Below are positions 1 to 64,000 of a stretch of DNA of 64,000 nucleotides, in pieces; positions within the stretch are counted from its first letter, which is position 1, and each line of letters starts with the position of its first letter. Source of the DNA: Pseudovirgaria hyperparasitica (Eukaryota); NCBI GenBank assembly GCA_010093815.1, contig ML996583.1; one strand, given 5' to 3'. The notes under the pieces were generated by a model. The model did no database searches and was not told the origin of the DNA. It saw nothing but the letters and a program-made list of their open reading frames with translations. The translations under genes were made by a program, and so were the position numbers.

Positions 1-69
1 GCGGCTCAATGACGCGAGGACGTTACAACGGACCAGCATTGCCGGGTACTCTTTTCTTTGGAGATCCAT
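1..69 (-). CDS. Partial gene: first exon (69-34, MDLQRKEYPAML) and start of intron 1, resembling the N-terminus of fungal Syp1/FCHo-like F-BAR proteins; continues off the window
   Basis: ATG at 69 and a GTCCGT donor at 33. The 12-aa peptide resembles the ME/DLxRxEYPAML start I recall for Pezizomycotina Syp1-like proteins. Only 12 aa are visible. Confidence 0.45.
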   Translation of the reverse strand, partial: MDLQRKEYPAMLVRCNVLASLSR

Positions 70-472
70 CGTGAGCGCAATAGTATCGCGAAAGCCAGAC
101 AAAGAAAATGGTATTAAAGTCCCATATATCAGAGGGAGTGGTAGACGTAGACCAGTACGTCGTGCATTATGACACGAGAGAAGCTGCCGTGAAGGAGGAC
201 GTTAGGGTAGCTGGCCGCTCGGCAAAGACCACGCCGCCGCCGAAGCTGGCCTGGGCCAGGTGCATGACTATAAAATGCCGAGCATCAACAATCACGCTGC
301 CACGTTGACGCAAACTGCGTGACTGATCAAAGAACGCGTACACTGCTCACAGATGTCGTGATTATCTATCAAGGCTCACCAATCTTGAATTGATTTGCTA
401 TCGAACCATACAGACAGAACCTCTTAACTCTTGTTCACCAGGCAATAAAAGGTCTATATTTCGAAAACACTC

Positions 473-1932
473 ATGGCAACAGCATGGAGAACCGAGTTGA
501 GTTTTTCGGACCGGCTCGCTAACGTCCATAAAATGTAGGTCGGCACGCCCGCCTGCCAAAGCTGGTCTAACATTTGTATATAGCAGCTTCACATATCGAG
601 GGGCCAGTTCATCTGCGACGCCTGCCGAAGCGCAGGGTGAAGCTACCTCTGTTGAGACCGCAGCCTTCAATGAAGCTACCTCTGTAGTATGTGGTCAAGC
701 TAAGTTATCTGAGACAAGTGGTGATTGATCAGGCAGATTACCAAGAGAGGTGCTCCGCATTCATCAAGAATTTGAACAGAGATGGGCTTCTTAGCACTCC
801 CAAGGCAAGACAACCAGGCTACAGCTGGTCGGCAAAGCAGACATTGACTCGGGCACGTTTAGAACACACAAGACAACCAGCGGGGTGATACGAGCGTCAA
901 GCTTGATCTTGGCAGTTATAAAGGTGCCACATTTTACGAAAATGGCCTTTTTTCAGCCATCTACAAAGCAACTGCACCAAGTCAGAAACCCCCCGATGCT
1001 TCTGAGGTATACAAACCTGGTGCACTAGTTGCCCTGAAGTTGACGAGACCATCTACCATGGGACCACCACACGACTCTCTACGAGAAGCGCGAATCTTAA
1101 GGTACGCCCAGGGTCCAGGTATCGTTCCTCTGTGGGATTCATTTCATCGATCAGGGGGCGAGTTTGTCCTTGTGTTTCCGTTCTTGCGTCACGATCTAGA
1201 GGAGCTCCTGGTTCAGAGAAACTTGTCCAAGGAACAAGCCGTCTTGATACTGCGAGATGTGTTCACTGCCCTGGCTCATATTCATTCCAAGGGTATTATT
1301 CACCGAGATGTAAAACCGAGTAACATTCTGATCAAATCACTCGACGGTCCTGCATACTTGGCAGATTTTGGTATCGCCTGGTCTGAGAGTGATTCTGCGT
1401 CTGAGAAAGCAGACAGGAAGATTACTGATGTAGGTACAACCAGCTACAGGCCTCCTGAGCTTCTGTTCGGTCATCAAAGCTATACTTCTGCCTCTGATAT
1501 GTGGGCAGCCGGATGCGTTGTGGCTGAAGTCGTCAATCATAGCCAAAAACCCCTATTTGAATCTGGTGAGTTGGGCAGCGAATTGACTCTTATTCACAGC
1601 ATGTTCCAGAAGTTGGGTACACCAACTTTAGATGTTTGGCCTGTAGGTGACGTCAATATTTTCTGTTCCTGACCCAATCTTGACCCTCTCCCAGGAAGCT
1701 GCGAAATTTAGAGATTGGGGCAAGATGCAGTTCTTCCGATACCCTCCTCGATCATGGTCTGACTTGCTTCCCCACGCCTCGGAAGTTGAGCGTGATCTTG
1801 TGAGGAGATTGGTCTGCTTCGAGAGTGGCCAGCGTCTGAGTGCAGTTGATGTACGAGACCCATGCTAACTATCCATCTGAAGAAGAGGCGCTAATTGACG
1901 TCCAGGCCCTGCGTCATCCATATTTCCTGTGA
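473..1932 (+). CDS. CMGC/CDK-like Ser/Thr kinase, probable CDK-activating kinase (Csk1/Cak1-like). Exons 473-534, 584-686, 733-804, 863-1642, 1695-1850, 1906-1932
   Basis: Spliced frame starts MATAWRTELSFSDRL and contains VALK, HRDVKPSN, LADFG, DVGTTSYRPPELLFG, DMWAAGCV and ALRHPYF. Introns have CTRAC/TTGAC-type branch points; one needs a GC donor. Confidence 0.85.
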
Positions 1933-2491
1933 AGCGAACAATAAGTCATGGAAATGGCAGCCGAGTCGTACAGCAATGAATGACACGTGCAATGAAAGGA
2001 GAAGGGGATGTGTACATAAGTCTTATAATGCCACCCATATTCGGGCATATAGAAATTAGCAGAAGCGTAACATACTGCAATGATGCGCTGGCAACTCCGA
2101 GAGTGCCGGTGATGATTTGAAGGAATTGAGATAGGTACTATACCGTGCCATGCGCTATGCTGGTCACAAATGCAGGGACAGCTAGCAACCAAGGTTGGAA
2201 GCACTCGTGGGCCCTTGCTAGCCTCTCTTAGTGGTAGGACGGCCCTGGCTACTTTGCTGGCGGGCCACCTCCCATCGCGGCCCAAGCCATCACAGCGTGC
2301 ATGCGAAACCCTATGTCTGAACAGTTGCAGAACGCCCATCTCACAGCCCCTTCAACTTCCTGACTGTGCGCCGTGTATGCATTTACGTCAAACGTAGCGC
2401 TTCTTCCAGGGGCTCAATCATCTGCCCCTCCTCTCGCTGCGCCTCCGAGTCCTCAGCTGTATCACGGCAGATCAACAAACATTGATGGACA

Positions 2492-3882
2492 ATGGCGTTC
2501 AATATTTTCAATAGGAACCGACAAAAGAGCAACCCAGAGCTGGCAAAATCATTGAAGGAGGTGCTCCAACGGTACATAAGCGAGGAGAAGGCAAACCCCA
2601 AGGTCTTTCCCACCCCGCACTCAGCCGCTCAGATAGTTGTGCCTAACTGCTGCTTCAGACCGAGGAAGAATTATCTCGGAGTCTTACGCAGATGAAAACG
2701 GTTCTCCAAGGCACTACAGGTACGTCTAGTTTGGGAGCAGAGTCTCACTCTCAGTTACCACACAACTGGGCTTACCAAAACCGTCTCTGTCTATTGTCGT
2801 CCGTACAGTACTGACATTTGAGCAGAGCTAGAAGTTAGTCCAGACCAGCAGCATGGCCTTATCTCCGCGCTTCTGCAGGAAGATGTCCTCCTCTACCTAG
2901 CAAAGAGCATCCATCGGCTGCCCTTCGAGTCGAGGAAAGACACTCAGGTGATCATGTCCAGTGCGTTTCGGTTCAAGCCGCCGAACAGTCCAGATCTCGA
3001 CCCTATAGCTATAAACTGGGTCGTGAAGCGACGACCAGAAATAATAACGGCACTCTGCTATGGGTACGATCGGAAAGAAAGCGCGATGCCGTGCGGAGGA
3101 GTACTGAGGGAAGCCTTGAAGCACGAAGTTGTTGCTGCGATTGTCTTGTATGATGAGCCAAATCCGGATGGTAAACCTCTGGACCTGGCCAACATAAATC
3201 TCGATGCTCCAGTGAGCGGAAATGGTGTATTTTGGAACTTCTTCGATTGGATAGATAAGGGAGCTTTCGAAGTCAGCGCCGATGCATTCAACACTTTCAG
3301 GGTATATCTTCTCTCGAGATCTAGGGTAACACGCTAATCACAATGTAGGAGCTCTTGACCAAACACAAAGGCTTAGTTGCACGGTATCTACAAGCCAATT
3401 TTGACAGTTTTTTTGCCAAGTACAATAAAACATTGGTACAATCGGAAAGCTACGTCACTAAGAGACAATCGATCAAGTTGCTTGGGGAGATATTACTCGA
3501 CAGATCCAATTACAACATCATGACTAAATATGTCGATATCGGGGAGCACTTAAAGATTATTATGCGGTTGCTGAAAGATGACCGAAAGATGATAAACTAC
3601 GAAGGTTTCCACGTATTCAAGGTGCCATATGCCCCAAAGACATAACACCAGACTCAAAACTGACTTAAGAAGGTCTTTGTGGCAAATCCGAACAAGTCGA
3701 TGGAAGTACAGAAGATACTGATTGGCAACCGAGACAAACTTCTCAAGTTTCTTCCCGCATTTCTGCAAGACCGACAGGATGACGACCAGTTTATGGACGA
3801 GAAGAGTTTCTTGATCCGGCAGATCGAGCTGCTCCCACCGGCACCAATGCTCACACAGCAGCCGGTAGCACGGAACTATTAG
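2492..3882 (+). CDS. hym1: Hym1/Mo25 (CAB39) RAM/MOR network scaffold. Exons 2492-2602, 2659-2719, 2826-3301, 3349-3621, 3673-3882
   Basis: Mo25 motifs LPFESRKD, FEVSADAFNTFRELLT, SYVTKRQSIKLLGEILLDRSN, EGFHVFKVFVANPNK and DDDQFMDEK. All GT-AG introns join in frame. Confidence 0.93.
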
Positions 3883-6393
3883 CGATTGTATGTATGTTTG
3901 CATTGCGTATGGCGTTTGGGAAGACGGGCACTTAAAACACTGGGAGGAGTTTGAATAGTCAAGCCTTTTGGGCCTTTGAGGGTTCTGGTGGATGGTGCGG
4001 GTTTAGGGTCATGGAATAGGTACAAGTAGAAACATACGACGCATATCTCGAGTATTGCATATCAGCACGACATTAAGTGGGCATCGATAAAGATATCTTA
4101 GAGCAGCAGAGACTGACTGAATTGGAAGGAGGAGGCTAATCATAAAGCGAGACACATTCTGAAGGACTCCCACGACTGTGTTGGTCGTGGCCCGGGGGTG
4201 GATTTACAGGGGTAAGGCTACGACTACTCCACGTTCTAGCCACGTTCCATGGCCGACATGTTCCCAGAGTTGAGCGTGAAGGATATTTCGTCTCTATTCT
4301 TGTTCTTGGCTCATAAGCACTGGCATGTTTGATGGAGGGATTATGATGAATCAGCGAACTACTGGAGCACTATAACTCTAGCGGACGGAGTTTCTACGAT
4401 GCAGTGATATCTCGCATGCATACTTGCACATACGCCTCTCACGATGACATGGACTTTGGGGGGTGGACGAGTTGGGGAAGCTAGCTAGTCGGGAGTGACG
4501 GAGTCAAGGGAATTAAGGGAAGGGGAGGGTCGGCGCTTGAGGATCCATGGCTTGTGGGGCCAGGGGTGTGTGTCGTATCATCTCAGCAGCCTGGATGTAA
4601 CGTATTATAAGAGCGTCAGCGTGAGCATGCATGTACGACTCCATGGTAATAATTACAGTCTGAGGGTTTCCTTTAGAGAGACAAAAGGGGGCTGGTTAGC
4701 AGTCATGAGGCGAGCCAAGCGCAGGTGAGGCTATTGCTATACCTACAGCCATGATTTCTCCATTATTGTATAATCATAAGTTATTGTAAGTCCACTGTCG
4801 CTGTCAAAGCTGCGGACCAGGGCCCGAGACTGGGCTGGGTCGAGCGGGTCAAGCTCCCGGAATGACGCACCACGCTCCCTCCGCTGACGGTGTGATGTCA
4901 GAGGGGCCGCGGAGTATGCTCCACATTCCCATCCACAGCGTCCTCTAAAGCTACGCCTTATGCCATAATTGACAAAAAATTGTGTACGGGGATTTTGGTT
5001 GATTCAATGTATATTAGTGCCAGGCGGTTCTGAAGTTTCTTTCAATAGAGTGCATAACTAACGCCGTTGTGCACGATTCGATTTGAACGCAATTACCCCG
5101 TCTCGTGTGTTTGCCATCCAAGCTCTGCCTAGAAGGGTTTGCAATGGCATGTAGAGGAATCCTTGGACAGCTGAGGCTGAGCGATAGGCTGAGAAGAAGT
5201 CCGATCATGGCTGGAAGAATGCGTTGGTTAATAACAGTGACTACTGTCAACTCGCTTTTGCGTACGCCGTAGCACAAATGAGGCGTCAGGTATCATTCGA
5301 TAGAGTTTATGCTTTCCAATAGGGGCTCAGTGCTGTCGTGGATACCTACCTGAATACTATTACTTGACTGTGCCGTTGAGTGGCTTCTGGGGCTATCAGA
5401 GGCTCTTGGTCGAATCAGGCGCATTACGAAGCTTATTATTCGACAGTCTAACATAGGACATATTTTAGCGAAAAATAGGAAGTATAATGGCTCGATACGA
5501 TCTCCGGTGTAGTATAGTTGTTCTGCCATACAATCAAACACTCTCGCGCAGCCAGGTGGATATAGGTGAGCAACAACAATGAACTCTTTCTTGGACATGA
5601 CAGACAGACCTTCGCTGTTATAGTTGGTTTCTGACCATGTCTGCCAAGAATTTGCTTGCCCGTCCCTAGGAAGTGTCCCGTCTGGCTGCACGATGCCTAA
5701 TTACTACTCCTACCTGGGTAGCTTAATTAGTTAATACTTCCCTCCCCTATCCTATCCTATCCTATGATTCCTATCTCCACGATTCCACGCCCTGTTAAAC
5801 GAGTGTAAGCGCACCGAACTCTGACTTTGTTATTGCTTGCCCCTTGCCTTCCTTTGCTTCACCACGGCCTCCTGTACTGTGACCTTTCTCTTCGAATCCT
5901 GCCACTCTCACCCTCTGCTCTTCACATTCTCCACTGCTGTACGCGTGCTCTCTCGTCGCGAGGCAGGGTCCCTGCTGTCGCTCACCCTACGTCATCGACG
6001 GGCGCTAGAGCCACGTTAGCCACGCCCTGGGAACGGTGAACGGTCTGCAAGCATTATTAGGTCTCTCCGTCTGGCTCACTTCTACACACACACACATCTT
6101 GTCGCAAAGTATTGTGTACAGCCCAGGCCCGCCCTGCGCTGCACACCATACTACACCATCACCTACAAGGGTTTCCATTCCACACCTCCCACTGCAACCG
6201 ATTCGGATGCCCCGTCCGTGATCGCTTTCAGTCCTAGCGCTGCTCTGTTCGCCGTGCCTGCTGCTTGCCCGCCGCTCGTTACGTTCCGTCTCGTCTTGTC
6301 GCTCTCTCACGTTTCTTCTGATGGGGACACACGTCTCACGTAGCCACACATTTCACTCCTAGATTTGACCGCTATACTGGAGGCGGGCACGTC

Positions 6394-9300
6394 ATGAAGA
6401 AGTCCTCCCCTCTTCCTTCGCCTAAGTCCACGAAACCGTCATCTACCCCAGCCAAGCAACGTTCCACCACGACCTTGACTCATAATGCGCAATTCAGCAA
6501 CCCTCTATCCCACACACAAACTCGACCTCGCTTAAGAAGGGAGGCCAGAAAGAGTAGTAGTCCAGAGGAAATAACATCGCTGCTGGAGCCTACACGCAAC
6601 AGTCAAGCAAATGCATTGAGCAGTCAGCATGCCACACTTCCAAGGAGCAATATAAGCACCACTTCAGAAAGCGCCGACGAGGATACCGAGGACAGTTTTA
6701 GTGGGCCGTTATCAGATGTTAAGGAATATGAGGAGGGTAAATCTCCTGAGCACATCGAAATAGAACGATTGAAGGAAGCATTGTCCGCGAAGATGGCGGC
6801 GAACCAGCAAAGAGCAATATCGAGTATGAGCCCTAAGCAAAGTCCAGGTGGGAGAACGCCTGTCAGTGTAGCAGCACGTAGGGTGTCACCCATAAAGGAG
6901 GAAATAACAGATATGTCGCCATCTCTAGAGGCATCTTTTAGCAGTCCACCTCCATCGGCTGGGCTGCACACAGCATCAACAGAATCTACAGAATCAGTCA
7001 GAACAATCAAAGGAAGTGTACCGCCTACACCAAGTGCATTGCCACTACGGACGCCGTCGTATCCATTTCCATATGTCCCAGGCACTCCTCGAACGTGGTC
7101 GTCATCCTTCCATCAACCATTCACCAATCTCTCACCAACAATCGACTCGCTCAACATCAGAGGACAGCCGACAGTACGCGAACAGTTCACGTCAGGGGAT
7201 AGCACACCTGCGGCCTCCGTCTCGGCATTCCTACCACCTAGTAACGAGATTGAGGATCCGCGATATCCTTCACCAAACCTCTATGATACAATCTTGTTGT
7301 TGAATTCTGAACCGGGCCTCGAAGCTTGGTGGTCAACTGTGGTGAAATTATGTCACGAATGGTTTGGCGCCGAAAGAGCTTCACTGTCCGTCCCTGCGGA
7401 CGCGTCAGATCAGAACGTTCCTTGGACACAGCAAGCTACTTACAATGCCTCAGGCAGACGCATAGCTGCCACAGCCGCGCAAACGTCGAGTTCCATCGCG
7501 AAAGCTTCGGACCTATCCATCTCACGCTCACCAGAAGAGGCCACCGACCTTGTCGGAGGCCTAATTCAAGGTGGGAGCAAGAGAAGACCAAAGCTTGAGG
7601 CGCGTCACTCTTACGCTGGTCCAGAGCGACAAAGAAAAGATGCGACTTTGGACACAAACAAGGCCGTGAGTCGGCCCGAAAGGCCAGGACCTCCATCACG
7701 GACCGCCAGCCATGTTCCCCGGACTTTGACCCGTGGAGAACACCCTTTACGTCATGTGTCTCCCGTATCTTATGATGGCGCGAGATCACCATCGAGGGGA
7801 AACACGTTCAGCGATCCAGAATTCTCGAGTCCCGGCGATGCCTCTGATAGGCCTTGTTTGTTGGTATACCCACAGAAACAACCACTGAATGTTGAGCAAG
7901 ATCCTCTTATCGACGACGCAGGAGTGAACCGTATCTTAGAAAAAGGGAGGCTGGTCACCCTTACCCGTGACTACAGCGTCTCATGGAGCTCTGAATCAAG
8001 TCCTGAAGGTCTTAAGAGGAGTCAACTACCGAAGAATGCTCCTGGACAGTCCGCTAGTCTACAGCCACAGCGACAGACAGACGTGAAGGACAAACCTAAT
8101 CATCCGTCCAGGACAACCAAGCTCGAATCCCATTCGTCCAAGCGTACAGTTCCATATGAAGAATATGAACAGCTGCCGTCATCACCCTGGGCTCAATCAC
8201 CTCACCCGTCGCCAGCAGTCCAGAATGACCCGAATGAGGATCCTTTCTTTGGTCAAACCAACGTCGACGATACTTTTGACCCTACCAGTGCGTCCGGTGA
8301 TTATTCAGGGACTGTTCCGGTCGAGGCGATTGGGGTTGATAGGGCCAGTACTATTACCCATGTCCCTTTAATACATCCGCTTTTGTCACAAGTAGTCCAT
8401 CCATCCGAGACTTCGTCCTTCCACCATACAACGCACACGGATTTACGGAACAGGAGATACAGGCGTTCTTCAAAGGCCTCGATGCCTAATGAGGAGAGTT
8501 CAGATCGCAAAGTACCAATAGCTATACTCTCCTTCATGTCGTCTGAGGTGCCTTTCCCACAGAACTGGACCAATTCCTTGAAGCTGTTGGCACCCCATCT
8601 GGCGACGACATATTCCAACGCTGCACAGTTCTCAGAAGCGTTTGATCAAGCCCAAAACCTGAGACTTACTCGCTTTCAAATAAGCCAGACTGGTTACACT
8701 CCCATGACCAATGATTCCCAGAGTCTTCATAGTTTGTTACGCTTAGATTTGGGATCATATCAAGAAACAACCCCAGGTGAGACGACCAGCCCATCAGACT
8801 ACTCGGGTCACTCTCGCCCAAGTCCTGGTAGCACCTCAATGGTTGGTACGCCAGGGTGGGACACGTCGATGTATGGTGTCAGTGGTCGACATTCTGTCGT
8901 AGGCACTCCGGCCCAAATCAGTAACATGGATGCGATTGACAGCTATTTTGATTCCAAGAAAATAATCATGGGTGCCAAATCATCACAATCGAGTCAGCCA
9001 GTATCAAAATCCCCGAGCGTTGATAGAGCATTGTCGCGAAAGAAGCTAACGGAAAGCGGCCCCGTCAATGAAACGGATGATGCCATCACGCCCAAAGATA
9101 GCCAGAAATCAGATTATTCTCGTGAGGATCCCCGAAAGCCAGTTCAAGCTCGCGAGGCTGAAAATGTAGGTCCACGAAAACTTGAGGCACAAGGTACTTC
9201 ATACTTACATGAGAAGAAGCACTCGCTACTTCATTCGTACGGGGCGAATTTCTCTTCGAGCTTCCACCCTTTGCCTACAGCGACTACTCCGCGAACTCCT

Positions 9301-12300
9301 GGATTAGCTCACAATCGCAAATCATCAGCCTCGGAAATACCAGACTTAGTACAACCATCTTCGACGTTGCTGCGAACCATCATCGACTCCTTACCCGTAC
9401 AGATATTCACCGCGGCCCCTGCAACAGGTAATCTGACATGGGTGAATTCCAAATTCTTAGTCTATAGAGGACAGAGCCCCAAGCAAGCCTTGCAGGAGCC
9501 ATGGAATGCCATACATGAAGAGGATCGAGATGGTTACATGGAACAATGGCATAGATCACTTCGTACGGGAGCTCAATTGGCAATTAAAGTTAGACTGCTA
9601 AGGTTCGACGGTACATATCGCTGGTTCTTTGTTCGTGCAGCGCCATTAAAGGATAAGCGTCAGAATATAGTACACTGGATGGGAACGAACATGGACTTCC
9701 ACGATCAACACTTGGCAGAGATGAATTCAGCACGCCAACAAGAGGTAGCTGCTTCGGAGGCCAAGTACCGAGCCCTCGCAAATTCGAGTCCACAAATCGT
9801 CTTCGCTGCGACACAAACTAAAGGCGTTATATTCTGCAACTCGCAATGGGTCGTCTTTTCAGGACAAAGCGAGAGCGAGGCCTCTGGCGTGGGTTTCATG
9901 AACCACGTTCACCCGGACGATATTTCGAAGTGTCGATTACCTACTTTTGATGAGGATGGATCAGCCGTTATAGATGCCCCAATTACCGTTCATGCAGAGG
10001 GCCCAAAGAGTCCCTCGCCACCAGGTTCCGAAGCCTCATCAGAGACCGAGCGGATCACGAGTCCAAGTCCTGGTAATATTACCTCTCCCTCGGTGGCAGG
10101 CATCCCACAGGCGAGGCTGTCTAGATTAGCAAGTGCTGGGATAACGAAAATGACCAAAGACCTGGATGGTCGTCCATCGTATGCAACGGAAGTACGCCTA
10201 CGCTCCAAAGATGGTATCTACCGATGGCATCTCGTGCGCATACTTCTGGCAGAGCCTGTCTTCAAGGACGGCAATGAGGAAGACACTTGGTACGGTACCT
10301 GCACAGACATCAACGACCACAAACTACTTGAGGCAACTCTCAAAGAGACAATGGATGCAAAGACAAGATTTCTCAGTAACATGTCTCACGAGATCAGGAC
10401 ACCTCTGAATGGCATTACAGGAATGGTCAATTTTCTTATTGATAGCAGTCTTACTGCTGAACAGATGGAACATATCAACATTATCCGTAGTAGCACAGAA
10501 GGCCTTCGCGATCTGATCAACGACATCCTTGATCTGTCAAAGGTCGAGGCTGGCATGATCACGCTTTCGCCACAATGGTTCTCCGTTCGTGAACTCATCG
10601 AGGATGTCAACGATTTGACTTCTGGTATGGCGGTCGAGAAGGGTCTTCAATTGAACTACGTCCTTGAACCCGATGTGCCGCACGATTTGAAGGGCGACAA
10701 GTTCCGCATACGACAGGTTCTCTTAAACGTCATAGGCAATGCGATCAAATTCACGGATACAGGTGAAGTGTTCATGCAGTGCCGAGTTGCCTCAGATACT
10801 TCAGGTGTCGAGCTTCCCAAAGACAACGAAATTCTGCTCCAGTTCCAGGTCATAGACACTGGCAAAGGATTCACGGAGAAAGAAGCAGAATTCTTGTTCA
10901 AACGTTTTAGCCAGATTGACGGCAGTAGCACACGACAACACGGTGGCACTGGACTGGGACTTGCCATATCCATGCAGCTTGTTGAGCTACATGGCGGTAA
11001 GATGAAGGCTTCGAGTGTTCCTGGCAAAGGCTCAACATTCACTTTCACGGTGAAGTTCCAATTTCCATCGGGCGATGACCGACCAAGTCCAGGTACTGCT
11101 CAAGAGCCATACAATTTGCCAACACCATTCACCGATGAACCTCCTCGCATTGAAAAGAAGTTTTCAGTAGCTTATGGTTCTCCAGGCCATCAATTGGTGG
11201 AGTCACCAATGTCTCATGCGTCCGAGTCTCCAGCGCCTTCTTCCGCAAGTTCTGATCCCTCAGTGCGGACTATTGATTCTGTTCATTCTCAACGATCATC
11301 CGTTTCCTCTTTCAGCGCTGACAAGGCATCACTTAAGCCGATCACTTTGTCAATGCCTGCCGAGATTGCTCGTGCCCGAGGGTCCATACCAGATATTAAA
11401 CAGCCTCTAGGATCGCCGTTGCCAGCCATCTCCTCTCAGCCACCAATGTACTCTATCCTAGTTGTCTGCCCACTTGAATATAGCAGCCAAGCCACCGTCA
11501 AGCATCTGGAGAGCACGCTTCCTACAAGCATCCCGCACCAGATTACAGCCCGTGAGAGTCTCGAGGAGTGCAAACAGATGCTAGGGGGCGAGGATCCTGT
11601 CCTTTTCACCCATGTTGTTCTCGTTCTACGCACTGTCCAGGAGAATGTTGAGTTCATTGACCAGGTACTACGTTTCGGCCCGGCACACTCGACTACCACC
11701 GTCGTTGTCGTATGCGATTTGACCTTGAAACGAGAAATTATACAAAAGGCCCCCTACCACGATTTTGACAGGCTCAAGATAGACGCTCGTCTTGTTTTCA
11801 TCTTCAAACCACTCAAGCCGTCTAAAATATCAGCAATCTTTGATCCGAGGAAAGAAAGAGGCATGCTGACGGACCGCTCGCACGATAATGCTCAACAAGT
11901 CGCAGTCAGCCAAAAACAGGTATTCGAAGAGTTGAAACGAAGGCTTGGAAACAGGGGCCTGCGTGTTCTCTTGGTCGAAGACAACCAAATCAACCAGACT
12001 GTAATCGTTGCAATACCCAACCGATTGGCAAGCATGCTAATGTGTCTATAGGTACTTCTCAAATTCCTTGGTAAGATCGACATTGATGTCGAGACCGTAC
12101 TCGATGGAGTACAATGCACAGACAAGGTGTTTGCTCATCCTCATGGTTACTATTCCATCATCCTGGTAAGTTTCAAAACACTCATGTCTACACAAGCTTA
12201 CTTTGTTGTTCTAGTGCGATCTGCACATGCCTAATAAAGATGGGTACCAAACCTGCCGCGAGATCCGCAAGTGGGAGAAGCGCAACAAGTTCCCTTACTT

Positions 12301-12487
12301 GCCCATTATTGCACTATCGGCCAATGTTCTTGGCGATGTGTACACACAATGCGTGGATGCCGGCTTTAACTCGTACGTCACGAAACCGGTCGATTTCAAA
12401 GTTCTCAGTGGCGTCATGAACAAATTTTTGGATCCTGAGGACAAGACGCGCCCAATCGAGTTTATGAAGCCGCTCAAGAAAGGATAA
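6394..12487 (+). CDS. Hybrid two-component histidine kinase, PAS-PAS-HisKA-HATPase-REC (probably group V, HHK2/PhkB/Mak1-like). Exons 6394-12000, 12052-12165, 12215-12487
   Basis: Two PAS/PAC segments (AIHEEDR...YRWF; VHPDD...YRWH), H-box FLSNMSHEIRTPLNG, N-box NVIGNAIKFT, G boxes DTGKG and GGTGLGL, receiver VEDN...CDLHMP...VTKP. Confidence 0.92.
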
Positions 12488-13828
12488 CATCCACTCGCGA
12501 GCGCAACTTTTGCCATCACCTTTCGTTCTCGAGCACAGTTATCGAGATTATCGCCGTGACTCGGTTCATAATGAATCAACACACTAGATCTCAAAAAGCC
12601 TAAACCACAGTATCCCAAACACATATTTTACTGAGCCCCCCCTCCCCCCTCCGCTGATACAGCACATTACTGCATCACAACCGGCGCAATGTTAGCGACG
12701 AGGATTCTCATGGTGGCGTTTTGCATAGTACCACACGGTTTTGAATGGTGGTCATGTGCTCAGCAAAGGCAGTTTCTGGCGCACACTTCCATGTTTTTTT
12801 CACATGCGTTATGCGAATGGTGTTGTCGGACGGCGGTATTTTGCAACATTCTGCGCATTCGTTTACATGCTCTGTATTCATTCTTCTCCATGAAAGGCTG
12901 ACAAACCTGGGGGTGGATCTGCGAGGAGAATACAGACCATGACGTTGTATCAGCAGCTCGGGCTGGGGACAGCCGTGCTATTTGCATCATCAGCAATGGA
13001 AAGTCGATAGTAAATCACGACTAAGTGCGCTGCTATGACGTTGGAGATGGACATGGATGTATTGTAGTATGCTTTCGTTTCTATATGTATGCTGGGAGAT
13101 GATCTCCCACCAGCTTTTACCATATCAGGATCTATAAATCCGTGTGATCAGGGGTGATTTATAGGTGGGTCACACGCAATGCGCAAACGGAGGAGCGAGA
13201 GGCTTTTGATGTAAATAGTCCATGATTTTGCCATACACAGTAGAGAAGCCAGCGACAACACGCATGCAGAGAATTAAATAGTTTGCTCTGCACAGACCTT
13301 GTGCGGCACGAAGTTCGACGTCGTCTGCATAGCTACCTACCTGTTTCGGTTGAAATCGATGCAGAGACCCAATCATAGGCCTTGCACATGACGAACAAAG
13401 GCTCTCTTGGGACTCAATACTGTCCTATACGAAGTGAACATCCTCTGGCCTCCCATCCAGGGCCGCATAGGGCTTTGTCCGAGGCGATAGATGCCCCAAC
13501 AAGGAATATATAGGGCATCTAGACGTTTGGCATTACTCTACAGCCAATCACAGGCTCAGACGACGACGTTTAGCGTGCAGTGTCATGATTGGCCAGCGCT
13601 CTTGTGGAAATCTGGCATCAAACCGGGGTCCATAAACTTCCCCATCGATAACGCGAATCAGTTTGTGTTTTCCACTCTTGTAGCTTTGAAGAGCTTTCGT
13701 CGCTCCTTTTGTTGTCCTGGTCGTACTTCTATCCTTCTATCCATGTAACAGCACCTAAAGTGCATTGCGTTCTTGTTTATTCTGTCTCTTATACTCCTTC
13801 CAGCCTCACGGCGGATCTCTAGGGCACG

Positions 13829-15197
13829 ATGCAACTACTCCATGCGCTCTTGCTTCTATGTCTGTTCTCCCTGGGGCTATGTGCAGAAGATTTCTACAAA
13901 GTAAGGCTTCGCATGCTTTACAAGATCCTTATCGCATGTGCTACAGTCCAAACACTAACAATTCGTCCAGATTCTAGGCTTAGACAAAGACGCCTCAGAC
14001 AAAGAAATCCGCCGCGCATACCGCACCTTGAGCAAGAAGTACCACCCAGACAAGAACCCGTACGCGCTCTCTCCCTCATCACGTCCCTTGACTTCATACT
14101 AAACAACCTGCCTCACTCATAGTAACGACGAGACCGCAAAGGACAAATTCACCACAGTCGCCGAAGCCTACGAATGTCTCTCCGACGCCGAGCTCCGCAA
14201 AATCTACGACCGCTACGGACACGAGGGCTTGGCACAGCACAAACAAGGTGGCGGTGGCCAGCGTGGCGGTCATGACCCGTTTGATCTCTTCAGCCGCTTC
14301 TTCGGCGGCGGCGGACACTTTGGGCACGGCGAGCGACGTGGGCAGAACATGGAAGTCAAGGTATCACTCCCGCTTCGCGACTTCTACAATGGGCGCGACA
14401 CGCAGTTCAGCATCGAGAAGCAGGCCATCTGCAGCAAATGCGAAGGCAGCGGCAGCGCAGACGGCAAGGTCGAGACGTGCGGCGTCTGTGGCGGGCGCGG
14501 CATGCGTATCCAGCGGCACCAGCTCGCGCCAGGCATGTTCCAGCAGGTACAAGCGGTGTGCGACGCGTGCGGCGGTAAGGGACAGCAAATCAAGCACAAG
14601 TGCAGCGTGTGCGGTGGTGCGCGTGTCGTGCGCGAGACGGAGACGTTTGAGCTCAATCTCGAGCCCGGCATGCCGGATGGCGTGCGGTTGACGTATGAGA
14701 ACGAGGCGGACGAGAGCCCGGATTATGTTGCTGGCGATTTGATTGTGCATGTTACGGAGGCGGAACCGAAAATGGACACGAGCGAGGAGGCGTTTAGGAC
14801 GGATGGCACGTTCTTCCGCAGGCGTGGACATGATTTGTTTTGGAGGGAGGTGCTCAGTCTGCGCGAGGCGTGGATGGGTGAGTGGACGCGCAATATCACG
14901 CATTTGGATGGCCATACCGTGTTTCTGTCCCGCGAGCGAGGGCGCGTCGTACAGCCGAACCATGTCGAGATTGTGCCCGGCGAGGGCATGCCGTTCTGGG
15001 CACAGGAGATCCCGGAAGAGTCGGAACGGCGCTTTGGCAATCTGCATGTCGAGTACGTGGTTGTGCTGCCAGACCAGATGGAGAAGGGCATGGAGAAGGA
15101 CTTCCACGGTGTGTGGGACAAGTGGCGGAAGAAGCAAGGTGTTGACTTGCATAAAGACAGTGGAAGACCGGCGCCAAAGGTGCATGACGAGTTGTAG
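13829..15197 (+). CDS. SCJ1: ER-lumenal type I DnaJ/Hsp40 (Scj1). Exons 13829-13900, 13971-14059, 14123-15197
   Basis: Hydrophobic signal peptide, J-domain with HPD (KYHPDKN), G/F-rich region, four CxxCxGxG-type motifs and C-terminal HDEL. Confidence 0.93.
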
Positions 15198-16181
15198 AGT
15201 AATGTACAATAGATGTTCACATACAGGGGGCGCGCATTATAGAGGACTTCGGATACCCGGCTAGAGCATTTTCATATCACTTTCCCCGTTTGCAAGGTGA
15301 ACATACTTCTTCTTACTATGGTATGCTACTGACCTGCAAGTTAGCCCGTCCTCGCCGTCTTCTGAACATCTGGTATCCTCGGCACCTTACCACTCGTCCC
15401 GCCATCGCCCCAGAAGCCGTCGCCATCCCATCCTTGCGCATGTTTGTAAGGTGTGGGGCAGATAGACAGATTCCTTCTTCCGTCCTCGACACAGAACCAA
15501 CGGATCGAGGATGTGGCAGTCATGGTCTTGCTCTCAATGCAAACATGTATGGATCTGGGGAGTAAGAAGCTCCCTATCGAAACACAATACAGCAACAAGT
15601 ATGAGCTCCCCGCCTCATCGCTGTCCGAAACTCTGACGAGGCCGTAGAATCTGTAGCCTGATCAATCTGGCGCGATGTGCTGGCTGGGTTGTAGGTTCTG
15701 TCTATCTATCTGTCAGTCGGCGTGGATTAGAGATGTGCGAGGCTGCGAGCGAGGCATACGAAGGAGAGGGGATACATGCACTGCAACTCAAATAGAGTAC
15801 TGCATATCAAATAGATTTTGAAACAAACCTTCTTGCAATGCTAGCCTTGTTACGTGTATACGTGTAGGCAACTATTCAGAGTGAACTTGGCGTTGGTGAC
15901 CAGGAACCGGGGTGTTCTTGTATACCGCAAACAAGAACCGTTCACAATCTTGAATAAACACGCCGTGCCAGCCTCGTCCGGACGATGTCCTTCTTCAACT
16001 TGTTCTCGTTGCTATTCGAAATACTCCGTATCTTGTTTGTTGAATCCAAGAAGCTGCTGACCTGTGCTCGCTCTGTTGTGTACCGAAATCCGTTAATCTT
16101 TTTCTTGTTACCTATACTCAAAGCACACTGACGACGTTATACTGTCCAACCCTGTGAAAGGGAGAGGATAAATCACAGAAT

Positions 16182-16908
16182 ATGTCTATTGAGGCCCTGG
16201 ATCCATGCCAAGTAAGCCGGCATCCATATCATCATCATCACCATCATACACATTTAAGCAAAACCCTATACTTACATTATTCTTCTCCCTTTCCTCTAGG
16301 ACGATTGTCTAAGCAGCGCCCAATCACGATACATATGCCAAGAAACAGGCTTCTTCTCCATCTACACAGCGTGTGTGTCTATGTGCGATGATCCGCCGAG
16401 CTCGCTCTACTACATCAACGGTGACGCGGCAATGTTGCATTGCGAGACTGACGCACGTACGACGGGGGGAGCTACCACGGTTTTGTCGACCATCGTAATC
16501 ACACCGACTGGATCCGAGCAGCAACCGAGTACCGTCGTATTCACCTCTATCGAGGGGTTACAGACAGCGCTGTCGACGACACTGTCCTCAGATGGATCAG
16601 GTGCGCAGTCGTCTGCAACGAGCACTGTTGCGCACACACAAACGGAAGGCTGTGTCTCCTCAGGCGGCAGAGTAGGCGTAGGCGTAGGTGTGGGACTGGG
16701 AATACCGTTGATGTTTGCAGTTTTCGTTGTGGCGTTTTACTTGGGGCGGAAAACGCGCAGAGCGGATGTGTCGGTGGAAACGGAGGCAACTGTGTATAGA
16801 TATGAGTTGGATGCGGATGAGACGAGGGTTGGTAGGACGGAGGTGGGTGCTGCAAATACGTACCAGGCGGATGCGAATCGGGGGAGTGGAGTTAGGGGTA
16901 AGTCATGA
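16182..16908 (+). CDS. Hypothetical single-pass membrane protein (Cys-rich N-terminus, Ser/Thr stalk, TM helix). Exons 16182-16211, 16300-16908; the true start may lie further upstream
   Basis: A GTAAGC...CTAG intron joins in frame. TM segment VGVGVGVGLGIPLMFAVFVVAFYLG is followed by RKTRR and a YELDA motif. No signal peptide is seen. Confidence 0.6.
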
Positions 16909-18801
16909 GAAGAAGGAATTTCGTGGGTCGGTTGCTGCATATAACGTTGTTATGTCTTATGATTGTTCATATGGGATCTTATGGTTCCAATTCTCCTCTG
17001 GAAGGGGGCAAAGTCTCGTCTAATATGTCACTCTCTGGGTCTGATAATAGCCCCTGACATTATCAAGCCCAATGGTAGCATTCAGTATCATCCTGCCAAA
17101 GTCATCGATACCATCTAGACGAGCTGTCTGGAAGATATCAGAGAAGGGAGGGTGAGAAGGAAAGAAAGAGGATATGAGAAAGGGAGTGTATGTGTCCATG
17201 AGATTAAAGCCCAACACAGGATCGAGTAGTGTAATGTCAAAACAATGAAACTCTTCAAGCCCGAAGTTATCGTATGGGGCGAGAGTTTGGCCTCCTTCAG
17301 GATATATTGATACATAAACAAGGGGTAAATAAGCGGATGAGATTCTGCTAAATCGCAGCCATTGCGGTAGTTGCACAGCACAGCGCTGTTCAGACTTGAC
17401 GCGATCTCTATAGACCTTTCTCCAGTCTTCTCAGTCCTTTCAAGGGGTATGAGGCAGACGACGTTGGAGGAAGCTGAAATACGCACTAGGCCATATTCTG
17501 ATTCGGCCTAGGCTGGGTGTGTAATACTACAATCAGAAGAGATTTGCTAATGATTATTGAGACAACGAGACTTAGACAGTGGCCAGTCTCATGTGTGACA
17601 TGTCCAAACCATGACTTTCGATCATCCCATTCCAAGCCAACGCGTCTTCGCAGTCAGAGATTCGTGTTTTCAAGCGTTCGTCTTATCATCCAGTTTCCGC
17701 GTTTGTATCCCAAGCTGCTTAGATAGTACAGGACAGTGTCAATCCCTACTTGTTACCCTTCTGTTCAATGAAGAAAACATACTAGGAACCGTCTCTCGTA
17801 TTCTCGCCAAAGGTGTTCCTGTTTCAACAGCCAGCCAATGAAGAGACCACATCTCTCGCTTTAACACTTCTGCTGGCGGGCTTTTGCCTGAAGACGGAAA
17901 TCGATAGATGCAGCAGGGGTCAGGCTAATGGCATGCATGTGAGAGCAATGCAGCTTACTTGCATGGAAGAATATGGGGTCTCCCGATCAGACTCTAGAAT
18001 CGAGACGGCTGAACCGTTAGAAAGGCTGCAACGACGAACAGAGAAGCTCTTAGATGCATTCGAGGTGAGACCAATATTGCTGGTCGCCTAGTAGCTTGAC
18101 AGCAATGCCGGCTGATAGGCGTGAGATAGGCTTCAAATTGGCGCTGGGTTTTAGGAAAGGCGCAGAAACAAGGCTATCGGGCGGTTCTTCACATTCAAGC
18201 ATTTCCTACCCTTTTCGCACGCTTTGCTCTCTCGCCAGTTTACTGCACTGGTTTTACCGCATAGTGGTCATGTTGAAAGCAGTTAGAAAGCAGTTAGATC
18301 CCATGCAAGTGAATGCTGCTTGGGGGCTTGTTTTAGCGGGACGTTGTGGGGGTGCTAGCTAGGTTCGGTATAGCCTTGTGGGCTGACCGAGGCTTAAATC
18401 CGATAGCGTGTAAGGAGGAACAAGTGGGACGCAGCTACGATTGTAATAGCTAAAGCCTGTGGTCCATACAGACGCCAAATAGAGACCGTCGCCGTTGCAT
18501 GGAAGATGCCACACCGGGAGCTGAGTATAGTGTAGAGTGGTGGGGAACAGTACAAAGCAGCTTCTTGTGCAGCGCTGAACCGGAACCGTCTTGTCTGTTG
18601 GAGTACGAATTGCAACGCCTCGAGCGCCGTTGTTGACCCTTAAGTCTTCATAATCCAACATTCCTTTGCTTACTGAGTTGGAAAAAAGGATTTCCACTCG
18701 ATTTCATTGCGATATATGTACCAACGCGTGTTCTAAGTTACTAAACCTCCACTCGCCGGCGCCTCTCCGCCATCGCGCGGGCCAGAGTCGCCTCACACGA
18801 A

Positions 18802-19514
18802 ATGGTGCCCAGCAGGTCCTCAATCACCCTCCTCCTTCTTACAATCACCACACTCCTACTCTGCCTCTCCTCCGCACAAGTCACATTCTCACAACCCGAC
18901 GACCGCGAAGCCGCACCTACGGCAACTCGCTCCGTGCCTTCAGGCATCAACCCATACACAACAGGCACACCCACCGCGAGCGTCTTCCCAGGCGCTGGCA
19001 ACTATGTCTACGTCGGCTGCTACAACGAGACGACACCCCTCGACGGATCACCGAGTACACGCGCGCTGAGCGGCTCCGGGAGTAAGATGGTACGTCTTCC
19101 TTCTTGCTCTTGCCTCATTGCCAGATTGTCTAACAACAGCAATAGGAGGGCGACGACGCACTTACACCTGAACGCTGCTTCGACTTCTGCGGTGGCGAAC
19201 AATACGCTGGGCTCGAATATGCACGCGAATGCTGGTGCGCACCGTATCTTAATTCGGCGGCGCAGAAGATCGACGAAAGCTGGTGTGACATGCCGTGTAT
19301 GGGCGGCGACGAGAGCTGGTGTGGCGGACGCTTGACGTTCGTATCACCATGAGCGTTTAAGAGATAGGACTGGCTAACTATGAGTTTTAGGTTGACGTTA
19401 TATAATCGGACAAAAGGCGACGAGGACGGTGCTGCGGGGTCTTGGAGAAGAAGCAGTGGAGTTTGGAGTGTGCGATTGGCAGGGTCGTTGACCTTGTTGA
19501 TGGCTTTGCTATAA
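18802..19514 (+). CDS. Secreted, probably GPI-anchored WSC-domain protein. Exons 18802-19089, 19146-19336, 19391-19514
   Basis: Signal peptide; WSC pattern YVGCYNE...CFDFC...YAGLEYARECWC...CDMPCMG...CGG..TLTLY; hydrophobic C-terminal tail. Confidence 0.88.
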
Positions 19515-19878
19515 TCTTGTTGTCGGGTCGAGCGCGTAGATTTATAAAGTTTGTGAGGATTGTTCGGTGTTTCCCCAGGGATGAAAGGGACCCAAGGTAC
19601 ATGACAGCGGAATAGACTCACGGTAGAGGCATTCTCAAAAATGTAGCGTTGCAGAACGAAAGTTCATTAATTACTGCATAACATCAAGCCCAGTGATAAC
19701 CTTTTGCATAAAGAAGACGTAAACCAACGAAGGCCTCCAAATGCTGAACGCCTAGATGGACATCCTCTTCAATATGTAGAGAAGACCTTTCTTGAAAACT
19801 TGGATGTGATGCTACTCCATTAGAGAACCCATCCATGTGAATTGGCAACTCCTCCACACAAGCAATCTTGGTATCAAA

Positions 19879-20880
19879 TCAAACTTCCATGCCCATGAAC
19901 ATCCATCGAGGTGAAACGATATCGATATTCTTCGTCCATTTCTCTAGCGTTGTGGGCTCAAAACCTACCCAACCAAGACTTCTCATCAAAGAGCCGTCTG
20001 AAGAATGCGCGCTTCGGTCGAGACACACAATGAGCGTGTCACAAAGCACGCCCGGGACGGAGCAGAGCTCGAGTAAAGCCATGAGCCTATAGCTAACGTA
20101 AGCGAAAAGACTATTTTATTTTTATTTTTGAGACTTACCCAGGCTTGAGGTCACTCCCATTCACATCGTCGTTAAAGAAGACAAACATAGCTCTCTCACC
20201 ATTATCCTCTTCCACAATGAAGCACCTGAAAAGAGCCCCGCCCACGTAGTCGTAGACCTTGCACCAAGCGGTGACAACACCCCGTTGTTCGATCGATCCG
20301 AAAGGTTGCAAACCCAACCCATGTTGTGCCCCATGTCGTGTGACACTGACCCCACCAGAGATCTCAGTGTCGTTGTAGTTGATCGCAGATGAATGCTTAT
20401 CCAGAGCCAGCGAGTCCTGCCATTCCGTATTCCCCTCAACCAGAAATACAGAACGGAGTATCTCACAGAAGAGTCTCTCACACTCTCCCGCAATGGTATA
20501 AGTTGCCCCCCTTCTCCGCGCCGTGAAATTAGAGCCGGAGCTCGGTTTCACGGTGGTGGTGGCCGAGAGGGGGGGACTTGAAGGTGGTGAATATATTCCC
20601 TGCATACCTTGTTAGCTGTGTGAGGCATGAAGACCTGTACGTGACAACTGTGATGAGCAGTCATGTTCTTGGAGACCATACCGAGCTGACCTCAGGAACG
20701 CCAATCGACTCCGCCAGCCCCGGTAGTGGAGTAGTGAAAGCCTTGAAGCAGGCTGGAGCGAGTATCAACGACGTAGCAAGTTGCGAGGATGTTATTCAGA
20801 CGGGGGCTGGCATCGCGGATGCTGCTACCGCTACTACTACTGCTGCTTCGACTACTACTGGAGGTAGTAATTCGCGCCAT
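19879..20880 (-). CDS. OAZ1: Ornithine decarboxylase antizyme, expressed by +1 programmed ribosomal frameshift. Introns 20681-20600 and 20138-20087
   Basis: ORF1 ends ...WRS at UCC UGA. The +1 frame continues E-V-S-S|GIYSPPSSPPL...ECERLFCE...DLKPGLMALLELC...CLDRS...LMRSLGWVGFE...WMFMGMEV, typical of fungal antizyme. Confidence 0.92.
20686..20703 (-). promoter_or_regulatory. +1 frameshift site UGG CGU UCC UGA G of antizyme mRNA
   Basis: UCC-UGA is the known antizyme shift site in mammals and S. pombe. The stop is at 20694-20692. Confidence 0.88.
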
Positions 20881-21708
20881 AGCTGAGTTTTGCCAGGGTT
20901 GCTTCTGTCAATGAATATGTCCAGAGGACTTTGATGGAGCGGACGTCAGTAATTGGAAAGGCACAGGCTTGAGAGACGGATTGCGAGAAGCGATGGTGGA
21001 AGCGTGGTAGACTTGACGAGAAAGAGTAGGCGGTCAGAGCAGGAGAGTGGTATTAAGTGGTCTGGACGACGGTCTAAGACTAGCTAGAGCCTAGCGTAAA
21101 GGTTTTCGTGACCTCGTAATTAGTGGAGTGGGGCCCGGCTGGCTGTGCCCGGATGGCAATGCGCGGGGCCTCGGGGACGACCTGCAAACATAGTAATCGT
21201 ACGTACACACTCTACATAATTGTTCAATGAGGACAAAAGACAAAGTACTAGATTTTCAAAGACTTCAGCTCTGCCAGCCAGTGAAACTTTCGTCATATCT
21301 TGAGTCAAAGAGCTCTTTATGCGCACATGCCTGGTTTCATTGATCTGATAAAGCCCGAGAGTAATGCACGTGCGGTGTGGTAATATTGCGTATGCAATTA
21401 CTGGTTTTCACTGCTTACCAAGGATGGCCAATGTGAGCACGTGACCGAGCATATTGCACCTGCTTAGGTCTGCCCGCCGCCCGCCTAGTCGTTCCTTATT
21501 AATCCAGCCACGTCCTTTACACTCTTCAACTTACCTGCGCAAACTCTCGTCAGCCCATCTGCAACTACCTGATCTCTGACATTCTGATTTTTATTAAATC
21601 TGGCTCACATCTACTCTTCACTTTTCTTCGTATATCCGCTTTCTTGAAAACTTGTGTAGGGAACACTTGTAGGTGTCGGCTGGGGTCGCCAACGGTCGGC
21701 TTTGCAAG

Positions 21709-23670
21709 ATGGCATCGTCGGTTTATTTCAAGTTTAGAAATGACAAAGAGCCTTCATTAATCACATTCGATGGCACAAGCATTACAGTCTTCGATCTAAA
21801 GCGTGACATCATCCAAGCTAGAGCTCTCGGTGATGGTACTGACTTCGACCTCATCATCTCCAATGCGGACACAAAAGAAGAATACAACGATGATACCACT
21901 ATGATACCTCGTGCGACAACCGTCGTCGCCCGTCGAGCTCCAGCTTCAAAGCCTGGACACGGCAAAGCAGCCCGCTATGTGTCGGGAAAGATGCCAATCA
22001 CCTCTCGCCACAACCCTCGAACCGAATCATCGACCCTCGCAAAACCAGCAGTACAGTCATCAGCCCCGGCTGGCAGGGAACCACAAACAGAGCAAGAGAG
22101 GATTGATGCCATGTTTCAAAGTAGTGCGAATCAATGGGAACAACAAAAACAGCAAATGGCTACGGCTAAGCCTGTTCGGCCCGGTTTTAAACCCAAACAG
22201 ATTACCGTTCCCGAGCATGAACCTCCTGTAGGGTATGTCTGCTATCGATGCCATCAAAAGGGACATTGGATTCAGGCATGTCCAACAAATGACGATCCAA
22301 ACTTTGAAAACAAGCCACGCATTAAAAGGACTACCGGCATCCCTCGATCTTTCCTAAAGACCGTTGAGAAGCCAACGGCCCTTGCTAACGATGGATTTAC
22401 GGATGACACCAAGCAACCGGCAGGTGTGATGATTAATGCGGAGGGCGAGTATGTGATCGCAGAGCCAGACAAAGCAGCTTGGGAGCAGTACCAGGCAAAG
22501 GCGAAGGCTACTCAGGCCCAGCAGGAAGCTGCGGCCAAGGGTAACCAGGAGTTACGAGACCGTGGTTTGGAATGTCCTCTAGACATGCGTATGTTTGTTG
22601 ATCCCAAGAAGACGCCCTGTTGTGGCCATACCTATTGTATCGATTGTATTGAGAATGCACTTTTGGATTCTGACTTCGTGTGCCCTAATTGCTCGACACC
22701 AGGGGTCTTGCTCGACAATCTTGTTGCTGATGACGATATGGCAAAACGTATCCGTGAGTATGAAGATGAAAAGTCGCAGGCCAAAAAAGACGAAGTAGCG
22801 GCGTCGTCGGCAGCAACTGCAGCAGCCACTACGGCTAAAAGCCCTAAGCCTGACTCAGAGGATACAATCAAAAATCAGAATTCAGAATTCAAGCCTGAAA
22901 AATCATCGTCCAAGTCTCCGTCGCCGGCACCTACTTCAAAGCCTGCGAACGAGACCTCTCCTGAGGGCGATGCGCCAGCAGCCACGGGAGACCCTTCGTC
23001 TAACAAAAGATCTGCCGAAGAAGAGCTCGAGAATAATAGGATCCCTTCTGCTCCCGCTGCCATGCGAAAACAACTAGAACAACAAAAAGCCGCTGAAGAG
23101 GCTGCCGCAAAAGCAAACGACCCCACCAACCAGTTTATTGAGCAAATGGACAACCTAGACCAGATGATGAAGAACGGTCAGCCAAACATGCCGTTCTCGA
23201 ATATGGGCTTCCCAAATCAAATGGCCATGATGAGTCAGATGGGCATGGGCATGGGCATGGGCATGGGCTTGCCAATGGGTAATGGAATGGGTATGATGAC
23301 TGGCATGATGGGCATGTCGAATGGTATGACTCCCATGATGCAACAAAATGGCAGTTGGGGAAACATGAATGGCATGGGTGGAGTATATCAGCAAAATGGG
23401 ATGTTCAACAATTACAACAGTGGCCGTAACATGAACGGCTACGGCGGTAATCAGCAATGGCAGGGCCATCAGCAACATGCTTCCGGCCCTTCAGGATGGA
23501 ACCAGAATAGTACACACCAGAACGGTTTCCCAAATCAACAACGAACTTTCTTTTCTGAGCCGCTTGGAAATGAAGAAGACAATGCGTATTTCCGTAAACC
23601 AGTTAACCCTCATCGTCATCAGAGTCGCCAAAGACGAACGCAGCGGCCCAGCGATTTCAAAGAATTATGA
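21709..23670 (+). CDS. MPE1: Mpe1/RBBP6-like cleavage and polyadenylation factor subunit (DWNN, zinc knuckle, RING-like)
   Basis: MASSVYFKF DWNN start, CYRCHQKGHWIQAC knuckle, IKRTTGIPRSFL, and CPLD...TPCCGHTYC..C...CPNC. The C-terminus is M/G/N/Q-rich. Confidence 0.92.
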   Translation: MASSVYFKFRNDKEPSLITFDGTSITVFDLKRDIIQARALGDGTDFDLIISNADTKEEYNDDTTMIPRATTVVARRAPASKPGHGKAARYVSGKMPITSRHNPRTESSTLAKPAVQSSAPAGREPQTEQERIDAMFQSSANQWEQQKQQMATAKPVRPGFKPKQITVPEHEPPVGYVCYRCHQKGHWIQACPTNDDPNFENKPRIKRTTGIPRSFLKTVEKPTALANDGFTDDTKQPAGVMINAEGEYVIAEPDKAAWEQYQAKAKATQAQQEAAAKGNQELRDRGLECPLDMRMFVDPKKTPCCGHTYCIDCIENALLDSDFVCPNCSTPGVLLDNLVADDDMAKRIREYEDEKSQAKKDEVAASSAATAAATTAKSPKPDSEDTIKNQNSEFKPEKSSSKSPSPAPTSKPANETSPEGDAPAATGDPSSNKRSAEEELENNRIPSAPAAMRKQLEQQKAAEEAAAKANDPTNQFIEQMDNLDQMMKNGQPNMPFSNMGFPNQMAMMSQMGMGMGMGMGLPMGNGMGMMTGMMGMSNGMTPMMQQNGSWGNMNGMGGVYQQNGMFNNYNSGRNMNGYGGNQQWQGHQQHASGPSGWNQNSTHQNGFPNQQRTFFSEPLGNEEDNAYFRKPVNPHRHQSRQRRTQRPSDFKEL

Positions 23671-24614
23671 ACACATCACCAGCATATCACCATATCACCA
23701 CATAATGAAGAAACTATAACTTACTGGGGCACGCCTAAGCCTATCGGAAGCAGACATCACAGTGCTGTACTGATTGTCTGCACTTCTGGCGAAGGGGGGC
23801 TCTTTGTATATCATAGCGTTGGAGTTGGCGGCGTCTGCTTCTTTGCATTTATTGAAGCGTACAAACGATAGCTAAGGTTTCGATCGGTCTTCGTTAGGAT
23901 CTGCGGTGCTTCTTGGGATAGGGACATATTGCTATACACTACTATTAAGCTGTTGCATTGGGATTCGGAGTCTGGTACTGTTGGATGGCTGAAGACCCTG
24001 GATCATATTGATATCTCCCTCGGAACTTGTAAAGTAGTACTGGACAGGGTCGGGAAGTACATTCGGTGATAAGTCCTATAGATCAAGAAGTGCTTACCTT
24101 ATTCTCTTATGACGTGTGCTATTTGTCGTTCCAAACATCGTGTTTAGAGTCTAGACTTTGAAGGATAACTTCTGCCATTCGTGATAGATAGAGAGCAGCT
24201 AAGCCACTTACTTATAAAGCCTGCCATTATCCCTATTTCATCGCACTCGGGTTGCTCCTTATACGTGAACTGATTAGCTCTTTCTTTAGCTATATAGATG
24301 GATGTTTGTGGGGGTCAGGTACTCAGATCGTGGGGATCTCGGACCCCTCGCCCCACTAACAGAAGGACGGCTCCAGGGCTCTGTGTCTATCTATGCAGTA
24401 CCATTCACACCGATAACATTCACAAGATACGAAATCGTCAGGTCGAAGTCACCTTTCAGCCAGCGGGTGGCCGGCCCACTGTCGCGCATCTCTTCAGTCG
24501 TGTACGATCGTTCCAGCGAAGTCGCTGCATCTCGCCACCAATTCCGTCGTGGACGCCTTTCACGTCTCCTGCCATATCATACAACTTATTGATCACATCT
24601 ACAGACCTGGCATT

Positions 24615-27600
24615 ATGCTTGTGTCGCAGCATGAGCAGGTTCTATGTAGGCAGCTCAGAGATTTCCCTCGGCGTTTTCACAACCGGTACAACGATGATTC
24701 AAGCTCTGCGCTCCTAGAACTGTTCTTTCGATCACTCACCGGTTTCAAAGACGAATACCTTCCCTACTTCTTTCCCAACGGCGTCCCACGCTCGACACAA
24801 GAACAATGGAGCTTAAAATTGGCACAAGGTGCAGTGGAGGGTGCTGAATACACCGAAGCTGCAAGAGGCCATCCGTGTGGTCATATCTTCAAATCTGGAG
24901 AGGCTACATACAGGTGTAAGACATGCACTGTAGACGAAACCTGCGTGATCTGTACCAGGTGTTTCGATGCTTCAGATCATGAGGGACACACCGTTTACGT
25001 GTCAATATCACCGGGCAATGCGGGATGTTGTGACTGCGGCGATGATGAGGCTTGGATACGACCCGTGCATTGCAACATACATACAATCGGGGCAGAAAGT
25101 ATATCTCATGCAGCAGGAAAGATCAAGGAGGGATCACCACTACCCGAAGATCTTCAGGAGTATATCAGAACCACTATCTCAAAGATTTTTGATTACTTTT
25201 GCGATGTGTTTTCTTGTTCGCCCGAGCAGCTACGACTTGCGAAGACTGAAGAAAGTATCAGACAAGACGAGCACTCGTCTCGATTGCATTCGAAATGGTA
25301 CGGTGAATTAGACACAGACGAAGATGATCAGGAGTATGCCTTAGTTCTGTGGAATGACGAGAAGCATACGATTGGAGATGTTGAGAACCAGGTCGCCAGA
25401 GCGTGCAAACAGAGGAAAGATTTCGGGCGACAAAAGGCCAACGAAGTTAATTATGTTGGTCGAAGTGTCGTAATATTTGATACGAACATTCCAAAGTTAC
25501 TCAAGATGGCAAAGATCATCGAAGAGATCAAACTTACGGTCACTATCAGATCCGCAAGAGACACTTTCAGAGAGCAGATGTGTGGTACCATCATCGAGTG
25601 GATTTCAGACATTGCTGGATGCAGTGTAGGGCCTGACCACCAGATACTGCGCAACATCCTTTGTGAGGAGATGCTGAAAGCCTGGCGGGTCGGGAGCGAA
25701 GCGCATCATAGTAGAATCGGGACAGACGGACTTGATGATCACGAAGTGGAGGACTATCAAGAAGATCTCCTATTTAGTCGGCTGTTAGACATGCGCAACA
25801 GAGGGGCCAGAGCAACCGCCCCTGGGCCTGATGCTGACCTTGAGGACGCCAACGATAACGAAGACGACGCCGACAATGAATGGGAGGAAGAATTGGACCA
25901 AGATGAAATGGACATCGAATTTGCGCCTGCCCGGGATGTAGATGGCGATGTAGAGATGGACACGTCCGATGTTCCCGACGATGAGCTAGAAGCTTCAGAA
26001 GCAACTATTGCTGGATATCCGCCACCGCCACCACCACCACCTCCTCCAGCAGTGCGACGGCACGATGCACTAACTACTCCTGGGGATTCTGAGGGTGAAC
26101 CTATGGTAGTCTCTTCAAGCCATGTGGGCGAAACCCTCGACATCCCTAAGACACCAAAGATCCGCCAGAAGAAAAGACCACCACGAGCACTTCGACATTG
26201 GTTGGAAGTACCTGAAGGTTACAAGAAGAAAAAGGGCGCAGTACCTATTCACGAAGACCTATGGGAGCGTGTCCGGCTGGATTGGATGATTCTCTATGAC
26301 CTAAGGATGTGGAAGAAGGCCCGTGTTGACCTTCGCGACGTCTTCATCAGTACGGTAGTGACAATACCATACTTTAAGAGAGTATTAGGCCTCAGGTTTG
26401 CTGGACTGTATACAACTTTAGCACAGTTGTATCTGATTGCAGATCGGGAGCCAGATCATTCAATCATAAATCTCTCACTGCAAATGCTGACCACACCCTC
26501 TATTACGGCAGAAGTTGTCGACCGGGGCAACTTCTTGACAAATCTTATGGCAATTCTTTACACTTTCTTGACTTCACGCCAGGTGGGATACCCGCAAGAG
26601 GTTAACCCAATGGCGACACTGGCCTTTCAAGAAGGAGCAGTGACTAACCGAAGGATGTATCACTTTTTCCTGGACATGAAATATCTCCTGGGGTCAGACC
26701 TTATAAAGGAGAGGCTGCGCGAAGAGCCACGATACTTACTACAATTCCTGGACCTGGTCAAACTGCACCAAGGCATCTGTCCAAATCTTCGAGCAGTAGG
26801 CGAGCACATCGAGTACGAAAACGACCAGTGGATCAGCGCATCGCTTATCACAAGAGAGATCAACAGGCTTTGCCGACATTTCTCTGAAGCCTTCGTGTGG
26901 TCTATCGATGGGAACAATTCAAGTATATACCGAGCCATTAGGGACACCGCGAAACTGGTAATCATACATTCAACTGCATCCGAGCGAAAACGTTTCCAAG
27001 CAGCGGAGATCAAGAAACCAATTCAGTTCAAGACCCTCTCCAAGTTTGAGTTCGAGTATAGCCCAAGCGATCCTCTCAAAGTCGTTGAATTCGTTGTGTC
27101 CAAGGAAGCCATGAGCTTTCATCACGCGCTACATTATACCCTGTCCTGGATGATTGATCGTGGCAAGAGCATGTCTCGTGATCAATTAGTGAGCTTGCTA
27201 TCATTTTCGGCGTCGCAATTGAAGGAGCCGCCTGTTCCACTCCGAGCTCAAATACCGGAACTAGATGCTGATGACTATCTTTTGTGTCTCTTCGATTTTC
27301 CACTGAGAGTGTGTGCATGGCTCGCCCAAATGCGTGCAAACACATGGATTCGAAATGGAGTTACTCTTCGGCATCAAATGTCTACCTACCGAGGGGTTGT
27401 TCAAAGAGACGTCGCATTTCAACGAGATATATTCCTGCTGCAAGTTGGACTTGTAATCTGTCCCAAAACTCGGTTTTTGGCTTCAATAGTGGACAGATTC
27501 GGCCTGTCAAATTGGATTCGAGGCTCATACAGTGACGTTCAGAGCTTCGAGGAACAACAACAGCTGGACATTGTGGAGGACTTCGTACACCTGCTGATCA

Positions 27601-30600
27601 TTCTGCTCAGTGAGCGGACATCATTACTACCGATTGAAGAAGAACCTGGATCACATCTCATATCCATCCGCAGAGACATTGCCCATATACTTTGTTTCAA
27701 GCCTTTACCACACTCGGATTTGTCCGCAAGATTACCAGATAAAACCCAGGATCTGGACGAGTTCCCAGGGGTACTCAGGGAGATGACTACGTTCCGTCCG
27801 CCCGAGGGTGTATCAGACACAGGAACATTCATGCTCAAGGAGCAGTATTTTGAGGATATCGATCCTTATATAGCACAGTACAGTCGGAATCAACGCGAGG
27901 AAGCCGAAGCTCTGTACAAGAAGCACATGGCGAAAAAGACAGGACAATCACCATCCGATATAGTTTATGAACCCAAACTCCGGCCTATCCGTCAAGGAAT
28001 CTTCAAAGATATCGCTGGATTCACGAGAGTACCGCTGTTCATACAAATCATCTACTATCTTCTCAATTATGCTTTGGAGTCATCAAAGCACCACCCGAGC
28101 ATTCCAGCGACTAGAGTTGAAGCATACCTTCAATTTATTCTGCAACTAGTTTTGGTCGCTATTCCAGATGAAGAAAATGCTCGCAATGAAGGTCTTGACG
28201 GCATGCAATGTTCATTTGCGTATAATTTGATCCGATGCCAATCAAGACAAGGTCGGCTAGTTATAGGACTGTTACACAGTCTTTCTGAAATGGATGAGTT
28301 CAAGACTTGTGAGCCAAAAATAAAAACCATCATGCGCCGACTTCAACACCGAGAACCGAAAGCTTTCGCCGAAGCGTTAAAGGTGATCGACGTTTCTGCG
28401 GAAAGAATGGATACTAGTTCCCCTGCTCCAAGTACTGAAGACAAGGAACTAAAAAAGAAGCAAGCCCTAGAAAGACAAGCCAGAGTCATGGCTTCCTTCA
28501 AAGAGCAGCAGACAAACTTTATGGCTAACCAAGCTTTTGAATGGGGCGACGATGAAGATGACTACAGCGACCTTGAAGCCGAGCTTGCTACACCTATGCC
28601 GGAGGAAGAGAAGCTTTGGAAATACCCATCTGGAACTTGCATCTTGTGCCAAGAGGAGACTAGTGATCAACGACTTTACGGTACCTTTGCTTTCATCACA
28701 GATAGTCATATCTTAAGGCAGACAGACATTCGTGACAGTGACTGGGTTACTGAAGCTTTTGAAACACCAACCAGTCTCGATAGGTCGGCGGATCAGATTC
28801 GTCCTTTTGGTGTGTCTGGGAAGAATAGGAAAATGGTGACAAAGGTTACTTTTGACGGCCGTGAGACCATCACAGAACGGCAGGACTTGGGAAAGGGCTT
28901 TCCGGCGAAGATGACAAAACCAGGTCCCATATCTCATGGTTGCGGACACATAATGCATTACCACTGCTTCGAAGTTTACGTACAAGCTACTCAGCGAAGA
29001 CATGCGAATCAGATTGCCCGTGCCCATCCTGAGAGGCCAGACAGCAAAGAATTTTTATGTCCACTATGCAAAGCTCTAGGAAACGCCTTTCTACCCATCA
29101 TTTGGAAAGGTAAATCTGAGTCATATCCGGCGGTACTCAAACAGAATCGTAGCGCTACGTTTGAGAATTGGCTTGCCACAGATGTTGCATTGCATGTAGC
29201 AAAGATTGACAAAAGCCCGGAACATAGCCCATCGAATGCGCAAACGTTGGCCAGACTACGACAGATATTCGTCGATTTTGGGACGCAGCATTTGATCCAA
29301 CCGCTTGCTTCGAAACTTCCAGAAATAAACCGTCTGTCATTACTGACACTTCCACCAATAACTGCTGCAGGACAAATACCAAGTACATTACCTCGTATCG
29401 CATCTCCGCCACACTTCGCGGCAACAGCAGCTCTCGATGACACAGGAAACCAGGCTACAATCAATCCTGAAGCCTCGAACGGTCCCCAACTTCAACCAAT
29501 TCCTATATTAGAGCTCGTCCGGATATATCAGCGCCTTCGTGATACGATGAAAGTCAACAATTTGTCTTCTAGATATGTGTACAATCCATCGCCATTAGCA
29601 GCACGGGAGGATCTCATTTACACAGACACACTGTCCAAATGCCTAGGCTTCACCATATCAGCCACAGAAATTGCGCAGCGGGGTGTAGAGGCAGAAGTTG
29701 GAACCACTCTACTGGATAGAATATCGCCTCAGACTCTCACGCATATTCGCATTCTATCTGAGACTGTGACTTCGTATATGGCGATCGGTAGTCTCCGAAA
29801 CCAAGGTCTGTCGAACACGTGCCAAGAGTTTCTGGACACTCGAACTCGACAGTTTCAACAACTTTTCAACGGACATCCGAGGATGTCGACGATAATTCCC
29901 TCGCTCGAATACGATCTCAAACCCTTTGAGTCTATTCTATCGCAAGATACCTTCATTTTCTTCACGGAGTGCGCCACTTGCGTAGTGCCAGCCCTGCAAC
30001 TCGACATTCAGCATGTTATGCGGATATGTTACATTGCTGAGCTTGTCCGGGTGGTCATCTCCTTCTTTCGTGTGCACGGTAGTGCGAGCACTATGCCAAA
30101 GGTATCTGAACTTAAGAGAAGTGATCAAACCCAGGAGCGTAATATGCGAATATTTATACGAAGCATAATTATCACTGCAAAAAGCACCCCTGGCAGAGAT
30201 TCGATAGAGGCCCATCATGAGCAAGAATCGATACTTGAGGGTGATATACCGATGAACCAAGTCGACCTTTATTTCCTACATAAAGCCATGCTGGCATATG
30301 CGCTCCCATTCCTGCGCAAGGCCGTCATACTCATGCACGCTCGCTACGGCGTCGACTTCCCTAACACAGGCCTCTCGCAAACTACAATGACTGAGCATCA
30401 GCGCCTGACTCTTGCTCTTAAACTCCCTTCCCTCGACGAGATTTTTGAGACTTTCGCGTCCTCATCCGAGGGTGGCAGTGTCTTGCGCTCCATGGTCCGC
30501 GGCTGGATCTCACACCTAATGTGGTCTCACAGCAACACCCACCTCTCTCCTGACACCATCATGCTATCACATCCCGCCATTTTCGAGTTGGTCGGCCTGC

Positions 30601-31096
30601 CAAAGAACTACGATACCCTGACAGACGAAGCCATCCGACGTAGATGCCCAACAACCGGCAGGGACCTCACCGATCCGGCAGTGTGTCTTTTCTGCGGCGA
30701 GATCTTCTGCAGCCAGGGCGTGTGCTGCATGCAGGATAAACAGGGCGGCTGTGCCTTGCACCAGAAGAAGTACGTGAAAACCTATACATTAACATCCTAG
30801 TATGACAGTGTGGCTAATGCATTGACAGATGTGGCGGCAACGTGGGCATGTATATCAACATCCGCAAGGGCATGGTGCTTTTCATGAATCAGATCCGCGG
30901 CTGCTGGGTTCCGGCCCCCTATCTCGACATTTATGGCGAGACAGACCCGACGTTGCGGCGTCACCACCAGTTGTTCTTGAATCAGAAACGATATGATGCA
31001 CTCTTGAGGTCTGTGTGGTTGGGTCATGGGATCCAAACAATGATTGCTAGAAGGCTGGACGCGGAAGTGAATAATGGGGGTTGGGAAACGCTTTGA
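24615..31096 (+). CDS. UBR1: N-end rule E3 ubiquitin ligase Ubr1. Exons 24615-30769, 30829-31096
   Basis: UBR box (CGHIFKSGEATYRCKTC...CCDCGD), ClpS-like LWNDEKHT, RING-H2 CILCQE...CGHIMHYHC...CPLCK, and C-terminal CLFCG...APYLDIYGE. Confidence 0.95.
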
Positions 31097-31495
31097 AGTG
31101 TTGGGACTGTTTCAGTGACCGAGATTAATCTGAGAATGGAGTGTGCTTACAGCCATTGTTACGGGTCCATGACACAGCATAATTGTATTCGTAATGATAA
31201 TCGCGGTCATATACATATATTCAATTTGATTATTATGAATCGTTAGGTCAAGTATCAACAGAGCCGGACGGACAAGTCGTGCGGATAATTTCGTGCGAAT
31301 TATCCGCACGAATCCTCCTAATAGGACATTCAAGATATTGGTCACCGTCCTCCACAGATGTCTGTGTCTAGATTCATGGGGACTATGATGAACATGATTT
31401 TCATTGATTGTTTTTGAGCCTAGGAACACCCCGAAGGAAACAATCATAATGTACCAGAACCCGTGAATGCAAATTTACTTTATCGCCTTTGGTAT

Positions 31496-32499
31496 CTAAG
31501 CCTCTGACTCAAAAGCAGTGGGGAAGCGCCTCATGTTGGACTCAAGGTTACCCTTGTTCCTCAGGAACTGAACGTATGCACCATCGACCTTGACACGACC
31601 CGCCTTGCGCTCCTCGACATATTGGTCACGGTTGAGCTTGGTGAAACCCCATTTCTTGGAAACGATAATCTTCTGGCGACCGGGGAACTTGTACTGGCAG
31701 CGACGGAGAGCCTCGAGAGCGGTGGCACGATTGGTATCCTTGGTGCGGACGGACAGGAGAATCTGGCCAATGTTGACACGGGCGACACTGCCGTTGGGCT
31801 TGCCCCAGGCACCACGCATTCCGGTTTGGAGTCTATCGGCTCCGGCGCACGACAACATCTTGTTGATTCGGACAACGTGGAACGGGTGGGCGCGGACACG
31901 CATGTGAAAGTTGTCCTTTCCGGCGATCTTGACGAGGTACCTTCAAGCATTCTGTTAGTCATGCTGTACCTCAAAATTCCATGATGACGTCGGCCATTCT
32001 TTGGGCACTCTCTATGCCGTCTTTAAATATTTCTTGTTCTGTGCTTTTGCCACATGTCATCCATAGCCGCATTTCTCTTTATTTTCCAGAATGGTTCCCT
32101 TATGTAGGTTCGGGTATGAAACTCACTTGTTGGCGCAAATACGAGCGGCTTCAAGAGCTTCGGAGCTCAACTGTTCGTATTCGTTGGAGACGAGGTGGAT
32201 GCAGAGGGGAAATTCATCGACGTTCGCACGCTTGCGACCAAGATCAAAGATGCGAATCTTCGGGTCAGGTACACCACGGTTGAACCGCGACTTTGGGTAC
32301 GGCTGCAGTCACAGATTATTAGCCTTTGATTCTGAGGTTGTCACTGAAGATGATCGTGAATCTTCGTCCTGGCGTGTCCATCCGAAGGGCTACCTCTTGC
32401 CGGCGCGGTGTCCAATCGACCTCAAGCAGCTTCAGGTTGTAGATAGGTGCCTACCTTGTTCTTGCAGTAACGGTAACATCTTGCAGGGCGACGGGCCAT
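31496..32499 (-). CDS. RPL10: 60S ribosomal protein L10 (uL16). Exons 32499-32455, 32302-32127, 31940-31496
   Basis: [39 protein letters not shown]...[24 protein letters not shown]. Confidence 0.97.
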
Positions 32500-32902
32500 T
32501 TTGTCGGTATTGATGGCGGTCGTGAGGTGGTGGAATGACGAGGACGAAACAGAGGAGCAATGGTGGGCTTTTTGGACGTTCATTGAATTTCTAAGCACAC
32601 TCGCTTAGCGAGCCGAATCGGGCAGCGGGGGCGTAACTGTCCGAACGAGCTCGCTTACTGTTTGGCGAGCAAGATATGGAAGAAAGAGAACGCCGCCGTC
32701 TCACATCGAAAGGCATATGTCATCATGAAGAATCGAGAGTCATAGCATAGAGTAGTTTCTTGAGTCACAAACCGTGTGGCGGTTTTTCATTGGTATCTAC
32801 ATTGGCCTACACAAATGACATTCCATGCGCCCGATTGATATGCCCCGGATTTTGAGCGCCGAGCGTCGAGCGCTTCGTACGCTGGCCTTTTCCTATTCAC
32901 AT

Positions 32903-33545
32903 CTATGCCTGACCAGCGCTGAGAATATCAGAGTCACCAGCGTCAATGATGGCCATAGTTCCGCAACGGAAGAGTTTACCACACGCAGTTCCGAGTTCGA
33001 TACTGTAAGCACAGTTATGTCAGCCGTTTGATACCCTCCAAAGTCACAAGACTCTTTCTCAGGGTATGCCCTCCCGAGACGTGCGCGCCTGTTCTCAGGG
33101 CTATAAAGACCATAAGGTGTTGGATATGCTTACTTGTTGCCAGAGAAGTGGTGGACATTGGTCTTGGACAGCTACAAAGGATTACTACTACGTCCATTCA
33201 ACTATTGCGATTTGAATCGTACCATGCTGTAGTATTCCAATTCTGACTTCCTCAAAGGAGGGCAGTTGCCAGCAATGATTACAAGCTTGGCCTTTCCTGA
33301 GCGGAGCCTTCTCGCTGTCAGTCTCAAATCTTGTTCATCGCGCGATAGGTGCTTCGACTAATTCGAGTGCGGAGTTCGGTAGACGTACGACTTGAGGGTA
33401 CTCTTGTAGCCAAGAGTGACTGTGACAGATTAGGAGACGTTCAAGATTTGAAGGTCGCGATGACCATACCTTTACCAGACTTCATCACCAGAGCCAGACG
33501 GCTGTTGATGGAGTCGGCGGACTTCTTGCTCTTCTTGATTGCCAT
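32903..33545 (-). CDS. RPL30: 60S ribosomal protein L30 (eL30), 109 aa. Exons 33545-33470, 33419-33389, 33307-33223, 33171-33134, 33002-32903; not in the ORF track
   Basis: Spliced translation: [109 protein letters not shown]. All four introns are GT-AG. Confidence 0.97.
33031..33101 (-). promoter_or_regulatory. Two tandem kink-turn hairpins in RPL30 intron 4 (33101-33068 and 33067-33031)
   Basis: GCCC-UGA-GA-A-C-AGGCG-cgca-CGUCU-c-G-G-GA-GGGC and AUACCC-UGA-GA-A-AGAGUC-uugu-GACUUU-G-GA-GGGUAU. Each has a canonical stem, a 3-nt bulge, tandem G.A/A.G pairs and a second stem. Confidence 0.85.
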
Positions 33546-33608
33546 CTCTGCGTGTTCAGAATTTGTAAATGAAAGTTCTGAAGGGTTTAACTGATTATAC
33601 GCTCCGGT
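33542..33608 (-). promoter_or_regulatory. L30-binding kink-turn spanning the RPL30 5' UTR and start codon
   Basis: ACCGGAGCGU (33608-33599) pairs with ACGCAGAGAUGG (33553-33542). This nearly matches the S. cerevisiae RPL30 autoregulatory site ACCGGAGUGU...ACGCAGAGAUGG. Confidence 0.88.
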
Positions 33609-34036
33609 GCAGGATCAGAAGTTCACGGTATAGTTTTGAAGATGTAAATTGGTGTTGTGTGGGATCTTAGCGGACTTGGCATGCACTAGTGCGAAAGGCT
33701 TGGATGATTCAGGCATCAAGGCACGCACGACTCTGGAAAATGTAAGCCATCGTCCTAGCGACTAAGTTCTTCTTTACTGACTCATCCAGAGTATGGCCAT
33801 CAGCGCAATCAGTTGTAAGATTTCGTACATTCCCCAAATGAAAAGAGTTGATTAATATTTATCTTTTCTCGTGGCAGTCGAGATGCAGATTGTATATTCG
33901 TGAAACGCCTGGTGAGATGCAACCGTAATCCCTCAAAGATGCAAGACCGCAAGACCGCCCTGTACCCATACACCTCGCTAATTGACATAATTCCATAAAC
34001 GACAAACCATACGCCCAGCCAGACTTGGCGTCAGTA

Positions 34037-37000
34037 TCAGCCGCCGCCGTTATCACTCTCTATCCTTTCTGCTGTGTCAAATCTTGCAATCTTAGGCCTC
34101 CGCGTCGTGAGTCTTGGCTCTGGACTGCTATCCTCTCCTGCTTCGCGTTTTGCTTTTTCCATGACCTCCATCGTGATATCACGAGCTTGCCGTTCGATCG
34201 TCTTGTCTTGAACAGCCTCACTAGGATGCGCTAGGTACGTCTCGATTAGAGCCTTGAGTGTTTGTGCTCTGTTCAAAGTTTAGCTCGTGTTCAATGAGAT
34301 CAGATTCACGTGCACGCGTGATAGAACATCAGGGTATGTGACTTTTGGGGGATGACACAGTAAACGGCGTATCCGAGTACAGTGTAATACACAAAGTGAC
34401 AGGAAGGACTCACCGGACAGGCTTTGCCAGGTAATTATTCATTCCTGCTTCAAGACATTTTTCTCGGTCACCTTGTATGGCAGAAGCAGTCATCGCGATA
34501 ATCAATACATTCTTCACAACCGGGTCCGGGTGTCGGCGAATATCGCGAGTAGCGTCGTAGCCATCCTTGACGGGCATTTGGCAGTCCATAAGGACTAGGT
34601 GGAACGGTTTTCCCTCCCGACTTGCTCGTTCCAAAGCCTCGATGGTCTTGCTCCCATCTACGAATGCTTCGCATTGGAAGCCAAGCTTAGCCACAAATGA
34701 GATGGCGATGCGTTGGTTGATTAGGTTGTCCTCTGCTATGCAGATGCGTAGTTGATCTCGAGGGATCGTGGACAGATCAATTATACCGGGCGCCTGTTGA
34801 CCCTCCTGAGCAGTTGGTGTAGAGAACTTAGCCATAGGATTCACGTCTCGTCCCCTCGCTTCCGTCTCTGTCTCTGTCACCTTTTTGAAGGTTATAGCGA
34901 ATGAGACAGTCGTGCCTACACCTGGAGTAGAGTCCAGCCAGATTTTGCCATCCATAACGCTTACAATCGCTTTACAAATCGATAACCCAAGGCCGGTCCC
35001 TCCATATCCTCGCGAGCTTGAACTCTCAATCTGGCTGAATGGTAAAAAGAGCTTATTTTTCTGGTCCTTCGAGATACCGATGCCAGTATCGGCGACACTG
35101 CAAGTAATGTCCACGGTGTCGTTTGTTTCGGAGATCACAGAGGCGGAAACTGTTACTGCTCCCTCCGTAGTGAATTTGTAGGCGTTCGACAGTAGGTTCA
35201 TTAGCACTTGGTGTAGGCGTATGCCGTCTGCTAGCACGAAAATGTCTTTCAGACGATCATCTAATAGTACCCTTGTTTTCAAGCCACGCTCTTCATTGGT
35301 ATATGATAAAGCCCTTACAACCTCGGTAATGGTCTCCGTAAGATTTAAAGAAGTCACAATCATATTCATTTTGCCAGCTTCAAGCTTGCTGAAGTCCAGG
35401 AGGTCGTTGATGATGGACAAGAGAAGATCAGCACAAGTTCGGATGCTGTCAGCATATGAGTTCTGCTCGGTCGTCATTTGGCTAGCCTTTAACAGCTCCG
35501 ACATGCCAATGACGCCGTTCAATGGTGTCCTTAGTTCATGTGAGACGTTGGCCAGAAATAGTGATTTTGCACGTGCAGCCTCTTCTTTCAACTGCACGTT
35601 TCGAATTGCTATAGCTTCGGCGATTTTGGCCTTGTTTTCCGACTCGCGAGCTTGCGCAAGTGCTTGTTTTTGCATGTCCAACATGGCAACGTTGCTCGCA
35701 CTGACCCGCTCTATACGCTTGAACATCAATGCGTTTGCCAAGGAGATACCGATTTGGTTAACAAGAAGTCCAAGAACCGTAACATTACGCTCTGTAAAGG
35801 AGTTTGGTGGTCCCTCGCAGTATAAACTCCCAAGTAAGACGTTATTGCCATGAAGTATTGGCATGCATATAACGGCCTTGCCTTCAGGATTGCGACGCAG
35901 GTATGCTTCCGGCACATTCGAAAACCTTTCATCCTCTATGATATTGGGCACAAAGACGATCTCCTTGAAGCGAAGTGAGTAGAGAGTGACCTGGCGAGCG
36001 ATTTGATCATCGACGGATTGGAGCGGTTGTCCTTTGGGAAACGTCGTAACTCCGTCAGGGGTACCAACGGTGGCTACAGTCCATTCGGTTTGGTCTTCGA
36101 CCACGATTGCAGAAACATCAGCTGTCGTTGATTCTAGTATAATTTCGGTCATCTTAGATAGTAACTTGTCCTCTTTCAGCTCAGATGATAGGACCTGGCT
36201 GGCTTCTAAAATTCCTTGAAGGTCTATCACATCGAGGCCTGATGCAGAGAGTGTAGCGTTATTAGACATGACCGGTAGGGAAGCTTCTGCTTTCCTTCCA
36301 TTAGGATACTGAGGAGACAACCATGCAGTTGTACGGTCGGCGGACGTCTCTAAGCCTAGTTTGTTATTCTCCTGAGCTTCATTCTGGCTCAAGCGAAATT
36401 CCGTATTATTCGTGTCGATTATGGTGGTCTGGCATTCTGCATCAGCTGTACTCAGGCTCGAATAGCCCTGCAGTAGCCACTCGTATTGGTCTTTTAGTTG
36501 TGTGCACTTGCCTAATGCAGATATTCTGCGATAGGATGATATAGCTTCCACCATCATGCGTTTGGCAGGTCTTTTGGCTCCTTGACGGATGAGAGAACCA
36601 GCGTAGAGTTCGAATGCAAGGCCTTCATCCAAGGTGAAATTGTTCAGTTCAGCGTCGTCGAGGGCTGCTTCATAGCTTCTCATCGCCTCTGAGACCTGAC
36701 CAGAGACATCGGCTATCTCGGCAGATAGCAAGGCTAGCCATAGTCGATAGTTTATGTCGTTGAATAACGTTGACGAGCGAATTCTCTCGTAGTAGCCGCG
36801 AATCTTGGTGAGTAGAGTGCCGCGCATGCTGCTCATGCCTTCGCTACTGACATGCGTCTCACCATTCTCCGCCCTCCGTCGTAAGAGGCCGATGTAGCTT
36901 AGACTCAGGAAGAAGAGATTGGAGTATGTATATCTCATGCAGAACAGACTCTCCATCGTCGTGAGAAGTCTCTCCCCGGTCGCAATAGCCTCTTCAAAGT

Positions 37001-40000
37001 GACCGTAACGGTATTGCGCCTCTAGAAGATATGATAGATATAGAGTGCGCGGTCGTCTCGGGTTGGAGGACCTAAGATCAATCTCCTGGAGATATGTGGT
37101 GGAGTCGTGATTATCGTCATTCAAGACACCGTCAGCTGAAGACGTACGCGTTTTCCCTTGCATTGCCTTGCAGAATTGCGCTGTAGATATTAGCAATACG
37201 CCGCCCCTTAAATCATGCTGCCAGTTTTTGTACTCTGCGGGAGCTTCTTGGGTATACGCTTCGACCTCTGCTAGGTCATCGGAGGCTTGCAGACGAAAGG
37301 AACTGACTATGCCTCTGTTGAGTAACGACATGATCCGGTCTCCCGCCTGCACAGAAGCTTCGTTTGCTTCATTCAATGAAGGTATCTGATGTCTGATGTG
37401 GGTCTCTAAGTGGCCAATGAAGAGTGGATACAGAGTCCCAAAACGGCCTAAAGTGTATGCACCACACGATTCCTCGGCACCGAAGCGGTCGAGGAATCGC
37501 CGGGCAATTGCAGCGATATCTATGCCTAATTTGCTATTGCTGAACCTGCCGATGACGATACTGGACCAGTGCAGATAGCCCAGAGCCAATTGCGGCACTG
37601 TGCCTCGATTCAGCTGGAGTTTGACCATCTCAAGCGTCATCTGATAGAACAGTAGTGAGTTACTCCAGAACGCTGCACTGAGGAGTTCAACCAGAACAGG
37701 ACCAATGGTCTCTAATGTCCGATCTTTCGTCAACGGTCGATCAGCAAGCGCTGTTCCACCTTCCTGTTGCATGACGACCGCGCAGAGCGCCTGTTGCTCG
37801 GAATCTATCTTTTCCCATGATGCGTCGTGTACCGTAAGTCCCAGGTCTGATAAACACGTCTTCAAAGCCATCCAAGCGTTGTGACTGTCACCTTGGATCG
37901 CCCAGATTCGCGATTGTAGGATCCAAGAAGGCGCTTTATCTACGGCATCTTTCGCCTTGTTGAAAGTCGTTTGTAATAGGCCCAGGGCAGGCTCGAAGAG
38001 ACCTTGGAACCAATAGCACTCCGCAGTACGGGTGAAAAGTCTCAAAGTCTCCTGGTAGTTGACATCCTTGCTGGCTTGGTGTTTGGCGCCGATCTTAGAC
38101 CCCTGAACGAGAGTCGATGCGTCCCAAGGCGCGGTTGGCAGTCCAGATTCAGATACTTGTGAGTCGATAGATTCGTCCCACGGGTCATCTTGTAGCAGTT
38201 GCAAGCAGTTGCTATAGTAGAATAACGCTGTCTCGCGAGCTCCTGTTTCGCACGCATGTTCCGCCGCTTGGTATAAAACATCGCGAAAGGCTGCACGTTC
38301 AGGAAGTCGACTCTTGATCAGGTCGGCGGCTAGACAGATATGTCTGCTGCGAACATACAAAGACTTGCTTCCTACCACAGTATTGTCCTGGCTGCCATGT
38401 TTTATCATTGTCTGGGCGATCAGGAAATGCATCTCAGCAGCGCTGTAGTCATCGGCCAAAGCCATGGCTGCCTGCAGATAGCGGTCATGACTGAACCTGA
38501 AGCGATCCTCGGTGTCTCCAGTCGTGATGATATATACTGCCAGGGCTCCTTCAAGTCCAGCGACAGCATCTTTGGATGACACGATGGGCATCGGTGATGC
38601 TTCAAGGCAAGTGTACGTCCCGCTCATTAGATCTTTGATAAGACTGAAGGAAAATGACGTCCCTATCATGGACGCCCACGCTAAGAGCGACTGCGTTTCC
38701 GGTGCTAGTGCTCGGAATTTTTTAGTGATGAAGTCATTGTTAATTTGTTCGCCATATGACTGAGATTCAAATTCGGAAAAGATCTTGTCGATGTCGTACT
38801 CCCAGAGTGAATCCTTCCAATTGTAGTATATGCAATTCTTTCGCTGGCAGGTATCGAGAACCTCACGTATCAGAAATGGATTGCCGCGAGTCTTCTCCTG
38901 AATCACCGCTGCCAATGGTAGTATGTACTCTCTGTCTCTATGAAGGGTTGCTTCCACGTAGTCTAGCGTTTCTTCTTCGGCGAAGGGCTTTAGCTCAATG
39001 TACGTAGATCGAGGTAATAGAGCGCGGATCCATTCGGGTAGCATGTCTTCGGCTCTGAATGTCATTATTAGGAGAATGGGGATTTTACTGGATATAATAT
39101 TGCGGATAAGATCTAAGCTCTCGGAGTCCGCAAATTGTAAGTCATCAACTGAGCAGGCTATGAAACTTTCTGTGGCCAAGAGGCGAAGTACGTCGAGGAA
39201 AGTATTCTTGAACCGCAATGACTTGTTGGATCCACCGGATCGCAACCAATCGGCCGCCGTGTTTCCTGATGAACCAGCAGCTGTACTTTGCAGGGCAGGA
39301 GAAGAAGCTCTTCTCGACACATCAGCTGGGGGAGACTTCTGCCGAGAGCTGTTCGTGTGATCTCCAGAATCCAGAAGCCATGCAGGTAGGTCAAGGTACG
39401 CATGAAGAGAGCCCCAGACAGGATAAACTGTATTACGGATCATGCTATGAAACTCGGTGGAGACGTCGCTTTCGGAAAAGATTTGACGGAAGATTGAAGA
39501 CATAAGCCGCAGAACGGGATCGAAAGGAGTTCGTTTTGCTTGATCGAATTTTGTTGAGGCGAAATAGCCATGCGAACGAGCGTGTACCTGAACACTCTGA
39601 ACCAGACACGACTTGCCAAGCCCAGCCGTGCCATTGATGGCTATGATCTCACAATGACCTTTGCGCCGCAGGCGTTGAACTTTCCTTAAGAGTATTGATG
39701 GGCTTTCGTTGCTACCGCTGTGGAGTGAATTTGACCTCATGATTGACGACGAATTGATACTAGCACTAGCGGCTCGTCCGTGGTCAGACGAAATCCTAGG
39801 AGCCGGCAAAGGTTTAACATCGGACATGTCCTCATTGCTCGAAGCGTTAGCAACCGTCCTTGGGCTGACGAGCCCCAGAGTCGCGGCATTTGCGTGTGCA
39901 GGATCAACGCCACTTCCATTTCTGCTGTCCTGTCGTCCCTCAGAGCTTCCGCTTTCTGAAAAGGCGTCATCCGCGTGGCTGGATTCCATTCTAGGATCAT

Positions 40001-41430
40001 TTGATGACGTAGAGCTCATGGTGTTTACTCCACTGCGGAGCGCGTGAGGCTGATGCTGCCGCTTGGCAATGCGGTCTATCGTGTCAATTATTTTCTGCCG
40101 CTCATCTCGGCGACCGATTTGACCTGTCGGCAAGCTGAAGAAAGAAGACACATCCTTTGCGGCGATCTTGAAATTTGCGAGCCCGGCGGTGTCGCCCTCT
40201 GTGAGTAGGTTCTGGATTTTGATTAGGTCATGCTTCAACCCCGTTGTAGAATGATATCTATCGTCAATCTTGCGTTGTGTCATTTTCTGGATGACCGCGG
40301 ACAAGGCCTCAGGCACCTCAAGTCGTTTCGAAGTCAAAGGAGGGAGACGCGAACTCAGCAGAGCCTGCATTACGTTCAGCGGAGTCTGGCCGCTGAATGC
40401 ATTCTCGCCGGTCAAAATCGTAAAGAACAGAATTCCCAAGCTATAGATATCGGTGCGGACTGTGAGAGTGGCGTTAGTCTTTGCAAAAGATTCAATACGA
40501 AGCAGTACTCACGGTCAGGCTCGGCGGGTAAGCGGCCCGTCTGCTCAGGTGCGATAAACTGCAACTTGTGTTCTATACCAACCTCTCGACTGAGCGAAGA
40601 CCATCCGGAGAAACTCGTCAAGCCCTGTTCGAAACTCCGAGCACCTGAGCCAAAATTGATCATCTTCACTCGGCCGGTGTCTCGGTTCAGATGGAACGCA
40701 TCGCCTCTAAGCTCCCCGTGTACAAGTCCGTTTTGGTGGTGAAGAACTTCGCAACATGTAGCAGCGCCTATAGCGAAATGTAGAAAGGATTGAAGGGATA
40801 TCTCCTTGCCTTTCTTTGACTCGATGCTCTTGAATTCCCACGAATCTGCTTTTTGCACACCTCTATATGCGTTTGGTCCGAATTCGACAAGCTCACGTAG
40901 ATAATTAGGCCCGGGTGCTTCTGAAATTGAGACAACCAGGGCTACCTGTCCAGCGCGCGGCTGTAGGCGAATGAATTCCAAAGGCCGAATGAAGTGGTGG
41001 CATTCTGGATCGGACCTTTTGACAACAGCTTTACACACGGTAAATTCTCTTTCTAATCTCAATTTGTGACTGGAGACTCGTGCCACCACTGGTACTGCCT
41101 CTTCGCTCGGTTTACTGTTATTGATTGGTATGGTAGATTCGCCATTCAAAAATCGTGCTTGTGTATGGGCCCCAATAGTACCGGACATGGAGCTCTTATG
41201 CTGCACCCTAGTTTCGACATTCTTCCGATGAGCCTCAGGTATACGTCTACCAAAGAAATGCCAGTTGTCGTAGCTCTGTGAAGCATTAGCTGCTTGTTGA
41301 CCACATTTGACGCGGGCGATCTTCGTACAGAATGGAATGGTTCTTTCTCAGTATCCCAGGTGTAGCCAGGAATCTCCGACAGCCTCTGAAAGATCTGGGA
41401 GATCCATGTTCCACGGCCTTCACTTGCCAT
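34037..41430 (-). CDS. Group X hybrid histidine kinase (S/T kinase-like, AAA, GAF, HisKA, HATPase, REC; Chk1/Mak2-3/PhkA/HHK1-like). Exons 41430-41329, 41275-40513, 40459-34414, 34268-34037
   Basis: Kinase-like APEQTGR...RTDIYSLG, P-loop GTAGLGKS, DDLQFAD, GNPF, GAF region, H-box FLANVSHELRTPLNG, NLLSNAYKFT, GGTGLGL, receiver AEDN...MDCQMP...LAKP. Confidence 0.94.
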
Positions 41431-42045
41431 GTTTGCGTGTGTTGGGCTGCGGTCTGCGCTATCAAGTCATGGTCGCACATGCGCGAGTGCTTGCGGAGCA
41501 CGAGCGCAGCCGCGGATATATCTATGTGCTCAGATTCCAGTTGTACATCCTGCTGTGAATAGGTAGGTCAGGACTTTGAGATCGCTGAAGGTGGCAGGGA
41601 AGGGTCATGTAATCTGAGAACTGTCGCGATCTCGAATCTCGATGCGGGAACTACGGCGTACGTAATTACGGGTGGATTCATTAGGGCGGCCGAAACTGGT
41701 GATTGGACACATCCATAATTCCTGCGCGTGTATCCCGCTCTTTACATCCACACCCCGGGAACAGTAGTTATTGACGTTTGAGCTTGGTACTCGAGAATGA
41801 TGTTATGAATCTCTGAGCAAGCAAGCGCGATCTTGGAATCACGGGATGGACCATCACTATCTCAACTCCACCCGACACAGCAGATGAGGAGCAGCAGCAC
41901 ACTAGCGGTTCTTCAACTCCAACCCTCACTGCAACACATGAGCGCCTTTATAGCGAGCGACACAATCTAGCACTGCATTGTATGCGATCAGATAACTTTA
42001 CTTAGGGAGTTTTCGACCCTACAGCTGGCCGGCCAATGCAAGAAC

Positions 42046-44655
42046 ATGGACCATCACTCGATCGACGATAACGAGGTCTTCGAGAATCAAAATAAGCCAA
42101 GGCGGCTACCAAGTGATCTCCCCACGTCACTAGATGACCGACGAAGCGTACCCATTCTGGGAGAAGAGACCGAGATCTATGATGCCTGGCAAGGTAGGAG
42201 TAGACTTGTCTACAGCTATAAGTTTGCTGACCAAGGTCACAGGTCAGTCGCAGTTCTTGACGAATCCGATTCCTGCACGGCCCCTAGACTTCAACCTGAC
42301 CCTCGACGATGGCGGCTTTGAAGAGGAACAAACATTGTCTCGACTTGAGGATAGCGATAGCCGCCTAGTCCAAATGCTTGCGAGTCAAGCACGGCACAAA
42401 AATGACAGTACTGCAAACGAGGACGAGGAGACGCTTATAGGAGATGATAAGCTTTCTGAGCAGGAGAAACAAAACACACTTCAGAGCTTACTGAACATGG
42501 CGGCATCCAATGGAGATGTTGAAAGAGTTGGTCGACTACTGAAAGGCAGCGCCAAAGACTACATCGATATCGACGCCGCGGACAGTGATGGTACCCCTCC
42601 TTTGATTTACGCCTGCTGCTTTGGACATGAAGACGTTGTAGCTGCTCTGCTCGAAGCAGGGGCCAATGTTGATATTCAAGATCGCAACCAATGGAGTCCT
42701 CTCATGTGGGCCATGACCAACCGACACAAATCGATAGCAAAGGTCCTGTTAGACCACGGGGCCTCGCCGGAGGTGAAATCATCTTCGGGAAGAACGGCAT
42801 TCGATTTTGTTGCCCCGAACAGCGAGATTTCCGAATATCTACACGAGAGTGGCTACAATATCGGAAGCGTCGGTGTCGGTGTCGGTGGGGATGATTTCTA
42901 CAACTCAGGCTTCTCTCAGGACCGATTCGAGGAAGAAATGCAAGAGAATGAGATGAAACGCCGGATGATGATGGAGAGTGCTTTTAACTTGGAGGTAGAT
43001 CTCGGGAATCTTGGTATTGATGAGCAGCCTGAAGTGCGTACGCTGATATTCACCCTCGACGTTCATGATGCTCACCGTGTACTTAGGATCCCGAGGAGTT
43101 TGACGCTGACGTGCAGGAGTTTGTTTGGGACAGGTGCCTGAACGACCAAATGTTTGTATTTCAGGAAAGCGATCTCGAACGCATCCTTGATGTGATCATC
43201 ACAAACATGACGCCACAGCGATCCCCTTCTCAGAAGCCAGTCCCGGCAAACATCCTGTTTTTGAGTGCACGCTATGCACACTACCATGCCAGTGCCGAGC
43301 TCTTGGAAAAACTGCTTATCGCTGCCATGGACAAGATTAACGATGTCGTAGAGCGACATCAATGGGACATGACGATACTTGCATTCTGGATATCCAATGC
43401 GACATTACTTTTGCACTACCTGAAGAAGGACACGGGCCTTTCGGGAGCAACAACGAGCTTTCAGATCCACATTGCAGATCTGATTAATGAGATATTCATC
43501 CTGATCATACGAGATGCAGAGCGAAGAATAGACAAATTCTTCGACACAGCGATGCTGGACCACGAGACGATTCCTGGTTTCGAGGACATACATTTCCAGA
43601 ACGAATGGAAGATCTTCCGCTCGAAGCCCAAAGCCAAACCCCCAGAGCCGCCAGAAAAACGATTCAGACCGCCCTCACCCAAGAGACGCGCTCAAATTGC
43701 TCCGCGCAACATCACTTCGCTCCTATCGTCGACCTTGTTCGTGCTAGACCTGTACGACGTCCATTCTGTCATCACCGCCCAGGTGTTGTCGCAACTCCTG
43801 TACTGGATCGGCGCCGAGACTTTCAACCGCATCATGAGCAATCGCAAGTACCTCGCACGTACCAAAGCAATGCAGATCCGCATGAACGTGTCCGTGCTCG
43901 AGGACTGGGCACGGTCAAACAACCGCAAGCCCGAGCACTACGAAAACGGCTCAATGACATCAACAGGCGAGACGACAGTCGAGTCCTCCACCCGCCATCT
44001 CGCCCCGTCCGTGCAACTCCTCCAGTGGCTCCAGGTGCTCTCCTCGCTAGGCGACGACTTTGAAGCCCTCGTCGCCACCCTCCAACAACTCCCCCGCCTC
44101 ACGCACCAGCAGCTCATCCACGCCGTCAAGTACTACCGCCCCGAAGTCGGCGAAAAATCTCTCGCCAAAACCGCCCTCAAATACCTCCACGCCCTCCAGA
44201 AAGAAGCCTCGGAGCGCAAGCTCCGCGACAAGAAGAAGAAGCAGCGCGACAGTCTAGCCAAGCGCACCTCCACCGACTCCTCGCCTGCCGCAACCACACA
44301 GTCCCATCCCTCCACCCCCGCGAAACAGCCCTCCGACCCTACCACCTCCTCCTCACCCTCACCCTCCCCCGCAGAATACCCCGGAGCCGCCGGAGCCAGC
44401 GACGCAGAGCACGAACCCGACGCCCCCGAAAACCTCCTCCTCGACCCCTCGTACATGCTCCCCTTTTCGCTGCCCACGTCGACGGACATGCTGATTAGCT
44501 ATGGCGCCGGCTTCGGCGGCGTCAATCGCGAGCGCGAACGCAAGTATTTGCCCACTGTCCCGCCGGAGTTTTTGGTCAGGCTGGATCCGAATGGTGGGCA
44601 GGCTGTTGGTAGGCTGTATGAGGGGGCGCAGTGGAGTGATGATGGGTTTGGGTAG
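42046..44655 (+). CDS. Ankyrin-repeat and DIL (dilute) domain protein. Exons 42046-42193, 42243-43033, 43087-44655
   Basis: Ankyrin motifs GTPPLIYACCFGH, WSPLMWA and GRTAFD; DIL-like ETFNRIM...KAMQIRMNVSVLEDW...LQWLQ. Introns join in frame. Confidence 0.88.
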
Positions 44656-44746
44656 GGGGTTGGGGGTTGGGGTGTGTGAGAGGGGGATTGGATGAACGGG
44701 TGAGAGGGGGGAGAGGGGGATGAGAGAGGGGTGGGGGGTGTATGTG

Positions 44747-45020
44747 TTTATATATACATATATATATATGAATACATGGATGTTGTTGTTGTATGGAGAT
44801 GTGTGTGTGTGAGGTGTGCATGGGACATGGGCGTTTTTCTGTGTGTGTGCGTACATGTGTGTGTGTGTGTGGACAAGACGTGAGTGCGGATGAGTGCATG
44901 TGCATAAGTACGTACGTGCATGCATGCATGTGCACGCATAGGCAGCTGCTTATTACGAGCGTGAAGAATAAATACATGCATACATCTTACATATATATAT
45001 ATATATATATTATATATATA
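44747..45020. repeat. Compound (TA)n/(TG)n microsatellite cluster between convergent genes
   Basis: TA runs near 44749-44769 and 44991-45020; TG runs near 44800-44870. Confidence 0.9.
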
Positions 45021-45317
45021 CACTAGACTAGCATTCCCACTTGCTCTAGTCTATGCAGTACTAAAAAGAAGGATATCAGAATTTAATATGTTATACAATA
45101 TGTAGTATATAGTAAGTATGTAATATATGTATCCAGAAAGGAAAAGAAGACGAAGAAATCAAAGACCTGGCCCGCAGCACTTTGCTCTCTACTCCCGCTA
45201 CCGCTACCCTAATCTCCGTCACGTCATGCACGTAACCATTATATACGCCATCCAGCTAATTAGCCACCTTGTGCACACCACCCGGGTTTTCGTGTGTGCA
45301 TGCATGCATGCATTCAT

Positions 45318-47330
45318 TCACCGCGCCATACCGACATTCGCTCTGCTCCCGCGATTTCCAGACGCCTCAGGCCCCCCAGCAACACCCCAGCCAGGCGTAC
45401 TACTCTTCCGCACGCCCGCCAGCGCAGGCCGCGTCACGCTATCCTGCACCTCCCGCCGGCCGCTCACGTTGCCAAAGCCCAAGACCTCGGGCCTGTCGAG
45501 GTCGAAGGGATCGCTCTTCCCACGGACGCGCCGTGCGGTAGATAGGTATGGGGTTGTCATGCTTGTGCGAGTGGAGTCGATTGGGTGGGGTGAGGGGTGG
45601 GGGGTGAAGAGAGGACGGACGGCGGGGTGGAGATGTGTGTTTGGGAGGGGTGAGGAGGGGGCGGGAGAGAGGTGAGGCGTGGGATAGGGATATGAGTATG
45701 ATGGATGTGGGTAGTCGGCAGCGTTGGGATTGGGAGTCTGAAGAGAGGCGGAATGAAAGGATGTTGCGTGAGGTGTGGGCGGGTGGGAGTGGAGAGCTGT
45801 TTGGAGGGATTGCGTGCGAGAGTGGCCTGGGTGGCGGAGATATTCTGGCGTGGTGCCTTGAGGGCTCGATGGATCTGCAAAGGGGTTGCGGAGAGGGGAG
45901 CGGGTTGGCGTCGTGATGGTGGTGGAGGATATGATGGGTTGGGAGGTGTTGTTTTTGGGTATAGGGGTTGAAGGTTTGCTAGTATCCGGGTTGACGATGC
46001 GGAGGGCGGCAGGACGGAGTGGTTGGATTGGGTCGAGAAAGGGGTCGTCGATGCTGTATAGGCTTTCGGTGTTGGGCGATGGAGAGGCAGGGTGGCCTAG
46101 GGGTGGGGAGTCTTTCTTTCTGTCCATGCGTGTTTTGATGCCTGCGACGAGGCCGTTGAAGCGGCTGCGGAAAGCGACTGGTGCGCTCATTGCGCGGCTT
46201 CGTGGAGAGTTTGGAGGCAGGCCGGTCGAATGGGACCACCGGCTCCTCCTTTGGCTGCCAGCGGTGTTGGTGCTTTCGCTCTCCCTCGAGTCGGTCCGTG
46301 CATGGCTTGGTACTGCACCTGCGACTACAGAATCGTTCATCTCATCAATCTCTCCAGCCTGGTCACCTTTCTCGCCAGCCTCGCCTCTCCGTGGGAGCGC
46401 ATTTTTGCCTTGTCTCCGTCGCCTGAAACATAGAAAGACCAACGCTGCCACAAGAGCAATGCCCACCAAGCCAGCCACCACGCCTCCTGCAATGGGAACT
46501 GATATGGGAGGCCGAGACGAAGGACCGTCACCTGAAGATGCAGGAGAGGAGTTGGTATCGTCGCCAATTACTGTAGGCCCACTTTGCGATGATGATGGTG
46601 ACGGTGACGGTGATGGTGATGATGATATGGATGTGATTAGGCGCGTGCTTGATGTCGTAGCGGACGGCTGAGGCGACTGTCGGACGGATGGATCTACAGA
46701 ATTAGCTGTGAGAAATGTGTTATGCGCGACATTTGAAGTAGAGCGAAGACTACTGGGGGCGTCTTGTGGAGCCTCAGCAGACACGGCCTGGACAGAGACT
46801 GCCACTGATACATCTGGTACTGCCGCATGCGGCAGTACAGTCACCGGTGTTGAATCAGAATCTATAGAAACTGGAATATCAAGCGTACCTGGAGCTTGCA
46901 ACGAGGACAATACAAAGAGTTGTGGAGTCTGCTCGCTAGGTTGTGCTTGTGTTGTTGGTAGTAGGTCTGATGCTGGCGCTGGTGGTGCTGTCGAACCTGT
47001 AGGGCTTGACTGAGCATTGCCAGGCGGCGAATCCTGTCCCGAAGATACGGGGGCAGTCTGTACGGACGGGAGATTTCGTGAAGGTGTGGGAGTCTGCGCG
47101 AGTGTTTGCAATGGGGCGAATGAGGCTATAGTGGCCGACGATGGATCCTCCTGTCTGGATGACGGAGCGGATTGCGCAGAGCTGCCTGCTACCACCGAAG
47201 TCGGCGCCATGCCCAGCAGCGAGCTACTAGTGATTGTGATGGACGAGATGGGAGATGTGGGATCAAGACGTCGAGTGCGCGTACAGCGGCGACCGCTAAA
47301 GGTGGTGATGGAGTCTTGAGGTTCAGCCAT
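45318..47330 (-). CDS. Hypothetical Ser/Thr/Pro-rich single-pass membrane protein (670 aa)
   Basis: Long uninterrupted ORF with a mucin-like region, TM IAGGVVAGLVGIALVAALVFLCF followed by RRRR, and a Pro-rich tail with KSDPFDLDRPE. Confidence 0.78.
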   Translation of the reverse strand: MAEPQDSITTFSGRRCTRTRRLDPTSPISSITITSSSLLGMAPTSVVAGSSAQSAPSSRQEDPSSATIASFAPLQTLAQTPTPSRNLPSVQTAPVSSGQDSPPGNAQSSPTGSTAPPAPASDLLPTTQAQPSEQTPQLFVLSSLQAPGTLDIPVSIDSDSTPVTVLPHAAVPDVSVAVSVQAVSAEAPQDAPSSLRSTSNVAHNTFLTANSVDPSVRQSPQPSATTSSTRLITSISSSPSPSPSPSSSQSGPTVIGDDTNSSPASSGDGPSSRPPISVPIAGGVVAGLVGIALVAALVFLCFRRRRQGKNALPRRGEAGEKGDQAGEIDEMNDSVVAGAVPSHARTDSRESESTNTAGSQRRSRWSHSTGLPPNSPRSRAMSAPVAFRSRFNGLVAGIKTRMDRKKDSPPLGHPASPSPNTESLYSIDDPFLDPIQPLRPAALRIVNPDTSKPSTPIPKNNTSQPIISSTTITTPTRSPLRNPFADPSSPQGTTPEYLRHPGHSRTQSLQTALHSHPPTPHATSFHSASLQTPNPNAADYPHPSYSYPYPTPHLSPAPSSPLPNTHLHPAVRPLFTPHPSPHPIDSTRTSMTTPYLSTARRVRGKSDPFDLDRPEVLGFGNVSGRREVQDSVTRPALAGVRKSSTPGWGVAGGPEASGNRGSRANVGMAR

Positions 47331-48962
47331 GAAATATCCATGAACGAAGATATGACGGCGAAATCAGATGGAAACAAGAGAAGGAGTGGAGACGCGGTAT
47401 ATCATAAACATGGGCGGGATGAGGGCATGGCGAAGAGGGTAGAGAGCAGAGCAGAGGGAGAGCAGTGATGCATGAATTGATAATTTGGCGCAAGAGTGGA
47501 CGGGTGAGACTGAGGGCGAGGAGAATGGAAGAAGATGCATGTAGGAGATGGAAAGAACATGCATGTGGGATAAAGAGGCGAACAAGGAAAGCAACAGAGC
47601 AGGCTGGGAAAGCGCAATCGGTAGGCAGTCAGTCGGTCGACGTGAAGGCATCCTGAAGCTCGCGCAGTTTCGCGTTTGCCGCTCCGCTACACACATGAGG
47701 CGCTTAGTAGCAGCCATTGACAGGAAAGCGTGTCTTGGACGCTGTTCATCGCCTACAAACTGGACACATCTGCGTGTGATGGATAGAGACTAAGACATGA
47801 CTGTGTCGTTGATGGAACGATGGAGTCGTGTGGATGGTTGTTGTGGTTGTGATTATGGTGGACGGAGTGAATAGTGGTGCTGGTGGTGTTGATGAAGAAG
47901 AAGGTGGTTTGGAGCAGAGGGCAAAGGGGCTAGTCACGTGTGCAGAGAGGAAAGACAGGCATCTGTAACCCAATACGGCCTAGCTACGGAAGCCTGAGGC
48001 TCTGAGGTCTTGGCACAGCCAGTCGCTTCCAGGGGTTAAACTGATTGGTCGTCGTTGTCCGCCAGCCTTTGATGACTTTAAAGTTCATTTCATGGACACC
48101 ACTCGATCACTCATTCGGTTTGTTTACTGGGTGTTGCCTTGTGGCATTTGTTGCTTTCACTTTGTGCATAACTTGACGCCTCTATCACATCCACATCAAC
48201 ATCAGCATCCATCAAGCTGGCGGCCATCGCGTAGTAGACATCGCACACCCCTAGCGCGCCTGCCGATCTATCGCCCGCACTACACCACCACCACCACCAC
48301 CACTACTGACACCACCACCACTATTATGCGACGTGGTGAATTGCCATCTCATCTCTGTTGATATTCAACGTAATCCTCCTCGACCATCACAGAAACAGAC
48401 GTCCGCACATCCACGGCCTGGGTAAATATTTACCACCACAACGGCAGAGCATGTCCATGTCGACCGCTACCTTCCCCGCCTCGAGTCTGTCCGCTGGCCT
48501 GAAGGTTCCGCTTCACGCCTTGGACTCTTCTTCTTCTTCTTCTTCGTCGTCGGCGTCGTCGTCAGGCCCGTGAACGGCTTTTCTTTGCTCTGCAGCAGCC
48601 ATGTTTGCGTTTGGCTCTGGAAGTAGTAAGTGTTGGCCCAACGTTTCTTGTTTGTCTCCGTCCTCCAGCTGTTGTTGCTGTTGTTTCCATCATGTTTAGT
48701 GCGCTGCTGTGTGGCGTGCCAATTGGTTCGTGGCCGCAACAGGGCCTACCAGACGCGCGCCTCTGCTATCCTGCTATTCTGCTGTCCTGGTTTTGCGTTG
48801 GTTCGATGGCATATGTTCGCCATTCTCTTTGCGGTCACGTCCGTTGTTTCAAAAGGAAGATTACAACCTGTTGCTTGGCATTATCATTTGTACACCTTGC
48901 TTCCTACTTTACTCATGAGTCTATTGTTATTTTTATTGCAAAGGTCCAGAATGTTGATATAG

Positions 48963-50753
48963 GACGACGCAGCTTCTCTAACCGCTGGGAAATATGACCC
49001 CACTCAGGAGCGCAATCCACCCCCTCTGGCGACGCCTTTGACTCTACCAAACTTTGTCACACCAGAGGAACAAGTGTCGAGCTGGCAGGATGGTAGACCA
49101 CCTGCTCTGTCTGCCCTTCTTGCTGCGCTCCGGAAGCCGAGCGATATCTGCCTCGACCATCTGGCTGCCTTCAACGTAAGGTTCAATGCAGACACACCAT
49201 TCCAGAATCTACTGTCGCAGCCCTCGTCAGACCCGGCGTTTTTCCCAGACTTGTCATGGCTTTCCTTGGAAGATCCAAAGGAAGACTCTACGGACGCGAC
49301 GACTACAGCCGAAAAGCCGACGTTGAGCAACGGAAGACAGGTCCCTGGTGTCAAGGAGTTCCGGGTAAGACTGGAGGAAGTGCGACGTCCCAATCAGGAA
49401 GCCTTCTCGGCCTTTACCCGGGCTGCAGCGGAGGGACAGAAGCCGCCTCGACTTGTGCATCTTCGGCGATTCTGGGAGGGACTGGACAACATGGCATACT
49501 ACTGGGACACGTCTCTGGACGAATACATTCCCCTGAGTGAGAGTGCTACGGAAGAGCGGCATGAAACACCGCCTAGCAGTCCAGCAGCAAAAGCCAATAC
49601 ACCCCTCCCACCGGCGGAGGGCAGTGAGCCGCGCAAAAAGGCTAGAGTTGTGTCCCCGCCGGGAGCAGGACTGTCCTCGATCCACCCCGCATTCGACCAT
49701 CTGATGACGCCCAAGTCGCATCTACAGCCACGACGATCGCCTCCACCGCCCGGACCCCATTCTCCGTCGACCTCTCGACGAAGACTTGTTCGCAGACCGG
49801 GAGTGCCGGAGGGTAGCTACAAGGGCAACCGGATCGGCAATGGGAGTGGGATGCCAGAGCAGTACCGTGCCGAGACGGTCAGAGCATTCCTGGAGGCGAT
49901 TTGCTGGGCATTCGGCATCACGTTTGCGCCGCCGCGACGACATGCTCACCTTCAAGTGGGAAAGGTGCGATTCCCGGTCCGGATGACGAACATTGGATGG
50001 CGGACACCACAGGACCGGAAACGGGCGCGACTGGGGCTGTTTGAAGGGCCGGTGATTGGGATGCAGTGTCGGCCAGAGATTGATTTTGGTGGCGGCAGCA
50101 GCAGCAGCAGTAGCAACGTGGAAGCGGAACAGGCACAACAGCTGGACGCGATGAGGGAGTTTGGCGGACTGTTATATCTCGCACAGGAGCGGGCCAAGGA
50201 AGGCAAGGTGGAGAAGCGAGCGGGGTCGGGCAAGTGGTGGACGCGGGAGCCACGGTGGGGCGGCGGGACGGGCGGCGAGGTTGGCGAGGCGAGCGGGGCA
50301 AGCGACGAGAAAGCAGAGGGTGGGCTAGGGACAGGAGGTCGAGCAGTGGTAGGAGCAGGCAGCAGCAGCAGCAGCAGCAGCAGGAAGCGAGCGTCACCGG
50401 TGCAGACGTGGAAGGAAGTCAAGGCGGGCATGAGCATGTGGGACAGCAAAGTGCGATACGAAGCAATCGGCAAGCCGGGCGGCGGTAGAGAGGCGGGGTG
50501 GGACGAGGTGTACATGGTGTCGTCGGTCAGGCACCATGTGCGGATCGTCAAGCTGCGGGTGCATGCGGCGTACCTGGACTGGCTGCTTGAGGGTGGTGGT
50601 GGTGGCAGTATTAGCAGTAGTGATAGATCCGCATGGAACGCACCCCAGGTCGAGCGCACGCGCTGGTACGATCTCTTTGCGGTAGAGGACCGGGTCGAGG
50701 CAATGACGGCGCTCTGGGGCATCATGGGCTATCTGATGCGCGGGCAGGACTGA
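48963..50753 (+). CDS. Uncharacterised fungal protein; 5' exon(s) unresolved
   Basis: The frame is open from an acceptor-like TAG at 48960-48962 to 50753. It has globular-looking blocks FWEGLDNMAYYWDTSLD, GPVIGMQCR, KWWTREPRWGGG and RTRWYDLF. Confidence 0.75.
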   Translation, partial: DDAASLTAGKYDPTQERNPPPLATPLTLPNFVTPEEQVSSWQDGRPPALSALLAALRKPSDICLDHLAAFNVRFNADTPFQNLLSQPSSDPAFFPDLSWLSLEDPKEDSTDATTTAEKPTLSNGRQVPGVKEFRVRLEEVRRPNQEAFSAFTRAAAEGQKPPRLVHLRRFWEGLDNMAYYWDTSLDEYIPLSESATEERHETPPSSPAAKANTPLPPAEGSEPRKKARVVSPPGAGLSSIHPAFDHLMTPKSHLQPRRSPPPPGPHSPSTSRRRLVRRPGVPEGSYKGNRIGNGSGMPEQYRAETVRAFLEAICWAFGITFAPPRRHAHLQVGKVRFPVRMTNIGWRTPQDRKRARLGLFEGPVIGMQCRPEIDFGGGSSSSSSNVEAEQAQQLDAMREFGGLLYLAQERAKEGKVEKRAGSGKWWTREPRWGGGTGGEVGEASGASDEKAEGGLGTGGRAVVGAGSSSSSSSRKRASPVQTWKEVKAGMSMWDSKVRYEAIGKPGGGREAGWDEVYMVSSVRHHVRIVKLRVHAAYLDWLLEGGGGGSISSSDRSAWNAPQVERTRWYDLFAVEDRVEAMTALWGIMGYLMRGQD

Positions 50754-50759
50754 CATGAG

Positions 50760-50787
50760 CATGGAGCATGGAGCATGGAGCATGGAG
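50760..50787. repeat. (CATGGAG)4 heptamer repeat
   Basis: Read directly just after the stop codon at 50753. Confidence 0.85.
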
Positions 50788-51225
50788 ATGGCCACCACCA
50801 CAAACGCACACACCGGTCAGAATAGCTGGCCATGATGATATAATCGATAGAGGCGTAGACTGTTGTTGTTGTAGCAGATTGGGGAGAAGAAGAATGAGAA
50901 TGGCAGGCCAGCAAGCAAGCAGGCCAATCAGGAGTGTTGACCGCCGCACCAACATGATTAATTATAGCACAGTACAGTGTCAGAGTATAGTATAATAGTA
51001 CAGTAGCGTACAGTAGCGTACAGTAGCGTACAGTATACAGTATACAGTACGGCATGTCGCCGGTCAATGCAGCCAAAAGCCGGGGTAGATGGATGGATTT
51101 TAGCTGCATGACGCGCTTCCTACCGCTGCTGCTGCATTTGACAGTACTGTACGCAAGACTCGTGGGCAGCGTTTCGGGGGGTTTCTTAGGGGGGCGTTTT
51201 GGCGGGGTTGGAGCTGGCGATTAGG

Positions 51226-51296
51226 GGGCAGTGGGCAGTGGGCAGTGGGCAGTGGGCAGTGGGCAGTGGGCAGTGACGGTGACGGTGACGGTGACG
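51226..51296. repeat. (GGGCAGT)7 followed by about 3.5 copies of GACGGT
   Basis: Read directly. Confidence 0.92.
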
Positions 51297-51824
51297 CTGC
51301 GGGGTCTGCTGGGACTGACTCCAAGGTTTACTGTAGTAGATATGGATGGGCTGACCGGGAGGAGGACGTCTGGACACGATGATGAGGCCACGGTGGACTT
51401 ACTTGTAGACCGGTTGTGCATAGGTGTGTATGTTGTTATCGTATATGAGTATGCTGTATGCAGCTCAGCTCGCGTACAGTCTCGGTCAGTCAGTCAGTCA
51501 GTCAGTCAGTCGACGTGCAGCCTCATCAGCCACAGCCATGATACTATAGCCATCTATCTATACTTGCATCCTGTAATTAATTATACACATCCTGCCACTC
51601 CGTCACGAGACCCATTCCATTCTTGCTTGCTTGCCCATTCCACCTCCCATCCATTCATTCATTCATTCTATCATTCATTCTATCATACATTCTCCTGCTG
51701 CTCTATTCCACTCCTGAACCTGAAGCAGCAGAGCCAGGCCCGGAAGCTGGTCTAATCGCGCATCTCTTGTTTCACTTTCCGCCCGAGTCTTACTCTCTTC
51801 ACTTTACCTCATACTACCTACTAC

Positions 51825-51872
51825 TACCTACCTACCTACCTACCTACCTACCTACCTACCTACCTACCTACC
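51825..51872. repeat. (TACC)12 microsatellite
   Basis: Read directly. Confidence 0.92.
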
Positions 51873-51981
51873 ACCAGCTTACTACTATTATTACTCTTCC
51901 TCCCTCCACGCTCTGCCATCCATCCTCTTCCTCTCCCTCTCTCTCTCATCTCTGACGTCTACGCCTCACACCACCCATTTA

Positions 51982-52023
51982 TTCTTCTTCTTCTTCTTCT
52001 TCTTCTTCTTCTTCTTCTTCTTC
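51982..52023. repeat. (TTC)14 microsatellite
   Basis: Read directly. Confidence 0.92.
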
Positions 52024-52426
52024 TTTCTCTTCTTTTCTTCCCTGCGCAGCACTTACTCTGCTTACTGCTCCACTTCACCACGTCTGCTCATGACACTGCC
52101 CTGCTGAGCTGAGCTGACCATCCGCCGAACAAGCTGCCATCTGCCTAGTAAGCTTGTTAGTGCCCACTCTGCCCACTCCTGCCTCCAATGCCCCTCCTTT
52201 CTCCCACGCTGCCGCCCAACTAACTGCCTCAGGCCTACTTTTACTCCCAACCACCTGCACCCACTCGTCGTCATCCTGCAGCCCGCAATTTCCTCCACTT
52301 CACCCTGACGCCATCCTTCTTCAATTCTTCCATCCATCCTCCACTCTGCTACTCTCTATTCCTACTACTCCAACCACCACAACCACAACCACCATCGCTC
52401 GACTGGACCGCCTCCTCAACACCGCC

Positions 52427-55400
52427 ATGTCCGTCTCGGTACGAGAACGCGAGCGTGAGCGCGACTGGGACTCTCGCTCCAGTCGCAACGACGGCGCTCG
52501 TTCCTACACCACCGTCCGTCGATACAAGGTTCCCGACACAGACTACGACGACGATCGCTTCGTCGAGGAGACTCGCATCGTGCGCAAGTCCACCCACACC
52601 GACGATGACAACATCAACCTCAACATCAACAATAACAACTACGATGCCCAGTCCGCCAGACACTCGCACACCACACACACAACCCGCCACTCGGAGCCGC
52701 GAGCCCGCTCTGTGCGCGAGTATGAAGTCGTTGATCGCGAGATTGAGTTTGAGCGTGAGGTCGTGCCTGCTCCCACTCTTCCGCGCGACTCTACCACTAC
52801 CCGCGAGATCCGCGAGTACCGCTACGTCGACCGCGACCGCTCTCCGTCGCCTCCGCGCCGCGAAATCCGTGAGTACCGCTTCGAGCGAGACGTCGAGCGC
52901 TCGGATTCGCCGGAGAGGGAGTACAGAGTGACTCGCACCCTCGAACGCGACGATCCAGAGACGCCCTATGAGCTCCAGCGCTACTCCAAGTCGACCGAGT
53001 ACTTTGCCAACCCACCACCTCCCCCGCAGCCCATCGTCATCCGGAACGAGGCTCCCCAGCCAATCATCATCCAGGAAGAGCGACGCCAGCCGCAGCAGAT
53101 TGTCATCAAGAGAGAAGAGCCCCAGTACGAGATCATCGAGCGTGAAGAGGTCAGGGACGATCGCCAGCTGGAGCGCCGTGAGCCGCGCCAGGACGAGGAC
53201 TATTACTACGAGCGCAGGATCCGAGAGACGAGCAGAGGGCCCCGGGATCGAGACAACTACTACGAAGAGCGAGAGTACGACAGCCGTCGTCGCGACGAGG
53301 ACCGCTTCAGCGACGACGACATGGTCTACATCCGAAAGGACAGATGGGAGCGCGACGAGAGTCCTCACCACCGCCGTCATCTCGCAGAGGGTGCTCTCGT
53401 CGGCCTTGGCGCCGCAGAACTCATGCGACACCATCGTCGCTCCCAGGGCGAGGATCCTGGTCATCACGCCCGACAGGCACTCGGATATACTGCTCTAGGC
53501 GCGGTCGGCGCTGAAGCCGTCAGTCGCTTCCGCAAATCGCGCTCCCATTCCCGCTCGCGATCTGGCTCTCGTGGACGCCGTGACAAGAGTCGTCACCGCA
53601 AGCGTTCGCTCTCACGCGGCAAGAAGATTGGTGCCGTGGCCGGTATAGCCGCCGTTGGTGCCCTCGCATACGCGGCAAGCCGACGGAACAAGAACAAGAA
53701 TGCTGCCGCCGCAGGGAGCCGGAGCAGAAGTCGCTCTCGCAGACGCCACTCTGTTGGCGGGGAGCGCTCCCGCAGCCGACACGATCCCGAGCACAGAAAC
53801 AGAAGAGTCGCCCAAGCCGGTCTTGCCACCGCTGCCGTTGCCGGGCTGGTCGAGCGCGCTCGAAGCAAGTCAAGATCCCGCAAGGGCGAGAAGCCGAGAA
53901 GCCGCAGCCGCATAAAGACTGGCGTGCCCATCGCCGCTGCTGGCTTGGCCGGTGCCGCTGTCACTGGCCTCTACGAGCGACAGAAGGCGAAGAAGGAGGC
54001 TGGCGGAGGAGACGAAGATGAAGGCGAGCGTGGCCGGTCGAGGTCGGTGTCGAGGTCGAGGACACACTCAAAGTCCAAGTCTAGGTCGAGATCCAGGTCA
54101 GTGCGTGACGGTGACCGAGACCGGGACCGGGACCGGGATCGCTCTCGCCGCAACTCGACTGGTGACCGTGGTCTTATCGAGTACGGCGGCGACCCAATAT
54201 ACACGGCCGCAGACGGCCGTCGTGAGCGCGATCATGCAGACTACCGCGAGCGCCGTCGGGACAGAGGCCGCAGACGTGGCTCCGACGATTCGGACGACAA
54301 GCCTCGCAGCCGGAGCCGGAGCCGCAGCAGAAAGCTCGCAGAGACGGCTGCCGTCGCGGGTGTTGCCGGTGTTGCAGCGCATGAAGCCGCAAAGAGACGT
54401 GAGCGCAAGAAGGCTGAGAAAGAGCGGCAACGTACGTCGTCGTCCCAGTGACTTGTAGCTAAAATACATACACACGAAGACTAACAGATCATTATATAGG
54501 CCTGGCAGAAGAACGCGAGCGTGACTTTCCGTCGTCCGACGCATTCAGTCCGCCTCCCTTTGTGCCCACTGGCCCAGCTTATCCCACAGACTATGTAACG
54601 TCTCCGGCAGGCCCTCCTGGTGGTGGTGGTGGTGGTCAGTACTATCCTGCCACAAACCAGTTCCCACCGCCGCCACAACCACAAAGCTATCCGCCCCCTG
54701 AGCAGAACATGTCCTACCCTCCACCACAGGACCCAGGCTTCCAGCCTCAACCCTACAATCCCGCAGACTACCATCCACCACCCGGCGGCGGCGCACACCA
54801 CCCAGACTACCCATACTCTCCGTCCCCGGTACAGCAAGGTCAATATCCGCCACCAGATGACAGGCAACGTCGTGGCGGCGGTGGCGGCGGCGACAATGTG
54901 AGTGCTCCTCTCGCAGCTGCTGAACGTGAGCACTACTACAATGGTGGTGCGTTCAAGGACATCTAATGCCATTCTTGGGGGTCTGGTTGACTAACGGCAT
55001 GTCTTGGCTTTGACAGATGGTGTAAACTCGATTCGCGATCCTTCGCCGCCGCCGTCGGCCAAGTCTGTCCAGTTCAACCTGCCTCAGTCTGCACCACCAC
55101 CACCACCACCACCACAACCACAACCACCATGGTCGCCTCTATCAGATGACGACGATCGCGGCCATGATTCTGGTGGCGGCGGCGAAGATCGACGGCGGAG
55201 CAGGCATGAAGACGGTGACAGGGAGGACGGCCGGCGACGAGGCGACCGAGATCGAGACCGAGACCGCGATCGAGACCGCCACGACCGCAGCGACAGAAAA
55301 GACCAAAAAAGAGAACACGATAGAGACAAGGACCGCAAGCGCGGCCGCTCCGACAGGACAGACACACGACGACACGATAACGACCGCAAACGAAATGATT

Positions 55401-55624
55401 CCCCCGACTCCGTCTCGTCCGGCGAGACCATTGAGATGGAGCCGCGCTTCGACGCCCAGGGCCAGCCGAGGAAGTCGGATGCCATCGCAGACCAGCTGGA
55501 GAACATGCTGAATGGCAGAGGCACGGCCGGACGCATCTTCCAGACCTTGACGGATCAGTTCTTGAATGGGTCTGGGTCCGGGTTGGGGTCTGGGACGGGC
55601 TCGTCGTCGCGCCGGCGGAAATGA
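52427..55624 (+). CDS. DUF3824-like Arg/Ser/Asp-rich protein. Exons 52427-54431, 54500-54946, 55017-55624 (alternative donor at 54898)
   Basis: Repeated AxxGxxAA(G) segments between RSRS tracts, a Pro/Tyr-rich YNPADY segment and a KSVQF motif. Both introns have ACTAAC branch points. Confidence 0.8.
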
Positions 55625-55907
55625 TTTTCTTTATGATGCGCCTGCTACTATACAACTTTGACTTTTTTATTTTTCACGTCGTTCTTGCTACGTTTTCATA
55701 TTTCGCCGCGTGTGTTTTTTACGGGATGGGTTGGGATGGGTTGGGGGTTTCTGTGTCAACATCGCCTTGCTTTGCCTTGCCTTGTCTTGTCTTGCCATGG
55801 GGTGCACGTAACTTTGTGTGTGTTAGATTGAGGAGTACTACTACCTAGGTACTTACTACAACCCCTTTTTATAATACATGATTTGACTTCTTTCGCACTT
55901 TTTTTTC

Positions 55908-55971
55908 GTCTTGAGGTCTTGAGGTCTTGAGGTCTTGAGGTCTTGAGGTCTTGAGGTCTTGAGGTCTTGAG
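55908..55971. repeat. (GTCTTGAG)8 perfect octamer repeat
   Basis: Read directly. Confidence 0.93.
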
Positions 55972-57514
55972 GGTTATATGAGTATGTGCTGGCTTGCTGG
56001 ACGGGTGACAAGGGACGTTTTAGTCAGGCGGACTGGCATGTTGATGGCTTTGACTTTTGGCTTTTGTTCTGATTTGGCTTCTTTTTGGATCCTGTGGTGT
56101 GGTGTGGTGTGGTGTGGTATAGTGTGTGTGGTATGGCATGGCAGGGGCATGTAGAATTACGAAACAAGTATACCGCCTTTTTTTTTGGCTGATTGTTGTT
56201 TTTATGGTGGTGGTGGTGGTACTGACTGATTATTAACGGCTTTTTGCTGATAATTATGTTTTCTTTATCTGTGATTATAGTGGTGCCGGTGAGATGATAC
56301 ATCCTCCTCGTTTGGTTAAAAGTCTATGTGGTAGTTATGTGTTTGTTATACCTGCATACATCCCCCGTCCCGCACACAGACACACTACTGTATTCCATTC
56401 CATTCCATGCTATTCCTTATATATATATATATATATACAATTGTGTAGTTATCGCCTCTGATCATCACCTTACATACCCTAATTAACCCTACCCACCTAG
56501 CGCCCCCCGTGATACCTAGTTAATTAGTATAAGCAGTTAGCGCTCACGGGACCCGTCTTCCCGCTGCCGACCGACCGGGGGGAAGCGCGTGGATTGGGGT
56601 CTAGTGGGCGCGTGGGTTGACTGGACGATTAGTGGACGGTTAGTGGAACGATCAGTGGGCGATCCCATTGGAGTAGAACAGTAGAACCCCTTGCTAGCGC
56701 CATTTGTGGGCGGTAGCAAGGCAGGTCGAGTCACCGTTTCTCTGGGTTTTTTTTGGGCGTTTTATCGGACTTTTCGACGACTCGACTTGACTTTGGAACC
56801 CGTTGTGCTGTTGCCGTTCGTTGAGATGGTGCGGTGAAGAATACGGCGAGACAAGACTGCGATTGGGAAGTATATTGTTACGATTGCGACCGCTGTTACG
56901 CTGTTCTGCTTCGATCGCTTTGCTTTGCTTCGTCGCGTGCTTTGGTTTACGATTGACGATTGACGCCTGACGAGACGGAGTTTGTGAGGCCGGCCGGCCG
57001 GCACTGCGATTGTTGGTGCTTTTTATACGTGGTCGGAGTGCTTGGGCGTCTGAGCTGGGCTGGGCTGGGCTGTGCGGTGCGGTGCTAGGCTGGGCTGGGT
57101 TATACGGGCTGGTGTTTGTACGTGGGATTTCGAGTCTGTGTGGAGTGGGGAGTGTGAGGGTTGCTGGTTGCTGGTGTTGGGACGATCGACTGCGATTACG
57201 ACTACTGCCTGAACCACAGTCAGAACCACGGCCAGCACGATCACGATCACGACGACTACTACGACAATTACCACTACCACTGCTATGTATGTATCAGACC
57301 CTATCCCACCCCGCGTTGCCAGTACAGCAGCTAACACTCCATCCATCTATCAGTCCACCATCCACCCAGTCCTCCGCCCATTGTCACCCATGACACCACT
57401 CAAAACCACACTCCACACCTCTCGAGACCCGTCAGTAATGCCCATCCTCTAGTCGCAACTTCGCACACGAGGGCATCGTCGCTCCACACCACACCACACC
57501 ACACCACGCCATAA

Positions 57515-60500
57515 ATGGCCGGGCCAGCACAGCACGCTGCTGCTGCTGTCCCGAACAAAAAGCCAAAGCAGAAGCAAAAGAATAAGAATGACATGAGGAG
57601 CCGAAGCAGAAGCAGGAGGAGGCGGGACACCGAAGACTATGAAGACGACGATGAAGACGACGATGAAGACGACGATGAAGACGAAGAACAACACCAACCA
57701 GCCCGACAACGAAGACGAGCCGGCGGAGCGTGCAATTTCAGAGATCTGAATCGTGGGTTCATGTGTGGGTGTCTGATGTTCTGGACGCAGGAGGGCTTGG
57801 CGTGTACGTGTGGGCATCATTTGTGCTTTCATCGCCGGGTGGGGGTTGAGGATGAGGAGGAGGATGGGGATCGGGAGCAGGAGGAGCAAGAGGTTGGACA
57901 GGAGGATGGCGTGTATCATACTAGTACGGAGAGCCAGCTTTCGAATCGGCTGCAGCGATTTGATGGGGATCTTCGGGTCGCAGGTCAGACGGCGAAGAGA
58001 GGGTCCGCGAGAGAGCAGGCGAAGAGTCAATTGGAAGGGAGCCAGACGGAAAGGCTGCAGAGTCGGCAGGAACAATATGCGCCGGCGAGGCAGCAACAGC
58101 AACAGCAGCAACAACAAAGTCAGCAAGCCGCGATGAGGAACAGTCAATATGGATACGGAATCCCACGCCCGTCGCAGAACGAGCGCTTCTCGCAATTCAG
58201 TCTGCGCGCCTCCAACCTCAGCTCGACCACCGGGCTCCCCCGTATCCCCAGCGCCTGTCTACTGCCAGAACCTTCCGCCAACACGCCCCAGCTAGACAAC
58301 GACACGGCGCCCATATCGGACTCGCAGTACCTGAGAGCAAGAAAGACGTTTGCGCATCCGGCCGGCCTCGGCTTGTCGTTTGGTCCGAATGGCCACAATC
58401 GAGGCCAGAGGGAAGAGTCGCTCCCGTCAACGATCCAGATGGCGGCGCCGAGCGAGAGCGACTTTACGCCGCTCCAGACACGCACACGCACACGAACAAG
58501 CCCGTCTGCCGGTCTGCGTCCCACACGTGCCAGTCCGTCCCGCGCGCTCATGCATGGCGTTCTCCACGCTCGACGGAGGCTGCCTACCATCTCTGTGCCG
58601 GACGAACCACGTGGGAACGTCGATCCGGAAGACCTCGCGGGCAGTGCCACGGAAGTTGCTACTCCGAGCAATGACAACACGCCCGAGCTGCGCCAGATTG
58701 AACAGACCGTCTTGGAGGCGAAGAGCATGGCCGATCTCCTGTCGAGGACGCTCGCGGACCGTGAATTGGCGCTTCCTGGCCCGTCGTCAAACTCGACTGC
58801 ACATTCTGTTGCGAGCGTCTTGCAGAAACTGGGCATACATCTAAATTCCATCCAGGGACATCTCACCTCGTACCCGAGCGTCTCGGCGTCCCTGCGGACT
58901 CTGGCTGATCGGATCGACAATCTGGAGAATCTCTCGTTTTCCAATGTCCAGGCAGAGGAGGTCACGGAGAGGTTTGAGTTTCTCGAGGGCCGTCTGCTGG
59001 AGCTCGAGAGCTGGAAGGAGGATCACGATAAGATACACACTGTCATGGATAGCCACGACTCGCACGGTGAGGAATATGGCAGATCGGGCGGGCTATATGC
59101 TAAGATGGAGGATATTGAGGGCATCAACGAACGGCTTGATGTGCTCGAGGCCAGTGTACCCACCCATGCAGATCCATGGGAGGTCGAGGTTGTGTTTCTG
59201 CCCTGGGGGCGAGATCTCCGTGGTATCTGGTACTCCCCTGAAGACGCCCTAGAGATGAAGCAGACTCCCCAGGACACGGAAGAGTGGACGCAGGCGCGCA
59301 GCAACGCGTCATCGTCGCGTCTGTCGAGCAATGACCCGCGCTCGTCCTTCAGTGGCTGGAGCGAGCAAGACATACACGGCTGGGCCGACAATACAGATGA
59401 CTGGCTGTCGCCAAAGGCCTGCGGCCCGAAGAACGTCGTCTACCGACGGCTCCAGAGTCGAGGCTTCGTCCGCAACGTGCAAATCACCGGCTCCAACGCC
59501 GAAGACATCCAGCTCGCCATCGGCAAATGCTTCGAGTCCGTCCCCCACGACCACGGGCTCGCCTCGTCCTTTACCTCCCAAGACGCCGACCACATGCTCA
59601 GCCGCGTGCCCGGCCTCCGCGCCTCCTTTCTCCCCCTGCGCAAAGTCCTCTCGTCCTCAAGACTCCGCTTCCTCGGCCGGCAGGAAATGGCCACGTCGGC
59701 GCTATGGACAGCACAGTTCCTGGCCTCGGGCATCATCATGCGCGTCTCCGGCGGCACGCGTCGTCTGTTCGTCACTCACCGCGACGCCTACATGCAGCAG
59801 AGCTCCAAGGACACCCCTTGGACATGGAAGCAGATCCGCGAACTGCCACGCTTCGAGCCAGGCCTGGACGTGCAGATGAATGACGGGCCGGCGCAAGTCG
59901 TCGTCGTCGAGTCTGACGCGGACGAGCCGTGCTGGCGGTATGTGCCCAAGCTCGACCAGCTCCCCAGCGCCTCGTCGTCCTTTTCGTCCTTTTTCCAGGC
60001 TGAGTCCGCGCCGGCAAGTCAGATCGTTGCTGCTCATTCTCGGTCCTCTCCGCTGCCTAGGGAGCAAGCGCATGGTTCCAGTCTGCTACGAACGGGGAAG
60101 TCAGCTAGTCAGCCGCAGCAGCGCCCCCTAGGTCCGAGTCTATCCTCGCGCTTCTCCGAGACCCGACAACATCAACAACAAGAAGAGACCCTTCCAAGAC
60201 GCCGCTCGCACAGCCAGCAGCGCCGCCACACCGCCGGATCCCCATCCCTCGTAGACTCCGCCTTTGCAACGGCAGCAACAACAACGCCCAAACGCCCCGC
60301 CTCGCGCCAGTCTCTAGTCCCGAAACGCCGCTTTCAATCTGCTTCTGCCGCCGCTGGGCCCTCACAATCTCCATCCCACCGCCAAATCCACATCCACTAC
60401 CCACGCCCGCCGCCCTCCTTACTCTCCTCATCTTCCTCCTCCTCCTCCTCCGCCTTCTCCTCCCCGTCCTCCCGCATCAACAACAACACCACAACCACCA

Positions 60501-61075
60501 CCACATCCAAAAAACACCCCAAGCGCCGCCGCATCTCCTCCCCATCCTCCCCGCTCCCATCCTCTCCTCCCCCTGTCCCCGCGCCCACCACCACCACCAC
60601 CGCCCACGCACGCACACGCACACGTACATCTACCCCAAGCTCCAAATCGAGTGCGAAGGACAGCAATTCGCCGTTTTTCGAGCACAGCAACAATAACGCC
60701 ATCACCAGCACAAACAATAACACAGTCGCCGCAACAACAGCACAAGCGGCCAAACGCGCATATCCGCAATATGCCTATGCGACGCCGTATAGTGGGCCCG
60801 TGCTTGTTGGTGCGGGTATGACGGATTTGGGCACGGATGATGATGGGGATGGGGATGGGGATACGGTTGCTGATGGGGAGGGGGAGGGCGAGGGGGAGGA
60901 TGATGGGGAGAGTTGGCATGGTGTTGATGAGGAGGATGGTGGTGGTGGTGGTGGGGATAGGGTTATGCGGGATAGTTTTTTGGATGAGGGGGATGCGGGT
61001 GGGGTGTTTGGGGATGGGGATGAGGATATGCGTGGTACGACTGATGATGATGATGATGATTGTGATGATGACTGA
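57515..61075 (+). CDS. Large uncharacterised fungal protein (1186 aa) with a Cys/His cluster, coiled coil and low-complexity ends
   Basis: Long ORF containing CNF...CGC..FW...CTCGHHLCFH, poly-Q, a heptad region, and a core PWEVEVVFLPWGRDLRGIW...RLQSRGFV...RLFVT...WTW. Confidence 0.8.
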   Translation: MAGPAQHAAAAVPNKKPKQKQKNKNDMRSRSRSRRRRDTEDYEDDDEDDDEDDDEDEEQHQPARQRRRAGGACNFRDLNRGFMCGCLMFWTQEGLACTCGHHLCFHRRVGVEDEEEDGDREQEEQEVGQEDGVYHTSTESQLSNRLQRFDGDLRVAGQTAKRGSAREQAKSQLEGSQTERLQSRQEQYAPARQQQQQQQQQSQQAAMRNSQYGYGIPRPSQNERFSQFSLRASNLSSTTGLPRIPSACLLPEPSANTPQLDNDTAPISDSQYLRARKTFAHPAGLGLSFGPNGHNRGQREESLPSTIQMAAPSESDFTPLQTRTRTRTSPSAGLRPTRASPSRALMHGVLHARRRLPTISVPDEPRGNVDPEDLAGSATEVATPSNDNTPELRQIEQTVLEAKSMADLLSRTLADRELALPGPSSNSTAHSVASVLQKLGIHLNSIQGHLTSYPSVSASLRTLADRIDNLENLSFSNVQAEEVTERFEFLEGRLLELESWKEDHDKIHTVMDSHDSHGEEYGRSGGLYAKMEDIEGINERLDVLEASVPTHADPWEVEVVFLPWGRDLRGIWYSPEDALEMKQTPQDTEEWTQARSNASSSRLSSNDPRSSFSGWSEQDIHGWADNTDDWLSPKACGPKNVVYRRLQSRGFVRNVQITGSNAEDIQLAIGKCFESVPHDHGLASSFTSQDADHMLSRVPGLRASFLPLRKVLSSSRLRFLGRQEMATSALWTAQFLASGIIMRVSGGTRRLFVTHRDAYMQQSSKDTPWTWKQIRELPRFEPGLDVQMNDGPAQVVVVESDADEPCWRYVPKLDQLPSASSSFSSFFQAESAPASQIVAAHSRSSPLPREQAHGSSLLRTGKSASQPQQRPLGPSLSSRFSETRQHQQQEETLPRRRSHSQQRRHTAGSPSLVDSAFATAATTTPKRPASRQSLVPKRRFQSASAAAGPSQSPSHRQIHIHYPRPPPSLLSSSSSSSSSAFSSPSSRINNNTTTTTTSKKHPKRRRISSPSSPLPSSPPPVPAPTTTTTAHARTRTRTSTPSSKSSAKDSNSPFFEHSNNNAITSTNNNTVAATTAQAAKRAYPQYAYATPYSGPVLVGAGMTDLGTDDDGDGDGDTVADGEGEGEGEDDGESWHGVDEEDGGGGGGDRVMRDSFLDEGDAGGVFGDGDEDMRGTTDDDDDDCDDD

Positions 61076-61573
61076 GCGGGCGTGGTTGGGGGGTTTGTTG
61101 GGATGTGTCAGTCAGGTGGATATAGGGGGTTTGTTTCGGGGGGGGGGGGGCTTGGGATTGGCGTTGGTTTGGTGTTTGGTGTTTGCTTGTTTCCTGGGGA
61201 TTTTGAGGGGCCGGGGATAGGTGGTGTGGTGTATGATCACGTCGTCCCGTTTTTTGCACATCGCTTTTCTCTCGGGGGACAGGCAGGGGCAAAGGATGGA
61301 TGGATCTGGGGATTACATGGGATACCACGACTACGGGAACGGACGGATATGACACGAACGAACAGCACAGCATAGCAAGGGACATGGATGCGCATATATG
61401 GATATGGATGTGTATGTGTATACGGATGGAGATATGGATATGTATACGGATGGGTACATCTCTCTTCCGCTTTCCTCGGCACTCTATACTCTTTACTCGA
61501 CTCTACTACGTAGCTCTACGTAACTCTACGCAACTCTTTATATAGTTATGGTAATGGTTGTAGTAATTGTAGA

Positions 61574-61744
61574 TCTTTCTCTCTTCTTACTCTTCTTACT
61601 CTTCCTTCCTCTCTCTTCCTTCCTCTCTCTTCCTTCCTCTCTCTTCCTTCCTCTCTCTTCCTTCCTCTCTCTTCCTTCCTCTCTCTTCCTTCCTCTCTCT
61701 TCCTCTTCTTCCTCTTCCTCTCTACCTCTCTCTCTTCCTTTTCC
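61574..61744. repeat. Polypyrimidine (C/T) tract of about 170 nt built from CTTCCT/CTCT units
   Basis: Almost pure C/T on the + strand, followed by (GTCGA)4 at 61778-61797. Confidence 0.9.
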
Positions 61745-62209
61745 ACCATATATACATACATACAGTCGTCTCTAGCAGTCGAGTCGAGTCGAGTCGAGTC
61801 CAAGCTCACTTCTTGTTATACATGATCATATATGCTCATATATATACGTACGTGCATACAAGTGCGTGCGGTGTGCGTTCCACCGCGAAGACAGGAAGTA
61901 TGAGCACCCATCCGCCATGACCTCTCGTGTTTCTTCTCCTAGGGTTGTAGGGGCCGGGGGGGCATGATGGGCATTCACAGGTTCGTTCTGATCACAACAA
62001 GAGACACAGTCATTCATGACGCAGGCACTACACCGTGTGATTTTTGTGAGTGCAAAGTACAATAAAACACTTATTTTCAAAATCGCAAGATGCCGACCCG
62101 CAAGATGCCAATTTCGCAAGATATACACAAAACAAGCCTTCCGAAAAGCGCCGGCGAGTTGAAACCGCTTGAACGCCCACATGTCCGTCAGGTGCCCCCA
62201 AACAACTAC

Positions 62210-63997
62210 TTATTCCCATGGCAGACTAAACGTGCCCACCCAGTCCTCCACCTCCTGCCGCAGCTGCACAATATCAGTAACGTCCTCGCCCTCGCCCAGG
62301 TACTCCTTGAACGCCGCCACGCTAGCGGGATTTTTCCGCCCCTTCTCCTCCGCCGCCTCACGCGCCTGCTTGTCCACCTTAACAGCAATAGTCACGGCGC
62401 GGTCCACGATATCGGCAACGCGTCTGAAGTCGTCGGCCGTGAAACCACGTGTCGTCATGGCGGGCGTGCCCATGCGGAGACCGCCGGGCTTCATGGCGGA
62501 CTTGTCTCCTGGCACGGTGTTCTTGTTGCTCGCGACGCCGACGAGTTCGAGCACGCGCTCCACACGGGCGCCGTCGATGCCGCGGTCTTTCAGGTCGATC
62601 AGGACAAGGTGGTTGTCCGTGCCGCCGGAGACGATCGTGTAGCCTAGGCCGCCAGCGTCTTTGGAGTTGCCTAGACGTTCCGCAAGGGCGCGCGCATTCT
62701 TGAGCACGGTGTTCTGGTACTCTTTGAATTCTGGGGCTTGTGCTTGTTGGAGGGCTACGGCGAGTGCGGTGATGGTGTGGTTGTGCGGGCCGCCCTGGTG
62801 GCCGGGGAAGACAGACGCATTGATGGGACCTTCGAGATCGTAGAGGGTCTCGACGCCCTTCTTGTCGGTGCTACGCACGCCTTTGCGGAAGAAGATCATG
62901 GCTCCGCGTGGACCGCGCAGAGATTTGTGCGTTGTGGTGGTGACAATGTCGGCTGTCGCGAACGGCGAGGGAATCACAGACGCAGCAACAAGCCCGGAGA
63001 TATGTGCCATATCAGCCAGGAGGTATGCACCGACCTTGTTGCTGATGCTCTTCATGCGGTCGTAGTCGATCAGGCGGCTGTATGCAGATGTCCCAGCGAC
63101 GATGATCTTGGGCCTGTACAGAATTGCCTGCTCTTCTAGCTTATCATAGTCTATCAGACCCGTCTTCTCGTCTAGCCTGTACGGGTACGTCTCAAAGTAC
63201 TTTGAGACCATCGAAATCTTCTTGGTCGGAGTCTGGTATCCATGCGACAAGTGGCCACCGTGCGGAAGGTCGAGAGACATGATTCGATCATGTGTGTTGA
63301 GGAGGGCGGAGTAGGCATAAAGGTTTGCGGGAGATCCGGAGAGAGCTTGAATAGACATCAGATACAAAGACCACCACGATCGCTTCGACAGAGGTATACG
63401 CACGCTGGACGTTGACACCCCATTGTTCAGGATTCAAGTGAAATGCCTGGAGGGCGCGTTGCTGGCATAGAATCTCTGCCTGGTCAATGAATTCGTTTCC
63501 GCCGTAGTATCTAGCTCCGGGGTACCCTTCCGAGTATTTATCTGTAGCAGAAGTCTTAGCTGCTTGCGAGATTGTGTCACACGTCGAGCATACTTTGCAT
63601 AACACTGCCGAGTGCATCCAAGACCGCCTGAGAGGTAAAGTTCTCCGAGGGTATCAGGTTTATAAAATGCTTCTGCCGCCGTTTTTCCTACGTGTAGCGT
63701 GTGAGTCAGTGCGAGATTGGAGACTGTCAATTCGCATACCTTCTGGATGATATCGTAGACGGCAGGATCGGCTTCCTCGAGACGAGACGACAGCAGCTGT
63801 CATGATGTTAGTCTGGTGTTCATATTGCAGTAATTGTAGAAATTAGGACTCGCCTTATGCTGGCTATCAGAGGAAACGGAGCTTGCCATGCCCCGCCATG
63901 TTTGCCGTTGAGCAAAAAGACGACCGACTGGGGCAATGGGGGCCTGGTAGAGACGAGGACGGGCAAGGAGGGATCGTGAGGCTCGGACGCTGTTCAT
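62210..63997 (-). CDS. SHM1: Serine hydroxymethyltransferase, mitochondrial precursor. Exons 63997-63854, 63796-63740, 63687-63594, 63541-63404, 63345-62210
   Basis: Arg-rich, acid-free presequence; [32 protein letters not shown] lysine motif [13 protein letters not shown] and FPGHQGGPH. Confidence 0.96.
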
Positions 63998-64000
63998 GAT

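What the first reader, a model, noticed from the sequence alone, without database searches (positions are those of the whole stretch)
33003..33133. Tandem kink-turn cassette fills the last intron of RPL30: candidate L30-controlled splicing switch
Seen: intron 4 (131 nt) holds two back-to-back hairpins totalling 71 nt; without them it would be 60 nt, the usual size here. Both share CCC-UGA-GA-A...G-GA-GGG but have different, still complementary inner stems (AGGCG/CGUCU and AGAGUC/GACUUU), which suggests selection on structure. The second hairpin ends 6 nt before the GCUGAC branch point. Intron retention reads AA|G UAA, an immediate premature stop. Established: eL30 is an L7Ae-family K-turn binder, and yeast L30 blocks splicing of its own pre-mRNA through a K-turn at the 5' splice site. 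Inference: two L30 molecules bind here, perhaps cooperatively, and hinder branch-point use, a different layout from yeast. I recall fungal rpl30-associated RNA motifs from comparative surveys, so novelty needs checking.
Basis: partly seen in the sequence, partly recalled or inferred. Interest (0 to 1): 0.9.

Follow-up and report, generated by a model that had tools for sequence, protein, structure and literature searches.

The report
Conserved kink-turn switch in RPL30 intron
The last intron of this fungus's ribosomal protein L30 gene carries two protein-binding RNA kinks right beside the splicing branch point, a design shared by dozens of related fungal genes and probably used by L30 to throttle its own production.

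Summary
Intron 4 of a minus-strand eL30 gene (33133..33003, 131 nt) is removed exactly as read in RNA contigs. It holds two abutting hairpins with the kink-turn consensus CCC-UGA-GA...GA-GGG.

The element is not private to this genome. A metagenome scan for the eL30 exon-5 peptide returned 112 loci, and 73 have an intron at the same codon junction. Of 60 distinct introns, window included, 56 carry at least one K-turn hairpin and 24 carry two or three. In shuffled introns 55 of 1200 had any.

The branch-point-proximal hairpin forms one family. RNAalifold finds the same fold, 9 of 12 pairs have compensatory changes, and the G.A/A.G core is invariant. A model built from it hits the 64-kb window once, at hairpin 2 (E 1.3e-9). 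The hairpin always ends 3-15 nt before the branch-point motif (median 11).

No Rfam family matches, and I found no paper describing it. The one-paragraph "rpl30 motif" of Li & Breaker 2017 may overlap.

The best reading is an eL30 feedback operator that blocks branch-point use. That would be a new layout of the yeast RPL30 K-turn mechanism. Binding and regulation are untested.

The parts
32903..33545 (-). eL30 (RPL30) coding region. It has five exons: 33545-33470, 33419-33389, 33307-33223, 33171-33134 and 33002-32903.
   Evidence: Translation gives 109 aa. Pfam PF01248 matches exons 3 and 5. PDB hits are named L30/eL30, bar one generic-domain label and one unnamed row. A spliced RNA contig in X4 joins all exons.
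33003..33133 (-). Intron 4, the last intron: 131 nt, GUAAGC...ACAG. It is slid by one base (phase 2) relative to the phase-0 orthologous introns.
   Evidence: Joint 33002|33134 appears in RNA contigs of X4 and X5. Orthologues read ...AAC AAC|GT..AG|ATT GAA.
33068..33101 (-). H1, the distal K-turn hairpin. It reads GCCC-UGA-GA-A-C-[AGGCG-CGCA-CGUCU]-C(bulge)-G-GA-GGGC. The G.A/A.G core is at 33094/33093 and 33073/33072.
   Evidence: Read from the sequence. Folds. It fits the alignment of distal modules, A2. Model R1 does not detect it.
33031..33067 (-). H2, the branch-point-proximal K-turn hairpin. It reads AUACCC-UGA-GA-A-[AGAGUC-UUGU-GACUUU]-G-GA-GGGUAU. The G.A/A.G core is at 33058/33057 and 33038/33037.
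   Evidence: MFE -14.6 kcal/mol, z -4.32. It is the only R1 hit in the window, at 43.4 bits and E 1.3e-9. It is a member of family alignment A1.
33019..33024 (-). Putative branch point GCUGAC, with the branch A at 33020. It lies 6 nt after H2.
   Evidence: Consensus motif read from the sequence. The position matches the orthologues. It has not been mapped experimentally.
33125..33133 (-). 5' splice site GUAAGCAUA. In this genome it can pair over 9 bp with UGUGCUUAC (33013-33005), just before the 3' AG.
   Evidence: MFE fold. No shuffled 3' end (300 shuffles per intron) gave a helix this long in the window. The helix is not conserved: 2 of 55 introns reach p<0.05.
33005..33013 (-). 3' strand of the window-specific 9-bp helix. 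The 3' splice site AG follows at 33004-33003.

Best explanation
The cassette is a conserved cis-regulatory RNA of fungal RPL30. It consists of one to three kink-turn hairpins inside the last intron. The proximal one ends 3-15 nt upstream of the branch point.

The most likely mechanism is feedback by eL30:
1. When eL30 exceeds what ribosome assembly consumes, it binds the K-turn(s) on the nascent pre-mRNA. eL30 is an L7Ae-family K-turn binder.
2. The RNP sits on the stretch just upstream of the branch site that BBP/Mud2 and then U2 snRNP need, so stable branch-point recognition fails.
3. The unspliced RNA is unproductive. In the window retention gives an immediate UAA. In the orthologues it gives a stop or a frameshift. 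Nuclear retention or decay of the stalled pre-mRNA is also possible.

Tandem sites would sharpen the response.

Shown here: the anatomy, conservation, covariation and spacing, and that the intron is normally spliced. Inferred: the 3-D kink, eL30 as the ligand, the direction of the effect and cooperativity.
For: (1) K-turn anatomy in both window hairpins.

(2) Conservation.
- 73 of 112 scanned loci have an intron at the GNN|IELG junction. With the window that makes 60 distinct introns.
- Modules per intron: none in 4, one in 32, two in 20, three in 4. In shuffled introns 55 of 1200 had any.
- Descriptor density is 7.85 per kb inside the intron, against 0.28 per kb on the sense strand outside and 0.15 per kb antisense.

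(3) Structure.
- RNAalifold on the MAFFT alignment A1 returns a C stem and an NC stem around a 6+3-nt internal loop. 7 of 10 pairs are compensatory.
- Named-structure count: 88.5% of cells paired, 9 of 12 pairs changed on both sides, covariation 0.340 against 0.202 in shuffles (0 of 500 reach it) and 0.035-0.102 when slid.
- Distal family A2: 8 of 10 pairs compensatory, 0.542 against 0.246.

(4) Specificity of model R1.
- One hit in the 64-kb window.
- In L001-L100, 70 of 73 hits lie on the sense strand inside this intron, in 64 of 66 loci that have it.

(5) Spacing. From the end of the GGG core to the branch-point motif the median is 11 nt and the range 3-15 (n=55).

(6) The host gene is eL30 itself. 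Yeast L30 binds a K-turn in its own pre-mRNA and blocks U2 binding (PMC11585973, passages). S. pombe Rpl30-1 represses rpl30-2 splicing (PMC4695336, passages). L30 binds K-turns in rRNA helix 58 and in its own pre-mRNA (PMC3706390, passages).

(7) The flipped-out position L3 is A in 29 and C in 22 of 51 distinct proximal hairpins, never U. From recall, Snu13/15.5K prefers U there.

(8) Retention is unproductive in all 60 introns: 53 have an in-frame stop and 7 cause a frameshift.

(9) L110 keeps the K-turn and branch-point spacing (8-9 nt) even downstream of the stop codon.
Against: - There are no binding or expression data of any kind.
- The K-turn fold is inferred from sequence only.
- The G.A/A.G invariance in A1 is partly built in, because the hairpins were picked with a descriptor that requires GA...GA. 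R1 was built from the same loci it then found.
- H1 of the window is weak on its own (z -0.33, no R1 hit).
- Three distinct introns (L007, L045, L106) have no detectable module, so the element is dispensable in some lineages.
- The first NC-stem pairs are almost invariant in sequence: A-U in 49 of 51, A-U in 44 of 51, G-C in 50 of 51. The known yeast site would not predict this, and it could mark another ligand.
- The 3'-UTR location in L110 does not fit a purely PTC/NMD-based output.
- The taxonomy of the metagenome contigs is unknown, and related sequences inflate the covariation controls.
Confidence: 0.6

Rival explanations
1. eL30 does bind the K-turns, but the output is not steric occlusion of the branch point followed by PTC/NMD. 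Binding might instead stall the spliceosome and cause nuclear retention or exosome decay. It might interfere with terminal-intron-coupled 3'-end formation. Or the intron might act as a co-transcriptional landing pad or buffer for eL30.
For: The cassette always lies in the last intron. In L110 it lies in putative 3'-UTR intron(s) of an intronless CDS, where no PTC can arise. S. pombe rpl30-2 is an Mmi1/exosome target (PMC4695336).
Against: The tight 3-15-nt spacing to the branch point is most simply explained by direct interference with branch-site recognition. All 60 coding-region introns give a stop or a frameshift on retention.
Confidence: 0.17
2. The hairpins are bound by another K-turn protein (Snu13, Nhp2, eL8) or by none. 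They would serve constitutive splicing, for example by looping out about 70 nt to shorten the effective distance from the 5' splice site to the branch point, or by recruiting a splicing factor.
For: Any L7Ae-family protein can in principle bind a consensus K-turn. The conserved purine-rich NC stem could be a site for another factor. A few distal modules have a box-C-like GAUGA with U at L3 (L027, L042, L063).
Against: Within the 112 loci and the 64-kb window the element occurs only with eL30 genes. L3 is never U in 51 proximal hairpins. Looping-out needs no invariant G.A pairs. The orthologous introns that lack the cassette are simply short, 60 and 73 nt (L007, L106), so the extra length exists only to carry the hairpins.
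Confidence: 0.15
3. The intron yields a stable small RNA, snoRNA-like or a K-turn-capped intron fragment, that acts in trans.
For: K-turn RNPs protect intronic snoRNAs from exonucleases (established knowledge). Ribosomal protein introns often host snoRNAs.
Against: No Rfam family matches the intron even at E<=10, nor the orthologous loci at E<=1. There is no terminal C/D box pairing and no guide-length spacer; the modules are only 30-50 nt. Only the hairpins and their distance to the branch point are conserved.
Confidence: 0.05
4. The hairpins are chance hairpins in a long intron.
For: The loose pattern CTGAGA..GGAG is not rarer than chance in the window. H1 alone has z -0.33.
Against: The strict pattern gives 2 observed against 0.00 expected. 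The R1 hit has E 1.3e-9. The element is conserved and covaries in dozens of independent contigs.
Confidence: 0.01

Closest known systems
S. cerevisiae RPL30 autoregulatory K-turn (Eng & Warner 1991; Vilardell & Warner 1994; Chao & Williamson 2004; Macias et al. 2008; as summarised in PMC11585973, passages read)
   Same: A K-turn-type purine-rich internal loop lies in the eL30 gene's own pre-mRNA. The expected ligand is eL30. In yeast the affected step is U2 snRNP recruitment, which is the step the branch-point-adjacent layout here would hit directly.
   Different: In yeast there is one K-turn, built from the 5' UTR/exon 1 and the start of the first intron. It includes the 5' splice site and persists in the mRNA, where it also controls translation. 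Here one to three self-contained hairpins lie wholly inside the last intron, next to the branch point, and are absent from the mature mRNA. Locus L067, a budding-yeast-like eL30 gene from the same scan, appears by eye to have the yeast layout, but the MFE fold does not show it.
'rpl30 motif' of Li & Breaker 2017 (PMC5640933; the rpl30 paragraph, the figure legend and methods passages read; figure and supplements not seen)
   Same: [quoted passage not shown] It has 47 examples in 26 species, about two per species.
   Different: It is described as lying mostly in 5' UTRs. It is not called a K-turn, and no intron, branch-point or tandem context is given. I found no conserved K-turn in the 5' regions of the loci here. 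I could not decide whether it is the same element (mislocated by annotation) or the yeast-type 5' element. The alignment is in closed supplements, and Rfam 15 gave no hit on the window region, on 12 orthologous loci or on L067.
S. pombe rpl30-1 / rpl30-2 cross-regulation of splicing (Lemieux et al. 2011, known to me only as cited in PMC4695336)
   Same: An eL30 protein lowers splicing of an eL30 paralogue's pre-mRNA, and the unspliced RNA is degraded in the nucleus.
   Different: No RNA element is described in the passages I read. The regulation acts between paralogues, and the intron position is unknown to me.
Archaeal L7Ae autoregulation through a K-turn in its own 5' leader (PMC5539422, PMC6298567; search listing and abstracts only)
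   Same: An L7Ae-family protein senses a K-turn hairpin in its own transcript.
   Different: Control is translational, the system is archaeal, and no splicing is involved.
Other ribosomal-protein intron structures in fungi (RPL7B, RPS13, RPL22, RPS14B, RPS9)
   Same: These are feedback loops that act by inhibiting splicing of the protein's own pre-mRNA.
   Different: The RNA folds and ligands differ, and none is a K-turn beside the branch point. The screen of A. fumigatus and N. crassa by Gao et al. 2021 has no occurrence of 'L30' in its main text (PMC8216456, term search).

Membership tests
Kink-turn (K-turn) RNA motif | A Watson-Crick C helix, then a 3-nt bulge, then tandem sheared G.A and A.G pairs that open the NC helix. 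| tested here: met
   Window H1 and H2. In A1 the 1b2b and 2n1n positions are GA in 51 of 51 distinct rows, -1b.-1n is C.G in 50 of 51, and the bulge is always 3 nt. This is partly built in by the selection descriptor. RNAalifold independently leaves the 6+3-nt loop unpaired.
Kink-turn (K-turn) RNA motif | Both flanking helices are real, shown by covariation. | tested here: met
   9 of 12 pairs have changes on both sides, and 0 of 500 shuffles reach the covariation score. The distal family shows 8 of 10 pairs.
Kink-turn (K-turn) RNA motif | A sharp roughly 50-degree kink with A-minor contacts in three dimensions. | not testable with these tools
   No RNA 3-D prediction or probing data are available.
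Yeast-type RPL30 autoregulatory element | A K-turn in the eL30 gene's own pre-mRNA. | tested here: met
   gene identity; K-turn.
Yeast-type RPL30 autoregulatory element | Formed by the 5' UTR/exon 1 and the first intron, including the 5' splice site. | tested here: not met
   Both strands of each K-turn lie inside the last intron, 32 nt or more from the 5' splice site and 6 nt from the branch point.
Yeast-type RPL30 autoregulatory element | The element persists in the spliced mRNA and represses translation. | tested here: not met
   The spliced contig lacks the cassette, skipping 33003-33133.
Yeast-type RPL30 autoregulatory element | eL30 binds the element and blocks U2 snRNP recruitment. | not testable with these tools
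   This needs EMSA or in vivo assays. Only the spacing to the branch point is suggestive.
Li & Breaker 2017 rpl30 motif | Associated with L30 genes; a hairpin with a conserved purine-rich internal loop. | tested here: met
   Text description compared with the A1 consensus ...CCCUGAGAAGAAG...CUUUGGAGGG.
Li & Breaker 2017 rpl30 motif | Located mostly in 5' UTRs. | tested here: not met
   Here the element is in the last intron. Descriptor hits upstream of the genes are scattered and not homologous to each other.
Li & Breaker 2017 rpl30 motif | A match to their alignment or covariance model. | not testable with these tools
   Supplements are closed. Rfam 15 gave no hit on the window region, on 12 orthologous loci or on L067.
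Box C/D snoRNA | Terminal box C (RUGAUGA) and box D (CUGA) K-turn, a guide region, and an Rfam match. | tested here: not met
   No snoRNA family hits the intron at E<=10. There is no UGAUGA in the window intron. The modules are 30-50 nt.

The most novel reading that the evidence does not exclude
The K-turn plus branch-point cassette is an ancient, portable eL30-sensing splicing module of filamentous ascomycetes. It stands in for the budding-yeast 5' operator. It has been duplicated or re-invented repeatedly, giving one to three copies of several sequence types that often abut C stem to C stem, which would tune cooperativity. It works by direct exclusion of U2 snRNP from the region just upstream of the branch site. 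That action is independent of reading frame, since in L110 the cassette sits in 3'-UTR intron(s) of an otherwise intronless gene. It would then be a natural, minimal protein-gated branch point.
Probability: 0.4. Interest if true: 0.75.

Novelty: new variant of a known kind. Interest (0 to 1): 0.62.

Why it matters
eL30 feedback on splicing is a textbook case known from budding yeast. How a protein bound at the 5' splice site keeps U2 away is still unclear there.

A second, widely conserved architecture that puts the same kind of K-turn 3-15 nt from the branch point offers a simpler system to test. The questions are whether steric block of the branch site is enough, whether tandem sites give cooperativity, and how the output (NMD, nuclear decay) depends on context.

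It would also show that a ribosomal-protein operator can move within a gene, from the 5' end to the last intron to the 3' UTR, while keeping its ligand. It would add a compact natural part, a K-turn hairpin beside a branch point, to the splicing-control toolbox.

For annotation, it explains why this intron is two to three times longer than its neighbours in many fungal RPL30 genes.

Tried and rejected
- First metagenome scan (exon-5 pattern with an AGY prefix): 0 loci. The orthologous introns are in phase 0, and the window's intron is slid by one base. The second scan, without the prefix, worked.
- Whole genome of the window: not held, so there is no genome-wide count of the motif and no rDNA to compare with the helix 58 K-turn.
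- Earlier scan notes: nothing relevant by place, words or sequence.
- Sequencing runs: no RNA holder listed. X3 and X4 nevertheless hold spliced contigs. No contig covers intron 4 in those runs, but contigs drop rare forms, so this says nothing about retention.
- Rfam: no family on the intron (E<=10), on 12 orthologous loci (E<=1) or on L067 (E<=5).
- 9-bp helix between the 5' splice site and the 3' end of the window intron. I considered it a closing stem that L30 might stabilise and rejected it as a general feature, because only 2 of 55 introns exceed shuffles.
- K-turns in the 5' UTRs of the same genes: the upstream descriptor hits are scattered and unrelated.
- K-turn-like descriptor hits across the 3' splice site and exon 5 in the 'VGVLSIQDGG' lineage. 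I judged these a by-product of conserved codons and did not pursue them.
- Yeast-type K-turn seen by eye in L067: not recovered by MFE folding (z +0.84), so it stays a lead.
- More of the L110 contig could not be fetched.
- Literature: seven searches found no paper on a K-turn in the last intron of RPL30 in filamentous fungi. Subscription journals and the supplements of Li & Breaker 2017 were not searchable.
Single exons were scanned by reference instead.
Full report
THE LOCUS

The finding lies on the minus strand in a five-exon gene. Joining exons 33545-33470, 33419-33389, 33307-33223, 33171-33134 and 33002-32903 gives a 109-aa open frame. My first model with a 74-nt intron 2 was out of frame, and the correct intron 2 is 81 nt. 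The exon 3 and exon 5 peptides match Pfam PF01248, the L7Ae/L30e family (E 1.3e-6 and 1.8e-4). In a sequence search of the PDB the matched chains (56 and 58 distinct sequences) are named L30/eL30, apart from one generic Ribosomal_L7Ae-domain label and one row named RE25263p. The best-scoring chains include 7r81_e1 and 7olc_Lc. I recall these to be Neurospora and Chaetomium ribosomes, but the output names no organism.

A 407-nt contig in run X4 joins all five exons at exactly these borders. One of its joints is 33002|33134, which skips 131 nt with GT..AG ends on the minus strand. The introns are 50, 81, 51 and 131 nt long.

THE OBSERVATION

Intron 4 reads as follows: a 32-nt 5' part, then H1, then H2, then CAAACG, GCUGAC, and 17 nt ending in AG.
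- H1 is GCCC-UGA-GA-A-C-AGGCG-CGCA-CGUCU-C-G-GA-GGGC.
- H2 is AUACCC-UGA-GA-A-AGAGUC-UUGU-GACUUU-G-GA-GGGUAU.

Each has the full K-turn layout: a C stem, a 3-nt bulge, G.A and A.G, a third A.G, and then a Watson-Crick NC stem closed by a tetraloop.

The evidence for the two hairpins in the window is:
- The MFE fold of the intron forms both hairpins (-41.5 kcal/mol, z -2.39).
- H2 alone has z -4.32, H1 alone only -0.33, and the 71-nt cassette -2.60.
- The strict pattern CCCTGAGAA-N(8-30)-GGAGGG occurs twice in 64 kb, both times here. Zero are expected from 100 shuffles.
- A looser pattern is not significant.
- Retention reads AAG UAA.

RELATIVES

No genome is held for the window. I therefore scanned metagenome contigs for the degenerate DNA encoding ELGTACGKL, which starts exon 5.

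A first pattern demanding an acceptor one base before the Ile codon found nothing. In the relatives the intron sits between codons (AAC AAC|GT...AG|ATT GAA), whereas the window's intron is slid by one base.

By my exon-4 regular expression, 73 loci have a GT..AG intron at the GNN|IELG junction. With the window this makes 74 introns and 60 distinct sequences, 60-214 nt long.

The other 39 loci fall into these groups:
- three chance matches that are not L30 (L008, L048, L072);
- intronless copies;
- other eukaryotic lineages, and a lineage with a short hairpin-less intron one codon earlier;
- L035, whose exon 4 my expression missed but which has the hairpin 27 nt before exon 5.

Upstream intron positions differ widely among the 59 distinct loci. 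The set is therefore phylogenetically broad, and this intron is kept where others come and go.

I did not determine the taxonomy of the contigs. That they are fungal, and that they are filamentous ascomycetes, are inferences from the short introns with CTRAC branch sites and from similarity of the eL30 sequences.

CONSERVATION OF THE K-TURN MODULES

A strict descriptor required a C stem of at least 3 bp, a 3-nt bulge, GA...GA, and at least 4 contiguous NC pairs. It finds a hairpin in 55 of 60 distinct introns.

A version that folds the inner segment with ViennaRNA gives none in 4 introns, one in 32, two in 20 and three in 4. In mononucleotide shuffles of the same introns the counts are none in 1145, one in 53 and two in 2, out of 1200. 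The window is counted there with one module, because the bulged C of H1 fails the filter.

Descriptor density is 7.85 per kb in the intron. It is 0.28 per kb on the sense strand elsewhere in the loci and 0.15 per kb antisense.

Where two modules occur they usually abut, as H1 and H2 do. By my reading of the module coordinates printed, the gap before the proximal module is 0-4 nt, or a shared base pair, in 15 of the 24 multi-module introns.

THE PROXIMAL FAMILY

I aligned 54 proximal hairpins with MAFFT to give A1. Two choices were made in assembling this set:
- L042 was left out because it is identical to L027.
- For L002 I used its upstream, consensus-type module and left out its atypical branch-point-proximal one.

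The consensus is ..GCCC-UGA-GA-AGAAGUC...GACUUUG-GA-GGGU..

RNAalifold, given only the alignment, returns the C stem and the NC stem. It leaves 6 nt on the 5' strand and 3 nt on the 3' strand unpaired, which is the K-turn loop. 7 of its 10 pairs show compensatory changes.

Counting my named structure on 51 distinct rows gives:
- 88.5% of cells paired;
- 9 of 12 pairs with changes on both sides;
- a covariation score of 0.340, against 0.202 +/- 0.014 in shuffles (0 of 500 reach it) and 0.035-0.102 when the partner is slid by 1-3 columns.

Features of the 51 distinct rows:
- L1-L3 is UGA in 19, UGC in 12, AGA in 10, AGC in 8 and AAC in 2.
- L3 is A or C, never U.
- 3b.3n is A.G in 43, U.G in 7 and G.G in 1.

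The GA/GA invariance is partly a consequence of how the rows were chosen.

Covariance model R1, built from A1, behaves as follows:
- It hits the 64-kb window once, at H2 (43.4 bits, E 1.3e-9).
- In L001-L100 (203 kb) it gives 73 hits at E<=1. Of these, 70 lie on the sense strand inside the intron, in 64 of the 66 loci that have it. One is the L035 hairpin and two are noise at E 0.36 and 0.74.
- It recovers the two introns the strict descriptor had missed, L084 (a G-to-U change in the C stem) and L092.
- It finds nothing in L007, L045 or L106.

The model was built from these same loci, so only the window result and the absence of hits elsewhere are independent.

THE DISTAL MODULES

The upstream hairpins are more diverse. 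The commonest type is CCC-AAC-GA-C-[stem]-C/U-GA-GGG. Its inner stems differ completely between contigs but stay complementary, for example CAGAC/GUCUG, CAAACC/GGUUUG, GAGAUGC/GUGUCUC and CAGUUC/GAAUUG.

In an alignment of 13 such modules plus the window's H1 (A2), 90.3% of cells pair. 8 of 10 pairs have changes on both sides, and the covariation score is 0.542 against 0.246 (0 of 500).

Other types resemble the proximal hairpin (L023, L026, L052, L082, L070, L098). L027, L042 and L063 have three modules, the middle one with a box-C-like GAUGA.

This variety suggests that extra K-turns were gained more than once. That is inference.

SPACING AND CONSEQUENCES

From the end of the GGG core of the proximal module to the start of the best branch-point motif (CTRAC, CTAAT, CTTAC and similar), the median is 11 nt and the range 3-15 (n=55). 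The branch A lies 10-29 nt from the 3' splice site.

If the intron is retained, 53 of 60 distinct introns have an in-frame stop. The other 7 shift the frame of the last 31 codons.

The 9-bp helix that the window can form between its 5' splice site and the 3' end of the intron is not general. Only 2 of 55 introns beat shuffles. In 10 introns the branch motif itself is (G)CUUAC, which is complementary to the 5' splice site. I note this but did not test it.

A TELLING VARIANT

L110 is 626 nt of a 21-kb contig. Its eL30 CDS is uninterrupted from ATG to TAA, yet R1 hits two hairpins on the sense strand downstream of the stop. They read GUCC-UGC-GA...GA-GGAC (19.5 bits, E 7e-4) and GUCC-UGA-GA...GA-GGAC (24.6 bits, E 2.6e-5).

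Each is preceded by a GTAGGT or GTACGT donor-like site. Each is followed after 8-9 nt by GCTAAC or CCTAAC, and then by an AG. This reads as one or two putative 3'-UTR introns, and the MFE fold forms both hairpins.

There is no RNA evidence, and the rest of the contig could not be fetched. If real, it shows that the conserved unit is the K-turn together with the branch point, not the K-turn together with a reading frame.

MECHANISM

Established knowledge:
- eL30 is an L7Ae-family protein that binds K-turns in rRNA helix 58 and in its own transcript (PMC3706390, passages).
- Yeast L30 bound to its pre-mRNA allows U1 binding but blocks U2 binding (PMC11585973, passages).
- In fission yeast one paralogue's protein lowers splicing of the other (PMC4695336, passages).

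The cassette sits inside the eL30 gene, and the hairpins sit just upstream of the branch site. From recall, this is where U2-associated SF3a/SF3b proteins contact the intron. The simplest model is therefore that surplus eL30 binds the K-turn(s) and prevents stable branch-point recognition. The unspliced RNA is then unproductive or degraded.

The absence of U at L3 argues against Snu13. From recall, Snu13/15.5K needs a U there.

Not shown: the kink itself, the ligand, the sign of the effect and cooperativity. Also unexplained is the near-invariant AAG/CUU stretch in the NC stem.

COMPARISON WITH WHAT IS KNOWN

The element works like the yeast RPL30 operator, but it fails two of that operator's defining features: its position at the 5' splice site and its persistence in the mRNA.

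No Rfam 15 family matches it. Seven full-text searches found no description of it. The fungal screen of Gao et al. 2021 has no occurrence of 'L30' in its main text (term search).

Li & Breaker 2017 list an 'rpl30 motif': 47 examples in 26 species, a hairpin with a conserved purine-rich internal loop, mostly in 5' UTRs. The description fits the hairpin but not the location. I saw neither the figure nor the supplementary alignment, so prior cataloguing cannot be excluded; I put it at about even odds. They also did not connect it with the yeast element, which they cite under its old name L32.

VERDICT

This is a real, deeply conserved RNA element. It is most likely an eL30 feedback operator in a new layout, and so a new variant of a known kind of system. 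The chance that it was listed before without analysis, and the lack of any functional data, keep the score moderate.

Noticed in passing
L110:1-200 (minus strand of the locus): An eL30 gene with an intronless CDS carries two K-turn hairpins downstream of its stop codon. Each lies 8-9 nt before a CTAAC-type branch motif, inside one or two putative 3'-UTR introns.
   Followed up: partly
window 33003-33133 versus L001-L112: The window's intron is slid by one base (phase 2, AA|GT...AG|T) relative to the phase-0 position of the 73 related loci that have the intron. This is why the first scan found nothing.
   Followed up: yes
window 32127-32502 (minus strand): A uL16 (RPL10) gene starts about 400 nt downstream of RPL30 on the same strand. 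Its exon at 32302-32129 matches Pfam PF00252 (E 3e-8). So two ribosomal protein genes sit in tandem.
   Followed up: partly
window 33562-33800: A 7,936-nt RNA contig of run X3 joins spliced RPL30 exons 1-3 to the upstream region. It also skips 33742-33791, an intron with GT..AG on the plus strand. This suggests head-to-head transcripts with overlapping 5' ends, merged by an unstranded assembly.
   Followed up: no
window 33125-33133 with 33005-33013: A 9-bp helix can form between the 5' splice site and the sequence just before the 3' AG. It is absent from most orthologues. In ten orthologues the branch motif (G)CUUAC is itself complementary to the GUAAG of the 5' splice site.
   Followed up: partly
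L027:1366-1397, L042:1603-1634, L063:1603-1634 (minus strands): These three-module introns have a middle K-turn with a box-C-like GAUGA (U at L3), unlike every proximal module.
   Followed up: no
L067, 340-390 nt upstream of the exon-5 match: This is a budding-yeast-like eL30 gene with an intron directly after the ATG. By eye, UUCCG-GA-GUGC in the 5' UTR and GCGC-AGA-GA-UGG|GUAUGG across the ATG and 5' splice site could form the classical yeast-type K-turn. MFE folding does not show it.
   Followed up: partly
L007, L106 (and L045): L007 and L106 are related eL30 genes ('GAKST...RCATMAILDAG') that keep the intron but only as 60 or 73 nt without any K-turn. L045 has degenerate remnants. These look like lineage-specific losses.
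   Followed up: partly
window 31976-32093 (+) and 34427-34518 (+): Weak, sub-threshold Rfam box C/D snoRNA matches: SNORD15-like at 15.1 bits (E 4.4) and Afu_264 at 16.2 bits (E 10). The first contains a UGAUGA box.
   Followed up: no
L034, L049, L058, L073, L087, L101, L105 (3' splice site into exon 5): In the 'VGVLSIQDGG' eL30 lineage the K-turn descriptor fires across the acceptor site and the first 40 nt of exon 5. This is probably a side effect of conserved GAG/GGA codons.
   Followed up: no

Follow-up and report, generated by a model that had tools for sequence, protein, structure and literature searches.

A conserved kink-turn over the start codon of RPL30 in Pseudovirgaria hyperparasitica: a yeast-type candidate operator for eL30 without an adjacent intron

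The RPL30 gene is the classic case of ribosomal-protein autoregulation in eukaryotes, and it has been studied almost only in Saccharomyces cerevisiae. Yeast L30 binds to a kink-turn (K-turn) in its own pre-mRNA and also in the mature mRNA. Both splicing and translation are controlled, the former via inhibition of U2 binding (PMC3706390, PMC8047918), and the main effect documented in yeast is the one on splicing (PMC8047918). A standard K-turn is built from a Watson-Crick C helix, a three-nucleotide bulge, tandem sheared G.A and A.G pairs and an NC helix; this consensus is common to the ligands of all proteins of the L7Ae family, and in the K-turn of the yeast L30e pre-mRNA, solved as 1T0K, the pair 3b.3n is U.G (review by Lilley, PMC5061560).

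In Pezizomycotina, Li and Breaker (2017; BMC Genomics 18:785, PMC5640933) described an "rpl30 motif", with 47 examples from 26 species. It is a large hairpin with a conserved purine-rich internal loop, located mostly in the 5' UTRs of L30 genes, and was proposed as a site of L30 autoregulation. In its passages on the motif the paper reports no experiments, and it cites yeast "L32" as a precedent without saying that protein and element are the same. In the literature searched, the name "rpl30 motif" occurs only in that article. The searches for eL30 kink-turn autoregulation in fungal introns and for an L30 kink-turn in Aspergillus returned nothing relevant; Gao, Jones and Rivas 2021 (PMC8216456) contains no mention of RPL30, L30 or K-turn, and the searches found no eL30-binding or expression experiment for any copy from a filamentous fungus, including the one discussed here.

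We here deal with RPL30 in a stretch of 64,000 nucleotides of contig ML996583.1 of P. hyperparasitica (assembly GCA_010093815.1), which as a whole is called the window. The 5' motif has already been published as a candidate; the value of the present analysis lies in the link to the yeast element, in the support by covariation and in the intronic partner sites.

The RPL30 gene and the K-turn over its start codon

RPL30 of the window is interrupted by four introns (Table 1). Contigs of the runs X2 and X3 are spliced, and the two runs that yielded the introns stem from an organism that is at least 99% identical to the window. Searches with the exon 3 frame led to eL30 proteins from Pezizomycotina that contain PF01248, the closest named one being that of Arachnomyces sp. 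The protein is well conserved, as is seen from the match of P0003 to the yeast L30 chains 1t0k_B and 1ck2_A (E 4e-40).

Table 1. Features of RPL30 and of its K-turn elements, in window positions
Feature	Position	Strand	Basis or remark
RPL30 (eL30) gene, start to stop codon, five exons	32903..33545	-	exon translations and spliced contigs
RPL30 introns	33469-33420, 33388-33308, 33222-33172, 33133-33003	-	GT..AG joints, contigs of two runs
NC-stem 5' strand CCG	33605..33607	-	partner is UGG 33544-33542; identical in all 28 aligned loci
G2n and A1n of the tandem sheared G.A (non-bulged strand)	33603..33604	-	invariant alignment columns
C-stem 5' strand GCGU	33599..33602	-	partner is ACGC 33553-33550
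Unpaired stretch of 16 nt, 5' side, AUAAUCAGUUAAACCC	33583..33598	-	TATAAT-like run and A/C-rich AAUCA-type motif
Inner hairpin, 7-bp stem UUCAGAA/UUCUGAA, 14-nt loop	33555..33582	-	strands 33582-33576 with 33561-33555
C-stem 3' strand ACGC	33550..33553	-	sequence
Three-nucleotide K-turn bulge AGA	33547..33549	-	sequence
G1b and A2b of the tandem G.A pairs	33545..33546	-	A33545 is the A of the start codon; columns invariant
NC-stem 3' strand UGG	33542..33544	-	U and G of the AUG and first base of codon 2
Intron 4 K-turn-like site A, GCCC-UGA-GA ... G-GA-GGGC	33068..33101	-	NC stem poor in the window
Intron 4 K-turn hairpin B, AUACCC-UGA-GA-A-AGAGUC-UUGU-GACUUU-G-GA-GGGUAU	33031..33067	-	canonical form
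Branch-point-like CUGAC of intron 4	33019..33023	-	starts 11 nt after the GGG of K-turn B

A sequence-only reading of this region had proposed that CCG-GA-GCGU (33607-33599) and ACGC-AGA-GA-UGG (33553-33542) form a K-turn that encloses the AUG, and the sequence bears this out. As in the standard definition, there are a Watson-Crick C-stem of 4 bp, a bulge of 3 nt, the tandem G.A/A.G pairs and an NC stem, here consisting of U.G, G-C and G-C; the pair 3b.3n is U33544.G33605. The AUG (33545-33543) lies inside the K-turn, its A being part of the second G.A pair and its U and G being part of the NC stem. The limits had been set at 33542..33608. The element itself is as claimed, but its outer end is not, 33608 being one extra A beyond the CCG. 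The NC stem of the window comprises only 3 bp because A33608 faces C33541; in several relatives a G before the CCG adds a fourth NC pair with C. The inner hairpin is separated from the 3' strand of the C-stem by a single base (C).

It had also been stated that the AUG runs straight into GCA AUC AAG, with the first intron at a distance. This is correct: according to the spliced contigs intron 1 occupies 33469-33420, and exon 1 measures 76 nt from the A of the AUG.

The neighbourhood may be mentioned briefly. RPL10 (uL16; 31496-32499, minus strand) lies downstream of RPL30 on the same strand; its start at 32499 is separated from the RPL30 stop codon by about 400 nt. In L028, one of the metagenomic relatives described below, an ATG reading MARRPARC at about base 1691 is found on the same strand as the RPL30 K-turn (501-569) of this locus; the tandem order RPL30-RPL10 is therefore conserved in at least one relative. 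On the other side of RPL30 a large hybrid histidine kinase (34037-40508, minus strand) has an open frame of more than 2000 amino acids with HATPase and receiver regions. A short intron apparently separates this frame from a last exon that terminates near 34037, and the 3' end of the kinase gene is directed towards the RPL30 promoter. X3 contig 11 extends down to 33832.

Relatives, covariation and chance

JGI metagenome contigs were scanned with an alignment of ten eL30 proteins of Pezizomycotina. Confirmation reduced the 590 pattern matches to 395, and the 80 best of these form the set used here. In 34 of these eL30-encoding loci (best 80 of 395) the element is present at the RPL30 start with E <= 1.4e-5, once in each. 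A covariance model derived from the alignment A2, described below, gave 36 matches at E <= 1 in 345,799 bases, i.e., in the best 80 of 395 loci plus the window. All 36 sit at RPL30 5' ends, again one per locus. The only one that goes beyond the set with E <= 1.4e-5 in this search (E <= 1, 345,799 bases) is a weak match in L021, also at the 5' end of RPL30. L001, which is not part of the seed alignment, was found by the model at E 1.4e-5.

The K-turn could, of course, be functional in a way other than translational repression by eL30. It might bind another protein of the L7Ae family, such as Snu13, Nhp2, eL8 or eS12, or have a nuclear role in stability, export or the splicing of intron 1. The standard consensus, being common to all L7Ae-family ligands (PMC5061560), would allow for this, and the effect primarily documented in yeast is indeed on splicing (PMC8047918). 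Every match in the 345,799 bases (best 80 of 395 loci plus the window), however, sits at an RPL30 start; the U.G pair at 3b.3n and the purine-rich bulge are common with the yeast site that was solved with L30e, and intron 1 has its 5' splice site outside the structure, at a distance of 76 nt. We therefore regard such other functions as unlikely.

The loci were scanned with a descriptor and, separately, with two anchors only (CCGGA and the next ATGG downstream), and in both scans the element appears over the RPL30 start codon of many loci. The anchors alone yield 34 distinct loci; of these, 28 carry a G at position 1b and form C-stem pairs 1 to 3, and L003, L009, L015, L021, L036 and L050 do not.

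The element occurs in two types of genes. In the yeast type the AUG is directly followed by an intron (GUCAGU, GUAUGG, GUGAGU or GUCCGU; pattern GU(C/A/G)NGU). The anchor-only scan contains 11 such loci (L017, L018, L029, L032, L034, L035, L040, L042, L047, L048 and L049), with L035 duplicating L034 and L048 duplicating L047. Several of them read CCG-GA-GUGU ... ACGC-AGA-GA-UGG, and their bulged strand is thus identical to that of the window; these loci presumably represent S. cerevisiae itself. In the filamentous type the frame continues (MAPKK...), as it does in the window; this set comprises L002, L004, L005, L007/L008, L013, L016, L022, L028, L031, L038, L051, L054-L059, L064 and L069. L026 and L063 are yeast-like in sequence and have no intron after the AUG. 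The bulge is AGA in 10 of the 11 yeast-type sequences (with adjacent intron or intronless; listed as AGA/AGC/CGA variants) and AAC in most loci of the Pezizomycotina type. The same element, with compensatory changes in its C-stem, thus covers the AUG of both gene types, and the earlier view of a yeast-type L30 K-turn over the start codon without an adjacent intron is upheld. Several Pezizomycotina-like loci lack the 5' element (L006, L041/L044, L043/L046), which must therefore be dispensable in some lineages.

A peculiar form is seen in marine contigs. L036/L037 (near base 2203) and L050 (near base 1727) encode eL30 at 63-67% identity, and at their start codon they read CCGGAGGGGGC ... GCCCGAGAUGG, which resembles a K-turn but has a G.G mismatch in its C-stem. 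By its sequence this form may be a divergent relative of the element that stands outside the yeast-type and filamentous-type groups. Because of the mismatch the three loci were not counted as members; L021/L020 were not counted either, since they lack G1b.

The alignment A2 was made with MAFFT from 28 sequences that had been picked by the descriptor, which demands pairing at C1-C3 of the C-stem. None of the 28 deviates in the three NC pairs or at the four G/A positions, and the register over the AUG is the same throughout. The NC pairs say nothing for the structure, since they never vary and are also fixed by the AUG and codon 2. The information comes from the C-stem. Pair 2 is CG in 16 sequences, UA in 6, UG in 5 and AU in 1; pair 3 is GC in 24 and AU in 3; pair 4 is CG in 14, UA in 6 and UG in 1, and is unpaired in 4. 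Changes on both sides, i.e., compensatory ones, are thus found at three of the four C-stem pairs. In this descriptor-picked set 97.9% of 192 cells are paired, as against 17-39% when the partner is slid by 1-3 columns. Cells changed on both sides number 16, compared with 5.3 +/- 1.8 in shuffles, and none of 500 shuffles reaches 16. A model-based alignment agrees (30 distinct rows, 98.0% paired, 17 cells changed on both sides), and RNAalifold, unaided, predicts 6 of the 7 pairs.

These data leave little room for the idea that the 5' strand is a promoter motif at the DNA level (CCGGAG...) or a chance match, with no RNA structure at all. CCGGAG is invariant and, on its own, could therefore be a protein-binding site in DNA. 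Generic K-turn descriptors, moreover, are common: there are 26 other plus-strand matches in the loci (best 80 of 395). Yet the compensatory changes at three C-stem positions, together with the collapse of pairing when the partner is slid, largely refute the idea. When the 120 nt upstream were shuffled 20000 times, the 3' strand being given, a compatible 5' strand appeared only 73 times. In a leave-one-out search, a covariance model made from the 27 other loci, free of the window, found 33537-33610 (minus strand) as its sole match on both strands of the 64-kb window (32 bits, E 7.3e-7). Finally, the cDNA-like contig L001 contains the 5' strand. A mere DNA motif or a coincidence is thus highly improbable; on the evidence of sequence comparison the start-codon element is a genuine, evolutionarily conserved K-turn and not a product of chance.

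Thermodynamics alone give no signal. The fold of 81 nt with flanks has a z of -0.06, and its minimum free energy (MFE) structure is a different one; for the 67 nt in isolation, the predicted fold (-6.5 kcal/mol) is precisely the one proposed. The kinked three-dimensional conformation is neither favoured nor excluded by nearest-neighbour folding. The helix that prevails in the 81-nt MFE structure, AUCCUGC (33615-33609) with GCAG-GAU, was considered as an alternative and rejected, as the relatives show no enrichment of it (1 of 17 below 0.05 against shuffles). Rfam contains no family matching 32300-34100 at E <= 10.

Intron 4, the linker and the reach of the transcript

Further K-turns are found in intron 4, the host intron being the one between VHHFSGNN and IELGTACG. 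A hairpin of the form CCC-NNN-GA-N-stem ... stem-N-GA-GGG is present in 23 of the 24 intron-4 sequences examined (16 of 17 distinct ones), the carriers including the window, L007, L016, L022, L028, L031, L038, L041, L051-L059, L064, L068 and L069; L013 has no K-turn hairpin in intron 4. Both stems of the hairpin covary (CUC/GAG, UCU/GGA; GAAGC/GCUUU, GAGGU/ACUUC, CAGAC/GUCUG, UGGCU/AGCCA). A branch-point-like YTRAY follows 3-13 nt after the last K-turn hairpin in 15 of 16 distinct introns, and two hairpins in tandem occur in six distinct loci. When intron 4 is retained, a stop codon is soon met. No description of an intronic K-turn at a branch point was found in the literature searched.

The sequence-only reading had assigned three sites to each transcript, two of them in a cassette in intron 4. 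The K-turn hairpins are there, and B is strongly conserved and adjoins the branch point. The count has to be corrected to two solid sites and a weak one, because the NC stem of site A is poor; this site fails a descriptor that asks for 4 of 5 NC pairs. A well-formed copy of this first site is seen in L016, L028, L041, L052, L055 and L068.

The linker between the two strands of the start-codon K-turn differs between the gene types. In 17 of 17 filamentous-type linkers (the window and 16 others) a hairpin of 4-8 bp is predicted at 0-7 nt from the 3' strand of the C-stem, the sequences being unrelated; in yeast-type linkers it is predicted in 0 of 10. An A/C-rich motif of the (C)AAUCA type recurs just after the 5' strand of the C-stem in L002, L004, L005, L007, L016, L028 and L069. 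Its version in the window (33583-33598, minus strand) reads UAUAAUCA and resembles a TATA box. The motif may be an RNA contact, an initiator or a product of chance.

How far the transcript reaches in the 5' direction is of relevance to the model. X2 contig 9 stems from organism B, which is at least 99% identical to the window. It contains the spliced exons 1-3, joined to an uninterrupted cover of 33470-33741; both strands of the K-turn are thus contained in RNA-derived sequence. The same contig skips 48 bases, 33742-33789, with GT..AG on the plus strand, within the spacer that separates RPL30 from the histidine kinase. This joint implies that a spliced transcript, either antisense or divergent, exists upstream of RPL30, and, because it is crossed by the same contig, part of the X2 cover may be antisense RNA.

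A relative adds to the picture. The first 390 bases of L001 are a fully spliced, cDNA-like RPL30 message, which begins at GGAGCUC inside the 5' strand and has a compensating GAGC on the 3' strand, before AAC-GA-UGG. L001 as a whole is an assembly chimera, its bases 390-1079 being an internal fragment of an aldehyde-dehydrogenase-like reading frame.

X3 contig 10 (407 nt) ends at 33561 with 3 unaligned letters, and 33562-33831 is without X3 cover. A 92-nt contig of run X1, whose source is a related organism, ends 15 letters upstream of 33552. Its 15 loose letters start with CGC and contain AUAAUCA, as does the window just after its 5' strand; from these letters we would guess that the start of the contig falls within a short-linker version of the 5' strand. 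The ends of the X3 and X1 contigs might be read as a transcription start some 19 nt upstream of the AUG; this reading was rejected, since contigs cannot show a start and missing cover is no evidence.

It could still be argued that the K-turn is real, but that the major RPL30 mRNA of this fungus starts downstream of the 5' strand. The K-turn would then form only in a minor, longer isoform or never, and feedback would proceed via the K-turns of intron 4 alone. A suitable origin would be, e.g., the TATAAT-like run that directly follows the 5' strand (33599-33594, minus strand). The shortness of the NC stem, which lacks the fourth pair of several relatives, fits with this idea, and so do those Pezizomycotina-like loci that have lost the 5' element and kept the intronic K-turns (L041/L044). 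The TATAAT-like run of the window, however, aligns with UAUCAAU of L016, which is not a TATA sequence. Also, both strands of the element are intact: the C-stem has four Watson-Crick pairs, among them a U-A that differs on both sides from the commonest C-G, which is not expected if pairing had become irrelevant. In addition, an RNA-derived contig covers the whole element, and transcripts of relatives reach into the 5' strand (L001). A downstream start of the major mRNA is thus rather improbable. The 160 nt upstream of 17 loci contain only C/A-rich tracts and no shared TATA box, and upstream conservation therefore does not place the transcription start.

Autoregulation by eL30 and comparison with known systems

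The element is probably a conserved K-turn operator, orthologous to the S. cerevisiae site, for translational autorepression by free eL30, although we hold this view with some reserve. It is built on the sequence, structure, conservation, covariation and gene structure observed, from which we infer that eL30 binds, that translation is repressed and where transcription starts. Free eL30 in excess of the demand of ribosome assembly would bind to the 5' K-turn. Since the AUG and a base of codon 2 are within the K-turn and the 5' strand is probably close to the cap, the bound protein would block 43S loading or AUG recognition and thereby reduce translation of its own mRNA. Because no intron abuts the AUG, masking of a 5' splice site, the yeast mode of action, is impossible at this site. 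Feedback at the level of splicing would more plausibly make use of the K-turn hairpin or hairpins of intron 4 that adjoin the branch point, where a bound protein would be placed to hinder U2 recruitment.

A broader proposal is more tentative: RPL30 of filamentous ascomycetes might be a two-level, multi-site feedback circuit of eL30 in a single pre-mRNA. At the first level a cap-proximal K-turn clamping the AUG would exert translational control. At the second, U2 recruitment would be blocked by one or two hairpins of intron 4, which precede the branch point by 3-13 nt, and the intron-retaining RNA would be delivered to nonsense-mediated decay. The K-turn at the AUG would be ancestral to the yeast operator, and the coupling to splicing would have arisen only where an intron abuts the AUG.

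In S. cerevisiae the control of splicing and that of translation are entangled in one site; the arrangement in filamentous fungi would separate them. A K-turn on an AUG without a nearby intron, combined with K-turns beside a branch point, would allow the feedback on translation and that on splicing to be tested independently. The arrangement also suggests how the circuit evolved across Ascomycota.

The closest known counterpart is the RPL30 site of S. cerevisiae, in the old nomenclature L32. Its K-turn brings together the beginning of the transcript and the region of the start codon, as is predicted for the window, and the two sites share the 2+5 purine-rich internal loop, CCG-GA, NNN-GA-UGG and the U.G pair at 3b.3n. 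They differ in gene structure. In yeast-type genes an intron comes right after the AUG (AUG|GUCAGU and similar), and binding of L30 therefore blocks splicing as well as translation, whereas in the window the frame continues and intron 1 begins 76 nt downstream.

Outside Saccharomycotina, eL30 represses the splicing of RPL30 transcripts in Schizosaccharomyces pombe, where rpl30-1 and rpl30-2 cross-regulate each other (Lemieux et al. 2011, as cited in PMC4695336). This precedent is relevant to the K-turns of intron 4, although in S. pombe, as described in the citing article, the regulation acts between paralogues. In archaea, the mRNA of L7Ae has a K-turn in its 5' leader, to which the protein binds, repressing its own translation (PMC5539422, PMC6298567). 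The working model, autorepression by an L7Ae-family protein through a leader K-turn, is the same as that for the window; the protein, the domain of life and the Shine-Dalgarno-type initiation described in these articles are different, and the analogy is one of mechanism only.

There remains the rpl30 motif of Pezizomycotina (PMC5640933). Its verbal description, on which the comparison is based, fits the element of the window and 17 sequences of the Pezizomycotina type. The extra inner hairpin in the linker, which distinguishes the window and 16 Pezizomycotina-type loci from the yeast type, would account for the "large hairpin" shape of the published motif. As far as sequence and description can be matched, the element of the window corresponds to this motif: its kind is known, the instance is new.
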